In this document: piece after piece, positions 1 to 61,577 of the stretch
Position numbering within the stretch: the stretch's first letter is position 1
Layout of the letters: each line of letters starts with the position of its first letter
Assembly (NCBI GenBank): GCA_964424335.1
Contig: CAYRIY010000008.1
Location: forward strand, 1-61,577
DNA length: 61,577 bases
Source of the DNA: an uncultured Clostridia bacterium
GTDB lineage: Bacteria; Bacillota; Limnochordia; DTU080; RSA5
Direction of reading: 5' to 3'
Translations under genes and position numbers: made by a program
Notes under the pieces: model-generated
The model's input: only the letters and a program-made list of their open reading frames with translations
The model's database searches: none
Told to the model about the DNA's origin: nothing

Positions 1-1117
1 TCGCCGTGCCCGTAAGGGACGCTTCGGCGATCGATTTGACCGGCGGAAAATCGGCAGAAGTAAAGTATTCCGTGACGAGGCCGATCAAAAGACCGATGCC
101 TAGGCCCGCGGCGATCGAAAAGAAGACGCCCACGCCTTGGTCAGGAATAAGGTTGACGGAAAAGATGTACGAACCGATCAACGCGAGAGCCGCAGCGCCG
201 AAGGTGCCAAGTTTTAGCGCTTGGTGGGGCTTGTTGCGGGTGCCGAGCCGCACGAGGAACGTCGCCAACACGGATGCTACGATTCCTACTGCCGAGATCA
301 TGAGCGGCAGCCCGACGTAACCAAAGAAACCTGCGCCCTTGGAGGCCGCAATGGTCGCCCCGATCGCCATGGCTGCGATGACGGAACCCACGTACGATTC
401 AAATAGGTCCGCGCCCATCCCCGCGACGTCGCCGACGTTGTCACCGACGTTGTCGGCAATCACCGCTGGATTGCGCGGGTCATCCTCGGGGATGCCTGCC
501 TCGACTTTGCCGACCAGGTCGGCGCCTACGTCCGCGGCCTTGGTGTAGATCCCGCCCCCCACTCTGGCAAAGAGAGCGATGGAGCTCGCTCCCAGGCCAA
601 AGCCGGTAATGATGTTGAAGCTAGCCGCGTCCGCGACGTCGCCGAACAACACCACCATCACACCGATGCCCAGGAGTCCGAGACCTACGACCGCCATCCC
701 CATGACCGCACCGCCTGAGAAGGCCACCGTGAGCGCCTTCGCAGCCCCGTTGCGGGCTGCGCTGGCCGTGCGGACGTTGGACATGGTTGCGGACTTCATT
801 CCGATGAATCCTGCAAGACCCGAACAGATGGCTCCTGCCAAAAAGGCGATGGCCGTCTGGGGACGCAAGGTTTCCGAGGGAGTCGCGAGCCCAACCGCGA
901 ATATGATCGCTGAGAGCACTATCACAAAGATCGCAAGGCTCCGGTACTCGCGGCGCAAAAACGCCATTGCGCCCTCGTGAATTGCGTCTGCCAACTCGCG
1001 CATCCGCTTCGTACCCGCGTCCATGCGCCGAACGGACGCAAAGAGGTACCAAGCAAAGAGCAAGGCGACTATGCCCGCGCCGATTGCGCTTTGCGCCGAA
1101 CTCGCCATGGTGTCCAT
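1..1117 (-). CDS. hppA: Membrane-bound ion-translocating pyrophosphatase, 5' part only (runs off the window edge)
   Basis: Not in the ORF track. Manual translation from ATG 1117 (GGGGGA RBS): MDTMASSAQSAIGAGIVALLFAWY...IHEGAMAFLRREY...GGGIYTKAADVGADLVGKVEAGIPEDDPRNPAVIADNVGDNVGDVAGMGADLFESY, the canonical mPPase motifs. Confidence 0.95.
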   Translation of the reverse strand, partial: MDTMASSAQSAIGAGIVALLFAWYLFASVRRMDAGTKRMRELADAIHEGAMAFLRREYRSLAIFVIVLSAIIFAVGLATPSETLRPQTAIAFLAGAICSGLAGFIGMKSATMSNVRTASAARNGAAKALTVAFSGGAVMGMAVVGLGLLGIGVMVVLFGDVADAASFNIITGFGLGASSIALFARVGGGIYTKAADVGADLVGKVEAGIPEDDPRNPAVIADNVGDNVGDVAGMGADLFESYVGSVIAAMAIGATIAASKGAGFFGYVGLPLMISAVGIVASVLATFLVRLGTRNKPHQALKLGTFGAAALALIGSYIFSVNLIPDQGVGVFFSIAAGLGIGLLIGLVTEYFTSADFPPVKSIAEASLTGTA

Positions 1118-1197
1118 CTGAATTGTTTCCCCCTAGGCTTCTGGATCGACTCGAAAAAGGACAAGGCTCCCCGACCAGCTTGTCCCGAGCCGCTTGA

Positions 1198-1419
1198 TTA
1201 GATGACGATCGTGAGCGCAATCGAAAGGACCATGAACAACACGGCGATCAACGTCGTCGCGCGCTCCAAGGTCCGGTCGATCCCTCGCGCCTTGTCGAAA
1301 AACATCTGCGCGCTGCCGCCGATCGATCCTAAGCCCTCGCCTTTGCTCTTTTGCAAGAGGACCACAGCGATGAGTGCAATCGAAACCAAAAGTTGAAGAA
1401 CCATGAGCGCCGTCGCCAT
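1198..1419 (-). CDS. secG: Preprotein translocase subunit SecG
   Basis: 73 aa, two hydrophobic helices, VLLQKSKGEGLGSIGG motif, usual position after eno, GGAGG RBS. Confidence 0.95.
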   Translation of the reverse strand: MATALMVLQLLVSIALIAVVLLQKSKGEGLGSIGGSAQMFFDKARGIDRTLERATTLIAVLFMVLSIALTIVI

Positions 1420-1457
1420 GCGCCTTCGCCTCCCAATTGTCTAAAAAACATAAGCGT

Positions 1458-1487
1458 ATTTTAACACACGGCCCTGCGTAGTGACAA
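1458..1487 (-). promoter_or_regulatory. SigA-type promoter for secG(-hppA)
   Basis: Minus strand TTGTCA-18 nt-TAAAAT, with TG extended -10 (TGtTAAAAT). Confidence 0.65.
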
Positions 1488-1499
1488 CACAATCGACCG

Positions 1500-1529
1500 A
1501 AATGGAAGGAGCGCCGGCGGCGGCGCTCC
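1500..1529 (-). terminator. Probable intrinsic terminator after eno
   Basis: Perfect 9-bp stem GGAGCGCCG/CGGCGCTCC with a 4-nt loop, followed on the minus strand by TTCCATTT (imperfect U tract). Confidence 0.55.
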
Positions 1530-1571
1530 CCAAACGAGTGCAAGTGCAAGTATGCCGCGCGGTAAAACGCG

Positions 1572-2873
<1,302 letters not shown>

Positions 2874-2898
2874 TCAATCAATTCTCTAACGCGATCGG

Positions 2899-4443
2899 TC
2901 AGCGCACAAACAAGGTTGCGCCGTCCATTTCGTCTGGCTTGTCTAATCCAAGGATGTCGAGTATGGTCGGCGCAAGGTCGGCCAGCCGACCATCGCGAAG
3001 CTTTACGATCTTTTGATCACCTACGTAGATGCACGGCACCTGGTGGAGCGTATGGTAGGTGTGGGGGCCGCCAGTCTCGTAGTCGATCATCTGATCGGCG
3101 TTGCCGTGATCGGCCGTCACGATTGCTTCGCCGCCCGCTGCCCGCACCGCCTCGAGGACGCGCCCCACGCATGTATCCACGGTCTCAACCGCCTTGACGG
3201 CGGCTTCAAACACGCCCGTATGCCCGACCATGTCGCAGTTCGCGAAGTTGAGCACGAGGAGTTGGTACGCCCCCGTTCCAAGCTCGCGAATCGCCGTCTC
3301 GGTTACTTCAAAGGCGCTCATCTCAGGCCTCAGATCGTACGTGGCGACCTTTGGAGAAGGGATCAGCCGCTGCTCTTCCCCTGGGAACGGTTCATCCCGG
3401 CCGCCGTTGAAAAAGTAGGTGACGTGCGCGTACTTCTCCGTCTCGGCAATGCGCAGTTGCCTCATTCCAGCGGCAGCGACGACTTCGCCGAGCAAATTGC
3501 TCATGTTCTGCGGAAGAAACGCGTACGGAACGTCGAACGCCTGGTCGATCTGGGTCATCGAGGTGAAAGAGACGTTCGGCGGCGCATCGCCTCGATCAAA
3601 CCCGTCGAAGTCGGGAAAGATGAGAGCCCGCGTGAGCTGGCGCGCCCGATCCGTACGGAAGTTCGCGAAAATGACACTGTCTCCGTCTTGGATTTGAGCG
3701 ATCGGGCGACCTTGTTCCACGATGACGGTCGGGGTGATGAACTCGTCGGTTTCGCCCCGTTCGTAGGCTGCTTCGATCGCTTCCAGAGCGCTCGAAGCCG
3801 TCAACCCGGCCCCGCGCACGACCGCGTCGTACGCTTTTTTCGTCCTCTCCCAGCGCTGATCGCGGTCCATCGCAAAGTACCTTCCGCTCACGCTCGCGAT
3901 TTGTACGTCCGCCGGAAGGAGCGCCAAGAGCTCTTGAAACTGATCGCGCGCACTCATCGGCGGCACGTCCCGCCCGTCGGTGAACGCGTGCAGGTACACG
4001 TCCTTGACGCCGCGATCTTTGGCAAGCTTGGTCACGGCGGCGACGATGCGCGAGTGGCCGTGAACGCCTCCCGGCGACGTGATGCCGAGCACGTGCAGCG
4101 CTTTGCCTCGCTTCGCAGCGTCATCGGCGGCCTTTGTCAACACGGGGTTGGCGAAAAAGCTCCCGTCGTCGATCGCATCGAGGATGCGAAGCACGTATTG
4201 CTTTACGATGCGCCCCGCCCCGATGTTCAAGTGACCCACATTGGAGTCGCCCATCTGGCCGTCCATGAGGCCGACGTCCCGCCCGCTCGCCGCCAACTTG
4301 CTCCACGGGCGCGACGCCATCAGTGCGTCGAGGACGGGCGTCTTGGCCGCGTGGACAGCGTTCCCTTCCGCAGACGGATTGAGACCTAGGCCGTCCATGA
4401 TGATCAATGCCGCCAACTTTGGGCTTTCGGCCAATCGACTCAC
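2899..4443 (-). CDS. gpmI: 2,3-bisphosphoglycerate-independent phosphoglycerate mutase
   Basis: IMDGLG, GQMGDSNVGH, AETEKYAHVTYFFNGG, DMVGHTG, TADHGN; glycolytic operon context. Confidence 0.97.
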   Translation of the reverse strand: MSRLAESPKLAALIIMDGLGLNPSAEGNAVHAAKTPVLDALMASRPWSKLAASGRDVGLMDGQMGDSNVGHLNIGAGRIVKQYVLRILDAIDDGSFFANPVLTKAADDAAKRGKALHVLGITSPGGVHGHSRIVAAVTKLAKDRGVKDVYLHAFTDGRDVPPMSARDQFQELLALLPADVQIASVSGRYFAMDRDQRWERTKKAYDAVVRGAGLTASSALEAIEAAYERGETDEFITPTVIVEQGRPIAQIQDGDSVIFANFRTDRARQLTRALIFPDFDGFDRGDAPPNVSFTSMTQIDQAFDVPYAFLPQNMSNLLGEVVAAAGMRQLRIAETEKYAHVTYFFNGGRDEPFPGEEQRLIPSPKVATYDLRPEMSAFEVTETAIRELGTGAYQLLVLNFANCDMVGHTGVFEAAVKAVETVDTCVGRVLEAVRAAGGEAIVTADHGNADQMIDYETGGPHTYHTLHQVPCIYVGDQKIVKLRDGRLADLAPTILDILGLDKPDEMDGATLFVR

Positions 4444-4446
4444 CCC

Positions 4447-5205
4447 TTAAAAGCGCACAATTTCCGCAAATGACGAAGCGTCGAGGCTAGCGCCGCCTAC
4501 GAGAGCTCCGTCGATGTCGCTCTCGCGCATGAACGCGCCGATATTGTCGGGTTTGACGCTTCCGCCGTACTGGATGCGCACGTCTTGGGCGAGTTCCTGG
4601 CCGATCGCGTCTGCAAGTGTTTGGCGAACCAGCTTCGCGACCCGATTGGCCTCGTCGCTCGTTGCCGTCTCGCCCGTTCCGATCGCCCAAATCGGTTCGT
4701 AGGCGATCACGAGTCGAGAGGGATTTTCGAGCGTCAGACCGTCTGCGATCGCTTTGACTTCCCGCACGATCACGTCCTCAGTCATCCCTGCCCGACGTTC
4801 CTCGATCGTCTCGCCGACGCATGCGATTGCGCTCATCCCTTTGGCAAGCACGGCGTCCAGTTTCTTTCGGACGTCCCCGTCGGATTCGCCAAACATCTGC
4901 CTGCGCTCGGAATGCCCTAGGATCACATATTGACAGGACAAGTCTTTCAACATGGCCGGGGAGACCTCGCCGGTGTAAGCGCCTTCATCCTCCCAATGGA
5001 CATTTTGCGCCCCGAGCTGGATCCCCGTCCCTTTGAGCACCTCACCGACCGACTGCAGCGCAGTGAATGGCGGGCAGACCACGATCTCGACGGTTCTCAC
5101 GTCATCCGCGACGAGCACCTTCAACTGCTTGGCAAGGCGCACGGCTTCGCCGACCGTCTTGTGCATCTTCCAATTTCCTGCAATGATGGGCTTTCGCAAA
5201 ACCAA
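4447..5205 (-). CDS. tpiA: Triosephosphate isomerase
   Basis: RKPIIAGNWKMH, LGHSERR, AYEPIWAIGTG, YGGSVK, LVGGASL. TTG start near 5205/5199 after AGAAGGGGG. Confidence 0.98.
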   Translation of the reverse strand: MVLRKPIIAGNWKMHKTVGEAVRLAKQLKVLVADDVRTVEIVVCPPFTALQSVGEVLKGTGIQLGAQNVHWEDEGAYTGEVSPAMLKDLSCQYVILGHSERRQMFGESDGDVRKKLDAVLAKGMSAIACVGETIEERRAGMTEDVIVREVKAIADGLTLENPSRLVIAYEPIWAIGTGETATSDEANRVAKLVRQTLADAIGQELAQDVRIQYGGSVKPDNIGAFMRESDIDGALVGGASLDASSFAEIVRF

Positions 5206-5286
5206 AGACAGCCCCCTTCTATACCGAAACTTTGGCGCGCGGCTCTTTTCTTGCGCGGCCTGTGCGTTCGTCTCCGGCAAGACGCG

Positions 5287-6471
5287 CTACCGATCGAGCA
5301 GCGCCACAACGCCCGGAAGCGCCTTGCCCTCGAGAAACTCGAGGCTCGCGCCGCCGCCCGTCGAAATGTGCGTCATCTTGTCGGCGAGGCCCGCCTGCTG
5401 CACGGCCGCCGCCGAGTCGCCGCCCCCGATGATGGTGAGCGCGCCTGATTCGGCCATGGCGGCCGCGACCGCGTTGGTTCCCGCAGCGAAGGCCGGCATC
5501 TCAAACACGCCCATCGGACCGTTCCAGACGACCGTCTTCGCCGAGCGCACGATGTCCGCGATGCGGTCTCGCGTCTTTGGACCGATGTCCATGCCTTCCC
5601 AATCGGCCGGAATCTTGTCCGCATCGACGATTTGCGTTGCTGCGTCCGGTCGGAAGTCGTCGGCGACCACCACATCCACCGGGATGACGATCTTATCGCC
5701 CGCAGATTGGAGCAGCTCGGCCGCGAGCCCGACATGCCCTTCATCGAGCAGGGATTTGCCGATCTCATACCCTTTCGCCTTGAGAAAGGTGTACCCCATG
5801 CCGCCGCCGATGACGAGCGTGTCCACCTTCGGGATGAGATTTTGAATGACGCCGATCTTGTCTTTGACTTTGGCCCCTCCGAGGATGGCCACAAAAGGCC
5901 GCTCGGGGGCTTCGAGCGCGCCGCCCAAAAACTCGAGCTCGCGGGCGAGCAGCAGACCGGCCACCGCAGGCAGGTGTCGCGCAACGCCCTCCGTGCTCGC
6001 GTGGGCCCGGTGGGCGGCCCCAAACGCGTCGTTCACGTACACCTCCCCGAGCTCTGCAAGGGCCTTTGCAAAGTCTGGATCATTTGCCTCCTCGCGAGGA
6101 TCAAAACGCACGTTTTCGAGGAGGAGCGCCTCGCCGGGCGCGAGCGAACAGGCAGCGCTGCGTGCCTCTTCGCCGACGCACACGTCGATCTTCTTCACTT
6201 CGCGTCCAAGCAATGCACTGAGCCGCTTTGCGACGACATCGAGCCTGAGCGACTCGTCCACGCCTTTTGGCCTGCCCAAGTGGGACATCAAGACGACGGC
6301 CGCACCTTGTTCCAAGAGGTAGTTCAGCGTCTCGAGCGAGGCCGTGATGCGCGTGTCGTCCGTGATCTCGCCGTCATCGATCGGCACATTGTAGTCGACG
6401 CGGCAAAGGACCCGCTTATTCGCGACGTCGATGTCCCGCACGGTCTTTTTGTTGATCATTCCCTGTCCCAC
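5287..6471 (-). CDS. pgk: Phosphoglycerate kinase
   Basis: [51 protein letters not shown]. Confidence 0.98.
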
Positions 6472-6496
6472 GCTTTCGCCTCCATCGCTCTTGGAC

Positions 6497-7525
<1,029 letters not shown>

Positions 7526-7593
7526 TCATCCAGTTTTGCATGCATCCAACTTGCGGCCCAACAAGGGGGGCCTGCAAGAAAGGCGCCTTCCGA

Positions 7594-8622
7594 TTAGTGG
7601 CGCTCGAGCCGCCGCAACATCTCGAGGGCTGCGCCTTCATCCGTGATGTACACGTCCTGATTTTGTGTGGACAACACGGCCAGGGCGGCTTCCGCTTTCG
7701 AACGCCCGCCGCCGACCGCCACCACCAACTCGACGCTCTCGAGATCCTCGAACCGCAGGCCGACGCTGCTCGTGGTAAAGACGATTCGACCGGCCCGGTC
7801 GAAGTAATAACCGAATGCCTCGCCGACCGCCTTCCGCTCGTTTAAGAGCTCGACGTACTCGGGCGCAAGCCCCCGCCGCCTCGCCATCTCCTCTGCGGTG
7901 CCGATCCCGTGCAGCACGACTCGGGCAGAACGAATCAGCTCGATCAACTCTTTGATCTTCGGCTCCATCGATATCGTGCTCATCGCCTCTTCGCCCAAGT
8001 CGTCAGGCACGTGGAGCAGGCGGTAGGTGCCGCCCAAGCGATCAGCGATCGCCGCGGCAACGGCATTCGCCTGTAACTCGACTTCCTCCCCGAGACCGCC
8101 CCTCGCCGGCACTACGACGATATCCTTGGGCAGCGACGCACTCGGCAGGCTCAGTGCCACTTCGGCAAGGGTCGAACCACCGGTAACCGCGACGACGTCG
8201 TTCGCCTTGAGGGCATTTTTCAAAAACTCCGCCGTCTTGTGGGCGATCTCCTTTTTCACCGTCTCATCGGTGTCAGAGTCCCCGGGAACGACCATGACCT
8301 GCTTGAGGTTAAGCCTCGTGGCGAGTTCACGCTCGATTTCGGTGAGTCCGTGGAGCTCCCGGATGATCTCCTTGAGATCTTCCAAGACCTGCTCGCCGGT
8401 TGACGAAATCGACATTCCGGCCGCATCGGACATGAGGAGTCCGGCGTCGCGCAAAAAGTCGATCTCCTTGCGCACCATGCGCTCAGGCCACCCGAGTTGC
8501 CCCGCCAAGGCCCGCCGTCCGATCGGTTGCGCAAACACCACGCTTTGCAGCACCGAGTGCCGACGCTCGACTAGGTCTTTGATCTCAGGCGCCAACTTTC
8601 TCAAAACCGAAAGCTGCTTCAT
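7594..8622 (-). CDS. cggR: Central glycolytic genes regulator (SorC/DeoR family)
   Basis: QPIGRRALA HTH, AVTGGSTL, VPARGGLGE, EAFGYYFD; directly upstream of gap. ATG 8622 after GGAGG. Confidence 0.93.
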   Translation of the reverse strand: MKQLSVLRKLAPEIKDLVERRHSVLQSVVFAQPIGRRALAGQLGWPERMVRKEIDFLRDAGLLMSDAAGMSISSTGEQVLEDLKEIIRELHGLTEIERELATRLNLKQVMVVPGDSDTDETVKKEIAHKTAEFLKNALKANDVVAVTGGSTLAEVALSLPSASLPKDIVVVPARGGLGEEVELQANAVAAAIADRLGGTYRLLHVPDDLGEEAMSTISMEPKIKELIELIRSARVVLHGIGTAEEMARRRGLAPEYVELLNERKAVGEAFGYYFDRAGRIVFTTSSVGLRFEDLESVELVVAVGGGRSKAEAALAVLSTQNQDVYITDEGAALEMLRRLERH

Positions 8623-8687
8623 GCCAGAACCTCCAACAAGAGCGCCCACCTGAAACGTTCATCTCCGATCGTGACGCGTTCCGTCGG

Positions 8688-8727
8688 CGGGATCGTATCG
8701 GTCCCACCCATACGTATTGGTGTCCCT
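8688..8727 (-). promoter_or_regulatory. CggR operator (two GGGAC direct repeats)
   Basis: Minus strand GGGAC-accaatacgtatgggt-GGGAC-cgatacgatc, repeats 21 nt apart in the cggR leader; resembles the CGGGACN6TGTC direct-repeat CggR site. Confidence 0.65.
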
Positions 8728-8774
8728 CTGTGATCAAAAAAATAGAGCCAGCGCGGGCGGCGACTTCGGGCAAT

Positions 8775-8804
8775 GGATTCTACCCACTATTTTCATATTC
8801 CTTC
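8775..8804 (-). promoter_or_regulatory. SigH-like promoter for the cggR-gap operon
   Basis: Minus strand GAAGGAATA-12 nt-GTAGAAT, matching RNAGGAWWW-N11/12-RNNGAAT. Confidence 0.55.
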
Positions 8805-8839
8805 TTCGATGCGGCTGACCACATAAGAGCCACGTCGCA

Positions 8840-9763
8840 TCAATTCATCCTTCTCTTCTCATGTTCGGCCGCGAGCGTCATCAATTGCTTCATTCGATAG
8901 CTCACACCCGACTTGCTCACGCGAGGGGTCACGATTTCACCTAGTTCTTTCAAAGACGCGTAAGGGTGCGCGAGCCTCGCCTCCGCGAGAAGTCGAAGCG
9001 ATTGCGGAAGCTCCTCAAAGTCCTCGCTCCGAAGGAGCAATTCGATCGCTTCGATCTGCCTCATGCTCGCATTGATCGTCTTATCGACGTTCGCCGTTTC
9101 GCAATTGACCAAGCGGTTGACGCTGTTTCGCATCCCCTTTACGATCCTGACATTCTCATACTCCAATACCGCTTGGTGGGCTCCCATCAAACTAAGCAGG
9201 CGGACGATTCCGTCACTCTCTTTGATGTAGACGCTGTAGCCGTCTTTCCGCACCGTCACTTTGGCGACGACGTCGACCAGCGACATGCACGCGACGATGG
9301 AGTCGGTCGCCTCTTTTCGATCCAAATTCACTTCCAGGTGGTACGCCTTGGCCGGACTCGAGACGGAACCTCTCACGAGATAGGCGCCTCTAAGGTACGC
9401 CCTCCGACAGCACGTGGATTCGGGGACACCACTGCCGTTCAAATCGCCGACCGCCCGGCCGACGCGGCGCAAGACCTCGGCCCCATCGGCGCTCAGCCGC
9501 ACGTGGTAGCCTCGCTTGGGCGGCTTGTGGCGGCTCCTCGAGACACTCGAAGAGCCTGGGCCCGCGACTCGTCTCATCAGGAGGTACACGACCCTCGCGA
9601 CCGCCGGATGGCCGACCGAAACCTCGAGTTCGTCGCCTGGCGGCTCCCAGCCGCAACCGATGTTCTCCGCCCTGAAGATGCCGGCGAGCTGGGCGGCGGC
9701 GCAACACGCCTCTTCGGGCACGATGCGAGCCAATTCCACCCTTGTCTCAGATGAAAACGACAT
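8840..9763 (-). CDS. whiA: DNA-binding protein WhiA
   Basis: MSFSSETRVEL, CCRRAYLRGAYL, YHLE, VNRLVNCETAN, SLKELG...SKSGV; rapZ-yvcK-whiA synteny. Confidence 0.95.
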   Translation of the reverse strand: MSFSSETRVELARIVPEEACCAAAQLAGIFRAENIGCGWEPPGDELEVSVGHPAVARVVYLLMRRVAGPGSSSVSRSRHKPPKRGYHVRLSADGAEVLRRVGRAVGDLNGSGVPESTCCRRAYLRGAYLVRGSVSSPAKAYHLEVNLDRKEATDSIVACMSLVDVVAKVTVRKDGYSVYIKESDGIVRLLSLMGAHQAVLEYENVRIVKGMRNSVNRLVNCETANVDKTINASMRQIEAIELLLRSEDFEELPQSLRLLAEARLAHPYASLKELGEIVTPRVSKSGVSYRMKQLMTLAAEHEKRRMN

Positions 9764-9845
9764 CGTCTTGTTCCCCCTCTGGCGGTCCTTTAGCGCGGCT
9801 CTCGCTTGCCAAGTAAGGCAATCTGGCGGTCGCGCGCAAAAAAGG

Positions 9846-11147
9846 TCAGCGCGCGCCCGCGTGACTGCGACTTAGCACCTCGATCAACACCTGCGCGAGG
9901 CGCTCCGTGTTGTGCCGCACGTAATTTGAATCGTCGATGAGGTCTTCGACGATCGGTATGTATCCCGCGCTCTCGAGCTTTTCAGGTTCGGGATCGACGG
10001 GGAATGCGCCTTCGCTCTCGTACTTCGCGGCAGCGCCGTGCGAAATGCCGGCCCCGTTGAGGATCACGTACTTGATGACGCCCTCGCCGACGTGGTCCTC
10101 GATGGCGCGGACGTGGTCGTATCCGCCGTACCCGTCCGTCTCCCCGGGCTGAGTCATCACGTTGCAGACGTATATTTTGGTCGCGCTCGCCTTTTTGACC
10201 GCTTCTCCGATCCCACCCACGAGCAAGTTGGGAAGAATGCTCGTGTAAAGGCTCCCGGGTCCAAGGATAATCGCATCGGCGCGCCCGATCGCGTCCAGGG
10301 CTTCCTCCAATGGGGCGACGTCATGCGGCTCGAGGTAGACCCGCTTGATCCGCTTTCCAACCGCCGCAATCGCGCTCTCGCCGGTCACCGTTGAACCGTC
10401 GTCGAACTCGGCCCGCAAGACGACATGCTGAGACGTGCTTGGAAGCACCCGTCCTCGAATCGCCAACACCTTGCTCGACGCGCGGACCGCTTCCTCGAAA
10501 TCGCCCGTCACTTCGCTCATGGCTGCGATGAACAAATTGCCGAAACTGTGGCCTTTGAGCCCCTCGCCCAAGTGGAACCTGTGCTGGAACAATCGCTCCA
10601 TCAAGGGCTCCGTGTCCGCAAGCGCGACCAGTGTGTTGCGAATGTCCCCGGGCGGCGGAATGCCGAGCTCGTTTCTGAGGCGGCCGGAACTGCCCCCGTC
10701 ATCGGCCACGGTCACCACGGCCGTAATATTGGACGTATAGGCCTTAAGGCCGCGCAGGAGCGTCGACAACCCGGTGCCGCCGCCGATGACCACGATGTGC
10801 GGCCCTCGGCGGAGCTGGCGCTCGGCGAAGACGATGTCCGCGAGACGATCGGCGCTTTCTGGAAGAAAAATCAATATGAGGGAGCGAATCGTCTGTCTAA
10901 TGCCGATCGTAACGAGCCCGCCGCCAATGACGGCCAAGGCGATGCCGAGCGGCAGTGACACCCGTTGCGGAAAGGCGCCGAACCAGCGCGACAAAGGCCT
11001 AACGAGCAGCACTTGTAGGAGCGTAAACACCTCGACGCCGAGCGCCAGGCTGGCGCCGACGCTGAACACCACGATGCCGCAGCCCAGTAGAAAGAGCCAC
11101 CGCTTGACCCGCATCCCCGGATAGAGCCACTTGAGTGCCGATCGCAC
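9846..11147 (-). CDS. yvcK: YvcK/GlmR (UDP-GlcNAc-binding gluconeogenesis factor) with an N-terminal membrane extension
   Basis: GGGTGLSTLLRGLK, VADDGGSSGRLR, PPGDIRN, GHSFGNL, GPGSLYTS, NVMTQPGET; two hydrophobic N-terminal segments. GTG 11147 after GGAGG. Confidence 0.93.
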   Translation of the reverse strand: MRSALKWLYPGMRVKRWLFLLGCGIVVFSVGASLALGVEVFTLLQVLLVRPLSRWFGAFPQRVSLPLGIALAVIGGGLVTIGIRQTIRSLILIFLPESADRLADIVFAERQLRRGPHIVVIGGGTGLSTLLRGLKAYTSNITAVVTVADDGGSSGRLRNELGIPPPGDIRNTLVALADTEPLMERLFQHRFHLGEGLKGHSFGNLFIAAMSEVTGDFEEAVRASSKVLAIRGRVLPSTSQHVVLRAEFDDGSTVTGESAIAAVGKRIKRVYLEPHDVAPLEEALDAIGRADAIILGPGSLYTSILPNLLVGGIGEAVKKASATKIYVCNVMTQPGETDGYGGYDHVRAIEDHVGEGVIKYVILNGAGISHGAAAKYESEGAFPVDPEPEKLESAGYIPIVEDLIDDSNYVRHNTERLAQVLIEVLSRSHAGAR

Positions 11148-11179
11148 GAAATGAGGGCCTCCTTGCCTGATCGGGGCGA

Positions 11180-12076
11180 TCAATTCGCCATATCGTATGC
11201 CGAGCGGTGATCCGAGACTTTTTCGATATCACGGTGCTGGACCCCCACCCGATACCCTTCCCCCTTGAGCATCTGCCCTAGCCGCTCGCCCATGGCGACC
11301 GATCGGTGTCGCCCCCCGGTGCATCCGATCGCTACCACGAGGTGCGCCTTGCCTTCCTGCTTGTACTGGGGCAGCAAGAAGAGCAGCATACTCCCCATCA
11401 TCTCAAAGAAGCGTTCAGATACCGGCCACTTGAACACGTAGTCGAACACGTCGTCGTCACGCCCCGAGAGCGGCTGGAGCGACTCGACGTAATGAGGATT
11501 TGGAAGAAATCGAACGTCGAACACGACGTCGGCGTCGATCGGCAAACCGTACTTGAACCCGAACGAGACGATCGAGACCATCAGTCCATCGCGTCCCGGG
11601 TCGCTGTAGTGCGTTGCGATTTCCCGCTGCAACTGCCGTGTGGAAATCGCCGAGGTGTCGATGATGCGGTGCGCGCGCCCCCGAATCCCTTCGAGCCGTC
11701 GCCTTTCGTCCGCGATTGCGTCCAAGATCGCGCCTTCGGGAGCGAGGGGGTGCCTGCGCCTCGTTTCTTTGAACCTCCGCACGAGCGTTGCATCGGACGC
11801 CTCCAAGAAGAGAATCTCGTATCCGAAGCCGATCCTTTCGAGTTCGCCGAGGGAGTCCTCGAGCGAATCGAAAAAGCGTCCTCCGCGAATGTCGGAGACC
11901 AACGCGATCTTGTTTACGGTTCCGTCCGAGTGAGCGCAAAGCTCGGCAAACTTTGGAATCAGCGCGGGCGGGAGGTTGTCGACACAAAAGAAACCGAGGT
12001 CCTCGAGGCACTTCATCGCCTCGGACTTGCCGGCGCCGGACAGGCCTGTGATGATGACGAACTTGATGTCGTTCAA
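11180..12076 (-). CDS. rapZ: RNase adapter RapZ / YvcJ P-loop protein
   Basis: ITGLSGAGKS, VDNLP, RFKETRRRHPL, SFGFKYG, DVRFLPNPHY, GCTGGRHRSV. Confidence 0.96.
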   Translation of the reverse strand: MNDIKFVIITGLSGAGKSEAMKCLEDLGFFCVDNLPPALIPKFAELCAHSDGTVNKIALVSDIRGGRFFDSLEDSLGELERIGFGYEILFLEASDATLVRRFKETRRRHPLAPEGAILDAIADERRRLEGIRGRAHRIIDTSAISTRQLQREIATHYSDPGRDGLMVSIVSFGFKYGLPIDADVVFDVRFLPNPHYVESLQPLSGRDDDVFDYVFKWPVSERFFEMMGSMLLFLLPQYKQEGKAHLVVAIGCTGGRHRSVAMGERLGQMLKGEGYRVGVQHRDIEKVSDHRSAYDMAN

Positions 12077-12131
12077 GGGAAGAGCCCCCCAACCTATGTG
12101 GCGAAACTGGCGATCTGTCCATCCTTCTCAA

Positions 12132-12902
12132 TTATACAGGAAATTGCCTGGCGTTCACGATCGCCTCGCTCGTCAGTCCCGCTCGATGGGCCAATGCGGC
12201 GGCTTTGGCCAAGTCCCCCACCCGCTCCTTCGAATGAGCGTCGCTTCCGAGCGCAAACTTCGCCCCTTCGCTCTGCGCGATTTGGATGTACTCGATCGAC
12301 GTATGGTCGTGACTCGCGCTGATTTCCATCGCGCATCCCGTCTCCGCACAAGCTCTTGCAAGCTCCCTCGTGTCGATCGACAGGCGGTATCCCGGATGCG
12401 TGACGATGTGCACTCGATTGCGTCGAACCGCGTTGACGACGGCGCGCGTGTTTAGGCGGCGCGCCTCTTCGGTCCACCGGCCGCTCCATCGGCCACCGGC
12501 ATTGAGGCCGATCAGCCGAGCTCCTTCGATGACGGGATCCCAGCGCACCAGCGGGTGGAGACCGACCAGGACGATGTCAAACCGATCCTGCCACGACGGA
12601 GGCACGTCTAGTTCGCCCGTGATCGATACGATGTTCGCTTCGACGCCAAGCAGGACATCTAGGTCAGGATACGCCTCGCGCACAGCGTCAACCTCTTTGC
12701 GAATTGTGTCAAACGTGTCGAGACTTGCCACGCCAACGCCAAAGAGGCTCGCCGGTCCATGATCCGAGATGGCGACGGCGCTCAATCCCTTCTCTGCCGC
12801 AGCACGCACGTTTTCCTTGACCGAGTCGACGCCGTGACTGTGGTGGGTATGAGTGTGATAGTCCGCAAACAGTTCGTACGTCTCACATCGCACCATGTGC
12901 AC
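12132..12902 (-). CDS. PHP-domain metallophosphoesterase (YcdX-like)
   Basis: DYHTHT, ISDHG, GVEAN, THP and GSDAH metal-binding motifs. Confidence 0.88.
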   Translation of the reverse strand: MHMVRCETYELFADYHTHTHHSHGVDSVKENVRAAAEKGLSAVAISDHGPASLFGVGVASLDTFDTIRKEVDAVREAYPDLDVLLGVEANIVSITGELDVPPSWQDRFDIVLVGLHPLVRWDPVIEGARLIGLNAGGRWSGRWTEEARRLNTRAVVNAVRRNRVHIVTHPGYRLSIDTRELARACAETGCAMEISASHDHTSIEYIQIAQSEGAKFALGSDAHSKERVGDLAKAAALAHRAGLTSEAIVNARQFPV

Positions 12903-12908
12903 GCTCCT

Positions 12909-14900
12909 TTACTCCGACGCGACGTGCCAGGCTTGGGCGAGCCGCGCCCGGTTTTCGATGTCGTTTCGCGCCTCGAGGTACTTGAGCACGGTAAGGACGT
13001 ATGTGCTGTGCGACCAAGTGAGTGGAGCGACAGAGAGCGGTTTGCCGCTCGTGGGGTGCAACTGCTCGGGCAGCACACCCGACGAAAGAGCGCGATCCGC
13101 GACCCACTCGATGATCTCCCGCGCCCGCCCGAAGTCATGCTCGCGCCTTGCCTTCGAAATGTGGTATTCCGCAATCCACAGACTTGCGATGATCCACGGA
13201 TTGCCCGGCACGTCCACCCCGGACCCGAAGTACTCGTCGCCTTCGTAGCGCGCGTATCCGCCGACCGAAGTTCGCACGGCTAGGCCCGACTCGATCTGCT
13301 TCATGGTGCTTACGACCCTGGGATCATCCGGAGGCAACACTCGAAACGCGTGTACCCCATACAAGCTGCTCTCCAAGGTGGTGTCGTAACAAATCTCGCC
13401 TTTTACCCGGTAGATTCCCCGGGCAAATCGGCCGAGTTCCGGCATGTAAAGGTGTTCCAAGATGCCTTCACGCACCTCGCCGGCGCTTTTCCTAAACTTG
13501 CGGGCATGGCTCTCCTCACCGAAGATGCGGGCAAACCGCGCGGCCGCCCGGAGTCCGGCCCATACCGCCGACGCCGTAAAGGTATAGACGCCCCGCCGCT
13601 CCTCCCAAAGGTCATAGCTTTCCAAGGGCAACCCCGTCGCTTTGTCCCGGTAATTGCACATAAACTCGGCCGCCGGCTTGATAAAGCAGTCGTAAAGACT
13701 CTCGACGAATTCGAGGTCCCGGTCCATTTGAAAAAAGTGCCAAAGACTCCAGAGCACGAGCGCAGTCTCGTCTTCTTGAATGGGAAGCTGCGGACCGTCG
13801 CTCGAGAGCCACGGATGCCAGCTCGAACCGACGGAGCCGTCGGGATGATACTTGTGCCACAAGTACCCTCCTCGAGAGATGCCGCGGGCGCAAAACTTGA
13901 AAAACTCCCGGGTCAGCTCGGTGTATCCTGCCGCGTCCAAGGCGTAAGCGACGAGCGCTCCGTCTCTTGGCCACATGTAGCTGTAGTGATCCCTGTTGAA
14001 GTGCAGGATGTCGGAGTCGTTGGCGGCCGTGATCGCCCCGCCGCGATCGATCTGCGTGCGTACGATGAGAAGGCTTCGCCTGAAAAGATCGACCGCACGA
14101 GCGCTCAAGTCCAAGAAGTCCCGCTCCGCCTTGCCAAGCCACGAGCGCCAGTAAACCCGCGTCTGTTTGAGGAGTTCCTCCACACCCTCTTTACACACGA
14201 GTCGATGCAGCCGTCTGACATCGTCGAATCCGCTTCCAGCCGCAATCCAGTAATAGAGGACCGCATCCCCCAGCGGGCCGAGGTTGATCCTAAAGCTGAT
14301 CGTCGAGTCGACGGACCCTTGCGCGATCGGATTTCCCTCGAGCCAGCCGTCTTCCGCGTCGCGCCACGTTCCTTCGACGCCGCCGAAGCGCTTGGTCCCG
14401 TTGGCGTATTGAAACACGCCGTGTTCGCCCGTGCGTCCGCTCATCAGTAGGCATTTATCCCTCTTGTAGTGAAGGATGGCGTCCGTGCTCATGTCGTAGA
14501 GCGAGGTGTCTCCGATGTCGCTTTCATCGATGCAGAAATCGTGGTTGAAAAAGACGCGCACCTCTCGCTCGCTTGGCATGAGGTTATGCACGATCATCTT
14601 GCGCAGGAAAATGTCCTCCCTGTAGTGCACCGCGTCGCGCGCCTCGAGCTTCACCGCAATCTCCTGATGGGTCGCAGTCACATGAGAGACCAGCGTGTCC
14701 GGCTCGTACCGGATCGTCCTCTTCCACTTGGGGCCATGCACCCAGTCAAAGGCGCCGTCGACCCAAACGCCGATCGAATTTCTGTGTCCGAGTATGTGGT
14801 TTGATTGCCCAACCCTGGGGTAATACAAGTCCCTCATACTGAGGCGATCGTCAAAGTTGACGAGCATACGACCGTTTCCTAAAACCATATGTCGAGGCAA
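12909..14900 (-). CDS. Glycoside hydrolase family 15 (glucoamylase-like)
   Basis: LGNG...DLYYPRVG N-terminal domain, YMWPRDGA, IQEDET, DLWEER, LPEQ, PLTWSH. TTG 14900 after AAGGGGAG. Confidence 0.9.
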   Translation of the reverse strand: MPRHMVLGNGRMLVNFDDRLSMRDLYYPRVGQSNHILGHRNSIGVWVDGAFDWVHGPKWKRTIRYEPDTLVSHVTATHQEIAVKLEARDAVHYREDIFLRKMIVHNLMPSEREVRVFFNHDFCIDESDIGDTSLYDMSTDAILHYKRDKCLLMSGRTGEHGVFQYANGTKRFGGVEGTWRDAEDGWLEGNPIAQGSVDSTISFRINLGPLGDAVLYYWIAAGSGFDDVRRLHRLVCKEGVEELLKQTRVYWRSWLGKAERDFLDLSARAVDLFRRSLLIVRTQIDRGGAITAANDSDILHFNRDHYSYMWPRDGALVAYALDAAGYTELTREFFKFCARGISRGGYLWHKYHPDGSVGSSWHPWLSSDGPQLPIQEDETALVLWSLWHFFQMDRDLEFVESLYDCFIKPAAEFMCNYRDKATGLPLESYDLWEERRGVYTFTASAVWAGLRAAARFARIFGEESHARKFRKSAGEVREGILEHLYMPELGRFARGIYRVKGEICYDTTLESSLYGVHAFRVLPPDDPRVVSTMKQIESGLAVRTSVGGYARYEGDEYFGSGVDVPGNPWIIASLWIAEYHISKARREHDFGRAREIIEWVADRALSSGVLPEQLHPTSGKPLSVAPLTWSHSTYVLTVLKYLEARNDIENRARLAQAWHVASE

Positions 14901-14945
14901 CGTCGCTTCTCCCCTTACCCTCTGGCATAAAAAGGTCTCGATCCC

Positions 14946-15070
14946 GGCGCTGCTCATTTACGTGATGCAGGCGTTCTGGAGGCTTTGTAGGCCAGGGGGG
15001 CCGAAAAAGCCGGACCACGAGCCAAGAAGGCTCGGCCGAATGTCCCTGCGACACGTAAATGAGCGGCGCC
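14946..15070. repeat. 19-bp inverted repeat (18/19 match) extended by further imperfect pairing, between the divergent GH15 and DUF4912 genes
   Basis: GGCGCTGCTCATTTACGTG (14946-14964) and CACGTAAATGAGCGGCGCC (15052-15070); inner GCAGG/CCTGC and CGTTC/GAATG continue the stem; internal GAGCC/GGCTC and GGCTTT/AAAGCC hairpins. Confidence 0.85.
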
Positions 15071-15078
15071 TGCTCCCG

Positions 15079-15108
15079 GAATAGGGTCTCCCAGCTAGGG
15101 AAAACCTA
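15079..15108 (+). promoter_or_regulatory. Possible SigF/SigG-type (forespore) promoter for DUF4912-GH57
   Basis: GAATA-15 nt-GGAAAACCTA, close to the GYWTA/GHATA-N15-GGNRANANTW pattern. Confidence 0.35.
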
Positions 15109-15135
15109 CCCCACGTCACGTCAGGTTCGAAAGGT

Positions 15136-15681
15136 TTGATACGATTGCCAACCCAGCACCGTTCGCACGGCGTGCACAGCTTGACCGATCTACAAGATAC
15201 CGAGCGCTTCCTCTGGAAAGAGAGGAAAGTGGGCGCCTTCGAGCTGCCGATGAGGTACGGACGGAGCCACGTCACGCTCATCGCCCGCGATCCGGATTGG
15301 GTTTACGCCTATTGGGAGTGTGAGTCGAAAAGGGCGACGCTCGCCCTTTTTCGGCACGATCCCGAGACGAGGGAGTCTGCCCCTGTCTTTCAAACCGGTG
15401 TGGCGGGCGTCGGATCGTACTATATTCCGGTCCCAAGCGCCGGAGACGAGTATGCTGCACGGATCACGGACGAAGGCGGAAACGCGTTCGAAAGCCGTCC
15501 TGTTAAGACTCCGCCCGGCCGGTTATCGGATGTTCTCGACATCGGCTGGCTTTCGATCGACGAGGTCTTCATGTGGGAGCCGTTCGAGTTTGTCGACGCC
15601 TCTTCTCCTGGGATGCGCCTCCACGGCAAGAAGCGCCTGAAGCTCGATAACGGGAGCTCATACAGTAGCGTCCGCCGGTAA
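15136..15681 (+). CDS. DUF4912-domain protein
   Basis: ELPMRYGRSHVTLIARDPDWVYAYWE motif, SRPVKTPP and a Ser-rich tail; directly upstream of a GH57 branching enzyme. Start uncertain (15136/15145). Confidence 0.8.
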   Translation: MIRLPTQHRSHGVHSLTDLQDTERFLWKERKVGAFELPMRYGRSHVTLIARDPDWVYAYWECESKRATLALFRHDPETRESAPVFQTGVAGVGSYYIPVPSAGDEYAARITDEGGNAFESRPVKTPPGRLSDVLDIGWLSIDEVFMWEPFEFVDASSPGMRLHGKKRLKLDNGSSYSSVRR

Positions 15682-15708
15682 GGATCCAAACGTAAAGGAT
15701 GGTTGTCG

Positions 15709-17328
15709 ATGGGTCGTCCTGAAGGCTCCAAAGGATATTTCGCCTTGGTTCTCCATGCGCATCTTCCCTTTGTCCGGCATCCGCACAATCACAATCACCT
15801 CGAGGAGCTTTGGCTCTTTGAAGCGATGACCGACACCTACTTGCCGTTGATCGAACTGATGGACGGATGGGCCCGGGATGGCGTCCCGTTTCGCATTGCC
15901 ATGTCCGTGACTCCGACGCTCGCCTCGATGCTGCGCGACCCACTGTTGAAAAAGCGGTACGTCCAGCACCTCGATCGATCGGTCGCGCTCAGTCACCGGG
16001 AGATGGCGCGGCACAAGGCGGATCCTCGGCTATACGGGCTTGCCCGGATGTACCGGGACCGCTTTGAAAAGGCCCGTCACATGTTTGTGGAGAGGCTTGG
16101 GACGGACATCCTCAGCGCGTTTAAGCGCCTCCAAGGGCACGGACTCGAATTGCTGGCGTCCGCCGCGACTCACGGGTACCTTCCGCTGCTCGAACCACAG
16201 CGCTCCGCAGTGCAGGCACAAATCCGAGGGGGCATCGACTGCTTTAGGCAGGTCTTTGAGACCGATCCAAAGGGATTTTGGCTGCCCGAGTGCGCGTTTT
16301 TTCCGGGCCATGACGAGGTCCTCGCCCAGGAAGGGATCCGCTATACGGTCGTCGAGACGCACGGCGTGCTTCATGGCATTCCAAGGCCCAGATACGGGCA
16401 TTACGCGCCCGTTTACTCCCCGGCCGGCCTCGCGTTCTTTCCGAGAGATCCCGAGACCTCAAAGCAGGTGTGGAGCGCCAACGAAGGGTATCCGGGCGAC
16501 TTCGACTACCGGGAGTTTTACCGGGACGTCGGACACGATCTCCCCTGGGAAGAGGTGGCGCCGTTTCTCCCCTGGGGCGTGAGGGCGGACACAGGATTGA
16601 AGTACTTTCGCATCACCGGCCACACAAATGAGAAGGATCTCTACGACCCCGACCGCGCTAAGGCCAAGGTGAAGCGCCACGCCGATGATTTCGTGGGAAA
16701 CCTCGGGAGACAGATCGCACACGCTGCGGCCCACATGGACCGCAAGCCGATCGTCGTCGCTCCATACGATGCGGAGCTCTTTGGCCATTGGTGGTTTGAA
16801 GGCCCTGCGTTCCTCGACGAAGTGGTGCGTCAAGCTCGATGGAACGACGACCTCGAGCTTGTCTCGCCTCTCGAGTACCTCGAGCGGCATCCCGCCAATC
16901 AAGTCGTCCAGGTCTCGGAGTCAAGCTGGGGATACAAGGGGTACCACGAAGTGTGGCTCGACGAATCAAACGACTGGATCTACCGTCACCTGCACGAGTG
17001 CGCCCGTCGGATGGAGGACCTCGTCGACCGCCATCAGAGCTCGGATGGCCTCGTAAAGCGAGCGCTCGATCAGGCGGCCAAGGAGCTGATGCTCGCGCAA
17101 AGTTCGGACTGGGCCTTTATCCTCAAGTCCGGGACCACGGTCCAATACGCCGAGCGGCGGATTCGGGAGCACCTCTCGAATTTCTTGAAAATCGAGTCAC
17201 AAGTTGAGAGCGGCTCGATCGATGCGCATTGGCTCGCATCGATCGAAGAGACGGGCGCCCCCTTGAAGCACATCCACTCGGAACTTTACGTTACCGCCTT
17301 CCATCAGCTCGCGGGCGCTCGGCCTTGA
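15709..17328 (+). CDS. GH57 1,4-alpha-glucan branching enzyme (DUF1957 C-terminal domain)
   Basis: [29 protein letters not shown] (nucleophile Glu), [14 protein letters not shown] (acid/base Asp), AQSSDWAFI. Confidence 0.93.
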
Positions 17329-18460
17329 CAAGGAGCTCGCCCTCAGCGGCCTCCTTGGGGGCTCTTTTGCCGGTTGGACTCTTGCCGCTTGGACTATTGC
17401 CATTTGGAGCGACAAAACTCTCAGGCTCGAGGTGGACGCCGTCACCGAGCGCCGCTCCCTCGAGCACGGCGGCGTCCCGCCCAACGACGGTAAAGCGTCC
17501 GACCGCCGCTCCCAGGACCGTGGCGCCCGATTCGACGACGGCCCCTTCGAGGACCACCGATCGCTCGACCACGGCGCCCCGCTCGACCCGGCTATAGGGC
17601 CCGAGCACCGTCCCTGGTCCAACCCGGGATTCGGCCGATATGCGGGCGCCTCGCCCCGCCATGATGGGGGGAACCAGCGTGGCGCCAGGTTCGACGATTG
17701 CGTCGGAATCGATCCAAACGCCGTTCCCGTTGCCATCGAGCGCCGATAGGCGGACCTTTCCGTACAGGACGTCGATCTGGGAGCGTATGAACTGTTTGCA
17801 GTCGCCAATGTCCGACCAGTACCCGCTTCCCCGAAAAGCGTAAAGGGGCGCCTCGCTTGCCAGCATCGCCGGAAACAGGTCGCGGCTAAAATCAAAGAAA
17901 GCGCCCATCGGACAACGTTCAAGCACGCTCGGTTCCAACACGTAAATCCCTGTGTTCACGGTATTGCTGAAAACCTCTTCAGGGGCGGGCTTTTCAAGGA
18001 AACGAACGATTCGGCCCGATGGCGCCGACTCGACGATTCCAAAGGGAAGCGGGTTTTCGACTTCGGTAACCACGATGGTCGCGTCGGCGCCGGTCGCCTT
18101 GTGCCGATCGACGGCGTCACGCAATCGAAAATCAGTGAGGCAGTCGCCGCTGATGATCAAGAATGTGTCGTCCAAGTATTGCTCGAGCTGTTTGACGCCT
18201 CCTGCGGTGCCAAGGGGCCTAGGTTCTCGCACATAGCGGATGCTAAGGCCCAGCTCTTCGCCCGTGCCGAGCCCTCGTTCCATCTGCTCGGGCATGAAGT
18301 GGGTCGTCACGAGCACCTCGTCGAACCCGTTTTCTTTTAGCAGCCTGAGGATATGGTAGGCGACTGGGCGGTTCGCGATCGGGACCAAGGGCTTTGGACA
18401 CTCCTTGGTCAATGGTCTCAGGCGGGTCCCCTGTCCCCCCGCCATCACGACAGCCTTCAC
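17291..18460 (-). CDS. NDP-sugar pyrophosphorylase (mannose-1-P guanylyltransferase-like) with left-handed beta-helix
   Basis: [51 protein letters not shown], hexapeptide repeats; overlaps the GT4 stop codon. Confidence 0.9.
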
Positions 18461-19689
18461 ACGCGCTCAACTCCCGAGTGATTTTCCATCGATCGGAGTT
18501 CGCCGGCCCTCCGGGTCTTACCATGATCTTGGTGACCCGTGACGACCTCGCGGTAAACCTCGAGCGTGGCCTCGCTGATCGGGCCCCAGTCGTACGTCGA
18601 GGCAACCAGCCTCCTTCCCGCATTCCCCAAGGCCTCGCGCTTTTGGGGTGATCCAAGGAGAGAAGAGAGCTCCACGGCGAGACCAAGTGCATCTCCAGGC
18701 TCGAAAAGGATGCCGGTGCGACCGTGTTCGATCACCTCAGCGAAGCCCCCCGTGCGCGCCGCAATGACCGGGGCGCCAAAGGACATGGCTTCGAGCGCGA
18801 CGATGCCGAATGGCTCGTAGCGGCTGGGAAACACCGCAGCGTCGGCCAGACGGTAGAGTCTATTCCGCTCCTCATCGCTGATATAACCAAGAAACCTTAC
18901 GCTCTTGCCGATACCGAGCCGTTTGACCAGGTCTTTGAGTGCATGCTCCTCGGGCCCGCGCCCTGCAATGAGGAGCTCCGCCCTCGGGTGATGGGCAAGC
19001 GTCTTTTGAAATGCATCGATGAGCGTGTCGACGCCCTTTTCGTACACGAGGCGGCCGACGTAAAAGACGACGGGGTGGTCGGGGCGTTCCAGACCTGGTT
19101 CGCTTGTGCTGATCGGGTCCTGGCCTGGAATGTCCACGCCGTTTGGCACGACGCGCAACTTGTCCGTCGGAAGCTGAAAGACCAGCTCGAGCTCTCGCTT
19201 CATTGCGTTGCTACAGCAGATGACTCGCCACGCCTCAAACCCGAGCCACCACTCAATGTCACTGATGTGTCGCTGCAGATCGGTGTACAATCCTCCGTTT
19301 CTGCCGTACTCCGTGGCGTGAATGGTGGCGACGAGCGGGATGCCCAGCCCATGCTTTACCGCCCTGGCCGCATGGGCGGTGAGCCAATCATGCGCGTGGA
19401 CCAAGTCAAATCTTTGCCCCTCCGAAACCTCGCGCAAAACACCCTGGAGCAGGCAGTTGTTCACCTTCGCGACACGCTCGGGAAACTCTCTTGCCGGGGG
19501 ACTTGCGTCCGGGACGCGACGAACGACCAGATTGCCTTGTTCCTCGCGCTCCGCGCCGCCCTCGTGCGGCGTCACGACCGTCACACGGCGCCCTCGGTCT
19601 GCCATGGCCCGACTGAGTGAGGTTACGTGTCGGCCGAGTCCGCCGACGATGTTGGGATCGTACTCCCAGCTAAGGATGAGAATGCGCAT
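18457..19689 (-). CDS. GT4 glycosyltransferase (Rv3032-like alpha-glucosyltransferase)
   Basis: [61 protein letters not shown]. Confidence 0.9.
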
Positions 19690-19722
19690 AGCGGTTCACA
19701 GCCCCCGGACACAGTTTGTCCG

Positions 19723-19753
19723 TAGTCTTTACGGTCTGTGAGGCCCATTATGC
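19723..19753 (-). promoter_or_regulatory. Possible SigF/SigG-type promoter for GT4-nucleotidyltransferase
   Basis: Minus strand GCATA-16 nt-GTAAAGACTA. Confidence 0.3.
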
Positions 19754-19895
19754 AAATGAGGAGTCCCAGGCGATTTCCCCGCCGATTCCCCGATCCATAC
19801 GTTAGACCAAGGCCTTAGCTTTGCGATCGACGGATTTGTGGCGAGCAGCAAGTGGGGACGGTAGCCAATCGGTTTTTCAAAAGGAGGGGATCAAC

Positions 19896-20141
19896 GTGCC
19901 GGCGCCGCCCGATCAATTCCAAAAAAAGACGTACGTGCGCCTGCCCTTGGCCGACGACTATTTGAGGGACGAAAACGACCGCGGCGTGCTCGCCGAGATC
20001 AAGAGATCGTTCGAACGCCCGATCCTCCATGTGACAATTTCGGACGCACACGAGTCGCACGAGGAGCGTCAGGAGCCGGGCCGAAACAAGCGCCCGACGA
20101 TGACGCCGAAGACGACAAGGAGCGCAGCAATGCCCAAGTAG
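19896..20141 (+). CDS. Hypothetical small protein (81 aa)
   Basis: Strong SD AAGGAGGGG 6 nt before GTG 19896; fills an otherwise empty gap; its 3' end overlaps the convergent DOMON gene. No family recognised. Confidence 0.5.
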   Translation: MPAPPDQFQKKTYVRLPLADDYLRDENDRGVLAEIKRSFERPILHVTISDAHESHEERQEPGRNKRPTMTPKTTRSAAMPK

Positions 20142-20965
20142 ATCGAGGGGCTGATGCGAAATGGATCAAACCCGCCCACGGGATAGACGGTCGGCGGCTC
20201 CCCTCCCGCCGCCAACTGGACGCTCTGTCTCCTTGGACCCCAGCTCGGAGCGATCACGTCGACGACACTTGGAAACCGCGTCCCATCCCCACGAAGCAGC
20301 CAGCGGGTATCGTCCGAAACGACTGCCCTGTACTCGTCGGCGCCCAGGCCGTCAAAACTTCCCACGAGGACGTAATAGCGCCAGTTGGGTCGGGGCGGCG
20401 AAAGGATGTCGGAAGGGATGCGCACTTCGATCACCCTGTCCTTTGCCGACGCCGTGACCCTAATCTCGCGCTGCCTGCCTGGCGAGTCGGGCGGATCGGT
20501 CCACGTATAAAGGGCTGTGCCGCCGAAAGGCGCCACTCTAAGCCAAAGATGCCATGGATGCTTCGGCGAGAAAACGACACCGGCGCCTTCGCGAAAAAGG
20601 GTCGTCTTGCCGCCCTGCTCGCCCGTGTGTACATAGACGTCGATCCTTTGATGAAAAAAACCTTCAGGCGGGTTGAACGGCCCCGGGTCGACGACCCCCA
20701 TGGTAAAGCGAAAGAGGACCGCACCGTCTTGGACGCTTACCTCAAACTCTTGGAGGTCGAAGTAGCCGCTGTGTGGATGAAACACGTCGTCCATCGGGTA
20801 GGAGACGCCGCCTGCACCGAAGTCGTCGCCCTTTGCATCCTTGATGCGAACGTGCACCGTTCGCCCTTCGGCGCCCGCGATCGCCCCGTGGGACGCTGCG
20901 ACCGCCAGCGTTACGACTAAGGCAAGCGCGCTCATGGCAATTCGTCGGTGCGCAATGGGGATCAT
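20069..20965 (-). CDS. Glucodextranase C-terminal DOMON-like carbohydrate-binding protein, exported and membrane-anchored
   Basis: Signal-peptide-like N terminus, DAKGDDFGAGGVSYP and GFFHQRIDVYV motifs, WRYYVLVGSFDG, C-terminal hydrophobic helix with a basic tail. Confidence 0.78.
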   Translation of the reverse strand: MIPIAHRRIAMSALALVVTLAVAASHGAIAGAEGRTVHVRIKDAKGDDFGAGGVSYPMDDVFHPHSGYFDLQEFEVSVQDGAVLFRFTMGVVDPGPFNPPEGFFHQRIDVYVHTGEQGGKTTLFREGAGVVFSPKHPWHLWLRVAPFGGTALYTWTDPPDSPGRQREIRVTASAKDRVIEVRIPSDILSPPRPNWRYYVLVGSFDGLGADEYRAVVSDDTRWLLRGDGTRFPSVVDVIAPSWGPRRQSVQLAAGGEPPTVYPVGGFDPFRISPSIYLGIAALLVVFGVIVGRLFRPGS

Positions 20966-21003
20966 GCTAATCGGTATGCGGCAGGCGACATCAGGTATGA
21001 ATC

Positions 21004-21888
21004 CTATGCATCAGCCAGATTGAGCATGGCAAAGGCGCGTTCTGCCAGGCCGACAGGGCCCTCACCGCGCACGGCGACTCGCTGCACGGGCGAATCGAGG
21101 TCGACCGCGACCGCGGCCTCAAAGGTCCAACCCAAGTCGTCCCGCCTACAGAGGGCGCCGACCGGAGCGTGGCACCCACCGCGGATGAGTGCGAGCAAGC
21201 GGCGCTCCTCCAACACCGCCAACCGGTCACCCGGGTCGTCGACCGCCTCGAGCGCCGCACGAAGCTTTACATCGGCCGACCGACATTGGACGGCGAGAGC
21301 CCCTTGCCCCGGGGCCGGCAACATGATCGAGAACGGAATGGGACGAGCGGTCACCTCGATGCCGCTTCGCCTTATTCCCGCAACCGCCAGCACCGTGGCG
21401 TCGTAGGCGCCGCTTTCGACCTTGGCAGCGCGCGTCTCGACATTTCCCCGGATTCCCTCGAAGCAGAGGTCGGGACGGGCTGCCGCAAGCTGCACCTGCC
21501 GCCTTGGGGATCCCGTTCCCACTTTGGCCCCGTCCGGCAGGCTCGCCAAATCCAGCCCGTCCTTCGTGACGAGCGCGTCCCGTGGGTCTTCTCTCTTTGG
21601 AACAGCTGCCACCACAAGGCCGTCGGTCTCCTTCACCGGGAGGTCCTTGAGGCTATGCACCGCGACATCGATGTCACCGTTTTGGAGAGCGCGCTCGACT
21701 TCGGTAACGAATACGCCGCGCCCGCCCATCTGAGGCAAGGGGGTTTGGCGATCGATGTCGCCCTCGGTGCGCATAGGCACCACCTCAAATCGCAGCTCCG
21801 GGTGTGCACGCTGCAGCCTTTCGATCACCCACCCAGTCTGTGCCTGAGCTAATCTACTCGCACGGGTGCCGACGCGAATCACGGTCAA
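21004..21888 (-). CDS. hemC: Hydroxymethylbilane synthase
   Basis: GTRASRLAQAQ, TEGD, GRGVF, VHSLKD, GTGSPRR, IRGNVETR, PAPGQGAL, GGCHAPVG (cofactor Cys). Confidence 0.96.
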   Translation of the reverse strand: MTVIRVGTRASRLAQAQTGWVIERLQRAHPELRFEVVPMRTEGDIDRQTPLPQMGGRGVFVTEVERALQNGDIDVAVHSLKDLPVKETDGLVVAAVPKREDPRDALVTKDGLDLASLPDGAKVGTGSPRRQVQLAAARPDLCFEGIRGNVETRAAKVESGAYDATVLAVAGIRRSGIEVTARPIPFSIMLPAPGQGALAVQCRSADVKLRAALEAVDDPGDRLAVLEERRLLALIRGGCHAPVGALCRRDDLGWTFEAAVAVDLDSPVQRVAVRGEGPVGLAERAFAMLNLADA

Positions 21889-22039
21889 TCCCCCATATCA
21901 CATTGGAAATCCGTCTGCCACACATCCCCGCTTGCCGCCCACTAGGGCCGGCGATGCCGGGCGCAAAGATCTTCATCCGCGCCTTGACGCTTGCCGTGCT
22001 GACAAGGTCGGGCGGCCAAGCGAATCGCTTTATGACGTT

Positions 22040-22864
22040 TCAAAAGCTGTGGACCCCATGAGTCAAGAGGCTGATCCCAAGGTAGTTGAAGATGACGGCA
22101 AAAAAACCGACGACGGCGAGAATCGCCGCTCGACGCCCCCTCCACCCCCACGCGAGCCGTCCAAGGATCGCCGCCGCATAGAAGATCCACGTAAGAATCG
22201 CCCAGAGCATTTTGGGATCTGCGGGGACGTACGATCCCCAAACTTCCTTCGACCAGATGGCGCCGACCGCGAGGCCGACGGAGAGCAGAGGAACTCCCCT
22301 CCCGACCAGCCCCCACGAGAGCCTTTCGAGCCGCATCAGCGACGGGAGGCTAAAGTGCATGAACGTGAGCCGCTTTCGCTTGAGCTCTTGTTCTTGCACG
22401 AGGTATAAAAAGCCGGCAAGCGCCGCCAAGGCAAACGCGCAATATCCTAAAAACATTAGCCCCACATGCACGCCGACCCACGGGCTCTGCAAGATCGGCG
22501 GCGCTCCCCCGACGCCGACCGGGCGAAACGACGCGTAAAGTGCGCCGACCGAGATGAGCGGAAACACAAAGGCTCCTCCGACGCGAAGCTTCCACTTGAG
22601 CTCTACAATGAAGTAAAGCGTCGCCAGGAGCCACACCACCACAATAAGGCTGTCGAAGAACGAGCCGATAGGCACCCTTCCCGCAAAGATCGTACGCAAG
22701 ACGCCCCCGGTCGTGAGCGCAACGTAACCGATCAAGGCAAGCACCGACGCCCAAAAGCCCGTGTCGTTTCGCCGATGGCGCACGAAACTTACGTACATGG
22801 CGGACGAAGCCGAAAAAGCGATCCCCGAAATGAGCAGGATCGCCAGAAGAATTGGACCTACCAA
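22040..22864 (-). CDS. hemX: HemX/CcsA-family membrane protein
   Basis: About 8 TM segments, VHV, YLVQEQELKRK, GAIWSKEVWG..DPK; lies between hemA and hemC as in hemAXC. Confidence 0.85.
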   Translation of the reverse strand: MVGPILLAILLISGIAFSASSAMYVSFVRHRRNDTGFWASVLALIGYVALTTGGVLRTIFAGRVPIGSFFDSLIVVVWLLATLYFIVELKWKLRVGGAFVFPLISVGALYASFRPVGVGGAPPILQSPWVGVHVGLMFLGYCAFALAALAGFLYLVQEQELKRKRLTFMHFSLPSLMRLERLSWGLVGRGVPLLSVGLAVGAIWSKEVWGSYVPADPKMLWAILTWIFYAAAILGRLAWGWRGRRAAILAVVGFFAVIFNYLGISLLTHGVHSF

Positions 22865-24237
22865 CCCGCACGCCCCTCCAGGGCGGCCTTGCCAAACGCC
22901 TTCAATCTCACGTCGACGCGGGCACGCTCAGCTTTCGGCTCCTCTGCCCGCTCGGCATCCGCCGCTTCGGGGCCGCCCTCCTCCCCTTCCAAGTCGAGAT
23001 CGAAAAGATCGCCGACCATCTCCAGGAGATCGTTCTGGTCCGCCACGGCCGCCTTGAGTTTGAGCGTCGGTTCATGGAGCAACTTTCCTGTGATGGCCCT
23101 AGAAAGCGAGCGAATGTGCTCTTTTTCCCGATCGGAAAGGTGATCCAGCCGCCGGAGCACCCGCTCGACTTCCGCCTCTGCTGTCTCGTAAACCTTTTGC
23201 CTCAGCGCTTTGATCACAGGTGCGGCGCGACGCTCGTCCATCCAAACGGCAAAGCGCTTTGCTTCCTCGGCAACGATCTTCTCGGCGTCGGCGATGTACC
23301 GCCTGCGCTCTGCGAGGTTTGCGTCGACGACGTTTTTCAAGTCGTCGATGTTGTAAAGAAACACGCCGCCAAGGTCGGCCGCGCCCGCTTCGATATCCCT
23401 CGGCACGGCGATGTCGATCAAAAAGAGCGGTCGGCCGCGGCGCCCGTGCATCGCAGCGGCGATGTCATGTTTTGAAAGCAACGGCCGCCTCGCTCCGGTG
23501 GATGTGATGACGATATCCGCCTTTGAAAGAAGGCGCGGCAGTTCGGCAAGGTCCGAGGACTCTCCGCCGACCAAGCTCGCAAGCCGCTGGGCATGATCAG
23601 CGCTTCGGTTTGCGACGAAAATCGAAGACACACCTTGCTCCGCCAGGTTTTTCGCCGCCAATTCGGCCATCTTTCCGGCGCCGATGATCAGGACGCACTT
23701 GCCCTTTAGGTCATCGAAAATCTTTCTGGCAAGCTCGACGGCCGCGTAACTGACCGAGGCGGCGCCTTCGCCGATGGGCGTCTCCGTTCTCACCCGCTTG
23801 CCCACCCGAGCCGCCTGGTTGAACATCTGCGCAAGATAGGGCCCGATCGTGCCGGCGCTTTGAGCAATCGAAAAGGTCTGGCGCACCTGGCCGAGCACTT
23901 GACTTTCACCAACGATCAGCGAATCGAGACCGGCGGAGACCGAAAACAGATGCCTTGCGGCATCGAGGTCCGTCATGACGTACAGTGCGTCCCGTACGGA
24001 CTCGCCCTTGCCGAGCGACTCAAAAATGCGCACACCGATCGACTGAGCAGCGAGGGAGGACTCGGCAACCAGGTAAAACTCCGTGCGGTTGCATGTCGAA
24101 AGGACCGCTGCCTCTTCGATCGGGTGCGTTGTGATCGCTCCGAGGAGCCGGGCAGCTTGATCATCGCTTACCGACACCGCTTCTCGCACGGAGACGGGTG
24201 CAGTTTTATGGTTGAGACCGACCGTAACGACGTGCAT
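22858..24237 (-). CDS. hemA: Glutamyl-tRNA reductase
   Basis: GLNHKTAPVSVRE, LSTCNRTE, GLDSLIVGESQVLGQV, IGAGKM, DIAVPRDI. Confidence 0.97.
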   Translation of the reverse strand: MHVVTVGLNHKTAPVSVREAVSVSDDQAARLLGAITTHPIEEAAVLSTCNRTEFYLVAESSLAAQSIGVRIFESLGKGESVRDALYVMTDLDAARHLFSVSAGLDSLIVGESQVLGQVRQTFSIAQSAGTIGPYLAQMFNQAARVGKRVRTETPIGEGAASVSYAAVELARKIFDDLKGKCVLIIGAGKMAELAAKNLAEQGVSSIFVANRSADHAQRLASLVGGESSDLAELPRLLSKADIVITSTGARRPLLSKHDIAAAMHGRRGRPLFLIDIAVPRDIEAGAADLGGVFLYNIDDLKNVVDANLAERRRYIADAEKIVAEEAKRFAVWMDERRAAPVIKALRQKVYETAEAEVERVLRRLDHLSDREKEHIRSLSRAITGKLLHEPTLKLKAAVADQNDLLEMVGDLFDLDLEGEEGGPEAADAERAEEPKAERARVDVRLKAFGKAALEGRAGW

Positions 24238-24337
24238 GACGTCAAAGATTCACCGCCATTTATCGATAAAAAGAGGATGGCTACATCTGAAGGGATGTCC
24301 ACATCCATGGTAGGTGCAAGATCGTCACACCGCTCCA

Positions 24338-24366
24338 ATTGTAACAGTTATTCGCGAGAGATGTAA
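24338..24366 (-). promoter_or_regulatory. Probable SigA promoter for hemA
   Basis: Minus strand TTACAT-17 nt-TACAAT with TG extended -10. Confidence 0.45.
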
Positions 24367-24431
24367 CCTTAATACCAAATCGGCGCCGCCGCTCTGGTCG
24401 CACACTTGAACCTGCCCTCGTGGAAGATGCG

Positions 24432-24482
24432 CGTCAGATTATTTTACATCTTCTTGACGCGAATGGAGCGAGATGGTATCAT
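24432..24482 (+). promoter_or_regulatory. GlnR/TnrA box plus SigA promoter of glnR
   Basis: CGTCA-gattatt-TTACA (24432-24448; one mismatch to TGTNA-N7-TNACA) just upstream of TTGACG(24454)-17 nt-TATCAT(24477), with TG extension. Confidence 0.75.
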
Positions 24483-24516
24483 TCATATACGATAGGCTGA
24501 GGAGGTTTCGCGCACC

Positions 24517-24933
24517 ATGAGCCGCGTAGACCGCGACATTCCCGTCTACCCGATCGGAGTCGTGCAAAAGCTCACCGGACTCTCCGGTCGCCAGATCCGG
24601 TACTACGAGTCCGAGGGACTGTTTACACCGCACCGCACCAAAGGCAATCAAAGGCTCTACTCCCCAAACGACGTCGATCTGCTGCTCAAGATCAAGGCAC
24701 TGCTCGCACAGGGCCTCAACATCGAGGGCGTCCGCGCGAGACTTGCGGACGACGGCGCAGAGAGCGAGGCTGGTTCCGAAAATCCGGCCTTCGAGCCGTC
24801 CCCGATCGATCACAACTACGTGATCACGCAGATGCGTTCGGGAACAAAGCTTTCATCGCTATTTCCCGTCAACAACCAGGCGGAGCTTACTCGCTTCCTC
24901 CATTTCCAAAGGAGCGAGGAGCCCAAGCGCTAG
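24517..24933 (+). CDS. glnR: MerR-family nitrogen regulator GlnR
   Basis: IPVYPIGVVQKLTGLSGRQIRYYE..GL..P.RTKGNQRLYS HTH; C-terminal QAELTRFLH resembles the GlnR tail; GlnR box upstream; GAGGAGG RBS. Confidence 0.82.
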   Translation: MSRVDRDIPVYPIGVVQKLTGLSGRQIRYYESEGLFTPHRTKGNQRLYSPNDVDLLLKIKALLAQGLNIEGVRARLADDGAESEAGSENPAFEPSPIDHNYVITQMRSGTKLSSLFPVNNQAELTRFLHFQRSEEPKR

Positions 24934-26102
24934 TCGCCATCGATGTGCACACGGGGGACTCGGCTTGAGATGCTGCAGACCACCTCATAGTTGATGGTCC
25001 CCAGCATCTGGGCCAATTCGTCGGCTTCAATGCGCTCGGCCCCATATCGGCCGATGAGCACCGCATGGTCGCCGGGCGCAACCGCGTCGTTGCCGACATC
25101 GACGATTGCTTGGTCCATGCAGATGGCGCCGACGACAGGGTACCGCTTGCCTCGGATCAACACCGAGGCGCGGCCGCTAAGGAGCCTAGAAAATCCGTCG
25201 GCATAGCCTACGGGGAGCGCAGCGAGCGTCGTCTCCCGGACCGTCCGATGCCTACTGCCGTAACTGACGCTCACACCTTTCGGCACCCGCTTCACCGCTA
25301 CGACAGCGCTCTTCCACGTGAGCGCGGGCAAAAGGCGCGCCGCGCCATGCAAATGCGGTGACGGCAATAGCCCATACAGCGCAATGCCGACTCGGCACGC
25401 GTTTGTCCTTCCCGGATCGTGTTGCAGCAAGCCGCCTGAGTTGAGCGCGTGTTTCTGCGGCGGTCGGACGCCTCGTGCCTCAAGGGCCGTTAAGACGTCG
25501 TCGAACATTCGTAGCTGCCGGACGGTAAACGTGCGGTCTTCCTCATCCGCGGTGGCCAGGTGCGTGAAGACACCGTGTAAGTGCAAGGACTGGGCGTCTG
25601 CAATCGCCTTTGACGCCTCGATCGCTTCTTCCGGCCGCACGCCAAGTCGGCTCATCCCCGTATCGACTTTCAAGTGCGCCCGGAGACGATGGTTCGATCC
25701 GCTGCCCACGAGCGCCCTGGACTCCGCGCCGACGGCCTTTGCTTGCTCGTGGCTCGCGACCGTCACATCGAGCTGATGCTCCACGTAAGCCCGGGCCGTC
25801 CCCGGGACATACGCGCCCATGACCAAGATTTGACCGCCAATGCCCCCTCTTCGTAGGCCGATGCCCTCCTCGACCGTGGCTACCGCAAGGCCCGTCGCTC
25901 CCCCTGCGAGCGCCGCCCGGGCACACTCTACGGCCCCATGGCCGTAGGCGTTCGCCTTGACGACGGCAAAGAGGTTCAATCCCTTGGCGCGGGCAAGGCC
26001 CACCAACGCTCTGGCATTCCCACGCACGGCAGATAGATCGATCTCTGCCCAGGTCGGTCGAAATCGCTCTTCTGTGATGAGCTCGCGGTCATCGCGCGTC
26101 AT
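24930..26102 (-). CDS. alr: Alanine racemase
   Basis: AVVKANAYGHG (PLP Lys), HLKVDTGMSRLG, GYADG, GAICMDQ, TINYE. ATG 26102 overlaps the nnr stop (ATGA). Confidence 0.96.
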   Translation of the reverse strand: MTRDDRELITEERFRPTWAEIDLSAVRGNARALVGLARAKGLNLFAVVKANAYGHGAVECARAALAGGATGLAVATVEEGIGLRRGGIGGQILVMGAYVPGTARAYVEHQLDVTVASHEQAKAVGAESRALVGSGSNHRLRAHLKVDTGMSRLGVRPEEAIEASKAIADAQSLHLHGVFTHLATADEEDRTFTVRQLRMFDDVLTALEARGVRPPQKHALNSGGLLQHDPGRTNACRVGIALYGLLPSPHLHGAARLLPALTWKSAVVAVKRVPKGVSVSYGSRHRTVRETTLAALPVGYADGFSRLLSGRASVLIRGKRYPVVGAICMDQAIVDVGNDAVAPGDHAVLIGRYGAERIEADELAQMLGTINYEVVCSISSRVPRVHIDGD

Positions 26103-27676
26103 CGCCTGGTCGCCCTCACTGCCCGCTCGAGCTCCGCAAACGCCTTGGCGACATGGAAGGCCGCGTCGGATGAGATCGTCCCGTGTAGGCCAAGTTCGTC
26201 GGCGCACAGCTCGCCCGCTCGCCCATGCACGTACGCGCCGAGCCCGCACGCCTCGCCTGGTCCGTATCCTTGCGCCAGGAGCCCTGCTATGACCCCGGTC
26301 AATACATCTCCTGTGCCCCCGGTCGCAAGTGCGTTGTTTCCCGACCCGTTGACGTATGTAGGACCCCCGGGGACAACCGTCACCGTAGGGCTTCCTTTGA
26401 GCAGCACGGTCGAATGCCATCGACCGGCAAGTTCGCCTGCTCTTTTGAGCGGAGCGAGTGGAAGAGCTCCCGGATCCGTTTCCAACAGTCGAGCCGCTTC
26501 CTTGGGATGCGGCGTCATCACCCGCACCTTTCCCCTGTTTACCTGCTCGGCTACGTTTGCTCCCAGCGCAGCCAACGCGTTGAGTCCGTCAGCATCGATC
26601 ACTGCAGGGCCGGTCCACCGCGCCAACGTGTCGCGCACCAATCGCTGAACGGCCTCGCCTTGCCCAAGTCCCGGCCCGATTGCGAGCACGTCTCCCTCTT
26701 TGAGTTTATCGAAAAGGAGTGAAACTGCGTCCTGCGCGAGGCTCCCACCTTGCTCGGGCAGCGGGATCGCCGTAGCCTCAGGGACGAGCGCTTGAATGGT
26801 CGGCGTGAGGGTCTCGGGACCCGCCCACACCACGAGCCCCGCGCCAGATCGCAACGCGCCCCTTGCCGTCAGGGCGGCGGCGCCCGCCATTCCGTACGTT
26901 CCGGCGACGACGACGACTCTGCCGAACGTGCCCTTGTGCCCGTCGTTTGGCCGGGGCTTCAACATATTGACGGCCTCTTCGCCGCGCACCCAAATCCGAT
27001 TGGTCGCTGACTCGACCAAAGGCCGCGGAAATCCGATGTCTACGACGTGAAGCGTGCCGCAGTACTCCCTCCCTGGAGCGAAGAGATGGCCGATCTTGGG
27101 AAGCCCAAAGGTCACCGTGACATCGGCATTCACCGCACCCGCCGGCGCCTCGGCCGTGTCCGCGCTGACGCCCGACGGGACATCGACCGAGACGACCCGG
27201 GCGCCAGAGTCGTTGATCGCGGCGATGATCCCTTTGTGGAGGGGCCTCAAAGGCCCGTGTATGCCAGTCCCGATCAGGGCGTCGACGACCGTGTCGGCCG
27301 TCTTGAGCGCGAAGCCCAGTTTCTTGATGTCCTGATCTGTAACGACCGCAATCGGGATCCCCATGCGCGAGGCCGTACGGAAGAACGCGGCGCTGTCGCC
27401 TTTTAGCCGTCCCGGTTCGGTGGCGAGGAAGATCCGCACCTTTGCTCCCCAGTTCCAAAGCGCCCTCGCCGCGACAAATCCGTCGCCTCCGTTGTTGCCC
27501 CCTCCGCATACCACATGGACGCGCGTGTCTCGCAAGTCACGGTCGCCGGCGCCGGCGACCGCTCGGGCCACTTCGAGCCCCGCCCGCTCCATGAGAGCCG
27601 CCGAGGGCAATCCGTACTCCTCGATCGCCCGCTTGTCAATCGCGCTCATTTCCTGGCCCGTGACGACCCGCACCAC
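26099..27676 (-). CDS. nnr: Bifunctional NAD(P)HX epimerase/dehydratase
   Basis: LMERAG, GGGNNGGDG, VDVPSG, HKGTFG, GPGLG, IDADGLN, TPHPKE, LATGGTGDVL. Confidence 0.95.
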   Translation of the reverse strand: MVRVVTGQEMSAIDKRAIEEYGLPSAALMERAGLEVARAVAGAGDRDLRDTRVHVVCGGGNNGGDGFVAARALWNWGAKVRIFLATEPGRLKGDSAAFFRTASRMGIPIAVVTDQDIKKLGFALKTADTVVDALIGTGIHGPLRPLHKGIIAAINDSGARVVSVDVPSGVSADTAEAPAGAVNADVTVTFGLPKIGHLFAPGREYCGTLHVVDIGFPRPLVESATNRIWVRGEEAVNMLKPRPNDGHKGTFGRVVVVAGTYGMAGAAALTARGALRSGAGLVVWAGPETLTPTIQALVPEATAIPLPEQGGSLAQDAVSLLFDKLKEGDVLAIGPGLGQGEAVQRLVRDTLARWTGPAVIDADGLNALAALGANVAEQVNRGKVRVMTPHPKEAARLLETDPGALPLAPLKRAGELAGRWHSTVLLKGSPTVTVVPGGPTYVNGSGNNALATGGTGDVLTGVIAGLLAQGYGPGEACGLGAYVHGRAGELCADELGLHGTISSDAAFHVAKAFAELERAVRATRR

Positions 27677-27691
27677 ATATGCCTCCCTTCG

Positions 27692-29047
27692 TCAGCCTAG
27701 CTCACGAGTAATGACGGTTGCGACCTCGTTCACGATCGCCTCCACATGCTCCTTCACTTCACCCTCGCCCATCACTCGGATGACGGGCTCCGTTCCCGAC
27801 GCACGCACAAAAAGGCGTCCCCTTCCCGCAAGGCGCGCCCGCGCCTTGCGCACCGCATCTTCGATCGCTTCATTCTCGCTTAGGCCCGCCTTGTCGGCGA
27901 CGGGCACATTGACGAGGATCTGGGGAAGGGGACTCATTACTTTTTTGAGTTCATGAAGTCCCTGCCCGAGACGGGAGGCGGTCTCAAGCAGCGCCAGGCC
28001 TGTCAACACTCCGTCTCCCGTCGTGTTGTGTTCAAGCAGGATCACGTGTCCGGACTGCTCCCCTCCGAGCGCGAGACCGTCTTTTAGCATCGCTTCGAGG
28101 ACGTACCGATCGCCTGCGGCGGTCTCGACCACCCGGCCCCCGGCCTTCTCCACGGCGAGTCGCAGTCCCAGGTTACTGTACACCGTAGCCGCCACCGAGC
28201 GCTTCGGCAGCTTGTCGCGCCGGAGTAGATCAAGGCCTAAAATCGCCAAGATGTGATCGCCTGTCACGATCTCTCCTTGCTCATCGACGGCGATCACGCG
28301 GTCGGCATCCCCGTCGAATGTAAGGCCGGCCCACGCTCCAAGCTCGACGACCGCGGATTGGGCCGCCTCCGGATGGGTCGATCCGCAACCTACGTTGATG
28401 TTCACACCCGTCGGCTCGGCGTTCAAAGTCACGACCTCGGCCCCAAATCGAGCCAAGACCTGAGGCGCCACCCGGGAAGCTGCTCCGTTGGCACAGTCGA
28501 TCACGATTTTCCGCCCTGATAGGTCGAAGTCAAAGATGCCGCTCAGGTAGTTTACGTAATCGTCGGCGAACGAGTCGGCCGCGCGGCGGGCGCCCACATC
28601 TCCAGCGACCGGGCGTGGAAGGTCATCGTTACCCGCTTGCATCCTTCGCACCTGCAACTCGATTTCGGCCTCTTGTTCGTCGGTCAATTTAAATCCGTCT
28701 GCCGAGAAAAACTTGATGCCGTTATCCTCGACCGGGTTGTGCGAAGCAGAGATCATGGCGCCTGCGTCAAAGTCGCCGCTTCTCGTGGCATACGCCACAC
28801 CCGGCGTCGGAATCACACCGGCCACCTCGCAGTCGACGCCCGCGGACGTGGCCCCAGCGATCAACGCGGCCTCGAGCATGTCGCCGGAGAGCCTCGTGTC
28901 CCGGCCGATCAAAAGCCGGGGACGCGTGCGCCCCCGGCCACTGGCGAGCAACGTACCAGCCGCCCGCCCAAGACAAAATGTGAGCTCGGGGGTTAGCTCT
29001 CGATTGGCTACACCGCGAACCCCGTCTGTACCAAAGAGTTTGGACAC
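27692..29047 (-). CDS. glmM: Phosphoglucosamine mutase
   Basis: LFGTDGVRG, SASHNP, FDGDADR, GGEQSGH, RASGTEP; follows cdaA-cdaR. Confidence 0.96.
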   Translation of the reverse strand: MSKLFGTDGVRGVANRELTPELTFCLGRAAGTLLASGRGRTRPRLLIGRDTRLSGDMLEAALIAGATSAGVDCEVAGVIPTPGVAYATRSGDFDAGAMISASHNPVEDNGIKFFSADGFKLTDEQEAEIELQVRRMQAGNDDLPRPVAGDVGARRAADSFADDYVNYLSGIFDFDLSGRKIVIDCANGAASRVAPQVLARFGAEVVTLNAEPTGVNINVGCGSTHPEAAQSAVVELGAWAGLTFDGDADRVIAVDEQGEIVTGDHILAILGLDLLRRDKLPKRSVAATVYSNLGLRLAVEKAGGRVVETAAGDRYVLEAMLKDGLALGGEQSGHVILLEHNTTGDGVLTGLALLETASRLGQGLHELKKVMSPLPQILVNVPVADKAGLSENEAIEDAVRKARARLAGRGRLFVRASGTEPVIRVMGEGEVKEHVEAIVNEVATVITRELG

Positions 29048-29051
29048 GCCA

Positions 29052-29762
29052 TCACCTTCCCAGGCTTACATCGCTGCCGAGCGCCGGAATTCCCGGCTCG
29101 CTTTCTTCGATCACGTACGCAATCTCGATCGTTCGCGTCGAAGTAGCCACCGACTCGACCGGACGCCCATGCTCATCAACCGGCTCTGCACTCGCCTGGA
29201 CGGAGGCTACCACCGCCATACCCGGTTGATATGCAGTCTGAGCTAATATATACGCAACCCGCGCCACTTCCGACTGCGCGCCGTACACGTCGACCGCACT
29301 CGGTTTGACGTCGAGCACACGCACCGACCATCCGGTCGGCACACCGACGACTGCGACACGGACGTCGACGGCGCGCTCCACGCGCGGTTCAAGGACGACT
29401 GTCACTTCACGGGGATTGATGCCTCCATGGCCGATGCCCGCGGGCATTCGCACTTGTACGGGCACTCGGTGCCGGCCGGCATCCAGGCCTTGCAAGTCGA
29501 CGAAAGCTTCGACATCGTCGGCTTGAAATGGTAACACCATTCTCGGGCCTTCTACCGTGATTTCGATCACTTGAGGCTCCGATGTAACTTCGAGCGCGTC
29601 CGGAATCCGTTCAAACGCCGCCTCGACTCGCACCGTGCGCCGATCGAGCACCAGATTCTGCTGTGGCGATCCGGTGGCGACCAGCCAGAGCGCCACAGCC
29701 ATCGCAAGCGCCAAAAGCCTCAACGAGACGTGCTGGATGTTCCTAAATCGCCATCGGCCCAC
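29052..29762 (-). CDS. cdaR: CdaR/YbbR regulator of diadenylate cyclase (short form)
   Basis: N-terminal TM (LLALAMAVALW), YbbR-like ITVEGP..AFVDL..G and PSAVDVYG repeats; synteny with cdaA and glmM. Confidence 0.85.
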   Translation of the reverse strand: MGRWRFRNIQHVSLRLLALAMAVALWLVATGSPQQNLVLDRRTVRVEAAFERIPDALEVTSEPQVIEITVEGPRMVLPFQADDVEAFVDLQGLDAGRHRVPVQVRMPAGIGHGGINPREVTVVLEPRVERAVDVRVAVVGVPTGWSVRVLDVKPSAVDVYGAQSEVARVAYILAQTAYQPGMAVVASVQASAEPVDEHGRPVESVATSTRTIEIAYVIEESEPGIPALGSDVSLGR

Positions 29763-29765
29763 GGA

Positions 29766-30551
29766 TCACAGTCCCTCCCTGCGGCCGAACGCAAGATTGA
29801 CATGAACTGCGAGCTCTTTCTTGATTCGCTCTCTGACGTCGTCTTCGGAGAGTCCCCGCTCGAGGCGCCCGGAACGAGCGACCGAGATAGCCCCTGTCTC
29901 TTCGGAAACGATGATGACGAGGGCGTCGGAATGCTCGGAGATCCCAAGCCCGGCCCTGTGGCGGGTGCCCAATTTTGTGCTCAAGTAAGGATTGTCCGTA
30001 AGCGGCAGAAAGCAACCGGCCGCGACGATTCGGTCGCCTCGCACGATGACCGCTCCGTCGTGGAGCGGCGTCTTCGGCGTGAAGATGTTGGCAAGCAGCT
30101 CGCCGCTCAAGGTGGCCTCGAGCCTTACGCCGCTCTCGACGTACTCTTCGAGGCCGACGTCGCGCTCGATGACGATGAGGGCGCCGGTGCGGGATTCTGA
30201 AAAGAGCCTCACCGTCCGCGCCAAGGTATCCGCGAGCTTGGCGATATCCTCGCCTCCGAGGCTGGTAAATCTGTTGAAGAGTTGTCCTCGGCCCAAATGC
30301 TCGAGGGCTCGGCGGAGCTCAGGATAAAAGACGATGGGAAGCGCAACAAGGAGAACCGTCGTTCCTTGATCCAAAATCCATCCGACGGTACGAAGCCCCA
30401 CCAGACCCGCAATGACGTTGGCGACGAGAAGGAGACCGATGCCTTTGAGGATCGCCGTCGCTCGAGTGCCGCGGATCAACATCATCAACTTGAAGAGGAA
30501 GAAAGCGACGATGAGGATGTCAACGGCGTCGATGGGGGTAAATGTGGGCAT
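29766..30551 (-). CDS. cdaA: Diadenylate cyclase CdaA
   Basis: Three TM helices, PELRRALE, TPLHDGA, LGTRHRA, VSEETG. Start at 30551 or 30566. Confidence 0.96.
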   Translation of the reverse strand: MPTFTPIDAVDILIVAFFLFKLMMLIRGTRATAILKGIGLLLVANVIAGLVGLRTVGWILDQGTTVLLVALPIVFYPELRRALEHLGRGQLFNRFTSLGGEDIAKLADTLARTVRLFSESRTGALIVIERDVGLEEYVESGVRLEATLSGELLANIFTPKTPLHDGAVIVRGDRIVAAGCFLPLTDNPYLSTKLGTRHRAGLGISEHSDALVIIVSEETGAISVARSGRLERGLSEDDVRERIKKELAVHVNLAFGRREGL

Positions 30552-30606
30552 GAACCGGGCGTCCACCTCTCGTGGGCAATATTCTTTTGCCCGAGGCCGT
30601 AATCCT

Positions 30607-32235
30607 TTACCCGGACTGGCCCACTACGTCGACAGGCGCGGCGGGCTCCGCATTGATGCGCATCAGGCCGTACTCGATGCTGTCGACCAACGCACGCCAA
30701 CTCGCCTCGATAATGTTGGTCGAAACGCCGATCGTACCCCAACTGCGACCGCCTTCGGTCGACGTGACGAGGACGCGCACTTTCGCTCCCGTGCCCGCGC
30801 GCTCGTTTAAGACGCGCACTTTGTAGTCGGCGAGCTTGATCCTGGAAATTGCAGGGTACACATACTGCAGCGCCTTCCGAAGCGCCGAATCGAGCGCGTT
30901 GACGGGACCGTTGCCGTCGGCCACCGTGTGAATGATCTGTTCGCCCACCCGCACTTTGATCGAAGCCTCGGCCGCCGGCTCGTCGTCTTGATCCCGCTTG
31001 TCGATGGTCATGCGAAAGCCCACCAGCTCAAAGTAGGGGCGGTAAATCCCGAGCGCCTTCTTTAGGATGAGCTCAAAGCTCCCTTCTGCGCCTTCGAAGT
31101 GGTACCCCTCGTGCTCGAGCTCCTTGACGGTGTTTACCACTTTGCGCAAAGCCGGGGAGTCTTTCTTGAGCTCGACATTGTACTCTTTGGCCTTGTAGAT
31201 GATGTTGCTCGCGCCCGAGAGCTCGGAGACGAGCACCCGCCGCCTGTTTCCTACACGTTCGGGAGGGATGTGTTCGTAGGTCTCCGGATGGCGCAGGAGC
31301 GCCGATACGTGCATTCCGCCTTTGTGGGCGAATACGCTCTGCCCCACAAATGGCTGACGGTTGTCGGGGGGCATGTTCGCAAGCTCGCTCACGTAACGTG
31401 AGAGCTCGGTAAGCTTTTCGACGCTCGCTTCAGGAACGCACGAGATGCCCATCTTGAGCTGAAGGTTGGGGATCACTTGCACGAGGTCGCAGTTGCCGCA
31501 TCGCTCGCCGAATCCGTTGATCGTCCCCTGCACCTGGACTGCGCCTGCCCGCACGGCCGCGAGCGCGTTTGCAACGCCAAGTCCTGAGTCGTTGTGGGTG
31601 TGAATGCCGACGGAGCCGCCAATGAGTTCGACGACGCGGCGCACGCCGTCCTCGATTTCGTGAGGGAGCCGCCCGCCATTTGTGTCGCACAGCACCAGCG
31701 TCCTCGCGCCGGCCCGCTTTGCTGCGCGGAGCGTTTCTAGTGCATACTCGGGATTGGCGCTGTAGCCGTCAAAGAAGTGTTCCGCGTCGTAGATGACTTC
31801 GAGGCCATGCTCGCGCAGGTACGCGATCGTCTCCTCGATCATCTTTACATTCTCTTCGAGCGTCGTTCGAATCGCATTGGTCACATGGAAATCCCATGTC
31901 TTGCCTACGATGGTTGCCACACGGACGCCCGATGCCAGGAGCGATCGGATGTTGTCGTCGTCCTCGACGGCAATGCCCGCACGCCTCGTCATGCTAAAAG
32001 CGGTAAGCACTGCGTTTTCGAGCTCCAGGTCTTTGGCCAGCGCGAAAAACTCAGCGTCCTTTGGATTGGAACCGGGCCATCCGCCCTCGATGAAATGAAT
32101 GCCAAATTGGTCGAGGCGTTGGCAAATCTTGATCTTATCCTCGACGGAAAACGAGATCCCTTCCCCTTGAGTTCCGTCGCGCAAGGTCGTGTCGTAAAGT
32201 TCTACATCGGACCTTATTGGTTTAGTGGCTGCCAA
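30607..32235 (-). CDS. cimA: Citramalate synthase
   Basis: YDTTLRDGTQGEGISFS, EGGWPGSNPKD, YDAEHFFDG, LCDTNGG, HTHND, AHKGGMH. Start TTG near 32235 (ORF open to 32259). Confidence 0.9.
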   Translation of the reverse strand: MAATKPIRSDVELYDTTLRDGTQGEGISFSVEDKIKICQRLDQFGIHFIEGGWPGSNPKDAEFFALAKDLELENAVLTAFSMTRRAGIAVEDDDNIRSLLASGVRVATIVGKTWDFHVTNAIRTTLEENVKMIEETIAYLREHGLEVIYDAEHFFDGYSANPEYALETLRAAKRAGARTLVLCDTNGGRLPHEIEDGVRRVVELIGGSVGIHTHNDSGLGVANALAAVRAGAVQVQGTINGFGERCGNCDLVQVIPNLQLKMGISCVPEASVEKLTELSRYVSELANMPPDNRQPFVGQSVFAHKGGMHVSALLRHPETYEHIPPERVGNRRRVLVSELSGASNIIYKAKEYNVELKKDSPALRKVVNTVKELEHEGYHFEGAEGSFELILKKALGIYRPYFELVGFRMTIDKRDQDDEPAAEASIKVRVGEQIIHTVADGNGPVNALDSALRKALQYVYPAISRIKLADYKVRVLNERAGTGAKVRVLVTSTEGGRSWGTIGVSTNIIEASWRALVDSIEYGLMRINAEPAAPVDVVGQSG

Positions 32236-32293
32236 CGCCCTCACCTCGTATGCCTTCAAGATCTATCGCTTTGCACGACATCGTGCCGCTACT

Positions 32294-33853
32294 CTAAACC
32301 GATGCGGCCCGCTTTCCAACGCTTTGGTCGTCGCCCCCGGCGTTCACCTGGCGATCGTACACCATGCGGTTGATTGCCTGCAGGTACGCCCGAACGCTCG
32401 CCTCGATCACATCGGTGCTCGTGCCTCGCCCGATATACTGATGGCCGTTGTCGCGAATGCGAACGATGACCTCGCCCAGCGCATCAGTGCCGGCCGTTAC
32501 CCCTTGGAGGGAGTAGCTTTCGAGATTGGTCACAAGGCCCGTCACCCGATCGATCGCCCGGTACGCCGCGTCGACGGGACCGTCGCCGGTTGCGGCCTCT
32601 TGGATGACTTCGTCACCCTTGGCGATGCGGACCGTCGCCGTCGATACCGTCGTGTTGCCGGCCGTGACGTGGAGGTATTGCAAATTGAACATCTCCGGCG
32701 ATTGAACGATCTCCTCGTCGACGATGGCTTGAATATCTCTATCCGAGACGTGCTTCTTTTTGTCCGAAAGTGCGATGAATCGCTCGTATGCGCTGTCGAT
32801 GTCTTCTGGGCTGAGCTCGTAGCCGAGCTCCTTTAGGCGCTCTCTAAAGGCGTGCCTTCCCGAATGCTTCCCGAGCACGAGCCTGCTCTTTGGCAGCCCG
32901 ATGGACTGCGGCGTCATGATCTCGTAGGTCGTGGGCTCTTTCAAGAATCCATCCTGGTGGATGCCCGATTCGTGGGCGAAGGCGTTTTCGCCGACGATTG
33001 CCTTGTTGGGCTGGACGGAAATTCCAGTCAAAGCGCTGACGAGTCGGCTGGTGCGGTAGATGTGCTCGGTTTGAATCTTCGTATCGATGCCGTAATGATC
33101 CTGCCGCGTCCTCAGGGCCATCACGATCTCTTCCATTGCGGCGTTGCCCGCCCGCTCGCCGAGGCCGTTGATCGTGCATTCGATTTGGGTCGCTCCGGCT
33201 GCAGCGGCAGCAAGTGAGTTAGCCACCGCAAGGCCGAGGTCGTTGTGGCAATGAACGCTGATGACCGCTTTCTCGATCCCCGGCGTGTTTGCCAAAACGT
33301 ATTTGATCAAGCGCTCAAACTCCGACGGAGTCGTGTAACCGACCGTGTCCGGTATGTTGATCGTCGTGGCGCCTGCCTCGATGGCAACGCCGAAGACTTT
33401 GGTGAGAAAGTCCCAGTCGCTGCGCGTGGCGTCTTCCGCGGAGAACTCGACGTCGTCCACATACTTGCGAGCCAGGCGGACGGCGCTTTGTGCGAGTTCC
33501 ACCACTTCGTCCGGCTCTTTGCGCAGCTTGTACTTCATGTGGATCTCGGACGTCGCGATAAACGTGTGAATCCTTGGCTTTTCGGCCGGTTCCACGGCCG
33601 CGGCGGCTCGCTCGATGTCCTTTGGCAACACGCGGGCGAGTCCCGCAATGATCGGACCTTTGATGTTCTTTGCAACGGCGCGCACCGCCTCGAAATCCCC
33701 CGGGGAGGCAATCGGAAAACCGGCTTCAATCACATCGACGTTAAGCTGCGCTAGGTGCCGGGCGATCTCCAGCTTCTCTTCGGTGTTTAGATTGACCCCA
33801 GGAGACTGTTCACCATCGCGGAGCGTCGTATCGAAGATGCGAATGTGGTTCAT
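32294..33853 (-). CDS. leuA: 2-isopropylmalate synthase
   Basis: [50 protein letters not shown]-terminal regulatory domain (GDGPVDA). Confidence 0.96.
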
Positions 33854-33919
33854 GTTTCATCCCCCTAATAAGGCTTCGCTGCCCTTAAGAACACGTCCAA
33901 ACATTACGTGCGCCCGAAC

Positions 33920-35509
33920 CTACCACTCTACAAACCGCACATCTTTGAGGTAATCGAGGCCCCTGAGCCGCTCTTTGACCTCGTCGCTAAGGTGCGTGTC
34001 GATGCCGAGCACCATGACTGCGTAGGCCCCTACCTCTTTACGCCCGACCTGCATGAAGCCGATGTTCACGCCGTGTTCGCCAAGGAGCGTGCCAACGCTC
34101 CCGATGATCCCCGGGCGATCGATGTTGTACGCGACGAGCGCCCGGCCTTCCGTCGGCACGTTCACGGCGTTGCCGTCGATCTCGGTCAGGATCGGTGACG
34201 TCTCTCGAACGAGGCCGCCCGAGACCGACCGCTCCCGATCCCCCGACCGAAGCCGGACGGTGACGGGGTCGGCGCCTCCATTCGCGCCTTGCTCCTTGGT
34301 GACCGCGATGCGCATCTGGCGCTCGGCCGCCAATGTCCGAGCATTGACGTAGTTTACCTGCTCGATCAATATCGGGGCGAGCATTCCCTTGATGAGACCG
34401 GCCGTCAGCGCCTCTTCGTCGAATGCGGCGGCCTTGCCGCGGTAAATGATCTCGATCCGATTGAACTGGCCGCCAAAGACGTGTGTGATGAAATGGCCCA
34501 TTCGCTCGCAAAGCGTGAGGTATGGCGCAAGGCCGTCGACGCCCGCCGCCCGCAAGGCTGGGGCGTTGATCGCATTCGGCACGGGCTGACCTTGGAGCGC
34601 GCGCACGACGGCGTCGACCGTATCTACTGCGACGTTGATCTGCGCCTCGTGGGTCGATGCCCCCAGGTGCGGCGTCGCAATCACCTGCTCCAATGTGAGC
34701 AGCGGATTGTCAATCGGGGGTTCGTCGACGAAGACATCGAGCGCCGCCCCCGCCACTTTTCCGCTTACGATTGCATTGTACAGAGCGGTTTCGTCGATAA
34801 TGCCGCCTCTGGCACAGTTCACGATCCGCACGCCATCTTTCATGAGCTCAAACTCTTTGCTCGAGATGAGGCCGTTCGTCTCTTTGGTAAGAGGCGTGTG
34901 AACCGTGATGAAATCGGCCGCGCGGCAGATCTCTTCGACGGTAGCGACCGTCACGCCCAGCTTTTTCGCGCGGTCCTCGCTAATGAAGGGGTCGTAGCCC
35001 ATGATCTCCATGCCGAGGGCCGCCCCGCGCCGCGCGACCTCGCTTCCTACTCGGCCAAGCCCAAGCACGCCCAGGACCTTTCCTGCGAGTTGCACGCCCA
35101 CGTAGTGTTTGCGATCCCAGACCTTGTCCCGCACGAGGCGGGCGTAGCTTTGCGGTATCGACCTGGCGAGGGCCGCCATCATCGCGATCGTGTGCTCGGC
35201 GGTCGACACCGTATTCCCTTCGGGTGAGTTGATCACGGCAATGCCGCGCTTGGTTGCCGCATTGAGGTCGATGTTGTCGACGCCCACGCCCGCACGACCG
35301 ATCACGCGCAAAGACGTAGCTGCCTCGATCAACTCCCGGTCTACCCGAGTCGAGCTGCGGACGATCAACCCGTCGTACGCGCCAATGCGCGCTAAGAGCT
35401 CCTCGCGGCTCCACTCATGACCGAGCGTCACTTCGACGCCTTCGCTTGCGTTCAGGCGTTCGATACCTTCCTCTGCCAAAGAATCGCTTACGAGCACCCT
35501 TACAGCCAC
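33920..35509 (-). CDS. serA: D-3-phosphoglycerate dehydrogenase (ASB+ACT type)
   Basis: GRAGVGVDNID, GLGRVG, NCARGG, TPHLGAST.EAQ, ACT domain DRPGIIG. Confidence 0.95.
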   Translation of the reverse strand: MAVRVLVSDSLAEEGIERLNASEGVEVTLGHEWSREELLARIGAYDGLIVRSSTRVDRELIEAATSLRVIGRAGVGVDNIDLNAATKRGIAVINSPEGNTVSTAEHTIAMMAALARSIPQSYARLVRDKVWDRKHYVGVQLAGKVLGVLGLGRVGSEVARRGAALGMEIMGYDPFISEDRAKKLGVTVATVEEICRAADFITVHTPLTKETNGLISSKEFELMKDGVRIVNCARGGIIDETALYNAIVSGKVAGAALDVFVDEPPIDNPLLTLEQVIATPHLGASTHEAQINVAVDTVDAVVRALQGQPVPNAINAPALRAAGVDGLAPYLTLCERMGHFITHVFGGQFNRIEIIYRGKAAAFDEEALTAGLIKGMLAPILIEQVNYVNARTLAAERQMRIAVTKEQGANGGADPVTVRLRSGDRERSVSGGLVRETSPILTEIDGNAVNVPTEGRALVAYNIDRPGIIGSVGTLLGEHGVNIGFMQVGRKEVGAYAVMVLGIDTHLSDEVKERLRGLDYLKDVRFVEW

Positions 35510-36654
35510 GAGCGCCACACCTCCATCGCAGCGGTCGTTCCGCGGCCAAGGACGCCCCGGGCGCCGACCGCCTCCATCCCAAGCTCGACCGCAGCGAGCG
35601 TCGCCACCATGTCAAGGGGCGTTGCAGCGCCCATGTGCCCGATGCGAAATATCTCGCCCTTCAGCTCACCTTGACCGCCCGAGAGAACGACGCCGGTCCG
35701 CTCTTTCACGGCCTTTCGCATCGCCTCGATATCCACATTGCCGCCGCTTGCCGCGGTCAACGTCGGAGAAGCCCACCGATCGGAGACGTAGAGGCGAAAT
35801 CCGAGCGCGGCAAGTCCGGCCCGAACCATCTCTTTCATCAACTGGTGCCTCTTGAATCGGCGCTCTGCGCCCTCCTCCTCGAGCATGCAAAGGCTCTCTT
35901 GCAGGCCGCGCACGAGCGAAACCGCGGGCGTGTAGGGCGTCTCCCCGCCTCTGAGCGACTTTTGATACCGGAACCAATCGGCGTAGTACGCCCCTTTCGC
36001 ATTCGCTCTCGCCTTGGCCTTCTCCCAAGCTCGCTCGCCTACGGCTACAAACGCAAGGCCCGGCGGAAGCATCAAGCACTTTTGAGAGCCGGTGACCACG
36101 ACATCGACGCCCCACTCGTCCATCGGCAGCGGCGTCCCTCCGAGGCTGCTCACCGCATCGACGACCAGGACGACGCCTGCCGCACGCGCCTTGGCGGCCA
36201 GCCCTCGGATATCGTTCATGACTGCCGTGGACGACTCGTTTTGGGTCACAAAAGCGGTTCGCGCCTCGGGATGGTCTTTGAGCGCCTGCTCAAACACCGA
36301 AGGTTCCAGACCTTCGCCGTACGGGTACTCGACGACGATCGGCCGGGCCCCAAACGCCTCGACGATCTCAACCCAGCGCTCCCCAAACTTCCCACCGACC
36401 GCGACCACGCACGGCTCGCCGGGCGCGAGTAGATTGGAGACGGCGGATTCCATTCCCAAAGTGCCCGAACCGGCCATGACGAGCACATCGGAGGAGGTGA
36501 CGAAGAGGCGTTTGAGGCCCTCTTGCACCTCTTTGAAAATCTTCACGAAGTCCGAGCTCCGGTGCCCGATCATCGGCTGTGCGATCGCGCTGATGACGCG
36601 CTCCGGAACTGGCGTAGGTCCCGGAATTCTAAGCAACTTGTCTCCCGAAAACAA
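35500..36654 (-). CDS. Class V PLP aminotransferase (alanine-glyoxylate/serine-pyruvate family; probable phosphoserine aminotransferase)
   Basis: LRIPGPTP, GSGTLGME, NESST, VDAVSS, GSQKCLMLPPG, FRIGHMG; overlaps the serA start. Confidence 0.9.
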   Translation of the reverse strand: MFSGDKLLRIPGPTPVPERVISAIAQPMIGHRSSDFVKIFKEVQEGLKRLFVTSSDVLVMAGSGTLGMESAVSNLLAPGEPCVVAVGGKFGERWVEIVEAFGARPIVVEYPYGEGLEPSVFEQALKDHPEARTAFVTQNESSTAVMNDIRGLAAKARAAGVVLVVDAVSSLGGTPLPMDEWGVDVVVTGSQKCLMLPPGLAFVAVGERAWEKAKARANAKGAYYADWFRYQKSLRGGETPYTPAVSLVRGLQESLCMLEEEGAERRFKRHQLMKEMVRAGLAALGFRLYVSDRWASPTLTAASGGNVDIEAMRKAVKERTGVVLSGGQGELKGEIFRIGHMGAATPLDMVATLAAVELGMEAVGARGVLGRGTTAAMEVWRSWL

Positions 36655-36766
36655 ATGGGCCTCCCCCTACGGCAACCGGCCTATCAAGGCGGCGCCGGTT
36701 TGCCGGCGGCGCCGCCTAGGTTTGATCATGAATTCAGCTTACAAATGAGCTTTGAGAAAGGCGGCG

Positions 36767-37825
<1,059 letters not shown>

Positions 37826-37872
37826 CTAAGAGCCGTGATTTCGTGTCGCCGGTCTTTTAGGTCAAGCTTGAA

Positions 37873-37896
37873 GCCCCTCCGACAAATCGGAGGGGC
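37873..37896. other. Perfect 10-bp stem-loop in the ilvN-ilvC spacer
   Basis: GCCCCTCCGA-caaa-TCGGAGGGGC, with no strong U tract on either strand. Confidence 0.7.
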
Positions 37897-38000
37897 CGGT
37901 GGTTTTACAAGCGTAAAAACCCCAAAAGCCGTCGTTTTCGAAAGGTCCGAATGTCTAGCTCGCACATCGCCGGGCAAGGCCGCATTTTGCGGCCATCCCG

Positions 38001-38516
38001 TCAGGCCGTTGCGGTCGCGCCGCGCTGCACCGGCTCGGGCCTTGTTCCCCGAGCCATGGCGATCTTGCCCGTACGGACGAGCTCTTTGATGCCGAAGGGC
38101 CGGAGCATGCGCACCATCGCATTCACTTTGCCTTCGTCACCCGTCACCTCGACGATCACCGACCGCTCGCTCACGTCGACGATCTTTGCCCTGAAAATGT
38201 CGACGATCTGCAGTATTTCAGCCCGATTGCCGGCGTCGGCCGTCACCTTGATCATGGCGAGTTCCCGGTCGACCATGTCGTCATGGGTGAGGTCGCTTAC
38301 CTTCAAGACCTCGATCAACTTGTGCACATTCTTGGTGATCTGCTCGACGTTGACCTTTTCTCCATCGACGACGATGGTCATGCGCGAGATCGAAGGATCC
38401 TCGGTCTCGCCTACGGCGATGCTTTCGATGTTGTACCCCCTGCGGCTAAAGAGGCCCGCGACGCGTGCGAGGACGCCAGGTTGATTTTCTACGAGGATGG
38501 ATAGCGTGTGCTTCAC
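38001..38516 (-). CDS. ilvN: Acetolactate synthase small subunit
   Basis: [48 protein letters not shown] 38516 overlaps the ilvB stop. Confidence 0.95.
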
Positions 38517-40252
38517 GAGTCGAGTCTCCCCTTCTTGCCGATCATGTCGGCGACGCTCTTGCCTGCGGGAATCATCGGCAGGACGCACTCTTCTTCGTCG
38601 ACGTGAATGTCGATCAAGACAGGTCCGTCGATACTCGCCGCCTTCTCCAATGTCGCACGGAGCTCCTCGGGCTTTGTGCACCGCAGGCCCGGCACGTCGT
38701 AGGCCTCCGCGAGCTTGACGAAATCCGGATTGTCATGCAGATCCGAATGTGAGTAGCGCCTGTTGAACATGAGCTCTTGCCACTGGCGCACCATCCCCAA
38801 GTAGAAGTTGTTGATGATCGCAATCTTGACGGGGACGTTGTAATTTTTGGCCGTCGAAAGCTCCTGGGCCGTCATTTGGAAACCGCCGTCTCCAGTGATC
38901 GACCAGACCTGCAGGTCCGGCCGTGCGAAGGCAGCTCCGACCGCCGCCGGAAAGCCGTACCCCATCGTGCCAAGTCCGCCGGATGAGATGTGCCGACGCG
39001 GCTCGGCAAACTTGTAATACTGGGCAAGCCACATCTGGTGTTGGCCAACGTCCGCCGTACAGATCGCCTGGCCCTTGGTCACATGGTAGATCTCTTCGAT
39101 CACCCGCTGTGGGCTGATCACGCCGGGCTTTTCAAAGTAGACGAGCGGATACTCCCGCTTCCACTCCTCGATTTGAGCGAGCCACTCGTCTTCGCGCTTT
39201 TCGCGCACCTTTTCGACGAGCGACTGCAGGACCGACTTGCAGTCGCCGACGATCGGAATGTCCGCAACCCGGTTTTTTCCGATCTCGGCGGGGTCGATGT
39301 CGATGTGGATCACTTTGGCGTGGGGCGCAAACTTGCTCAAATCGCCGGTGACCCGGTCGTCAAAGCGCGCCCCCACGGCGATGAGCAGGTCCGCCTCGTT
39401 GACGGCGTAGTTGGCGTACACCGTGCCGTGCATGCCGAGCATGCCCAGGGAGAGCGGATGATCGCCGGGGAAGCAGCCAAGCCCCATCAGCGTCATCGTC
39501 GTTGGGAGGCTCGCCTTCTCTGCCAGCATCCGGAGTTCTTCGGACGCCTCGCTCGCGACCACGCCGCCCCCGGCGTAGAGCACGGGCCGCTTGGCGGCGC
39601 CGATCGCCCGCGCCGCCTCGAGGATTTGCCTGATGTGACCGCGGGTGGTCGGCCGATACCCTTTCAAATCGACCGTCTGGGGGTACTCAAACTCGATTTC
39701 CTCGAGTGATACGTCCTTTGGAATATCGACCAACACCGGACCGGGACGGCCGGTCTTTGCGATGTGGAACGCCTCTTTGATGACACGAGGCAGATCCTTG
39801 GCATCGCGCACGAGGAAGTTGTGCTTGGTGATCGGCAAGGTAATCCCCGTGATGTCCGCCTCTTGGAAGGCGTCCGACCCGATCGCGGCCGTAGAGACGT
39901 TGCCCGTGAACGCGACCATCGGGATCGAGTCCATCCACGCCGTGGCAAGGCCCGTCACCAAGTTAGTGGCGCCGGGTCCTGACGTCGCGAGGCAAACGCC
40001 CGGCTTTCCCGTCGCTCGGGCGTAACCGTCGGCCATGTGCGCCGCGCCTTGCTCGTGACGAACGAGAATGTGCCTGACCTTGCCCTCGTAAAGCGAATCG
40101 TAGATCGGAAGCAATACACCTCCGGGGTAGCCGAAAATGACGTCGACACCTTCGGCCAGTAAGCACTCCACAAACGCGTCCGCCGCCTTCATACGTACCG
40201 GGGCGGCCTTTCGCACACTCTCGTCTTTCCTGGCCCATTCCACTGCCGCCAT
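38513..40252 (-). CDS. ilvB: Acetolactate synthase large subunit
   Basis: [49 protein letters not shown]. Confidence 0.97.
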
Positions 40253-40328
40253 TTGTAAATCCCTCCGAAAATCCATCTTCTACGATCCGCACGACTCGTT
40301 GTTCAACGTTATTCAGGGCCCAATAATG

Positions 40329-40692
40329 AAAAAACCCTCGATCCTCGGCAAATACGATTCACCAGGGACGAGAGGTCTTTTACAAAGGAACCTTTCGCGG
40401 TACCACCCGACTTCGCCGACGCCTCACGGCGGCGGCCTCGGCGCTTGCACGACGAATCACTCGTCGACAAGCTGGTACGTTAACGGGTACCGCGTCCCAC
40501 ACTGCAACGTGTATGGACTTGACCGGCCTAGTCTACTTGGCGAGCGCCTCGACCGCGGACACCCCGAGGCAGCGCCCGGCTTTCGACCGGCTGCTCAGAA
40601 GCGAGTTCGACAGGGGTCGGCGCCGGCTCTCACCAATGCCCGGCTCGCTAGGGACCGACGTTTACACCGCCTACTACTCTTCGTCATCGCGT
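40329..40692 (-). ncRNA. T-box riboswitch, Leu specifier (CUC)
   Basis: GCGATGA/TGAGC GA motif, AGTA/GAA loop E, AGCGAG bulge, GGTGAGA apical loop, GAA-CTC-G specifier (40603-40605), GGGTGGTACCGCG T-box (40396-40408), terminator ending in a T run. Confidence 0.92.
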
Positions 40693-40735
40693 TTATCGCA
40701 TATTGACCGTTGGATACCTTTGTAGTATCGGCTTT

Positions 40736-40765
40736 AGAATATCGAAGTCTCGATCCCAATGTCAA
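40736..40765 (-). promoter_or_regulatory. SigA promoter of the ilv-leu leader
   Basis: Minus strand TTGACA-18 nt-TATTCT. Confidence 0.7.
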
Positions 40766-40815
40766 GGATTTTCGTCACTTTGCCTGTTCTTGTGAGCGCG
40801 GCTGATTCGTCCCAA

Positions 40816-41277
40816 TTAATACCTCTTCTTGAGGACGCCTTCGAGTCTGCGTCCAAAAGCCGCGGCGTCGCTTTTCGAACTTAGGCTGGCAAAGTCTTGC
40901 ACCCAAGCGCCTTGACGCTCAAGGAGCGCCATCAGCCGCCTCTGGGCCTTACCGACGCCGAAGAGACCGCCCGAAACGAAGACCGCCGCTTGCTTGCCTT
41001 CCAATCGGCTGCAGCGCCGCACCGATGAATCGACATCTTCGGCAAAGCGCCCGCCAAACAGGCCGAGCACCGGGGAGCCGACGCAAATGAGGTCGTACGG
41101 CGCAGTTACGATAGTGTCCGAGCCCGTGCGGGCCTCCATGAGCTGCACGTCGACGGATGCTGCGCGCAAACCCTCGGCCACCGCCTGCGCGAGCTGGGTA
41201 ATCTTTGGAGTGCTGCTGTAGATGATCAACGCTCGCACAGCCGATCCATCGCCTCCGGTCTCTATAGCATTGATCAA
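40816..41277 (-). CDS. Flavodoxin-fold protein with a degenerate FMN loop
   Basis: ALIIYSS..LAQAVAEGL, YDLICVGSP, LEGKQAAVF; lacks the canonical SxTGNT loop. Start 41277 (overlapping the prs stop) or GTG 41238. Confidence 0.7.
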   Translation of the reverse strand: MINAIETGGDGSAVRALIIYSSTPKITQLAQAVAEGLRAASVDVQLMEARTGSDTIVTAPYDLICVGSPVLGLFGGRFAEDVDSSVRRCSRLEGKQAAVFVSGGLFGVGKAQRRLMALLERQGAWVQDFASLSSKSDAAAFGRRLEGVLKKRY

Positions 41278-42242
41278 AAGCCGAAACTGCTCTGCCCTGC
41301 TGGAACTTCAAAAAGCGTGCTCAACGATCCTCCCGAATGGATCCGGGAAATCGCCTCCGCAAAGAGCGGCGCAACCGATAATACCGTGATGATCGGATGC
41401 TGCTTGCCATAGGAGATCGGCAAGGAATTGGTGACGACAAGTTCCTTGAGGCCGACCGAGTGGAGGCGTTCGGCCGCGTTTCCGGACAAAACGGCGTGCG
41501 TTACGGACGCATACACCTCGCGGGCTCCGTGGCCGGTCACTGTCCGGACGGCCTGCGCCAGCGAGCCCCCCGAACTCACTTCGTCATCGACGATGAGCGC
41601 TCGCATCCCCTTTACGTCCCCGATCAAGTGGTCTGCGACCGCGTTTTCGTCATTGCCGACGCGCCTTTTGTCTATGATCGCCATCGGCGCCTTGAGAAGA
41701 TCCGCGTACGAGCGGGCCATCTTGGCACGTCCCGCATCGGGGGCGACGACGACGAGGTCATTCCATTCCCGCTTTCTAAAGTGTTCCGCCATGATCGGTA
41801 TCGCGGTCAAATGGTCGACCGGAATCCGAAAAAACCCTTGGATCTGTGCGGCGTGGAGGTCCATGGTCAGGATGCGGTTGGTGCCGGCCACTTCGAGCAC
41901 GTCAGCGATGAGCCGTGCGGTGATGGGAATGCGCGGCTGATCCTTTTTGTCTGAGCGCGCGTAAGGAAAATAAGGGACGACTGCCGTGATCCGCCGGATC
42001 GAAGCCCGCTTGAGGGCGTCGATCATGATCAGGAGCTCCATGAATCCGTCGTTTACCGGATGGCAAGACGGCTGAATGACGTAGACATCATCTTCTCGGA
42101 CGTTCTCGTTGATCTTGACGAACGTGTTGTCGTTGCTGAACTTGAAAATATCCGCAGCTCCCAGGTTTACGCCCAGGTGCCGACAGACCTCGCGGGCAAA
42201 CTCGGGGTGAGCGCGACCCGAAAAGACCTTGAGGTTGAACAC
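41274..42242 (-). CDS. prs: Ribose-phosphate pyrophosphokinase (divergent paralog)
   Basis: ENVRE.DV, MELLIMIDALKRAS, PYARSDKK, MDLHAAQIQGFF, VAPDAG, IDKRR; PRPP loop reads DDEVSSGGS. Confidence 0.92.
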   Translation of the reverse strand: MFNLKVFSGRAHPEFAREVCRHLGVNLGAADIFKFSNDNTFVKINENVREDDVYVIQPSCHPVNDGFMELLIMIDALKRASIRRITAVVPYFPYARSDKKDQPRIPITARLIADVLEVAGTNRILTMDLHAAQIQGFFRIPVDHLTAIPIMAEHFRKREWNDLVVVAPDAGRAKMARSYADLLKAPMAIIDKRRVGNDENAVADHLIGDVKGMRALIVDDEVSSGGSLAQAVRTVTGHGAREVYASVTHAVLSGNAAERLHSVGLKELVVTNSLPISYGKQHPIITVLSVAPLFAEAISRIHSGGSLSTLFEVPAGQSSFGF

Positions 42243-42270
42243 GGCACGGCCCCCTAGGTTTTACGTTCGC

Positions 42271-43575
42271 CTACCTGTTCGACCCGATCGCGCCGATTCC
42301 TTCCGTCCAGCCAGCTCTGCCATGGCGGGAAGCGGGTCCGCAATCTGGGGCATTGGCGCGCATGCGCAGCGCTTCTCCTTTCAAGAACCGCCCAAGTCTG
42401 CGAATCCCTTCCTCGATGTCTTCGTCGGACGCTTGACTGTAGGCCAAGCGGATCGTGTTCTTACCGCTGCCGTCGACGAAGGATGCTCCCCCGCTCACGT
42501 ACGCCACGCGCTCGGTCGCAACGGCCCTAGGAAGGAGCGCTTTGGCGTCCATCTCCTCCGGCAGCGTGACCCAGACAAAAAAGCCGCCCTCAGGGTAGGT
42601 CCACTCGACTTCATCCGGAAAGTGTTCGGCTAATGCCCTCAGCATCAAGTCTCGCTTCTTCCGGTAAACGTCGATGATCGATTTGACGTGCTTATCGATG
42701 AGCCCTCGTCGAGCGCACTCGAGAATGATGCGCTGACCAAATGAGTTGGAGCAAAGGTCGGCGCCCTGCTTTGAGATTGCAAGTTTTTGAATGACAGGCT
42801 CAGGTCCGACCACGTAACCGATGCGAAATCCAGGCAGGAACACCTTGGAGAAGGTGCCGAGGTAGAGCACGTTCTCGCCCGAATCGTACGTGCGGATGTG
42901 CCGCCTTGGCGCTCCGTCGAAACGAAGGTCGCCGTACGGGTTGTCCTCGATGACGCAAAAGCCGTACTCCCTGGCGAGCTCGGCCAGCCGTTCCCGACGA
43001 TCCTCGGACAGGGTCACCCCTGTCGGGTTGTGAAAGTTGGGAACGACGTAACAGAGCTTGACCGGGCCGCCTCCGACCGGACCCCCTTGGGCCAGCACGC
43101 GCTCGAGCTCGTCGACCCGGATGCCGTCGCTGTCCAAGGGTATCGGGGTAAAGCTTGGTTCGTATTGATTGAACGCGGAGATCCCGCCGATATACCCCGG
43201 CTTCTCGACGATGACCGTGTCACCAGGATCGATCGTCACCTTGCCTACGAGGTCGAGCGCTTGTTGGGAGCCGTTGGTCAGCAATACGTTTTCGGCGGTG
43301 CACTCGATCCCTTCGCCGCGGAGTCGCTGCGCCACGCTCTCGCGCAACTCGTAGAGCCCCTCGGTCGGCCCGTACTGGAGGCTGGAGGCTCCAAGGCGGG
43401 ATGCAACCTCGTGCGCCACCTCCGCAATTAGGGCGGTCGGAAACGTCTCCGGCGCCGGAAATCCCCCCGCAAATGAGATGATGTCGCCCCGCTCGGCGAG
43501 TTTGAACGCCTCGCGGATGTCGGAAGCTTTCATGCGCTCCGTTCTCTTGGAGAAAAGTCGCTGCCACGTTTCCAT
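42271..43575 (-). CDS. Class I PLP-dependent aminotransferase (LysN/ARO8-type), putatively alanine-forming
   Basis: ISFAGGFP, LQYGPTEG, TNGSQQALDL, PNFHNPTG, IEDNPY, GTFSK..PGFRIG; no HTH. ATG 43575 after AGGAG. Substrate is inferred only from the T-boxes. Confidence 0.9.
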   Translation of the reverse strand: METWQRLFSKRTERMKASDIREAFKLAERGDIISFAGGFPAPETFPTALIAEVAHEVASRLGASSLQYGPTEGLYELRESVAQRLRGEGIECTAENVLLTNGSQQALDLVGKVTIDPGDTVIVEKPGYIGGISAFNQYEPSFTPIPLDSDGIRVDELERVLAQGGPVGGGPVKLCYVVPNFHNPTGVTLSEDRRERLAELAREYGFCVIEDNPYGDLRFDGAPRRHIRTYDSGENVLYLGTFSKVFLPGFRIGYVVGPEPVIQKLAISKQGADLCSNSFGQRIILECARRGLIDKHVKSIIDVYRKKRDLMLRALAEHFPDEVEWTYPEGGFFVWVTLPEEMDAKALLPRAVATERVAYVSGGASFVDGSGKNTIRLAYSQASDEDIEEGIRRLGRFLKGEALRMRANAPDCGPASRHGRAGWTEGIGAIGSNR

Positions 43576-43602
43576 CGGTTTTCGGCTCCTAAAATGATAA
43601 TC

Positions 43603-43878
43603 AAAAAGGGCCCTCGTCTCGAAAAGCATGCGCCAGAGACGGGGCCCTTTTTACCCGCGGTACCACTCTGATTGCCGGTTGCTTGGCAACCGGCCACTCG
43701 TTAGGGGGCCGATAACGTGGCCCAATCCGGCCGGGTGTTTCGCCCGGCGGCTCGTACATGGCGGCTCGCTCGTTGCGTGGTGCGGCAAGACCCTTTCAGC
43801 CATCGTCCGAATTCGTTCAAGACGGGGGTCTCTCTCTGGACGCCGCTTTCGCAAGGCTTCTCCATCGTCATCGCCGTT
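43603..43878 (-). ncRNA. T-box riboswitch, second of a tandem pair; probable Ala specifier (GCC)
   Basis: GCGATGA...CGAGC GA motif, AGAGAGA bulge, GGCTGAAA loop, GCC-G just before the CCAT/ATGG helix (43763-43765), AGAGTGGTACCGCG (43656-43669), GGGCCCCGTCTC/GAGACGAGGGCCC-T5 terminator. Confidence 0.85.
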
Positions 43879-43964
43879 TGTCATGGTCCCGGCGCCAATG
43901 CCTCATGTCGCCAGGACCTTTGGTCGATCGATCATTTTTATGCGCTGCGCCAAACAGGTACGTC

Positions 43965-44268
43965 AAAACAAAAAAGCTCCCGTCCCCAAATGATTGGGGC
44001 GAGAGCAACGCTTCGCGGTACCACCCAACTTTGACCCGCCGTAAACCAGCAGGTCCTCAAAGGTCATCGTCGCGCATCACGACGATGCTCGGAGGTAACG
44101 GTCCTGGCCATGTGGTGGCCGCACCGGCCGAGGCTACTAAGGGATACTTTTCGCCTCGGCAGCTCAGAGGTGGCGTTCGCAAAAGGCTCCCCGATCGCCC
44201 TCCCACCGTCGGCGACTCGCTCCAAACTACGCGGGAGATTGCCTTGCTACTCTCCTCATCATTGCCGT
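43965..44268 (-). ncRNA. T-box riboswitch, first of a tandem pair; Ala specifier (GCC)
   Basis: GCAATGA/TGAGC GA motif, AGTA/GAA loop E, AGCGAG bulge, GGTGGGA loop, GAAC-GCC-A-CCTC specifier (44172-44174), GGGTGGTACCGCG (44014-44026), GCTCTCGCCCCAA/TTGGGGACGGGAGC-T6GT4 terminator. Confidence 0.9.
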
Positions 44269-44288
44269 TAATGATTGATATGCCATTC

Positions 44289-44318
44289 ACGTTAACATGG
44301 ACGTATGGTTCGTGTCAA
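44289..44318 (-). promoter_or_regulatory. SigA promoter for the tandem T-box leader; its -35 overlaps the argH stop codon
   Basis: Minus strand TTGACA-18 nt-TAACGT with TG extension, about 20 nt upstream of stem I. Confidence 0.6.
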
Positions 44319-45754
44319 CTACTGTTTTCGATTCCGGGAATCACGCGTTCACCCTGCATGGAGGTTGGGGGCGGAACCCGTCTCGTGGCAATGGCTTCCT
44401 TGGCCGCGGCGAGCTGTTCCAAAACCCGCTCGAGCGCGGTGCCTCCGACACAGTTTCTGGTCTTTAGCATCCCTTGCACACTCAATGCGCTCTCCAGGTC
44501 CTCGGCTACATCGAGGCCCAAATGCCGAAAGTCCTGCACGGAGAGGTCCTCGAGCGCAAGGCCCCTCTCGGCGCAGTGCCAAACGGCCTTTCCCACAAGT
44601 TCGTGAGCTTTGCGAAACGGAACGCCGCGCCTTGTGAGATAGTCGGCAAGGTCGGTCGCGTTGAGGTATCCGCCGCGGAGGGCCTCCGCCATGCGATCCT
44701 TTCGAATTCGGAGCGTCCTGACAGTCGGCGCAAGGATGAGAAGGGAGCGCTCGAGCGTATCGACCGAGTCAAAGAGCGCCTCCTTGTCCTCTTGCATATC
44801 CTTGTTGTAGGCAAGCGGCAAGCCCTTCATCGTCGTCAGCAGACCGATGAGGTTGCCAAACAGTCGACCGGTCTTTCCCCGCACAAGTTCAGGGACGTCG
44901 GGGTTTTTCTTTTGGGGCATCATGCTGCTTCCCGTGCTGTAGGCGTCGTCCAGCTCGACAAAGCCAAATTCGGATGTCGCCCAGAGCACGATCTCCTCTG
45001 AAAGCCGGCTCATGTGAACTCCGACGATTGCCGCCGCACCTAAAAACTCGAGCGCGAAGTCTCGATCTGAAACCGCGTCCATGCTGTTTTGAGAGAGTTT
45101 GGCAAATCCAAGCTCCCTCCTTACAAACTCTCGATCGATCGGGAAGGTGGTTCCCGCAATCGCTCCCGACCCCAGCGGGCAGACGTCAACTCGCTTGTAG
45201 CAGTCTCCAAAACGCTCCCGGTCACGCTCGAACATCTCTACGTACGCGAGGAGATGGTGCGCAAGGAGCACGGGTTGCGCGCGCTGCAGGTGCGTGTAAC
45301 CAGGCATCGCGATGCTCGGGTCTTGCTCTGCGAGTTCGATCAGAGCCGCCTCCACCCCGATCAGGGCGTCCTCGATCCGGCGCAGAGCGTCTTTCAAATA
45401 AAGGCGCGTGTCGAGCGCTACTTGATCGTTGCGGCTGCGCGCAGTGTGCAGCTTTCTACCGACGTCTCCGACGCGCTCGATCAGCAGCCGCTCCACGTTC
45501 ATGTGAATATCTTCGCTTGCGGTGGAGAGCTCCGCCCGCCCTTGCACGATCTCCTCGTGCACTTGGTCCAGCCCGCTGCAGATCAGTTCTGCTTCGTGGT
45601 CCTGGATGATCCCGCAGTGAGCCAGCATTCGGGCGTGCGCCTTGCTGCCTTGGATGTCGTACGGCAAAAGCCTGTAGTCAAATCCGATCGATGAGTGGAA
45701 ATCGTCGACCTGTTCGTCGGTGTCTTTGGTGAAACGACCGCCCCACATCTTCAC
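44315..45754 (-). CDS. argH: Argininosuccinate lyase
   Basis: MWGGRF, HTARSRNDQV, PGYTHLQRAQP, GSSMMPQKKNPD, YNKDMQEDK. Confidence 0.97.
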   Translation of the reverse strand: MKMWGGRFTKDTDEQVDDFHSSIGFDYRLLPYDIQGSKAHARMLAHCGIIQDHEAELICSGLDQVHEEIVQGRAELSTASEDIHMNVERLLIERVGDVGRKLHTARSRNDQVALDTRLYLKDALRRIEDALIGVEAALIELAEQDPSIAMPGYTHLQRAQPVLLAHHLLAYVEMFERDRERFGDCYKRVDVCPLGSGAIAGTTFPIDREFVRRELGFAKLSQNSMDAVSDRDFALEFLGAAAIVGVHMSRLSEEIVLWATSEFGFVELDDAYSTGSSMMPQKKNPDVPELVRGKTGRLFGNLIGLLTTMKGLPLAYNKDMQEDKEALFDSVDTLERSLLILAPTVRTLRIRKDRMAEALRGGYLNATDLADYLTRRGVPFRKAHELVGKAVWHCAERGLALEDLSVQDFRHLGLDVAEDLESALSVQGMLKTRNCVGGTALERVLEQLAAAKEAIATRRVPPPTSMQGERVIPGIENSS

Positions 45755-45756
45755 GG

Positions 45757-46992
45757 TTACGCAGCACCCGCCCCAGGACCTCGAGAAGCGCGGGCATGAA
45801 GGTTGGCGCGCACTTTGATGGGAAGGCCAAACAGGTTGATGAACCCGGCAGAATCCCGCTGATCGTACACGGCGTCTGCGCCAAACGTCGCGAGCTCCGG
45901 GTCGTATAGAGAAAGATCCGCCTCCCTCGCGACCACGTCCGCCCGGCCTTTGAAGAGCCTAACTTTGGCCCAGCCGGTGAGCGCGCTTTGCGTGGAATCG
46001 ACGAACGCGTCCAGAGCCTCCCTTAGCGGCGTGAACCACTGGCCGTTGTAGACCAACTCGGCATACCGCTCTGCGACCAGCGCCTTGAAGTGAAGCGTAT
46101 CTTTGTCGAGGACGAGCTCTTCGAGGGCCTGGTGCGCAGCATAAAGGATCGTGCCGCCCGGCGTCTCATAGACGCCTCGGGACTTCATCCCCACGAGCCG
46201 ATTTTCGACGATGTCGACTCGCCCTACTCCGTGGCGAGCGCCGGCGTCATTAAGCCGCTCGAGCAGGGTAACGGGATCGAGCCTCTCGCCGTCGATCCCC
46301 GTCGGGTATCCCGACTCGAATGAGACGGTCACATACTCCGGATCGTCCGGAGCCGCCGCAGGCGAGACCGTCCACCGGAACATGTCCTCGGACGGCTCGT
46401 TCCTCGGGTCCTCGAGGACGCCTCCTTCGTAGCTGATGTGCCACAAATTCCGATCCATGCTGTAAGGCTTCTCGCGCGTGACGGGAACCGGAATGCCGTG
46501 ACGTTCGGCGTACTCGATTTCGTCCTCCCGAGATTTCAGCTCCCACTCGCGCCAAGGCGCGATGACCGGGAGCTCAGGGGCGAGCGCCTTGAACGTCAGC
46601 TCAAACCGGACCTGATCGTTGCCCTTGCCGGTACATCCGTGGGAGAGCGCGTCCGCGCCGATCGCCTTGGCGATTTCGACCTGGCGCTTTGCGATGATGG
46701 GCCGGGCGATCGACGTACCGAGGAGGTACTTGCGCTCGTATACGGCGCCGGCCCTCAAGGTGGGAAACACGTACTCCCGCAGGAACTCCTCTCGAAGATC
46801 TTCGACGTACACCCCGGTCGCGCCGCTAGCAAGGGCTTTTTCGCGAATTCCGTCCAACTCGTCCCCTTGCCCGACATCGGCCGCCATTGCGATCACTTCG
46901 CATCCATACTTCTCTTTCAGCCAGGGAATAATCACGGACGTGTCCAGCCCACCCGAGTACGCCAATACGACCTTTCGATAAGTTCCTGTCAA
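45757..46992 (-). CDS. argG: Argininosuccinate synthase
   Basis: [44 protein letters not shown] 46992 overlaps the carB stop. Confidence 0.97.
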
Positions 46993-49900
46993 TGAGCCAC
47001 TCTCCTCGCATCTAAATAGTCGTTGAGGGCGCGCACGCCGAGATCTTCCCCGACCTGGCGCGTCCTGATTACTGAAATGAGTGCGTTCGCCGTATCGAGC
47101 GCCGTGAGGCACGGCACCCGAAACTCGACCGCGGCCCTGCGCATCTGAAATCCGTTTCGCTTGGGAACCTTCCCCCTCGTCGGGGTGTTTAAGAGGAGGT
47201 CCACCTTGCCGCTGCGGATCACCTCGACGACGTTTGGATGGCCTTCCCCGATCTTGTGCACCCGTTCGACAGGAATCCCCATCTCATCGAGGAGCGCCGC
47301 CGTTCCCTCCGTCGCCATAAACCGATAGCCCAGCTCGTGGAATGCCGCGAGCGTCGCTCGCCCCTCTTCCTTGTCCTTGTCCGCCAAGGTGGCAAGGATG
47401 CATCCCTTTTCGGGCACGTCGGCGCCCGAGGCGACGATCGCCTTGTAAAGGGCCCTTGGATAATCGGAATCGATCCCCAGCACCTCGCCTGTCGACTTCA
47501 TCTCAGGTCCGAGGAAGACGTCGACGGCTCCCAACTTCTCGAAGGAGAATACGGGCGCTTTCACCGTCACGTACGGCGGCACGGGCGCTAGGCCGCCCTG
47601 GTGCCCTTGTTCGAGGAGGGTTTCGCCCAGCATCGCCCTAGTGGCGAGCTCCACCATCGGGATGCCCGTCACCTTGGAGAGAATCGGAACGGTGCGGCTT
47701 GCCCTCGGGTTTACCTCGAGCACGTACACCTTGCCTTCGTGGATGACGTACTGGATGTTGACGAGGCCCACCACGCCGAGTTCCCGTGCGATGGCGATCG
47801 TGTAGTCGACGATCTGTTGCTGCGCACGCTCGCTCACCGTTTGGGGCGGGAAGACGGCCGACGAGTCGCCCGAGTGGACACCGGCACGCTCCACGTGTTC
47901 CATGATGCCGGGAATGAGAACGGTCTGGCCGTCCGAAATGGCGTCGACCTCGACCTCTTTCCCGGCCAGGTACCGGTCGATCAGCACCGGGTGCTTTGAG
48001 TTGACCGCCACGGCAAACTTCATGTACTCGAAAAGCTCGCTCTCGTTGTGAACGATCTCCATCGCCCGGCCGCCGAGCACGTACGAGGGGCGCACCACGA
48101 CGGGAAAGCCGATTTTATAGGCGACGCCGATCGCTTCCTCCACCGACGTCACGGCCTTCCCCTCGGATTGCGGAATGCCCAAACGGCTGAGGAACTTCTC
48201 AAACTTATCCCGGTCCTCGGCAAGGTCGATCGCTTCCACGGGCGTTCCCAAGATCTTGACTCCGGCTTCTTTTAGCGCCCCCGCCAGGTTGATCGCCGTT
48301 TGCCCGCCAAACTGCACGGCGACGCCCTCGGGCCGCTCTTTGTCGATGATGTTCAGCACGTCTTCGAGCGCCAAAGGCTCGAAATAGAGCCGATCGGACG
48401 TGTCGAAGTCCGTGGAGACCGTCTCGGGGTTGTTGTTTACGATGATCGACTCGACGCCCGCTTTCTTGATCGCCCACACCGAGTGCACGGAGCAGTAGTC
48501 AAACTCGACGCCTTGTCCGATGCGAATCGGCCCCGAGCCGAGCACCAGCACCTTTCGCTCCGTGGAGGCGGCGACTTCGTCTTCCGTCCCGTACGTCGAG
48601 TAGTAGTACGGAGTCTGCGCCTCAAACTCGGCGGCGCACGTATCGACCGTCTTGTACACGGGCGTGATGCCCGACTGTTTGCGGGCCGCTCGGAACGCGC
48701 CTTCCTCCATGCCAAGGAGCGACGCAATGTGTTCATCGGCAAAGCCGAAGTCTTTGGCCTTGCTGATCAAGCCTGAGAGCCGCTCGTCCCAAGGTCCGCC
48801 GCGCATCGATTCCAACTCGGCCTCGAGCTCGACGATCCCGCGAATCTTGTTCAAAAACCACCTGTCGATCTTGGTGATCTCGTGGATCTCGTCAACGCTC
48901 ACCCCGCGGCGGAGCGCCTCGGCCACCACAAAGAGCCGCTCGTCGTCCGAGATGGGGAGCCGCCGCCGTGTCTCCTCGAGCGTCCACGATTCGGCGCCTT
49001 TCACCCGCAATGAGACGAGGCCGATTTCAAGCGAGCGCACGGCCTTGTGCAGCGCCCCTTCGAAGGTCCGGTCGATCGCCATCACTTCGCCGGTCGCCTT
49101 CATCTGCGTCCCGAGCACCCTGTCCGCGGTCACGAACTTATCAAAGGGCCAGCGCGGAAACTTGAGGACGCAGTAGTCGAGCGTCGGCTCGAAACAAGCC
49201 GTCGTCTTTTGGGTGACGGCATTCTCGATCTCATCGAGCCGAAGGCCGATCGCAATCTTTGCTGCAACGCGGGCAATCGGGTAGCCGGTCGCTTTCGAAG
49301 CCAATGCCGACGAACGGCTCACCCTGGGATTCACTTCAATCACGCAATACTCATAGCTGTCGGGCGCCAACGCGAACTGCACGTTGCAACCGCCCTCGAT
49401 CCCGAGGTGGCGGATGATCTTCAGCGATGCGGTTCGCAGCATCTGATACTCTTTGTCTGCGAGCGTCTGGCTCGGCGCGACGACGATGGAGTCGCCCGTA
49501 TGGATGCCGATCGGGTCGACGTTCTCCATGTTGCATATCGTGATGCAGTTGTCGGCCCCGTCCCGAATCACCTCGTACTCGATCTCTTTCCAACCGGCGA
49601 CGCTCTTGTCGAGCAGAACTTGGCGCACCGGACTGTTGTTTAGCCCCCGCGCCACGATCTCCTCGAGCCGCTCCTCGTCGGTGACGATGCCCCCACCGGT
49701 GCCGCCGAGGGTAAATGCCGGACGAGCGATCAGCGGATAGCCTGTTTGAGCGGCAAAGGCCTTGGCTTCTTCGAGCGAGTGGACGATCGTGCTTTCAGGC
49801 ACGGGCTCGCCGATCTGTTCCATGGCTTCCTTAAAGAGCTGCCGATCTTCGGCGGTTTGGATCGCGGAGAGCGGCGTCCCAAGGAGTTTGACGCCGAACT

Positions 49901-50228
49901 TGTCAAGGACGCCGCTCTCAGAGAGTTTTACGGCCAGGTTGAGGCCGGTCTGCCCGCCGAGGGTAGGCAACAGGCCATCAGGCCGTTCTTTCTCGATCAC
50001 TTTCGCCGCGAACTCTAAGGTGAGCGGTTCGAGGTAGACTCGGTCCGCGACGTCGGGGTCGGTCATGATCGTCGCGGGGTTCGAGTTCATCAAGATCACC
50101 TCGATGCCCTCTTCCCGCAGCGCTTTGCACGCCTGTGTCCCGGCGTAGTCGAACTCAGCCGCCTGTCCGATGATGATGGGGCCTGAGCCGATGACCATGA
50201 CTCGTTTTAGCCCGTGCTGCTTTGGCAC
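46989..50228 (-). CDS. carB: Carbamoyl-phosphate synthase large subunit
   Basis: [36 protein letters not shown], second ATP-grasp half ([15 protein letters not shown]), MGS domain. GTG 50228 after GAGGAG. Confidence 0.97.
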
Positions 50229-51439
50229 GCCGACGCACACTCCTCAAATACTTCGTCCAAAATCGCAATCGCTTGCCGGATCTCGTCATCCGATATGACA
50301 AGCGGGGGCAGTAGGCGCAACACCTTGTTTCCAATCACGTTGACCAGAAGTCCGCGCGCAAGGCAGGCCTCGTACACCTGGCCCCCGGGCACGTTCAACT
50401 CGACGCCGATCATGAGGCCCTTGCCTCTCCGACCTGAGACGACGGCAGGATGCCGCTCCGCAAGGGCGTCCAACGCTTCATTGAACGTGGACGCAGCCCG
50501 GCGGGACGCTTCGAGGACGCCGTCGCTGTAAAGAGCGTCGAGCACGGCAAGGGCCGCCCTCGTCGCGAGAAAGTTTCCTCCAAAGGTGGAAGCGTGACTT
50601 CCCGGCTCAAATCCGATCGACACGCGCTCGGTGGCCAGCGTGGCTCCGATCGGAACGCCGCCGCCCAAAGCTTTGGCGAGCGTGCAGATGTCCGCCCGTA
50701 TGCCGTAGTGTTCGGCCGCCAGGAACGTACCGGTTCTGCCTACCCCAGTTTGCACCTCGTCGAGGATCAACAAGGCGCCCCGCTCGTTACACAGGTCCCG
50801 AGCGTACTTTAGGTACTCGTCGGTGCAAGGATTCACGCCGCCCTCGCCTTGGATCGGCTCGAGCATGACCGCGGCCGTCTTCTCCGTAACCGCATCGCCA
50901 AGCGCTTTCAAGTCGTTCAGGGGCACGTACTTAAATCCCTCGGGCAGCGGCTCGAAGCCCTCGTGGTACTTGGGCTGACCGGTTGCCGCGACCGTGGCAA
51001 GCGTCCGCCCGTGAAACGAGCCTAGCGCCGTCACGATCTCGTATCGCTGAGCCGACCCGACCTTTCGGTGGTACCTGCGGGCCAATTTGATCGCCGCCTC
51101 GTTCGCCTCGGCTCCGCTGTTGCAAAAGAACGTCCGGTCAAAACCCGTGATCTCCTTTAGCCTTGCGGCAAGGCGCGCCTGCGGCTCGATGTAGTATAAA
51201 TTTGACGTATGGATCAACGTATCGGCCGCTTCCAATATGGCCTGACGGATCCTCGGGTGGCCGTGTCCGAGCGAATTGACCGCAAGTCCTGTCAACAAGT
51301 CGAGGTACTCCCGCCCGTCGGCGTCCCAGAGCTTTGCTCCCTGGCCGCGGACGAATGCCACCTTGACTCGCCCATAGGTATGCATCACCGCCGCATCGCT
51401 CAGTTGAAAGATCTCTTGCGAAAAGGTCGCAGCGCTCAT
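50207..51439 (-). CDS. argD: Acetylornithine aminotransferase
   Basis: [51 protein letters not shown]. Confidence 0.95.
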
Positions 51440-51511
51440 CGCTTGAATCACCCTCCACCCTTTTTGTTTCGTGCATGTACTTTGCCGGCCATCGCCAAAG
51501 GTTGGTCGCAA

Positions 51512-52408
51512 TTAGTTGACCACCATCGTGCCGATGCCGCGGTCCGTGAAGATCTCCAGCAAGAGCGAGTGCATCGTGCGCCCGTCGATGATGTGCGTGC
51601 GGGCGACGCCTGCCTCCAGCGCCTTGATGCACGCTTCCACTTTCGGGATCATGCCGCCGTCGATCTTTCCTTCTTCGATCATCTTGTGCGCCCGGTCGAT
51701 CTGGAGCGCCGAGATCAGCGTCTCGGGGTCTTTCGGCTCTTCGAAAATCCCCTCCACGTCGGTCAACATGATGAGCTTATCCGCTTTGAGCGCTGCCGCC
51801 AGGGCGCCGGCGACCGCGTCGGCGTTGATGTTGTAGCTCTCACCGTCGAGCCCGACGCCCACCGATGAAACAACGGGTATGTATCCTTCGTTTGAAAGGA
51901 GCCTCACCGCGTCGGTGTTCACGGCCTCCACGTCCCCGACGAAACCTAGGTCCACTTCTTTCGGGCTTCCGTTCCCGCCCGAAACATCGATCGCCCTTGT
52001 CCGCTTTTTCGCGATAACAAGGTTGCCGTCTTTGCCGGAGAGGCCGATCGCCTTTCCCCCAAACTTGTTGATCAAGGAGACGATCTCTTGATTCACCTTT
52101 CCGACCAAGACCATCTGAACGATTTCCATGGTCTCTTCGTCGGTCACGCGGTGTCCGCCGACAAACTGCGGTTCCTTTCCAAGTCGCTTCATCAGTTGGT
52201 CGATCTCAGGCCCCCCTCCGTGCACGATCACGGGGTTGAGCCCGACGTACTTGAGCAGGATCACGTCGAGCATGACGGCTTTTTTGAGCTCGGGATCCTT
52301 CATGGCGTTCCCGCCGTACTTGATCACGAACGTCTTGCCAAAAAAGCTGCGAATGTAAGGGAGCGCCTCAATCAAAACGTTGGCCCGTTCAACGAGTCCG
52401 TTCATCAT
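51512..52408 (-). CDS. argB: Acetylglutamate kinase
   Basis: EALPYI, VIKYGGNA, VHGGGP, YNINAD, GGMIPK. Confidence 0.97.
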   Translation of the reverse strand: MMNGLVERANVLIEALPYIRSFFGKTFVIKYGGNAMKDPELKKAVMLDVILLKYVGLNPVIVHGGGPEIDQLMKRLGKEPQFVGGHRVTDEETMEIVQMVLVGKVNQEIVSLINKFGGKAIGLSGKDGNLVIAKKRTRAIDVSGGNGSPKEVDLGFVGDVEAVNTDAVRLLSNEGYIPVVSSVGVGLDGESYNINADAVAGALAAALKADKLIMLTDVEGIFEEPKDPETLISALQIDRAHKMIEEGKIDGGMIPKVEACIKALEAGVARTHIIDGRTMHSLLLEIFTDRGIGTMVVN

Positions 52409-52429
52409 CTTCGCGTGCCTCCTAGCCGG

Positions 52430-53650
52430 TCAAGTGCGGTAATCTGCGTTGATCTTGACGTACTCGTAAGTCAGGTCGCAAGTCCAGCCCGTCGCCTCTG
52501 CGTCGCCTGCTCCAAGATCGACGGTAATCGTAACGTCCTTTTGTGCGAGGACTTGCTTTGCCAGCTCCTCGTCGAACGGAACGCTCATCCCTTGATCAAA
52601 GACGAGCACATCGCCGAGCTCGACGCGCACATGCTCGAGGACCAAGTCCGCTCCGGAATAACCCGCTGCGCAAAGAATCCGGCCCCAATTTGCGTCCTCG
52701 CCGAAGATTGCCGTCTTTACGAGTTGAGACGTCGTGATCGCCCGGACGGCGAGCCGCGCATCGTCGACGGTTTTTGCTCCCCTGGCGCGCACCTCGATCA
52801 GCTTGGTCGCACCTTCTCCGTCGCGGGCAATCATCTTCGCAAGCGTTATACACACGTAGTCAAGGGCCTGTCTAAACTTTTGCTCCTCCGGCGTGTTCGG
52901 CTCGATACTCACGCCGCTCGCTCCGTTGGCGAGGACGAGAACCATGTCGTTGGTGCTCGTATCTCCGTCAACGGAAATCATGTTGAAACTTTTCGCGACA
53001 GCATCTTTTAGCGCCGCCTCGAGTAGCGGCCGCTCCACGCTCGCATCTGTGGTGATAAATGCAAGCATCGTTGCCATGTTGGGATGGATCATGCCCGATC
53101 CCTTGGCCATCGCGCCCAAAGTAAACCCGTTGCACTTTACGGCCACCTCTTTGGGAACCGTGTCGGTCGTCATGATCCCCAGGGCCGCGTCCGCTCCGCC
53201 ATCAGGGCTCAGCGCCTGCGACGCCCGCTCGATCCCCGGCAAGATCTTGTCGAGGGCAAGCGGCACGCCAATGACTCCGGTCGATGCTACCAAGACCTGC
53301 TCCGGGGCGATGCCCAATACCGAGGCGGTTTGCTCCACCATGGCGACGGCATCGGCCATTCCCCGCGGGCCATTACAGGCGTTGGCATTGCCGCTGTTCG
53401 CGACGATGGCGCGCACCGTCTGATTGAGGTCGACGTGTTTTTTTGTAAGCAAAAGCGGCGCTGCTTTGACGCGATTGGTCGTATATGTACCGGCGCACGT
53501 GCAGTCGCGGTCTGAGACGACCAGGCTGAGGTCCTTTTTTTGTCGCTTCACACCCGTGTGGATGCCTGCGGCCCTAAAGCCCTGCGGCGCCGTTACGCCC
53601 CCGCCAACGACATTGATTTCGACACCGTCCAGCTCAACCGGAACACTCAA
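52430..53650 (-). CDS. argJ: Ornithine acetyltransferase / N-acetylglutamate synthase
   Basis: NSGNANA, STGVIG, IMTTDT, KGSGMIHPNMATML (autocleavage Thr), DGDTSTND, DGEGATK. Confidence 0.97.
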   Translation of the reverse strand: MSVPVELDGVEINVVGGGVTAPQGFRAAGIHTGVKRQKKDLSLVVSDRDCTCAGTYTTNRVKAAPLLLTKKHVDLNQTVRAIVANSGNANACNGPRGMADAVAMVEQTASVLGIAPEQVLVASTGVIGVPLALDKILPGIERASQALSPDGGADAALGIMTTDTVPKEVAVKCNGFTLGAMAKGSGMIHPNMATMLAFITTDASVERPLLEAALKDAVAKSFNMISVDGDTSTNDMVLVLANGASGVSIEPNTPEEQKFRQALDYVCITLAKMIARDGEGATKLIEVRARGAKTVDDARLAVRAITTSQLVKTAIFGEDANWGRILCAAGYSGADLVLEHVRVELGDVLVFDQGMSVPFDEELAKQVLAQKDVTITVDLGAGDAEATGWTCDLTYEYVKINADYRT

Positions 53651-53724
53651 TGGGCTCGACCCTTTCTGGATGTTGCGCCATGTTCGTCATTGCTGTCCAA
53701 TCGGACAAGGCGCGCACTTTCTCG

Positions 53725-53754
53725 ATTATACCGAAGCGATCGCCCGCGGTTCAA
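53725..53754 (-). promoter_or_regulatory. Internal SigA-type promoter upstream of argJ
   Basis: Minus strand TTGAAC-18 nt-TATAAT; the -35 overlaps the argC stop codon. Confidence 0.55.
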
Positions 53755-54788
53755 GGCGTGATTGCAGGCGCCCAAAGCCCGGCCCGCTCGTCGATTCCAA
53801 AGCGAACATTCATATTTTGCACGGCCTGACCCGCGGCTCCTTTAACGAGGTTGTCGATCGCACTCTCAACGAGGAGCCTCCCTGTCCGCTCGTCAACCTT
53901 TGGGGCAACGTCGCAGAAATTGCTGCCCGCCACGAGCTTGGTCTGAGGAAAGCGATCCGAGAGCACTCGCACGAACGCGGAATCCTTGTAAAACGTTCGA
54001 TAGAGCTCGACCATCGCATCCGACTTGATGTCGCTTTTCAATTTGGCATTGGCGTGCGTCAAAATACCCCGGCTCATGGGAATCAAATGCGGCGCAAACG
54101 AGATCGGCGGCGCCGCTTCTCCAGTGAGGAGCGAGATGCCTTGTTCGATCTCAGGGGTGTGTCGATGTCCTGGAATGCCGTACCCTTGTGCATTTTCGAC
54201 GCAATCGGGGAAGTGGTACATCGGCTTTGGCGTCGCCCCGGCGCCCGATACGCCCGACACCGAAGAGATGACGATCGTATCCAGGTCGATGAGCCCTTCT
54301 TTGACAGCGGGTGCAAGCGCGAGGAGCGCCGAAGTGGGGTAACAACCTGGGTTTGCGATGAGATCGGCGCCGGAAATCGCACTTCGAAAAAGCTCGACGA
54401 GTCCGTAGACGGCCTTCTTGGTCAACTCCGGACACTTGTGCACGGACCCGTACCACTCCGGATATGCCTCGGCGTCCCGAAAGCGAAAGTCGGAACCGAT
54501 GTCGATCAAGACTGCTCCACCAGCGAGGATCTCCTCTGCCAGTTCCATGGCGACCCCGTGCGGCGTCGCGGTGAACACGACGTCACATCGAGCGCCAAGC
54601 GCCTTAGCATCGACGGGCTCAAACGTCAGGTCATAAAAGCGATCTAGTGAGGGAAGCGCCTCCCCCACCTTTTGGCCGACCTTGCTCGTCGAGGCGACAT
54701 ATTCAACCTTTGCCTGCGGGTGACCGGCGAGCAGCCTCAAGAGTTCGGCGCCCGAATATCCCGACGTACCGACGATCCCAACCTTCAT
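53751..54788 (-). CDS. argC: N-acetyl-gamma-glutamyl-phosphate reductase
   Basis: GTSGYSGAEL, IANPGCYPT, SGVSGAG, HRHTPEI, DNLVKGAAGQAVQNMN. Confidence 0.97.
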   Translation of the reverse strand: MKVGIVGTSGYSGAELLRLLAGHPQAKVEYVASTSKVGQKVGEALPSLDRFYDLTFEPVDAKALGARCDVVFTATPHGVAMELAEEILAGGAVLIDIGSDFRFRDAEAYPEWYGSVHKCPELTKKAVYGLVELFRSAISGADLIANPGCYPTSALLALAPAVKEGLIDLDTIVISSVSGVSGAGATPKPMYHFPDCVENAQGYGIPGHRHTPEIEQGISLLTGEAAPPISFAPHLIPMSRGILTHANAKLKSDIKSDAMVELYRTFYKDSAFVRVLSDRFPQTKLVAGSNFCDVAPKVDERTGRLLVESAIDNLVKGAAGQAVQNMNVRFGIDERAGLWAPAITP

Positions 54789-54865
54789 GCCGATCTCCTC
54801 CAAAAATCCGTAGGGCATGCGTCCCCACTTGCGACCCTATGATTTTTCGATATGCCCCTGAAACG

Positions 54866-54925
54866 CATGCAGTAATTATACTTAGGGATGTATAAAGATG
54901 CAATATGTTTGTATTAATTTCCGCG
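54866..54925 (-). promoter_or_regulatory. argC promoter overlapped by three ARG boxes at 21-bp period
   Basis: Minus strand TTGCAT(54903-54898)-17 nt-TATAAT(54880-54875). ArgR-like cores TGCAGTAATTATAC (54868), TGTATAAAGATGCA (54889) and TGTATTAATTTCCG (54910) sit in an AT-rich island. Confidence 0.75.
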
Positions 54926-55025
54926 GCGATTTGGGAGCGGACGACTTGTCCACGTTTTTAAAGAAGCGGGAGCCAAACCGTCCGAGAGCGCTCACGGGCA
55001 AGTGACGTGTTTGACGGAAGCCCTT

Positions 55026-56273
55026 TTACGGTCTTTCCGATCGGCGAACTTCAAAGGGGCGGCTGATGTCGACGTGCCCGGCAAGCGTCCCATCGGAATT
55101 GCCGTCCACCTCGATCACGACCCGCTCCACGCCGGGAAACTGGCCAAGCGTGCGCACGACGCCCTCTACCAAGAGCCTTTCACTGCGTCCTCCTCCCCAA
55201 TCCGGCGCATCGACCTCGCTGCTCAAGTCGACATATGCCGTCCCGTCATCCAAGGTGAGCGCGAGCACCTTCGTGCCGGTTGGAGCGATCGGCAGCAGCG
55301 CACTGCTTTCCGGCGGCCCTTGCATGAGGCGCTCCATCGCGTATCTCATCTTATCGACGAGAGGAGCGCCGACGATCTGGGGAGGAAATGCCGCGATCGA
55401 GGCGGAGAGTCCATCACTTGATGGGACCGCCGATTCGAAATAGAGGAAAAACTCCGCTCCCCCTGGTCGAGGCGCGTCGGAAACCCATAGCCGCCCCACA
55501 TCCGGTTCGTTCGTTGCGCCCCCGATGGGAGCCAAGGCGTCGGCATCCGCGCCGCGCGCGTCTTGAAGCAAAAATTGCACCACGCCTTTAAAGATCGCTT
55601 CCGCGATCACACGTTGGTACCCCGGATCTTGCAGGAGCTCTTCTTCACGAGGGTTGGAGAGAAAGCCAACCTCGATCACCACCGCAGGCATGGACGTTCG
55701 TTCGAGCACGTAATACTCTCCGGGGCGAGCCTGACGCGTGTTGGACGGCAAAGCTTTGACGAGTTCACTTTGAATGGCGACTGCGAGCGCTTCGCCGTCT
55801 TGTTTGCCAGGGTAATAAAACGTCTGGGCTCCCGACCACCTAGGAGAGGGGAAACTGTTTGCATGCAGCGAAAGGTAAATGTCCGCTCCGGACTGGTTGG
55901 CTATTTCGACGCGCCTTGCAAGATCCGTCCTCTTTTGGTTGCGGAGCGTTCCGACACCTCCTCCTAAGTCGACATCGCCATCGCGGACCATGGTCGTGTG
56001 GATTGCGACGCGCTGAAACATCGGCGCGAGCTTGGACGCGATGGCCATCACGACATCTTTCTCGAGCGCGCCGCCCTGTCCGACCGCGCCAGGATCGACT
56101 CCGCCGTGACCGGGATCGATCACGATTCGAACGCCGGAGACGGCCTCCGTTGGAGCGAGCGCGTCCCGCGTTCCCGGAAAAGTGGCCCACCACCAGGCCG
56201 CGACAAATACTGGAACGGCGAGCGCAGCCAAAAGTCTCCGCAGATGGATGATGTAGACCCCAGAGAACGCCAA
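55026..56273 (-). CDS. cwlD: CwlD-like N-acetylmuramoyl-L-alanine amidase fused to a C-terminal GerMN domain
   Basis: N-terminal TM; IDPGHGG, LEK, SLHANSFPSPRWSGAQTFY, IEVGFLSN; then GerMN-type LYF, LMQGP, TKVL..TAYVDLS, E.LLV..VVRTL.QF.GVERV...VDG. Confidence 0.82.
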   Translation of the reverse strand: MAFSGVYIIHLRRLLAALAVPVFVAAWWWATFPGTRDALAPTEAVSGVRIVIDPGHGGVDPGAVGQGGALEKDVVMAIASKLAPMFQRVAIHTTMVRDGDVDLGGGVGTLRNQKRTDLARRVEIANQSGADIYLSLHANSFPSPRWSGAQTFYYPGKQDGEALAVAIQSELVKALPSNTRQARPGEYYVLERTSMPAVVIEVGFLSNPREEELLQDPGYQRVIAEAIFKGVVQFLLQDARGADADALAPIGGATNEPDVGRLWVSDAPRPGGAEFFLYFESAVPSSDGLSASIAAFPPQIVGAPLVDKMRYAMERLMQGPPESSALLPIAPTGTKVLALTLDDGTAYVDLSSEVDAPDWGGGRSERLLVEGVVRTLGQFPGVERVVIEVDGNSDGTLAGHVDISRPFEVRRSERP

Positions 56274-56341
56274 GGGGCTCCCCTTTCCAACCCCGAGATT
56301 GGCGTCCGGCCCCGCCGAACGTCATCCAATGCTTATGACGA

Positions 56342-56965
56342 TCAAGCGGAGCCCATACCCCGAGTCGAAGCGACGACCCGGTACCCACTCCCCTTCTCCA
56401 GTTCTTGCACGTTTCCAAAGACGGACTCCATGTGCGCGGCAAGGCTTTTTACCCCTTGCTTGGTCCGCCCGACGCAAACGAGGCTCCCTCCCGGTTCGAG
56501 CCGGTGGACGCTCTCGTTCACCCAGGCGTAGACAGCGGCCTTGCCGGCCCGGTAGGGCGGGTTTGTAAGCACCGTCGCAAATCGCAGATCTTCCGGCAAG
56601 GCCGAGAATCCGTCTCCCTGGTGAACCGTAACATTTGATAAACCGTTGATCTCGGCGTTCTCTTTGGCAAGCTTGACGGCCCGCTCGTTCATCTCTACGA
56701 GGTGGACTTCAAGGTCAGGACGGGCTTTGGCCACGGCCAGACCGATCGGACCGTAACCCGCCCCAAGGTCGAGGAGCCGCCCGCCGGATGGGAGCGGCGC
56801 GCTCTCGATCAATAGCCGCGTCCCAGGGTCGATCCTCGCTCGGGAGAAGACGCCGGCATCCGTCACAAAGGTAAGCTCGTGTCCTAACAGCGTCACGGAG
56901 AAGCGGTGCGGCGCCTCAGGCGAACTGGGGCTCTTGGAAAAGTAGTGCTCACTTGGCACGATCAT
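56342..56965 (-). CDS. Class I SAM methyltransferase (RsmC/YbxB-like)
   Basis: EHYFS, TDAGVFS...IDPGTRLL, LDLGAGYGPIG, TNPPYRAGK. Confidence 0.9.
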   Translation of the reverse strand: MIVPSEHYFSKSPSSPEAPHRFSVTLLGHELTFVTDAGVFSRARIDPGTRLLIESAPLPSGGRLLDLGAGYGPIGLAVAKARPDLEVHLVEMNERAVKLAKENAEINGLSNVTVHQGDGFSALPEDLRFATVLTNPPYRAGKAAVYAWVNESVHRLEPGGSLVCVGRTKQGVKSLAAHMESVFGNVQELEKGSGYRVVASTRGMGSA

Positions 56966-57882
56966 CCGGCTCCTTCTTTTGATGTCCATTCGGGCCTAGA
57001 GTCCGGGCGCCCGCCTTCACCGACCGATTCCGCGTCGAGGAGGCGACAAAGTGCAGCAAGATCCCATGCGTTGTGCCGGAGAACCGGCTCCATCAGGTCC
57101 CAGTCGCCGTCCCTTACGTACTGGAAATAGAGGTCCGGCACTGCGCTTCCCGGCACGTCGTCCTTGCGATCCAAGTCGAGTGCATATCCCCCGACCGTGG
57201 TTAACCTGCAGTCGGGCAAGGTGTGGCCAAACACGCGCCGGCAACTGTGCAGGAGGTCGATGTGAAGGCGAAACTTGAGCGGGCGCACACCGTGCATGTT
57301 TAGGCGCGCCCGCACAAACGGCTCGTCAAAAGCCTTTCCATTGTATGTGACGCACACGCGCCGGTCGGCCAAGGCATGCACGGCCTCGTGGAGGATCGCC
57401 CCTTCCTCCTCGAACGATCGTGCGAAATACTGCTTGATCTCCCATTCGTCTCCAAGATCAAATGCAACGCCAACCAAGAACAGTGGCAACACCCGCCAAA
57501 GCCCCACGGTCTCGATGTCGATGACCGCAAACTCCTCGCGGCCAAAAAGACCCGCGAGTTCGACGTCTTTGGCGCCCGACCGGAGCAACTCGGGCACATT
57601 CCGCGACGCGAGCGCCGCAAACACCCGACCCGCTGAAGGACCAAATCTCGGATGGCGTGCGAGCTCTGCGATGGTCCGGTAACCTTCTTGGATGAGGCTC
57701 TCCCGTACTTTGGGACCGACGCCGCGCACGAGTTCGAGCCTTTCGTCCAAGGGCGTATCCGGTATGAGCCCGAGCGGTCGGCGGCGATAGCGAGGCGTAC
57801 GGTACGTGATGCAATAGCCCGACCCGTAGGCGTTGCCAAATTCCTCGCGGCTCACTTCCCACAAATGTCGATCCCCGTCCAA
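56962..57882 (-). CDS. YprB-like RNase H-fold (DEDD) exonuclease with an HhH motif
   Basis: IDIETVGL, TYNGKAFD, HIDLLH, DDVPG, HNAWDL; LVRGVGP HhH-like motif; no TPR tail. Confidence 0.82.
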   Translation of the reverse strand: MDGDRHLWEVSREEFGNAYGSGYCITYRTPRYRRRPLGLIPDTPLDERLELVRGVGPKVRESLIQEGYRTIAELARHPRFGPSAGRVFAALASRNVPELLRSGAKDVELAGLFGREEFAVIDIETVGLWRVLPLFLVGVAFDLGDEWEIKQYFARSFEEEGAILHEAVHALADRRVCVTYNGKAFDEPFVRARLNMHGVRPLKFRLHIDLLHSCRRVFGHTLPDCRLTTVGGYALDLDRKDDVPGSAVPDLYFQYVRDGDWDLMEPVLRHNAWDLAALCRLLDAESVGEGGRPDSRPEWTSKEGAG

Positions 57883-57895
57883 TGCATGTCACCCA

Positions 57896-58507
57896 CTAAG
57901 CTCTAAAGGGACCGGCGGCCTCCCTCTCCGTGACGACCCAGTCCACCTGTTGATCAAACGGCTCTCGAGGCAAGGTGGGCCGGAGAAGACCGTGATAGAC
58001 GACGCCGATCCGCACGGCATTCGCACGGATCGTTGGAAGGAAGCGGTCATAATATCCACCTCCGTATCCCACACGGTACCCGTCGCGGTCAAAGGCAAGG
58101 CCGGGTACGACAACCCCGTCGAGCTCTTCCGGAGCAAGCCGGAGCGCAGTGGGAGGCGGCGCGGGAATGCCGAATGCGCCCGGTTGGAGCTCACGCAGCG
58201 AAGCGATCGCGACGGGCGTCAAGGACTTGCGCTCCGCATTGATGACTGGAAACGTGACGATGCACGCCTGGGAGAGCAACCCCTCGACTAACGGGGACAA
58301 GTCCACTTCGCCCCTGACTGCAGCGTACACCATGACCGTCCGGGCTCGATTCAGCAGCCCAGATTGAACGATCCTACGGCAAATGTCAGCAGACTTTGCC
58401 CGCCGAACCTCAGGCGACATAGCGTTCCTAAATGCTCGAGCTTGGCCGCGGACTTCATCTTTTGCCTGTCTTGCCTCTCCTGCCTCTCCTGATGCGTTCG
58501 CGTTCAC
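57896..58507 (-). CDS. 5-formyltetrahydrofolate cyclo-ligase
   Basis: VVPGLAFDRDGYRVGYGGGYYDRFL signature, GEVD, FGIPAP. Confidence 0.93.
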   Translation of the reverse strand: MNANASGEAGEARQAKDEVRGQARAFRNAMSPEVRRAKSADICRRIVQSGLLNRARTVMVYAAVRGEVDLSPLVEGLLSQACIVTFPVINAERKSLTPVAIASLRELQPGAFGIPAPPPTALRLAPEELDGVVVPGLAFDRDGYRVGYGGGYYDRFLPTIRANAVRIGVVYHGLLRPTLPREPFDQQVDWVVTEREAAGPFRA

Positions 58508-58640
58508 GATCTGCCCCCCCTTTTGTCACATTCTTAGACAACGAACAAAAGCCCAAAAGCGCGCGCTCCCACGCTCGAAGCGAGCTCCTCGAACGCCAAT
58601 ATTGAGAGGAATGTTGTTTCACTACGTGCCAAGCGGAGTC

Positions 58641-59216
58641 TCATGGAAGTTGGTATCGTGCAGGTGGAAGGGATGATGTGGACGGTAGCTGATAGGCCTC
58701 CGGATGCAAAAAAGGAGCAAGAGCGCACGCCAGGCACTCCTCAAAAAAAGCCTGCCTCGAAAGTATCCCGTTCGTGTAGTAGCCGATGGCTCCACCCATT
58801 TGGTTCACTTCGGGAGAGCCGGTCTCTGCGACCATCAAGTCTCCCAGAACTGCGCCCTCTCGAATCGCCCTTTCGATCTTAGGTGGAAGGCGAAGGCGAG
58901 ACGATGGAGCCGACGAGAGCACGCCGTCGCAACGACGGATCGAGACCCAGTTGTATAGGTAGGCGCCGTCCTCCTCAAAGTCGACGCCGCCTTCCATTCC
59001 GACCGAGAAGGCGCACCCGTCCTCTGCCGATTTCTTCGCTCGAAAGAGCGCCCCCTCCTTTACCTGAGGACCGACGGGCATCGAAGAAATTCGAGGCGGC
59101 ACCTCGATGTGCTTGCCCCGGACGTGAACGTCCGGCCACACTTGCCCAAAGACTCGCTGGACCGCTCGTAGCTTCGCTCGATTTGTCGAGCCGACAACGA
59201 CCTGTACGGGGTAAAT
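58641..59216 (-). CDS. yjjX: Inosine/xanthosine triphosphatase YjjX (DUF84); start anomalous
   Basis: The frame stays open upstream of the ORF-track GTG (59141) and encodes VQVVVGSTNRAKLRAV, then GALFRA, VGMEGGV, GAIGYYTNGILSR. No in-frame ATG/GTG/TTG precedes GSTN; ATT at 59216 lies 9 nt after GGAGG. Confidence 0.82.
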   Translation of the reverse strand: MYPVQVVVGSTNRAKLRAVQRVFGQVWPDVHVRGKHIEVPPRISSMPVGPQVKEGALFRAKKSAEDGCAFSVGMEGGVDFEEDGAYLYNWVSIRRCDGVLSSAPSSRLRLPPKIERAIREGAVLGDLMVAETGSPEVNQMGGAIGYYTNGILSRQAFFEECLACALAPFLHPEAYQLPSTSSLPPARYQLP

Positions 59217-59282
59217 TGCAACTCGCCTCCATATGGGGCGTACCTTGCGGCACGTGGACGCTTTTGCGCAAGGCCCAAGGCC

Positions 59283-61571
59283 TTAAAGCAAGATGGAAAC
59301 CTCATCCCGATCCATTTTGTCGATGCATCGAGTGAGCTTGGCGGCAAGCGCTTCGTCTTGACGCGCCGCTTGGCGGACCTGGCGCAATACGTCGATCGCC
59401 CGTCGAAGGCCGTAGACCAAATCGCCATCATCCGTGCCGGCGACTTCCCGCACGGACTCAAAGGTGGCCCCCTCGCTCCACGCGCGGGCCGCCGTCGCCA
59501 AGTGATCGTTGAACTCCGTGCCCGTAAACCCTAAATACACCTTCTCCAGCTCCTGAATCAGGTGGACCGACCGCCGCACAACGCCTACGTCGAATGCGGA
59601 ATGGCGCGGCCTTTCCTCGCCTTTGCGCGGCTCGTAGTCGATACAGGCCGCAAGGGCGTTCACAGCGTCTTCTTCCCAGTCGTTGAAGGCGCCGCGAAAG
59701 TACAGTTCGGTGACAAGCAGCTCGCTCCCGTTGATCTGAGACGCGAAGATGCCCCGCGAGGTGAGCGCGTCGTCTCGAACGTAATCGAGCGCCTCAAGAA
59801 GCGCCTTCTTTTCGAGAAATTCGCTGATGAATGACTCGGGGGTCGGTAGGCTCCCCAGCGCCTCCTCGATGCGAGCAATTCTTGCCGCTGCCCTCCGATA
59901 GCTTTTTAGGTGGGGACGGAACGCCTCGAGCGCCCGGGCTGACACACCTTCCTGCTCGAGGAGTGCGAGCCTCCTCCTCTTCGATCGCAGCTCCTTGCGC
60001 GCGCTGCCTAAGCCCCGAAAGTCACGCTCGCGCTCCTTGCGCTTGATGCGAGCGACCAAGCGGTCTACGGACCTCGACGTCTCCACATACTCGACCATGA
60101 GATCGGCGAGTCGTTCGGGGATGTGTTGCAACACTTGCGCGCGCTGGCCTTTGAGCTCATCGAGTTCGGCCTGATAGCGCTCTCTGGCCTCGTCGGCCTG
60201 GTAACTCGCGAAGTTCATGCTCAAGATTGACTCGATCGCGGCCATGTCGTAGTTATTGATCAGGTTGAGCACTGAGTTGTACGTGAGGGAAAATCTGCTC
60301 TTTAGCGGCTCGACGTCCTCTTCCCGCATGGAGGGCAAGTCGTCCGGCTTGAAATAGTTGAAGTCGATCTGAGTGTAGACATACCCCTTCTCGTCGATGC
60401 CTCGCCTGCCGGCCCTACCCGCCATTTGAAAATATTCGCGGTTTGAGAGTGAGCGAAACTCGGTGCCGTCCCACTTAGTCATGGCATCGAAACAAACCGT
60501 TCGACATGGAAAGTTGAGCCCGACGGCAAATGTTTCGGTGCAGTAGAGCACGTGGATCAAACGGCGCTCAAACAGATCCTCGACAACGTCCTTTGCCGCC
60601 GGCAAGAGGCCTGCGTGATGGAACGCAATGCCTCGAAGGAGCAGTTGCTCGACCTTCTTGATGCTCGCGGCGCCCGCGCCCTGATACTTCTCGAGCGTTT
60701 GGTCGATCACCCCGCGCACTTCTCTCTTTTCCGCCGGCCCGAGGTAATCCTCGACTTCCGATAGCTCGAGCGCGTTCATCTCGCACTTGCGCCGAGAGAA
60801 GGTAAAAAACAGACAAGGCAAGAGGTCCGGCTGAATGTGTCTTACCAGATCGATGTGGCGCGTCGGCTCAAACTTGGCGCCGACGATGCCCGAATCCGAG
60901 ACGCCAAACCGAGATGCATATCGTCGGTACCGATTCTCCAAAGCCTTCCTTGTGCATTCTCCCATTGAATGCTCAAACAATCGATGTTCGAGGGGTACGG
61001 CCCGCTCCAAATGAGTGATCACCCGAACTTCGCGCCCGTGTATACGTGAGATCCACCGAGCGAGTTCATCGACGTTTGGAATCGTCGCCGATAGCCCGAG
61101 GAAGCGCATGCGGGACGGCATGAAGATGAGGCTCTCCTCCCAAACGCTGCCGCGCACGGGATCGTCGATGTAATGAATCTCGTCGAAGATCACGTACCGC
61201 ACAAAGGACAAGCGGTCCGGGTCCGTGTGGATCAGGTTGCGAAAGATCTCGGTCGTCATGATCAATACGGTGCCCTCGGGATTGCGCACGACGTCTCCCG
61301 TCAAGATGCCTACGTGCTCTTCCCCGAAGAGCGCCTTGAACTCTTTGAATTTCTGATTGCTGAGCGCCTTGATCGGCGCCGTGTAGACGACCTGTTCGCC
61401 GGCGCGAAAAGCCATGTCGACCAAAAAATCCGCGATCAAGGTCTTTCCTGTCCCCGTCGGGGCCGAGACGAGCACCGAATCCCCGGCAAGGAGACCATTG
61501 ATCGATTCTCGCTGAAAGTCGTCGAGTACGTAACCGCGATAGGTGGATCGTGTGTCCTGTTGCAACGCCAT
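59283..61571 (-). CDS. Ski2-like (HelY-type) DEAD/DEAH-box RNA helicase
   Basis: APTGTGKT, YTAPIKALSNQKF, MTTEIFRN, DEIH, LSAT, HHAGLLP, QMAGRAGRRGID, coiled-coil insert, DSHCT-like DGDLVYGLRRAIDVLRQ. Confidence 0.93.
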   Translation of the reverse strand: MALQQDTRSTYRGYVLDDFQRESINGLLAGDSVLVSAPTGTGKTLIADFLVDMAFRAGEQVVYTAPIKALSNQKFKEFKALFGEEHVGILTGDVVRNPEGTVLIMTTEIFRNLIHTDPDRLSFVRYVIFDEIHYIDDPVRGSVWEESLIFMPSRMRFLGLSATIPNVDELARWISRIHGREVRVITHLERAVPLEHRLFEHSMGECTRKALENRYRRYASRFGVSDSGIVGAKFEPTRHIDLVRHIQPDLLPCLFFTFSRRKCEMNALELSEVEDYLGPAEKREVRGVIDQTLEKYQGAGAASIKKVEQLLLRGIAFHHAGLLPAAKDVVEDLFERRLIHVLYCTETFAVGLNFPCRTVCFDAMTKWDGTEFRSLSNREYFQMAGRAGRRGIDEKGYVYTQIDFNYFKPDDLPSMREEDVEPLKSRFSLTYNSVLNLINNYDMAAIESILSMNFASYQADEARERYQAELDELKGQRAQVLQHIPERLADLMVEYVETSRSVDRLVARIKRKERERDFRGLGSARKELRSKRRRLALLEQEGVSARALEAFRPHLKSYRRAAARIARIEEALGSLPTPESFISEFLEKKALLEALDYVRDDALTSRGIFASQINGSELLVTELYFRGAFNDWEEDAVNALAACIDYEPRKGEERPRHSAFDVGVVRRSVHLIQELEKVYLGFTGTEFNDHLATAARAWSEGATFESVREVAGTDDGDLVYGLRRAIDVLRQVRQAARQDEALAAKLTRCIDKMDRDEVSILL

Positions 61572-61577
61572 ACTCCT

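Follow-up and report, generated by a model that had tools for sequence, protein, structure and literature searches.

A conserved five-gene module that probably serves glycogen-type alpha-glucan metabolism in a Clostridia genome with no glgA, glgB or glgC detected above cut-off

Whether a bacterium can activate, elongate, branch and degrade a glycogen-like polymer with enzymes that all differ from the classical ones is the question raised by a group of carbohydrate-related genes in an uncultured Clostridia bacterium of compost (GCA_964424335.1, contig CAYRIY010000008.1). The window, meaning the whole stretch of DNA that was analysed, is 61,577 nucleotides long, and the genes lie within its positions 12909–20965. 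A preliminary description had presented them as a GlgA/GlgB/GlgC-independent module of six genes, arranged in divergent and convergent units and inserted between housekeeping genes. As shown in Table 1, the positions and families of all six genes agree with that description, as does the layout, with GH15 divergent from DUF4912-GH57, and GH57 convergent with the nucleotidyltransferase (NTP) and GT4. The inserted position was likewise recovered, with PHP, rapZ and yvcK/CofD at one end and hemC, a ccsA-like gene and hemA at the opposite end.

Table 1. Features of the alpha-glucan locus (positions in the window).
Feature	Position	Strand	Assignment and remarks
GH15	12909–14957	-	Pfam Glyco_hydro_15, 100.7 bits; 682 aa
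Divergent intergenic region GH15/DUF4912	14958–15135		presumed promoters of both units
DUF4912	15136–15681	+	PF16258, 37.5 bits (cut-off 29.4); 181 aa from TTG 15136
GH57	15703–17328	+	Glyco_hydro_57, 126.6 bits, and BE_C, 115.1 bits; 541 aa from TTG 15703
NDP-sugar nucleotidyltransferase (NTP)	17291–18460	-	NTP_transferase, 182 bits, and hexapeptide/LbH repeats; 389 aa
Terminator-like hairpin	17339–17362	+	consensus match only; 11 nt past the GH57 stop
GT4	18457–19689	-	Pfam Glycos_transf_1 and Glyco_transf_4; 410 aa
Glucodextran_C ("DOMON") protein	20069–20965	-	Pfam Glucodextran_C, 153 bits; 298 aa

The units are tightly packed. The GH57 start lies 21 nt beyond the DUF4912 stop, with ATG 15710 as an alternative start; the 3′ ends of GH57 and NTP overlap by 38 nt; and the GT4 stop overlaps the NTP start by 4 nt, which suggests translational coupling of these two genes. 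The hairpin behind GH57 consists of an 8-pair stem, five of its pairs being G-C, and a T-rich tail; the divergent intergenic region gave neither a sigma-70 consensus match nor an Rfam match.

The independence from GlgA, GlgB and GlgC was confirmed by a profile search of the whole assembly (3.88 Mb in 203 contigs, with a completeness of 98.5% and a contamination of 4.3%), in which no glgA, glgB or glgC exceeded the curated cut-offs and no GT5 GlgA, GH13 GlgB, GT35 phosphorylase, GH77 or GlgE was found. The proteins of this genome that score highest with the glgA and glgC profiles are GT4 and NTP of the cluster itself. The sole GH13 of the genome, a divergent protein of 1004 aa, is alpha-amylase-like and is not GlgB, GlgE or TreS, and the only full GH57 is that of the cluster. 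When this genome and 40 relatives were considered together (n = 41), DUF4912 occurred with neither GlgA nor GlgB in 24; six relatives have GlgA and no GH13 GlgB, and DUF4912 is present in all six.

Five of the genes (GH15, DUF4912, GH57, NTP and GT4) are a real conserved module. The order yvcK-rapZ-PHP-GH15, divergent from DUF4912-GH57, which in turn converges with NTP-GT4, is kept in 3/3 genomes of the same family. Two further samples were used, both composed of related and thus non-independent genomes: 35 loci of the class centred on DUF4912, and a wider set consisting of the 80 closest of 596 relatives, which is biased to the GH57 type of the window. GT4 (at least 220 bits) was present in 24 of the 35 class loci, with four more partial at region edges, NTP (at least 290 bits) in 12 and GH15 (at least 760 bits) in 10. 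Among the 80 closest of the 596 relatives, GT4 (40–49% identity) and NTP (39–48%) converge on GH57 in 10 loci, all Bacillota-type, and GH15 homologues above 600 bits adjoin GH57 in four. In other Bacillota the parts are fused pairwise: GH57 and GT4 form a single protein of 936–961 aa in all four long frames scanned (L087, L129, L130 and L131), and NTP is joined to PGM_PMM in six of seven long NTP genes scanned. These occur in compact operons of the form DUF4912, GH57::GT4 and then either NTP-transferase::phosphohexomutase or GH15, the latter as in L131. The genes therefore do co-occur in relatives according to this neighbourhood analysis, and the similar clusters expected in other Firmicutes exist. 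In Acidobacteria, GH57 is fused to a GT5 glycogen synthase in 3/3 frames scanned, so that a bona fide GlgA stands where Bacillota have GT4. Among relatives, an alpha-glucan setting is also seen in L023 and L048, where CBM53 starch-binding proteins adjoin GT4, and in L058, where GH13 and GH77 adjoin DUF4912. Parts of all five genes were also matched at 99% identity or more by RNA-library contigs of one compost sample, where DNA carry-over is possible, and one contig of 603 nt bridges the NTP/GT4 junction; expression of the module in compost is thus possible.

The sixth gene does not share this conservation. The Glucodextran_C protein begins with a hydrophobic stretch resembling a signal and carries a hydrophobic anchor at its C-terminus, its gene is separated from GT4 by terminator-like hairpins, and it occurs in 0 of the 80 closest of 596 relatives and in 3/35 class loci. 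It is a secreted, membrane-anchored, lineage-specific neighbour and not a module member, so the surface DOMON protein of the preliminary description was removed from the set. None of the five module proteins, where checked, has an export signal, and no signal peptide was seen at the N-terminus of GH15. Among NCBIfam models, GH15 scores best with the "oligosaccharide amylase" TIGR01577 (343 bits against a cut-off of 820), and we propose a cytoplasmic glucoamylase-like exo-alpha-glucosidase, which would be the sole polymer-degrading enzyme.

The nucleotidyltransferase, a GMPP/GMPPB-like protein, has a GGQGTRL motif at residues 8–14 and a C-terminal left-handed beta-helix. Its best NCBIfam model is man1P_GTase_Rv, a mannose-1-phosphate guanylyltransferase (263.7 bits, below 440), its score against the glgC model is 111 bits (below 425), and its closest solved relatives are 8x7s, a "UTP-glucose-1-phosphate uridylyltransferase" (E 6e-53), and then GDP-mannose pyrophosphorylases (E 3e-50). 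It is proposed to make an NDP-glucose donor; the nucleotide is not assignable from these matches, and mannose is possible. GT4, a retaining enzyme, is the candidate alpha-1,4-glucan synthase replacing GlgA. It matches the Pfam family Glyco_transf_5 (starch synthase; 77 bits), has an EX7E motif within a 12-residue stretch, and begins with a 22-residue segment that carries the SWEY motif noted in the preliminary description, a motif presumably shared with mycobacterial Rv3032. GT4 nevertheless stays under every curated cut-off, and other products have to be weighed. The top PDB match is GlgM (6tvp, E 1e-30), which is not a polymerase, followed by a sucrose-phosphate-synthase-like protein, and the top NCBIfam model is glgA_Coryne, whose subfamily contains GlgM. 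GT4 could accordingly be a GlgM-like maltose-1-phosphate synthase or a synthase of another disaccharide or solute (trehalose, sucrose-phosphate or glucosylglycerate), whose product GH15 hydrolyses, with GH57 only loosely related by adjacency; the GH15 family includes trehalases, and weak TreH1/TreH2 and MGH1-like matches were obtained. However, the glgA_Coryne score is 157.7 bits where 302 are needed, the trehalase models reach merely 69–74 bits on GH15 against the 343 bits of the oligosaccharide amylase, neither GlgE nor TreS nor another GH13 partner for GT4 was found in the genome, and the GH57::GT4 proteins would be difficult to account for if GH57 did not act on what GT4 makes. We regard this alternative as quite improbable.

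An even smaller chance is given to NTP and GT4 making a mannose-based envelope glycan through GDP-mannose and a mannosyltransferase, merely beside an unrelated glucan-degrading set of DUF4912, GH57 and GH15. Besides the guanylyltransferase model of NTP, this explanation draws on GDP-mannose-dependent PimA/PimB among the solved relatives of GT4 (E 1e-20 to 1e-23), and the rest of the genome was not seen to encode a GDP-mannose pyrophosphorylase of the ManC type. It is opposed by the GH57::GT4 fusions, by the rank of GT4 as the top glycogen synthase profile match of the genome, by the recurrence of the NTP::PGM-GT4 pair beside GH57 in 10 of the 80 wider loci and 12 of the 35 class loci, and by the five proteins having no export signals where checked.

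GH57 has T. maritima AmyC (2b5d) as its best solved relative (452 bits, residues 11–524 aligned), whereas the loop-bearing enzymes of Thermococcus, Pyrococcus and Thermus score 247–287 bits, with alignment gaps of 13 and 11 residues opposite their beta5-beta6 strands and flexible loop. These alignments place the enzyme in the loop-less AmyC type. E196 (WLPEC) and D356 (YDAEL), the presumed catalytic residues, do not vary among 45 sequences. The family assignment made for this gene, GH57 with BE_C, stands, and the protein is a putative branching enzyme. According to the sections of PMC9291813 on this class, loop-less AmyC-type enzymes show little or no branching of amylose in vitro, and it was proposed there that they are not glycogen-branching enzymes at all.

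DUF4912 is a near-obligate upstream partner of this loop-less GH57 type across phyla. It is the adjacent upstream ORF of GH57 on the same strand in 71/74 testable loci of many phyla, and GH57 lies directly downstream of it in 33 of the 35 class loci (33/33 testable; the other two end at contig ends). A sample of 151 genomes from across the phylum comprised 77 with DUF4912 as well as BE_C, two with BE_C only, none with DUF4912 only and 72 with neither, so that 77/79 genomes having BE_C also have DUF4912; in both exceptions 19 residues are inserted into GH57 where the loop lies. The DUF4912 of the window is a weak, shortened and divergent member, with its PF16258 score standing against 80–150 bits in relatives, a weak CBM48 match (E 0.02) and an uncertain exact start; conservation in the same-family genomes begins at about residues 8–15. 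The AlphaFold2 model has a beta-sandwich core at residues of about 40–135 (pLDDT above 90 in most blocks, whole-model mean 75.6), whose fold matches only generic Fn3/Ig. No DUF4912::GH57 fusion was found. We propose a non-catalytic partner of GH57, adjacency being no proof of binding; the subunit role suggested earlier is retained in its tie to GH57, but the link is much closer than that role implies and extends well beyond this cluster.

Comparison with known systems brings in the last alternative. As described in parts of PMC2674218, M. tuberculosis Rv3030-Rv3037c also places a GT4 alpha-1,4-glucosyltransferase (Rv3032) next to a GH57 "branching" gene (Rv3031) outside the classical glg operon, and PMC9291813 assigns Rv3031 to the loop-less class and describes it as inactive on amylose. 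The cluster may thus make a short specialised alpha-glucan oligosaccharide, as Rv3030-Rv3032 do for methylglucose lipopolysaccharide, and not bulk glycogen, with GH57 introducing one defined alpha-1,6 link or trimming and GH15 recycling. Two Bacillota genomes with the order GT4, GH57, GH57-like and SAM-methyltransferase, beside AdoHcy hydrolase, indicate that methylated-glucan-like clusters exist in this phylum. However, these clusters have a different, loop-bearing GH57 and no DUF4912, while methyltransferase, acyltransferase and glucosyl-3-phosphoglycerate genes are absent from the six genes and their flanks. The same GH57 type is fused to a classical GT5 glycogen synthase in Acidobacteria, starch-binding CBM53 proteins, GH13 and GH77 lie nearby in relatives, and a genome with no other glycogen machinery offers no other storage candidate. 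This alternative is considered unlikely, if the least unlikely of the three. Compared with the Rv3030-Rv3037c locus, the window lacks methyltransferase and acetyltransferase genes and adds a nucleotidyltransferase, GH15 and DUF4912, and mycobacteria also keep GlgB, GlgE, GlgM and GlgC, none of which the present genome has. T. maritima AmyC (TM1438), a loop-less GH57 glycogen branching enzyme with high hydrolytic activity, has no loop or beta5-beta6 insertions, like the GH57 of the window; it was characterised alone, and T. maritima, whose control genome also gave a DUF4912 match, has a classical GT5 GlgA, unlike the genome studied here.

Among archaea, glycogen loci that combine GH15, GH57 and GT4 are described in the relevant sections of a recent review for Sulfolobus acidocaldarius, Picrophilus torridus and Methanoculleus bourgensis (Chem Rev 2024, PMC11046441). 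There, GH15 is a catabolic glycogen enzyme, Sulfolobus glycogen needs GH57, and a GT4 that lies amid glycogen genes, described as confined to a few Euryarchaeota, is the putative glycogen synthase where GT3/GT5 is missing; DUF4912 is not reported for archaeal loci in those sections. No published account or biochemistry of the present cluster was found in the literature, in line with the earlier statement that no reconstitution is known.

Taken together, the five genes probably encode a cytoplasmic non-classical glycogen-type alpha-glucan system replacing GlgC, GlgA, GlgB and GlgP/GlgX. The activate-elongate-branch-degrade reading given earlier is upheld in this form by the absent classical genes, the co-occurrence and the fusions, but with the DOMON protein left out. 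On the basis of family, context and fusions, from which all steps are inferred, a stand-alone phosphohexomutase encoded elsewhere in the genome would supply glucose-1-phosphate, the GMPP-like nucleotidyltransferase would convert it into NDP-glucose, and the GT4, probably coupled to it in translation, would extend alpha-1,4 chains. The loop-less GH57 and DUF4912 would then remodel or branch these chains, DUF4912 most likely being a stoichiometric accessory subunit for substrate binding, enzyme positioning or replacement of the missing loop, and GH15 would free glucose at non-reducing ends in a genome where no phosphorylase, debranching enzyme or GH77 was found. The logic would be that of the classical GlgC-GlgA-GlgB/GlgP-GlgX pathway, in which a sugar-1-phosphate is activated and the polymer elongated, branched and degraded; the family would be exchanged at each step, with a GMPP-like nucleotidyltransferase in place of GlgC, GT4 in place of GT5, a loop-less GH57 with DUF4912 in place of GH13, and hydrolysis by GH15 substituting for phosphorolysis and debranching.

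As shown in the table below, the ORF listing together with Pfam and NCBIfam scans recovers the six carbohydrate-related genes that the preliminary description had placed in the window, and the gene layout and flanks agree with its picture of divergent and convergent units set between housekeeping genes. The DUF4912 stop lies 21 nt ahead of GH57, the GT4 stop shares 4 nt with the start of the GMPP-like nucleotidyltransferase (NTP), the convergent GH57 and NTP genes overlap over 38 nt, and GH15 and DUF4912 diverge with 178 nt between them; the GT4 and GH57 genes are within 2.4 kb of each other. PHP-rapZ-yvcK flanks the group on one side, the opposite flank being made up of hemC, a ccsA-like gene and hemA, and the G+C content is even at about 60%, so that base composition gives no trace of a foreign island. 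Neither an Rfam family nor a sigma-70-like promoter was found in 12000–21500.

Genes and neighbouring features of the alpha-glucan cluster (positions in the window)
Feature	Position	Strand	Product and domain evidence
rapZ-yvcK (glmR-like) pair	9846–12076		
PHP-domain phosphoesterase	12132–12902	-	YcdX/PolX-PHP-like
GH15	12909–14957	-	682 aa; Glyco_hydro_15, 100.7 bits (Pfam)
DUF4912	15136–15681	+	181 aa; PF16258, 37.5 bits (cut-off 29.4)
GH57	15703–17328	+	541 aa; Glyco_hydro_57, 126.6 bits; BE_C, 115.1 bits
NTP	17291–18460	-	389 aa; NTP_transferase and left-handed beta-helix
NTP C-terminal tail	17291–17430	-	~45 residues, Pro/Gly/Lys/Ala-rich, low complexity
GT4	18457–19689	-	410 aa; GT4 Pfam domains
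Glucodextran_C protein	20069–20965	-	298 aa; PF09985, 153 bits

The cluster was proposed to work independently of GlgA, GlgB and GlgC, and the genome search agrees: in contrast to organisms with the classical GlgC-GlgA-GlgB pathway, none of the three exceeds its curated cut-off in the 3.88 Mb assembly (203 contigs, 98.5% complete, 4.3% contaminated). The top match to GT5 GlgA (TIGR02095) is the cluster GT4 itself at 84.6 bits against a cut-off of 328, that to GH13 GlgB (TIGR01515) reaches 22.8 bits against 464, and that to GlgC (TIGR02091) is the cluster NTP at 108.8 bits against 425; GT35 phosphorylase and GH77 also gave no match in this genome. None of its five NTP_transferase genes scores over the cut-off for a GalU, GlgC or ManC type, and its stand-alone phosphohexomutases are two: the window encodes GlmM, and contig C34 a PMM/PGM. 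A hidden classical pathway is unlikely because five independent searches missed at 98.5% completeness, though an incomplete assembly cannot prove absence. The window GH57 is the only full GH57 of the genome, and the sole GH13 domain belongs to a 1004-aa amylase-like protein on another contig (G000:C44, locus L009, 223–3237, minus strand), with weak partial matches to TreS, TreZ and amylase models and with amylases or glucosidases as PDB relatives; GlgB, GlgE or TreS character was not found in it. Its alpha-amylase domain starts at about residue 250, and the ~430 residues beyond the match hit no Pfam family. The GlgE pathway, with a GlgM-type GT4, was rejected as GlgE (GH13_3) and TreS were not found in the genome, and a trehalose (TreT/TreH) route was rejected as none of the 60 top PDB relatives found for the GT4 is a TreT and the trehalase scores of the GH15 are weak.

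Two sets of loci were used for comparison: the "wider loci", which are the best 80 of 596 GH57 relatives (46–54% identity, many phyla), and the "class loci", which are 35 DUF4912-centred loci from relatives in the class. One refutation envisaged at the outset was that the genes do not co-occur in relatives; the order yvcK-rapZ-PHP-GH15, divergent from DUF4912-GH57, which converges with NTP-GT4 ahead of hemC, is kept in all three same-family genomes. Across the class loci, GT4 lies within ~5 kb of DUF4912 in 24 of 35, with four more partial at region edges, while NTP occurs in 12 and GH15 in 10. The rapZ-yvcK pair, regulators of carbohydrate and cell-wall precursor flux, shows class-wide synteny and adjoins the glucan module in 16 of the 35 class loci (L092–L128) as well as in the window. 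The PHP gene, 6 nt downstream of GH15, always adjoins rapZ in the class loci; 8/80 wider loci, none with rapZ or yvcK nearby, have a PHP homologue (24–31% identity) no more than 10 kb from GH57, and a Pfam PHP protein follows GH15 in locus L087 and precedes DUF4912 in locus L040. This phosphoesterase may belong to the module as a sixth member with phosphatase function, or its position may simply reflect conserved gene order.

The expectation that similar clusters exist in other Firmicutes is confirmed, chiefly by fused operons. In ten wider loci of Bacillota type, GT4 (40–49% identity) and NTP (39–48%) converge on GH57 as in the window, and the NTP there is ~780–830 aa long with phosphoglucomutase/phosphomannomutase domains (four of five scanned). 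Compact operons read DUF4912, GH57::GT4, NTP::PGM in loci L129 and L130 and DUF4912, GH57::GT4, GH15 in locus L131 and in Desulfothermobacter acidiphilus (L087). BE_C, the C-terminal domain of GH57 branching-type enzymes, lies in frames of 941–1054 aa in eight genomes of a 151-genome sample, and all four long frames scanned (three of these and L087) are GH57::GT4 fusions. In Bryobacterales (Acidobacteria), 3/3 proteins scanned join this GH57 type to a classical GT5 glycogen synthase domain. These GH57+BE_C::GT5 proteins of ~1030–1065 aa (L019, L059 and L073; L029 and L065 by length) have DUF4912 ahead of them. In Acidobacteria a true GlgA thus holds the position that the GT4 has in Bacillota, the best available argument for the GT4 as a chain-elongating alpha-glucan synthase, and CBM53 starch-binding proteins, GH13, GH77 and a second GH57 near relatives' loci likewise fit alpha-glucan metabolism. 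In the variant of this family the fusions are undone: the NTP of the window has no mutase half, and its GT4 and GH57 are separate genes. The Pro/Gly/Lys/Ala-rich tail of the NTP, which overlaps GH57 at its 3' end, may be what is left of a linker to the phosphohexomutase half kept in relatives.

On this basis, GH15, DUF4912, GH57, NTP and GT4 form one module, which probably encodes a non-classical cytoplasmic glycogen-type pathway, in which the GMPP-like transferase would make NDP-glucose, the GT4 would elongate alpha-1,4 chains, the GH57 with DUF4912 would branch or remodel them, and the GH15 would hydrolyse them to glucose. Each of these catalytic specificities, and any physical contact between GH57 and DUF4912, we infer from family membership, conservation and fusions. 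The NTP has the NTP_transferase fold with a GGxGTRL motif and a C-terminal left-handed beta-helix; it scores 263.7 bits against the mannose-1-phosphate guanylyltransferase model NF052502, below the cut-off of 440, while its top PDB relative was deposited as a UGPase, so that homology is split between the two specificities, and a literature search found no paper on PDB 8X7S. That NTP and GT4 serve a mannose-based envelope pathway next to a glucan set unrelated to them, which the guanylyltransferase likeness would suit, is very improbable, as the fusions and the missing partner genes speak against it. The GT4 reaches 157.7 bits against the GlgM-containing model TIGR02149, below its cut-off of 302, and GlgM is its top PDB relative (E 1e-30); that it is a GlgM-like or solute synthase is nevertheless quite unlikely, given the same fusions and missing partners. 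The GH15 scores 343 bits against TIGR01577 (cut-off 820) and 75 against the glucan 1,4-alpha-glucosidase model (cut-off 742), and carries LWEE and LPEQ, which we take to be the catalytic motifs.

The GT4 presumably also resembles Rv3032 in its motifs. It has been reported that GT4 and GH57 are paired in mycobacteria (PMC2674218), so the comparison with Rv3032/Rv3031 holds for the pairing itself, and PMC11046441 flags the same pairing as unresolved in archaea. Like an Rv3032/Rv3031-type locus, the window has a GT4 clustered with a loop-less GH57, which would be compatible with an MGLP-like oligosaccharide product; unlike it, the window has no SAM-dependent methyltransferase or acyltransferase gene among the 13 ORFs from 9846 to 24237, and the fusions and missing partner genes also speak against such a product, which is judged unlikely.

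The closest solved relative of the window GH57 is Thermotoga maritima AmyC (2b5d, 452 bits), well ahead of the branching enzymes of T. kodakarensis (287 bits), P. horikoshii (271) and T. thermophilus (247). Its alignment with AmyC is gap-free at the positions of the flexible loop and of beta5-beta6, whereas against the T. kodakarensis enzyme there are gaps of 13 and 11 residues at beta5-beta6 and the flexible loop, and similar ones against P. horikoshii. By alignment, the enzyme is thus assigned to the AmyC class without flexible loop and beta5-beta6 (loop-less). E196 (WLPEC) and D356 (YDAEL) are invariant in 45 sequences and are presumably nucleophile and acid/base. As reported by Xiang et al. 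(PMC9291813), 2296 of 2497 GH57 "GBE" sequences (92%) lack both loop and beta5-beta6, the loop is required for branching in vitro, and the in vivo substrate and role of loop-less GH57 are an open problem; tested loop-less members, AmyC included, showed very low or no branching (9–24 mU/mg or none), and M. tuberculosis Rv3031, which belongs to this class, was inactive. The preliminary description had named a GH57 branching enzyme: the family is right, with Glyco_hydro_57 and BE_C both matched, but an established brancher it is not, in view of the poor branching described for its class (PMC9291813).

The neighbourhood analysis of GT4, GH57 and DUF4912 shows where the strongest coupling lies. Of the 80 wider loci, 74 had upstream sequence, and in 71 of these the ORF on the same strand that ends just before GH57 carries DUF4912 (E 1e-8 to 1e-43; misses L047, L052 and L079). 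These loci come from Bacillota, Desulfobacterota, Omnitrophota, Acidobacteriota, Myxococcota, Verrucomicrobiota, Planctomycetota, Nitrospirota, Elusimicrobiota and further phyla; the carriers in culture include Desulfotruncus arcticus DSM 17038 (L048) and Moorella thermoacetica (L056). Conversely, GH57 is directly downstream of DUF4912 in 33/35 class loci, and the other two end at a contig edge (33/33 testable). In the sample of 151 genomes spread evenly over the phylum, DUF4912 and BE_C are both present in 77 and both absent in 72, BE_C occurs without DUF4912 in two, and DUF4912 without BE_C in none; these counts are descriptive and carry no statistic because kin are not independent. The two BE_C-only genomes are of one family; in their GH57 (31–34% identity), 19 residues are inserted at the position of the loop, and the AmyC-type insertion of ~17 residues is absent. 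Among control genomes, BE_C matched in Synechococcus, Thermus and Thermotoga. DUF4912 gave a match in Synechococcus and in Thermotoga and none in Thermus, which has a loop-bearing enzyme. DUF4912 is thus the constant companion of the loop-less GH57 type. It is present in all six relatives that have GlgA and lack GH13 GlgB, and it occurs with neither GlgA nor GlgB in 24 of 41 genomes (our own and 40 relatives); these genomes have no candidate brancher other than the loop-less GH57. The GH57 of the two BE_C-only Bacillota genomes lies in loci L137 (G096:C1) and L138 (G051:C12), which have an AdoHcy hydrolase gene divergent from a run of GT4, loop-bearing GH57, an 835-aa GH57-like protein and a SAM-methyltransferase, with DUF4912 absent, and look like a candidate methylated-glucan (MGLP-like) cluster outside actinobacteria. 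A profile search for DUF4912 proteins of greater length gave two, neither fused to GH57, which is weak evidence on such fusions; frames of 953 and 1168 aa over DUF4912 (genomes G002 and G033) were rejected as fusions, being antisense frames across GH15 in GC-rich DNA.

DUF4912 was described as having no established function, and this holds for the full-text literature searched, which yielded no functional paper and largely excludes subscription journals. The window copy is short and divergent and reaches the Pfam gathering score; its nearest protein-atlas clusters are all DUF4912 (score 0.92–0.93). An AlphaFold2 model from a 52-sequence alignment (mean pLDDT 75.6) has a beta-sandwich as its confident core (residues ~40–135), for which fold searches returned only generic Fn3/Ig beta-sandwiches (Foldseek TM ~0.5–0.65 on target; VIA-align Z at most 9.5, a common range). 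No carbohydrate-binding module stood out in these searches, and the Pfam CBM48 match (E 0.02) is too weak for use. The consensus aromatic motif RDPYWLxAYWE reads RDPDWVYAYWE in the window copy, and P53, W60 and P126 (window numbering) are invariant. The ends of the protein vary: an N-terminal Rho_N domain is found in 7/74 relatives, several Desulfotomaculia-type copies begin with hydrophobic helices followed by basic residues, and 13/74 bear a weak Glucodextran_B-like C-terminal beta-sandwich, one over the Pfam cut-off. The Rho_N-bearing form in cyanobacteria is noted as a "Rho-like" protein of unknown role in PMC13613805. A constant core with swappable end modules would point to an adaptor or an accessory subunit more than to an enzyme.

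A further reading, offered tentatively and with the balance against it, is that DUF4912 might be the missing obligate subunit of loop-less GH57, giving in trans the lid or substrate-holding function that loop-bearing enzymes have in cis, so that in a widespread GlgB-independent glycogen pathway the pair, and not GH57 by itself, would act as the true branching enzyme. If so, DUF4912 would perhaps dock on the ~17-residue AmyC-type insertion, published verdicts of "inactive" or "mainly hydrolytic" loop-less GH57 would be artefacts of assaying GH57 alone, and granule synthesis would be positioned in the cell by the variable modules at the N-terminus of DUF4912, namely membrane helix, Rho_N and basic tails.

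The surface DOMON protein of the preliminary description falls outside the module. With its signal-like N-terminus and its hydrophobic anchor at the C-terminus, the Glucodextran_C protein is extracytoplasmic, the other five proteins having no export signal; two terminator-like hairpins separate its gene from GT4; and homologues occur in 0/80 wider loci, in 3/35 class loci (always just beyond GT4) and in one of three same-family genomes. It was rejected as a member on topology, terminators and distribution, the last of which fits inherited gene order better than function. No NCBIfam match was found for it. Glucodextranase-accessory-like fragments are scattered round the loci, B in DUF4912 proteins and C in this protein.

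Near-identical DNA (at least half of sampled words) is present in 14 runs; the holders come from 13 studies and are mostly metagenomes of compost, manure, sludge and animal gut. Parts of GH15, DUF4912, GH57, NTP, GT4 and Glucodextran_C are matched at ≥99% identity by contigs assembled from two RNA libraries of a single compost sample, and one contig of 603 nt crosses the NTP/GT4 junction; since RNA libraries can contain DNA, and strand and level cannot be read from the contigs, these matches do no more than hint at transcription of the cluster genes, and stretches without such contigs are uninformative either way.

GH57 branching enzymes are used to modify starch, so DUF4912, if an activating subunit, would have practical value there. 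Its near-perfect coupling falls on exactly the GH57 class whose role specialists call open (PMC9291813). The cluster in the window is one more variant, unfused and minimal, of a recurrent, uncharacterised system, for which the literature search, with subscription journals largely outside it, found no describing paper, which is not proof of absence. The special value of the window is that its genome has nothing else to make or break glycogen, and the source organism offers a natural background in which a loop-less GH57 is the only candidate brancher. Bacterial glycogen metabolism is taught as GlgC-GlgA-GlgB, or as GlgE. Since GlgA and GlgB are both missing from this genome and from 23 of the 40 relatives searched, which have the GT4/GH57/DUF4912 set alone, glucan storage in a large part of Bacillota probably follows this route, one that nobody has reconstituted.

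Follow-up and report, generated by a model that had tools for sequence, protein, structure and literature searches.

Organisation of the locus

On the minus strand of the window (the whole stretch of DNA analysed, 61,577 nucleotides), two T-box riboswitches in series precede an operon of three genes. In gene order, argH lies upstream, followed by genes for an aminotransferase, a ribose-phosphate diphosphokinase (prs) and a flavodoxin-like protein. The genes ilvB-ilvN-ilvC lie downstream, and the operon adjoins the ilv operon as a preliminary description of this DNA had stated. The features are:

44318-44289, minus strand: possible promoter, by eye (TTGACA 44318-44313, 18 nt, TAACGT 44294-44289, TG just upstream)
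44271-43992, minus strand: T-box 1, RF00230 match, 96.9 bits, model positions 1-219
44006-43970, minus strand: intrinsic terminator of T-box 1, hairpin 44006-43976 and UUUUUU 43975-43970
43880-43632, minus strand: T-box 2, RF00230 match, 45.6 bits, E 1.5e-8, full model 1-219, below the gathering score
43653-43602, minus strand: intrinsic terminator of T-box 2, long GC-rich hairpin with UUUUU at its end
43575-42271, minus strand: PLP aminotransferase of the KAT-II/LysN/ARO8 subgroup, 434 aa, PF00155, 139 bits
42242-41274, minus strand: prs, ribose-phosphate diphosphokinase, second copy, TIGR01251, 371 bits (cut-off 113)
41277-40816, minus strand: flavodoxin-fold protein of a divergent family, 153 aa, PF00258, 21.3 bits (cut-off 25)

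T-box 1 scores above the RF00230 gathering score of 93 bits. It comprises Stem I with a K-turn, the motif AGAGUA, Stem II, Stem IIA/B and Stem III. The specifier GCC is located at 44174-44172 on the 3' side of its loop (GAA-C-GCC-A), and the closing helix, in which CCUC pairs with GAGG, follows directly after the specifier loop. The UGGU bulge is found at 44023-44020, and the T-box sequence reads GGGUGGUACCGCG. The terminator folds with z scores of -2.8 (71 nt) and -4.8 (104 nt), and its 5' arm overlaps the antiterminator's 3' arm; the pairing of the antiterminator was taken from the cmscan alignment. The possible promoter is weak and was not among the sites listed by the consensus scan. Between argH and T-box 1 the scan found no terminator-like site; therefore, transcription may read through from argH. 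We noticed that the -35 hexamer of the possible promoter overlaps the argH stop codon.

T-box 2 scores below the gathering score, and so do 12 of the 16 other T-box hits in this genome, nine aminoacyl-tRNA synthetase (aaRS) leaders among them. Its specifier GCC lies at 43765-43763 (loop ...GCGA-GCC-G) next to a closing helix of CCAU paired with AUGG, its UGGU bulge is at 43665-43662, and its T-box sequence is GAGUGGUACCGCG. The terminator folds with -32.7 kcal/mol (z -3.3). In both T-boxes, the terminators (hairpins with U-runs) have their 5' arms in common with the antiterminators. The locus had been described as two complete T-boxes in series, each with its own UGGU antiterminator and terminator. 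This was borne out by the matches of both elements to model positions 1-219, by the cmscan alignment and by the RNA folds; the spans originally given correspond to the elements plus their terminators.

On the 5' side of the T-box 2 specifier loop the usual AGUA motif is missing and GAAG takes its place, and the distal loop of Stem I contains an inserted hairpin of ~21 nt. Because of these two features and the low score, activity of T-box 2 in this genome appears less sure. Possibly only T-box 1 works here, and T-box 2, damaged by the Stem I insertion, is a constitutive terminator, a leaky spacer or bypassed by an internal promoter. Its score of 45.6 bits compares with 56-94 bits in most orthologous downstream elements, and it alone among them carries the insertion (in an alignment with four orthologues, GCC is invariant and the insertion is confined to the window). 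TTGACG and an A/T-rich hexamer were also seen by eye between T-box 1 and T-box 2. However, specifier, UGGU bulge, antiterminator and terminator of T-box 2 are all intact, the promoter scan at its threshold returned nothing between the two elements, and the accessible part of a review (PMC7583486) describes lineage-specific insertions in T-boxes as tolerated. We therefore consider a loss of T-box 2 function quite unlikely and favour control by both elements in tandem.

Specifier, cognate tRNA and conservation

In all leaders the codon was read in the same register, just 5' of the closing helix. Applied to the 13 other T-box leaders of this genome, the rule returned the expected codon every time. 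Among aaRS genes these codons were ACC (thrS), UGG (trpS), UAC (tyrS), CUC (leuS), GUC (valS), CGG (argS), AUG (metS), UUC (pheS) and AUC (ileS). For biosynthetic genes they were CUC (leuA and ilvB), AUC (citramalate synthase) and GUC (second acetolactate synthase). The neighbouring ilvB leader (40696-40361, 65.8 bits) thus has CUC in the register that gives GCC (Ala) in both window T-boxes, in agreement with the initial assignment. A tRNA-Ala with the anticodon GGC, A73 and an encoded CCA is present on contig C68 of the genome. Its A73 matches the UGGU bulges, a fit that had been anticipated. Both T-boxes are predicted to be specific for tRNA-Ala(GGC).

Orthologues of the aminotransferase were found in 28 of 60 relatives. 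T-boxes are located upstream of an aminotransferase homologue in 25 of 29 related loci (23 orthologous, two of a sister branch), and 19 of the 29 have tandem T-boxes. The expectation that GCN is conserved in orthologous leaders held: the specifier is GCC in 45 of 46 elements and GCU in the remaining one, the two window elements included. Automatic parsing of 44 leaders was correct in 30 (29 GCC, one GCU). For the other 14 it gave other triplets (11), no parse (two) or, for the window's T-box 2, a misplaced parse; by eye, all 14 show GCC at a distance of one or two bases from the helix, on its 5' side. GCC was likewise read by eye in two further leaders. The helix below the specifier loop shows compensatory variants (GAGG/CCUC, GGGG/CCCC, CAGG/CCUG, GAAG/CUUC, GGAA/UUCC). 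The upstream elements and the downstream elements fall into two distinct clades (SH-aLRT 94 and 98), and strong terminators overlapping the antiterminators were likewise found in both elements of two distant families. The tandem arrangement is old. The tandem signal is far above chance; the same tandem and the same triplet recur in 19 related loci.

Both window leaders contain CGCCA followed by C or U, in which CGC (Arg), CCA (Pro) and CAC/CAU (His) overlap GCC, and the operon might answer to one of these amino acids instead. An arginine specifier would fit argH, argG and carB directly upstream of the leaders, and a histidine specifier would fit prs, PRPP being a precursor of histidine. However, across the 46 elements the base before GCC varies between C, A, U and G and the base after it between A, G, C and U; GCC alone is constant, and the one exception is the synonymous GCU. 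This variation rules out Arg, Pro and His specifiers, the CGC reading that had been named as a possible refutation of the alanine assignment among them. Moreover, all 13 control leaders yield the right codon in the register that gives GCC, arginine is specified by CGG and not by CGC in the argS leader of this genome, UGGU implies A73 while bacterial tRNA-His has C73, and prs is not conserved in the operon. A specifier for one of these other amino acids is extremely improbable.

We also surveyed where else alanine specifiers occur. No T-box was found upstream of alaS of this genome. In two relatives encoding the aminotransferase (G001 and G002; 29 of 32 leaders read), alanine specifiers are present only before this gene. 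Two relatives that do not encode it (G019 and G028; 18 of 19 leaders read) have none. An alanine-specifier T-box before any other gene was not found in the four relatives surveyed.

The aminotransferase and its operon partners

The aminotransferase starts with ATG at 43575, preceded by AGGAG at 43590-43586. No NCBIfam equivalog scores above its cut-off. The alanine transaminase model PRK08363 gave 99.5 bits (cut-off 534), and the valine-pyruvate transaminase models PRK09440.1-5 gave 114.7 bits (cut-off 402). The protein may work like an alanine transaminase without being a member of these curated families. A regulator of the MocR/GabR type was considered and rejected: the 434-aa protein has no HTH or N-terminal winged-helix domain and no extra N-terminal domain, and matches to the PdxR and MocR models begin at profile position ~90 and stay below the cut-offs. 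In the literature within reach we found no description of this aminotransferase.

The 18 orthologues compared all have K244, D211, N183, Y68, R376 and R21, which align with LysN; we take these residues to include the PLP lysine and the arginine that binds the substrate carboxylate. Arg21 aligns with LysN Arg23. Since this arginine is kept, the enzyme is not obviously specialised away from dicarboxylates. The T-box-linked aminotransferases cluster separately from 17 homologues that lack a T-box. Their residues 24, 39 and 332 are Phe, whereas Leu or Met occupies these positions in 73 other homologues. From the logic of T-box regulation and these clade-specific residues, we infer that the enzyme probably forms alanine during shortages of this amino acid. 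Glutamate is the most probable amino donor, valine a less probable one. An alanine dehydrogenase is encoded in the genome, so other routes to alanine exist. In the class, 49 of 61 genomes (G001-G003 among them, but not this genome) encode another AspAT/AlaAT-like enzyme, in no case above a curated cut-off; the distribution is therefore not complementary.

The leaders could sense tRNA-Ala and the main reaction of the enzyme still lie elsewhere, on a broad range of substrates, on 2-aminoadipate or on aromatic amino acids; or the flavodoxin-fold protein could be the real target, served by the transaminase. The nearest solved structures are PH0207 (a kynurenine aminotransferase II homologue), MsAT (a multiple-substrate aminotransferase), LysN and the Thermococcus litoralis alanine:glyoxylate transaminase. 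For the closest characterised homologues the substrates are kynurenine, 2-aminoadipate or numerous compounds, the score for PRK08363 is far from its cut-off, and the flavodoxin-fold gene is co-conserved with the aminotransferase. Against this, in 13 of 13 cases in this genome the T-box specifier corresponds to the end product of the gene under its control, and inducing an alanine consumer during alanine shortage would presumably be harmful. Furthermore, in 8 of 26 assessable loci the T-box still precedes the transaminase although the flavodoxin-fold gene is missing, which makes the transaminase the constant target. We regard a different main reaction or target as unlikely, and alanine formation as the more reasonable inference from the regulation.

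The gene content of the operon, given as aminotransferase, prs and flavodoxin, was correct, whereas prs did not hold up as a conserved member of the regulon. It belongs to its family (PRK01259, 384 bits, cut-off 297), and the other prs copy of the genome is on contig C21. A prs gene between the aminotransferase and the flavodoxin-like gene was found in one of 29 related loci; the prs of this operon is a lineage-specific insertion. The flavodoxin-fold gene, whose start overlaps the prs stop, fared differently: its fold and its standing as a conserved partner were supported, but it lies below the Pfam and NCBIfam flavodoxin cut-offs (TIGR01753, 35.1 bits, cut-off 123). The model of the protein has a pLDDT of 86.7 and Foldseek TM scores of 0.72-0.75 to Desulfovibrio flavodoxins. 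In flavodoxins the FMN-phosphate loop has the motif T/S-x-T-G-x-T; by eye, this motif is not conserved in 14 orthologues. Present once in the genome, the gene follows the aminotransferase in 18 of 26 assessable loci. By gene order, the flavodoxin-fold gene, and not prs, is the conserved partner of the aminotransferase.

Proposed mechanism and comparison with known systems

We propose, with a probability of about 0.7, that tandem T-boxes specific for tRNA-Ala(GGC) attenuate transcription of an operon for an aminotransferase that most likely makes L-alanine from pyruvate. Transcription would start upstream or read through from argH. When alanine is plentiful and tRNA-Ala is charged, it would end at the first or second terminator. 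Uncharged tRNA-Ala would pair with the GCC specifier through its GGC anticodon and with the UGGU bulge through its free ACCA end, thereby stabilising first one antiterminator and then the other. Two tRNA-dependent read-through events, independent of each other, would therefore be required, so that the operon would be tightly shut off and would respond steeply. The output would be the KAT-II/LysN-type aminotransferase together with the flavodoxin-fold protein and an extra prs that is confined to this lineage; a role for these two in the response is conjectural. RNA-library contigs cover leader and operon, although contigs of this kind cannot show attenuation.

A more far-reaching idea, which we consider doubtful, is that aminotransferase and flavodoxin-fold protein form a dedicated, previously unrecognised alanine-synthesis module that is the sole tRNA-Ala-sensing target in this deep Bacillota class. 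In this scheme, the Leu-to-Phe changes at 24, 39 and 332 would make the pocket narrower to suit pyruvate/alanine, and the flavodoxin-fold protein would be required, for example as a link between the transaminase and pyruvate supply or cofactor state. If true, this would be a new family of bacterial alanine transaminases. Independently of such a module, the tandem T-box reading matters: redundant transaminases share the task of alanine synthesis and are difficult to assign in most bacteria, and this subgroup is usually named 2-aminoadipate, aromatic or kynurenine transaminase by homology. From the side of regulation, the conserved pair of alanine T-boxes offers independent evidence on what one clade does in vivo, and the signature residues of this clade are testable.

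The best matches among solved structures are PH0207 of Pyrococcus horikoshii, a KAT-II homologue (1x0m, 3aov), and a Thermococcus multiple-substrate aminotransferase (1wst), with E ~1e-117 over the full length and the same fold and catalytic residues. These proteins are archaeal, carry Leu at the positions of Phe24 and Phe39 of the T-box clade, and, going by their deposited names, presumably have broad or kynurenine-type activity. LysN, the Thermus thermophilus 2-aminoadipate aminotransferase (2egy; E 1.6e-89), is of the same subgroup but serves the aminoadipate pathway of lysine synthesis, whereas the regulation here points to alanine. The alanine:glyoxylate transaminase of T. litoralis (2zc0; E 2e-80) also falls in the subgroup, which shows that the family can accept alanine and pyruvate as substrates. 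It is, however, more distant than PH0207, differs in physiological direction and partner substrate, and is archaeal and not T-box regulated. The known bacterial alanine transaminases AlaA, AlaC and AvtA of E. coli and AlaT of B. subtilis carry out the proposed reaction, pyruvate plus an amino donor to alanine, but belong to other class I subgroups, and the window protein lies far below the curated cut-offs. The flavodoxin-fold protein shares its predicted fold with the short-chain flavodoxins of Desulfovibrio vulgaris at ~21% identity.

The alanine T-box leaders of alaS in Bacillota share with this locus the riboswitch class, the amino acid and the anticodon-specifier and NCCA-UGGN pairings. 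Here, in contrast, an aminotransferase is controlled and the element is duplicated in series; in this lineage a biosynthetic gene, instead of alaS, would be the site where tRNA-Ala charging is sensed. The specifier is GCC, whereas GCU is the commonest alanine specifier according to the accessible parts of Wels 2008 (PMC2494555) and the TBDB paper (PMC7778990). Tandem T-boxes of biosynthetic operons (ilv, trp and others) likewise consist of two complete attenuators in series, and PMC12452182 lists them before ilv and other operons. Its main text, as far as accessible, mentions neither alanine specificity nor this target, and its supplementary tables may list both. How tandem T-boxes act remains unknown according to the accessible part of the 2020 review (PMC7583486). 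To these tandem systems the locus adds a clean example of ancient duplication.

Two T-boxes in series and the genes they precede

Two T-box elements, an upstream one (T-box 1, T1) and a gene-proximal one (T-box 2, T2), lie in front of the aminotransferase gene. The elements and the genes behind them are as follows (L numbers below denote coded loci, C numbers contigs of the assembly, GCA_964424335.1, that holds the window).

Features of the tandem leader and the adjoining genes
43992-44271, minus strand: T-box 1, 96.9 bits, the sole Rfam T-box match above the gathering score in a whole-window scan
44006-43976, minus strand: T-box 1 terminator hairpin, followed by UUUUUU (RNA fold)
43632-43880, minus strand: T-box 2, 45.6 bits, E 1.5e-8, full-model match in a permissive scan of 43300-44500
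43653-43602, minus strand: T-box 2 terminator, UUUUU at its end (RNA fold)
First gene after the leaders: aminotransferase, class I/II, 434 aa
Second gene: ribose-phosphate diphosphokinase (prs)
Third gene: flavodoxin-like, 153 aa, weak flavodoxin matches
40696-40361, minus strand: third T-box, downstream of the operon, followed by ilvB, ilvN and ilvC

Both terminators are strong hairpins with U-runs, and the 5' arm of each is the 3' arm of that T-box's own antiterminator. A consensus promoter and terminator scan reported no promoter before T-box 1 and listed neither T-box terminator; the latter were missed because their loops and stems fall outside the scan rules. The terminators were taken from RNA folds, and a possible promoter before T-box 1 was assigned by eye only. 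A hairpin of ~21 nt is inserted in the Stem I distal loop of T-box 2 (window ~43824-43800); it is absent from all four orthologous T2 elements aligned.

An AGGAG motif and an ATG at 43575 follow the tandem leaders, and argH, argG and carB are their upstream neighbours. The best named matches of ArgH have no more than 60% identity and are scattered over various Bacillota. The Rfam matches and the U-run hairpins at both elements bear out the preliminary description, which had placed two serial T-boxes at these coordinates. It had also named the aminotransferase, prs and flavodoxin-like genes in the right order and correctly set the operon next to the ilv operon, which lies behind the third T-box. 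Contigs from RNA libraries (compost runs X2, X4 and X5, from one sample, and soil run X6) cover the leader and all three genes, and one of 536 nt crosses the T-box 1 terminator. We regard these contigs as a mere hint of presence, as ends, strand and level are invisible in them and DNA carry-over is possible.

Specifier register, cognate tRNA and conservation

On the 3' side of the specifier loop, T-box 1 reads GAA-C-GCC-A, followed by CCUC, which pairs with GAGG; T-box 2 reads GCGA-GCC-G, followed by CCAU, which pairs with AUGG. Because the overlapping triplets CGC, CCA, CAC or CAU could also be read, the register was calibrated on other leaders of the same genome, using ten cmscan alignments and a simple parser run over 13 leaders. 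The specifier was taken as the triplet ending one base before the closing helix. Thirteen of the 16 other leaders were read in this way (serS, a cysE-like gene and glyQ were left out), and in 13/13 the triplet fits the downstream gene.

Specifier triplets of the calibration leaders
thrS: ACC
trpS: UGG
tyrS: UAC
leuS, leuA and ilvB: CUC
valS: GUC
argS: CGG
metS: AUG
pheS: UUC
ileS: AUC
citramalate synthase: AUC
second acetolactate synthase: GUC

By the same rule both leaders carry GCC, as had been proposed. The genome encodes a tRNA-Ala with anticodon GGC and A73, which fits the GCC specifier and the UGGU bulge of both leaders; the earlier pairing of UGGU with the A73 discriminator of tRNA-Ala thus holds for the genome's own tRNA. 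In the tyrS (L006) and leuS (L008) leaders a C follows the specifier instead of the usual purine, and the same is seen (GCC-C) in many T2 alanine elements. The draft genome yields 30 tRNAs only. Two ARAGORN calls, a 79-nt 'tRNA-Ala(CGC)' that lacks both a CCA end and a typical acceptor stem (C99:723-801) and a 94-nt 'tRNA-His(AUG)' (C48:9075-9168), look like false or unusual calls.

Conservation was followed in related genomes. A locus search with the single protein gave four distant loci only, and relatives were taken from a homologue search of genomes instead. Of 60 related genomes in the class, 28 contain homologues of the aminotransferase (35-70% identity), and all 29 loci returned for these were scanned for T-boxes. 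Tandem T-boxes precede the gene in 19 of them, and a single one in six (L029, L030, L040 and L050, with weaker matches in L047 and L048). The remaining four have no T-box: in L033 and L045 the contig ends at the gene, and L049 and L051 hold one paralogue-type homologue and one distant one.

An automatic specifier parser was applied to 44 elements: the two of the window and 42 from 23 of the scanned loci. It was correct on 30, with GCC in 29 and GCU in one (L036 T1). Eleven others gave different triplets, two were unparsed, and T2 of the window was read at a wrong place that happens to be GCC. Most of these 14 failures are due to C runs; on visual inspection all 14 show GCC on the 5' side of the helix, at a distance of one or two bases. 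GCC is also found by eye in L047 and L048 and is invariant in an alignment of five T2 elements. In total, all 46 elements, the window's two included, carry GCC or GCU at the specifier, so that the expected conservation of GCN in orthologous leaders is seen throughout. Across these 46 elements the bases that flank the specifier vary on the 5' side (C, A, U, G) and on the 3' side (A, G, C, U), and the helix beneath the specifier loop covaries. Arginine, proline and histidine readings, which take in one or more flanking bases, are ruled out, since these bases vary while GCC or GCU is constant. A histidine specifier, considered for the sake of prs, was rejected on the grounds of the discriminator base and of missing conservation.

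In a tree of leader DNA (L032 left out), one clade (SH-aLRT 98) holds all 19 downstream elements included plus three single ones, and another (SH-aLRT 94) holds all 19 upstream elements plus one single one; nine leaders that belong to other genes join neither clade. The separate upstream and downstream clades indicate that the duplication is older than the families sampled. Both elements keep their own terminator in two distant families. By eye, the specifier loop has AGUA in most upstream elements and GAAG in downstream ones. A variant T-box core, GGGUGGUAACACG instead of GGGUGGUACCGCG, is found in the upstream alanine element of several families (L044:1085-1135, L036:2975-3040, L074:2094).

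The aminotransferase and its neighbour genes

The best solved relatives of the aminotransferase are P. horikoshii PH0207, a multiple-substrate aminotransferase, Thermus LysN, a Thermotoga protein and the alanine:glyoxylate transaminase of T. litoralis; no NCBIfam equivalog is matched. The catalytic positions are invariant in 18 orthologues, including an Arg aligned with LysN Arg23. A protein tree groups 22 T-box-linked proteins with L033, which has no upstream region on its contig, in one clade (SH-aLRT 93). A small second clade consists of L047, L048 and L050, and 17 T-box-less homologues, including the genome's own paralogue on C5, form a separate one (98).

Residues were compared between 24 proteins of the T-box clade and 73 others. 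The clade has F24, where 73/73 others have Leu; F39, in the GGxP motif, where 60 of 73 have Leu; F332, where 71 of 73 have Leu or Met; and G280, where the others have Asn, Thr or Ser. In human KAT II the leucine of the GG-Leu-Pro motif is presumably a residue lining the substrate pocket, in which case the Phe residues would narrow the pocket in the T-box clade, a lead drawn from aligned residues.

A wider set of homologues (80 loci, 42-52% identity; Chloroflexota, Acidobacteriota, Tissierellia, archaea and others) has the T-box core motif upstream in three loci and an adjacent flavodoxin-fold gene in one of 84 loci searched. The loci with either feature all fall within the T-box clade of the protein tree, and the wider homologues add no further support.

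In 26 loci the DNA extends far enough past the aminotransferase to judge its downstream neighbour; in 18 of them this is the flavodoxin-fold gene, at a distance of -4 to 97 nt (16 loci measured). In the other eight a DUF212 gene, mobA/mobB or directly the ilvB leader comes next. In one family (L034:2782-3294, L036:844-1290) a DUF212 (divergent PAP2) gene, instead of the flavodoxin-fold gene, follows the T-box-controlled aminotransferase. Only the window and L025 have prs between the two genes, and another prs is present elsewhere in the genome. The confident model of the flavodoxin-fold protein (pLDDT 86.7) resembles short-chain flavodoxins (TM 0.72-0.75, ~21% identity), and an atlas comparison led to flavodoxin-like clusters. 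The protein stays below the cut-offs of the flavodoxin family models, and 14 orthologues compared show no conserved phosphate-binding loop. A complex prediction from aminotransferase and flavodoxin-fold alignments scored 0.00, which gives no answer either way.

Alanine supply and the proposed control

None of the 18 T-box matches of the genome precedes alaS; that gene sits on a different contig, with a short intergenic region in front of it. Among the T-box matches of two same-family relatives (29 of 32 parsed), Ala specifiers are confined to the two pairs that precede the aminotransferase; a row that came out as GCA proved to be a cysE leader in a register shifted by one base (UGC, UGGA). Two class members without the aminotransferase gene have 19 leaders, of which 18 were parsed, and none of these showed an Ala codon.

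Further features of the genome were noted. Large-subunit acetolactate synthase genes occur twice, behind T-boxes of different specificity, CUC (Leu) in the ilvB leader (window 40361-40696, minus strand) and GUC (Val) in the C6 copy (C6:46601-46875, L003). An AUC (Ile) T-box precedes citramalate synthase (C25:8946-9205, L002; TIGR00977, 633 bits), which suggests a citramalate route to isoleucine sensed via tRNA-Ile. The open frame of the histidinol-phosphate aminotransferase gene (C1:6228-7751, L054) begins with an AroH-type chorismate mutase domain (residues 6-120, HisC 137-493), as would be the case for a fusion or for two neighbouring genes that share a frame.

Alanine dehydrogenase is present in the genome, and no other class I enzyme of the AspAT/AlaAT-like type was found there. 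Such an enzyme occurs in 49 of 61 class genomes, including the three nearest relatives with the T-box enzyme. A complementary distribution of the two was rejected, as genomes have the AspAT/AlaAT-like enzyme with or without the T-box enzyme. With alanine dehydrogenase, and AspAT/AlaAT-like enzymes in relatives, the aminotransferase need not be the sole route to alanine.

Most likely, the leader would act as two attenuators in series, each antiterminated in a tRNA-Ala(GGC)-dependent manner, and undercharged tRNA-Ala would switch on an alanine-forming transaminase. We place the probability of the regulatory part above 0.9; that the enzyme's reaction is alanine formation we consider probable, with less assurance. 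Among the papers covered by text searches, no Ala T-box before an aminotransferase was found. The arrangement has real value for annotating an orphan aminotransferase clade.
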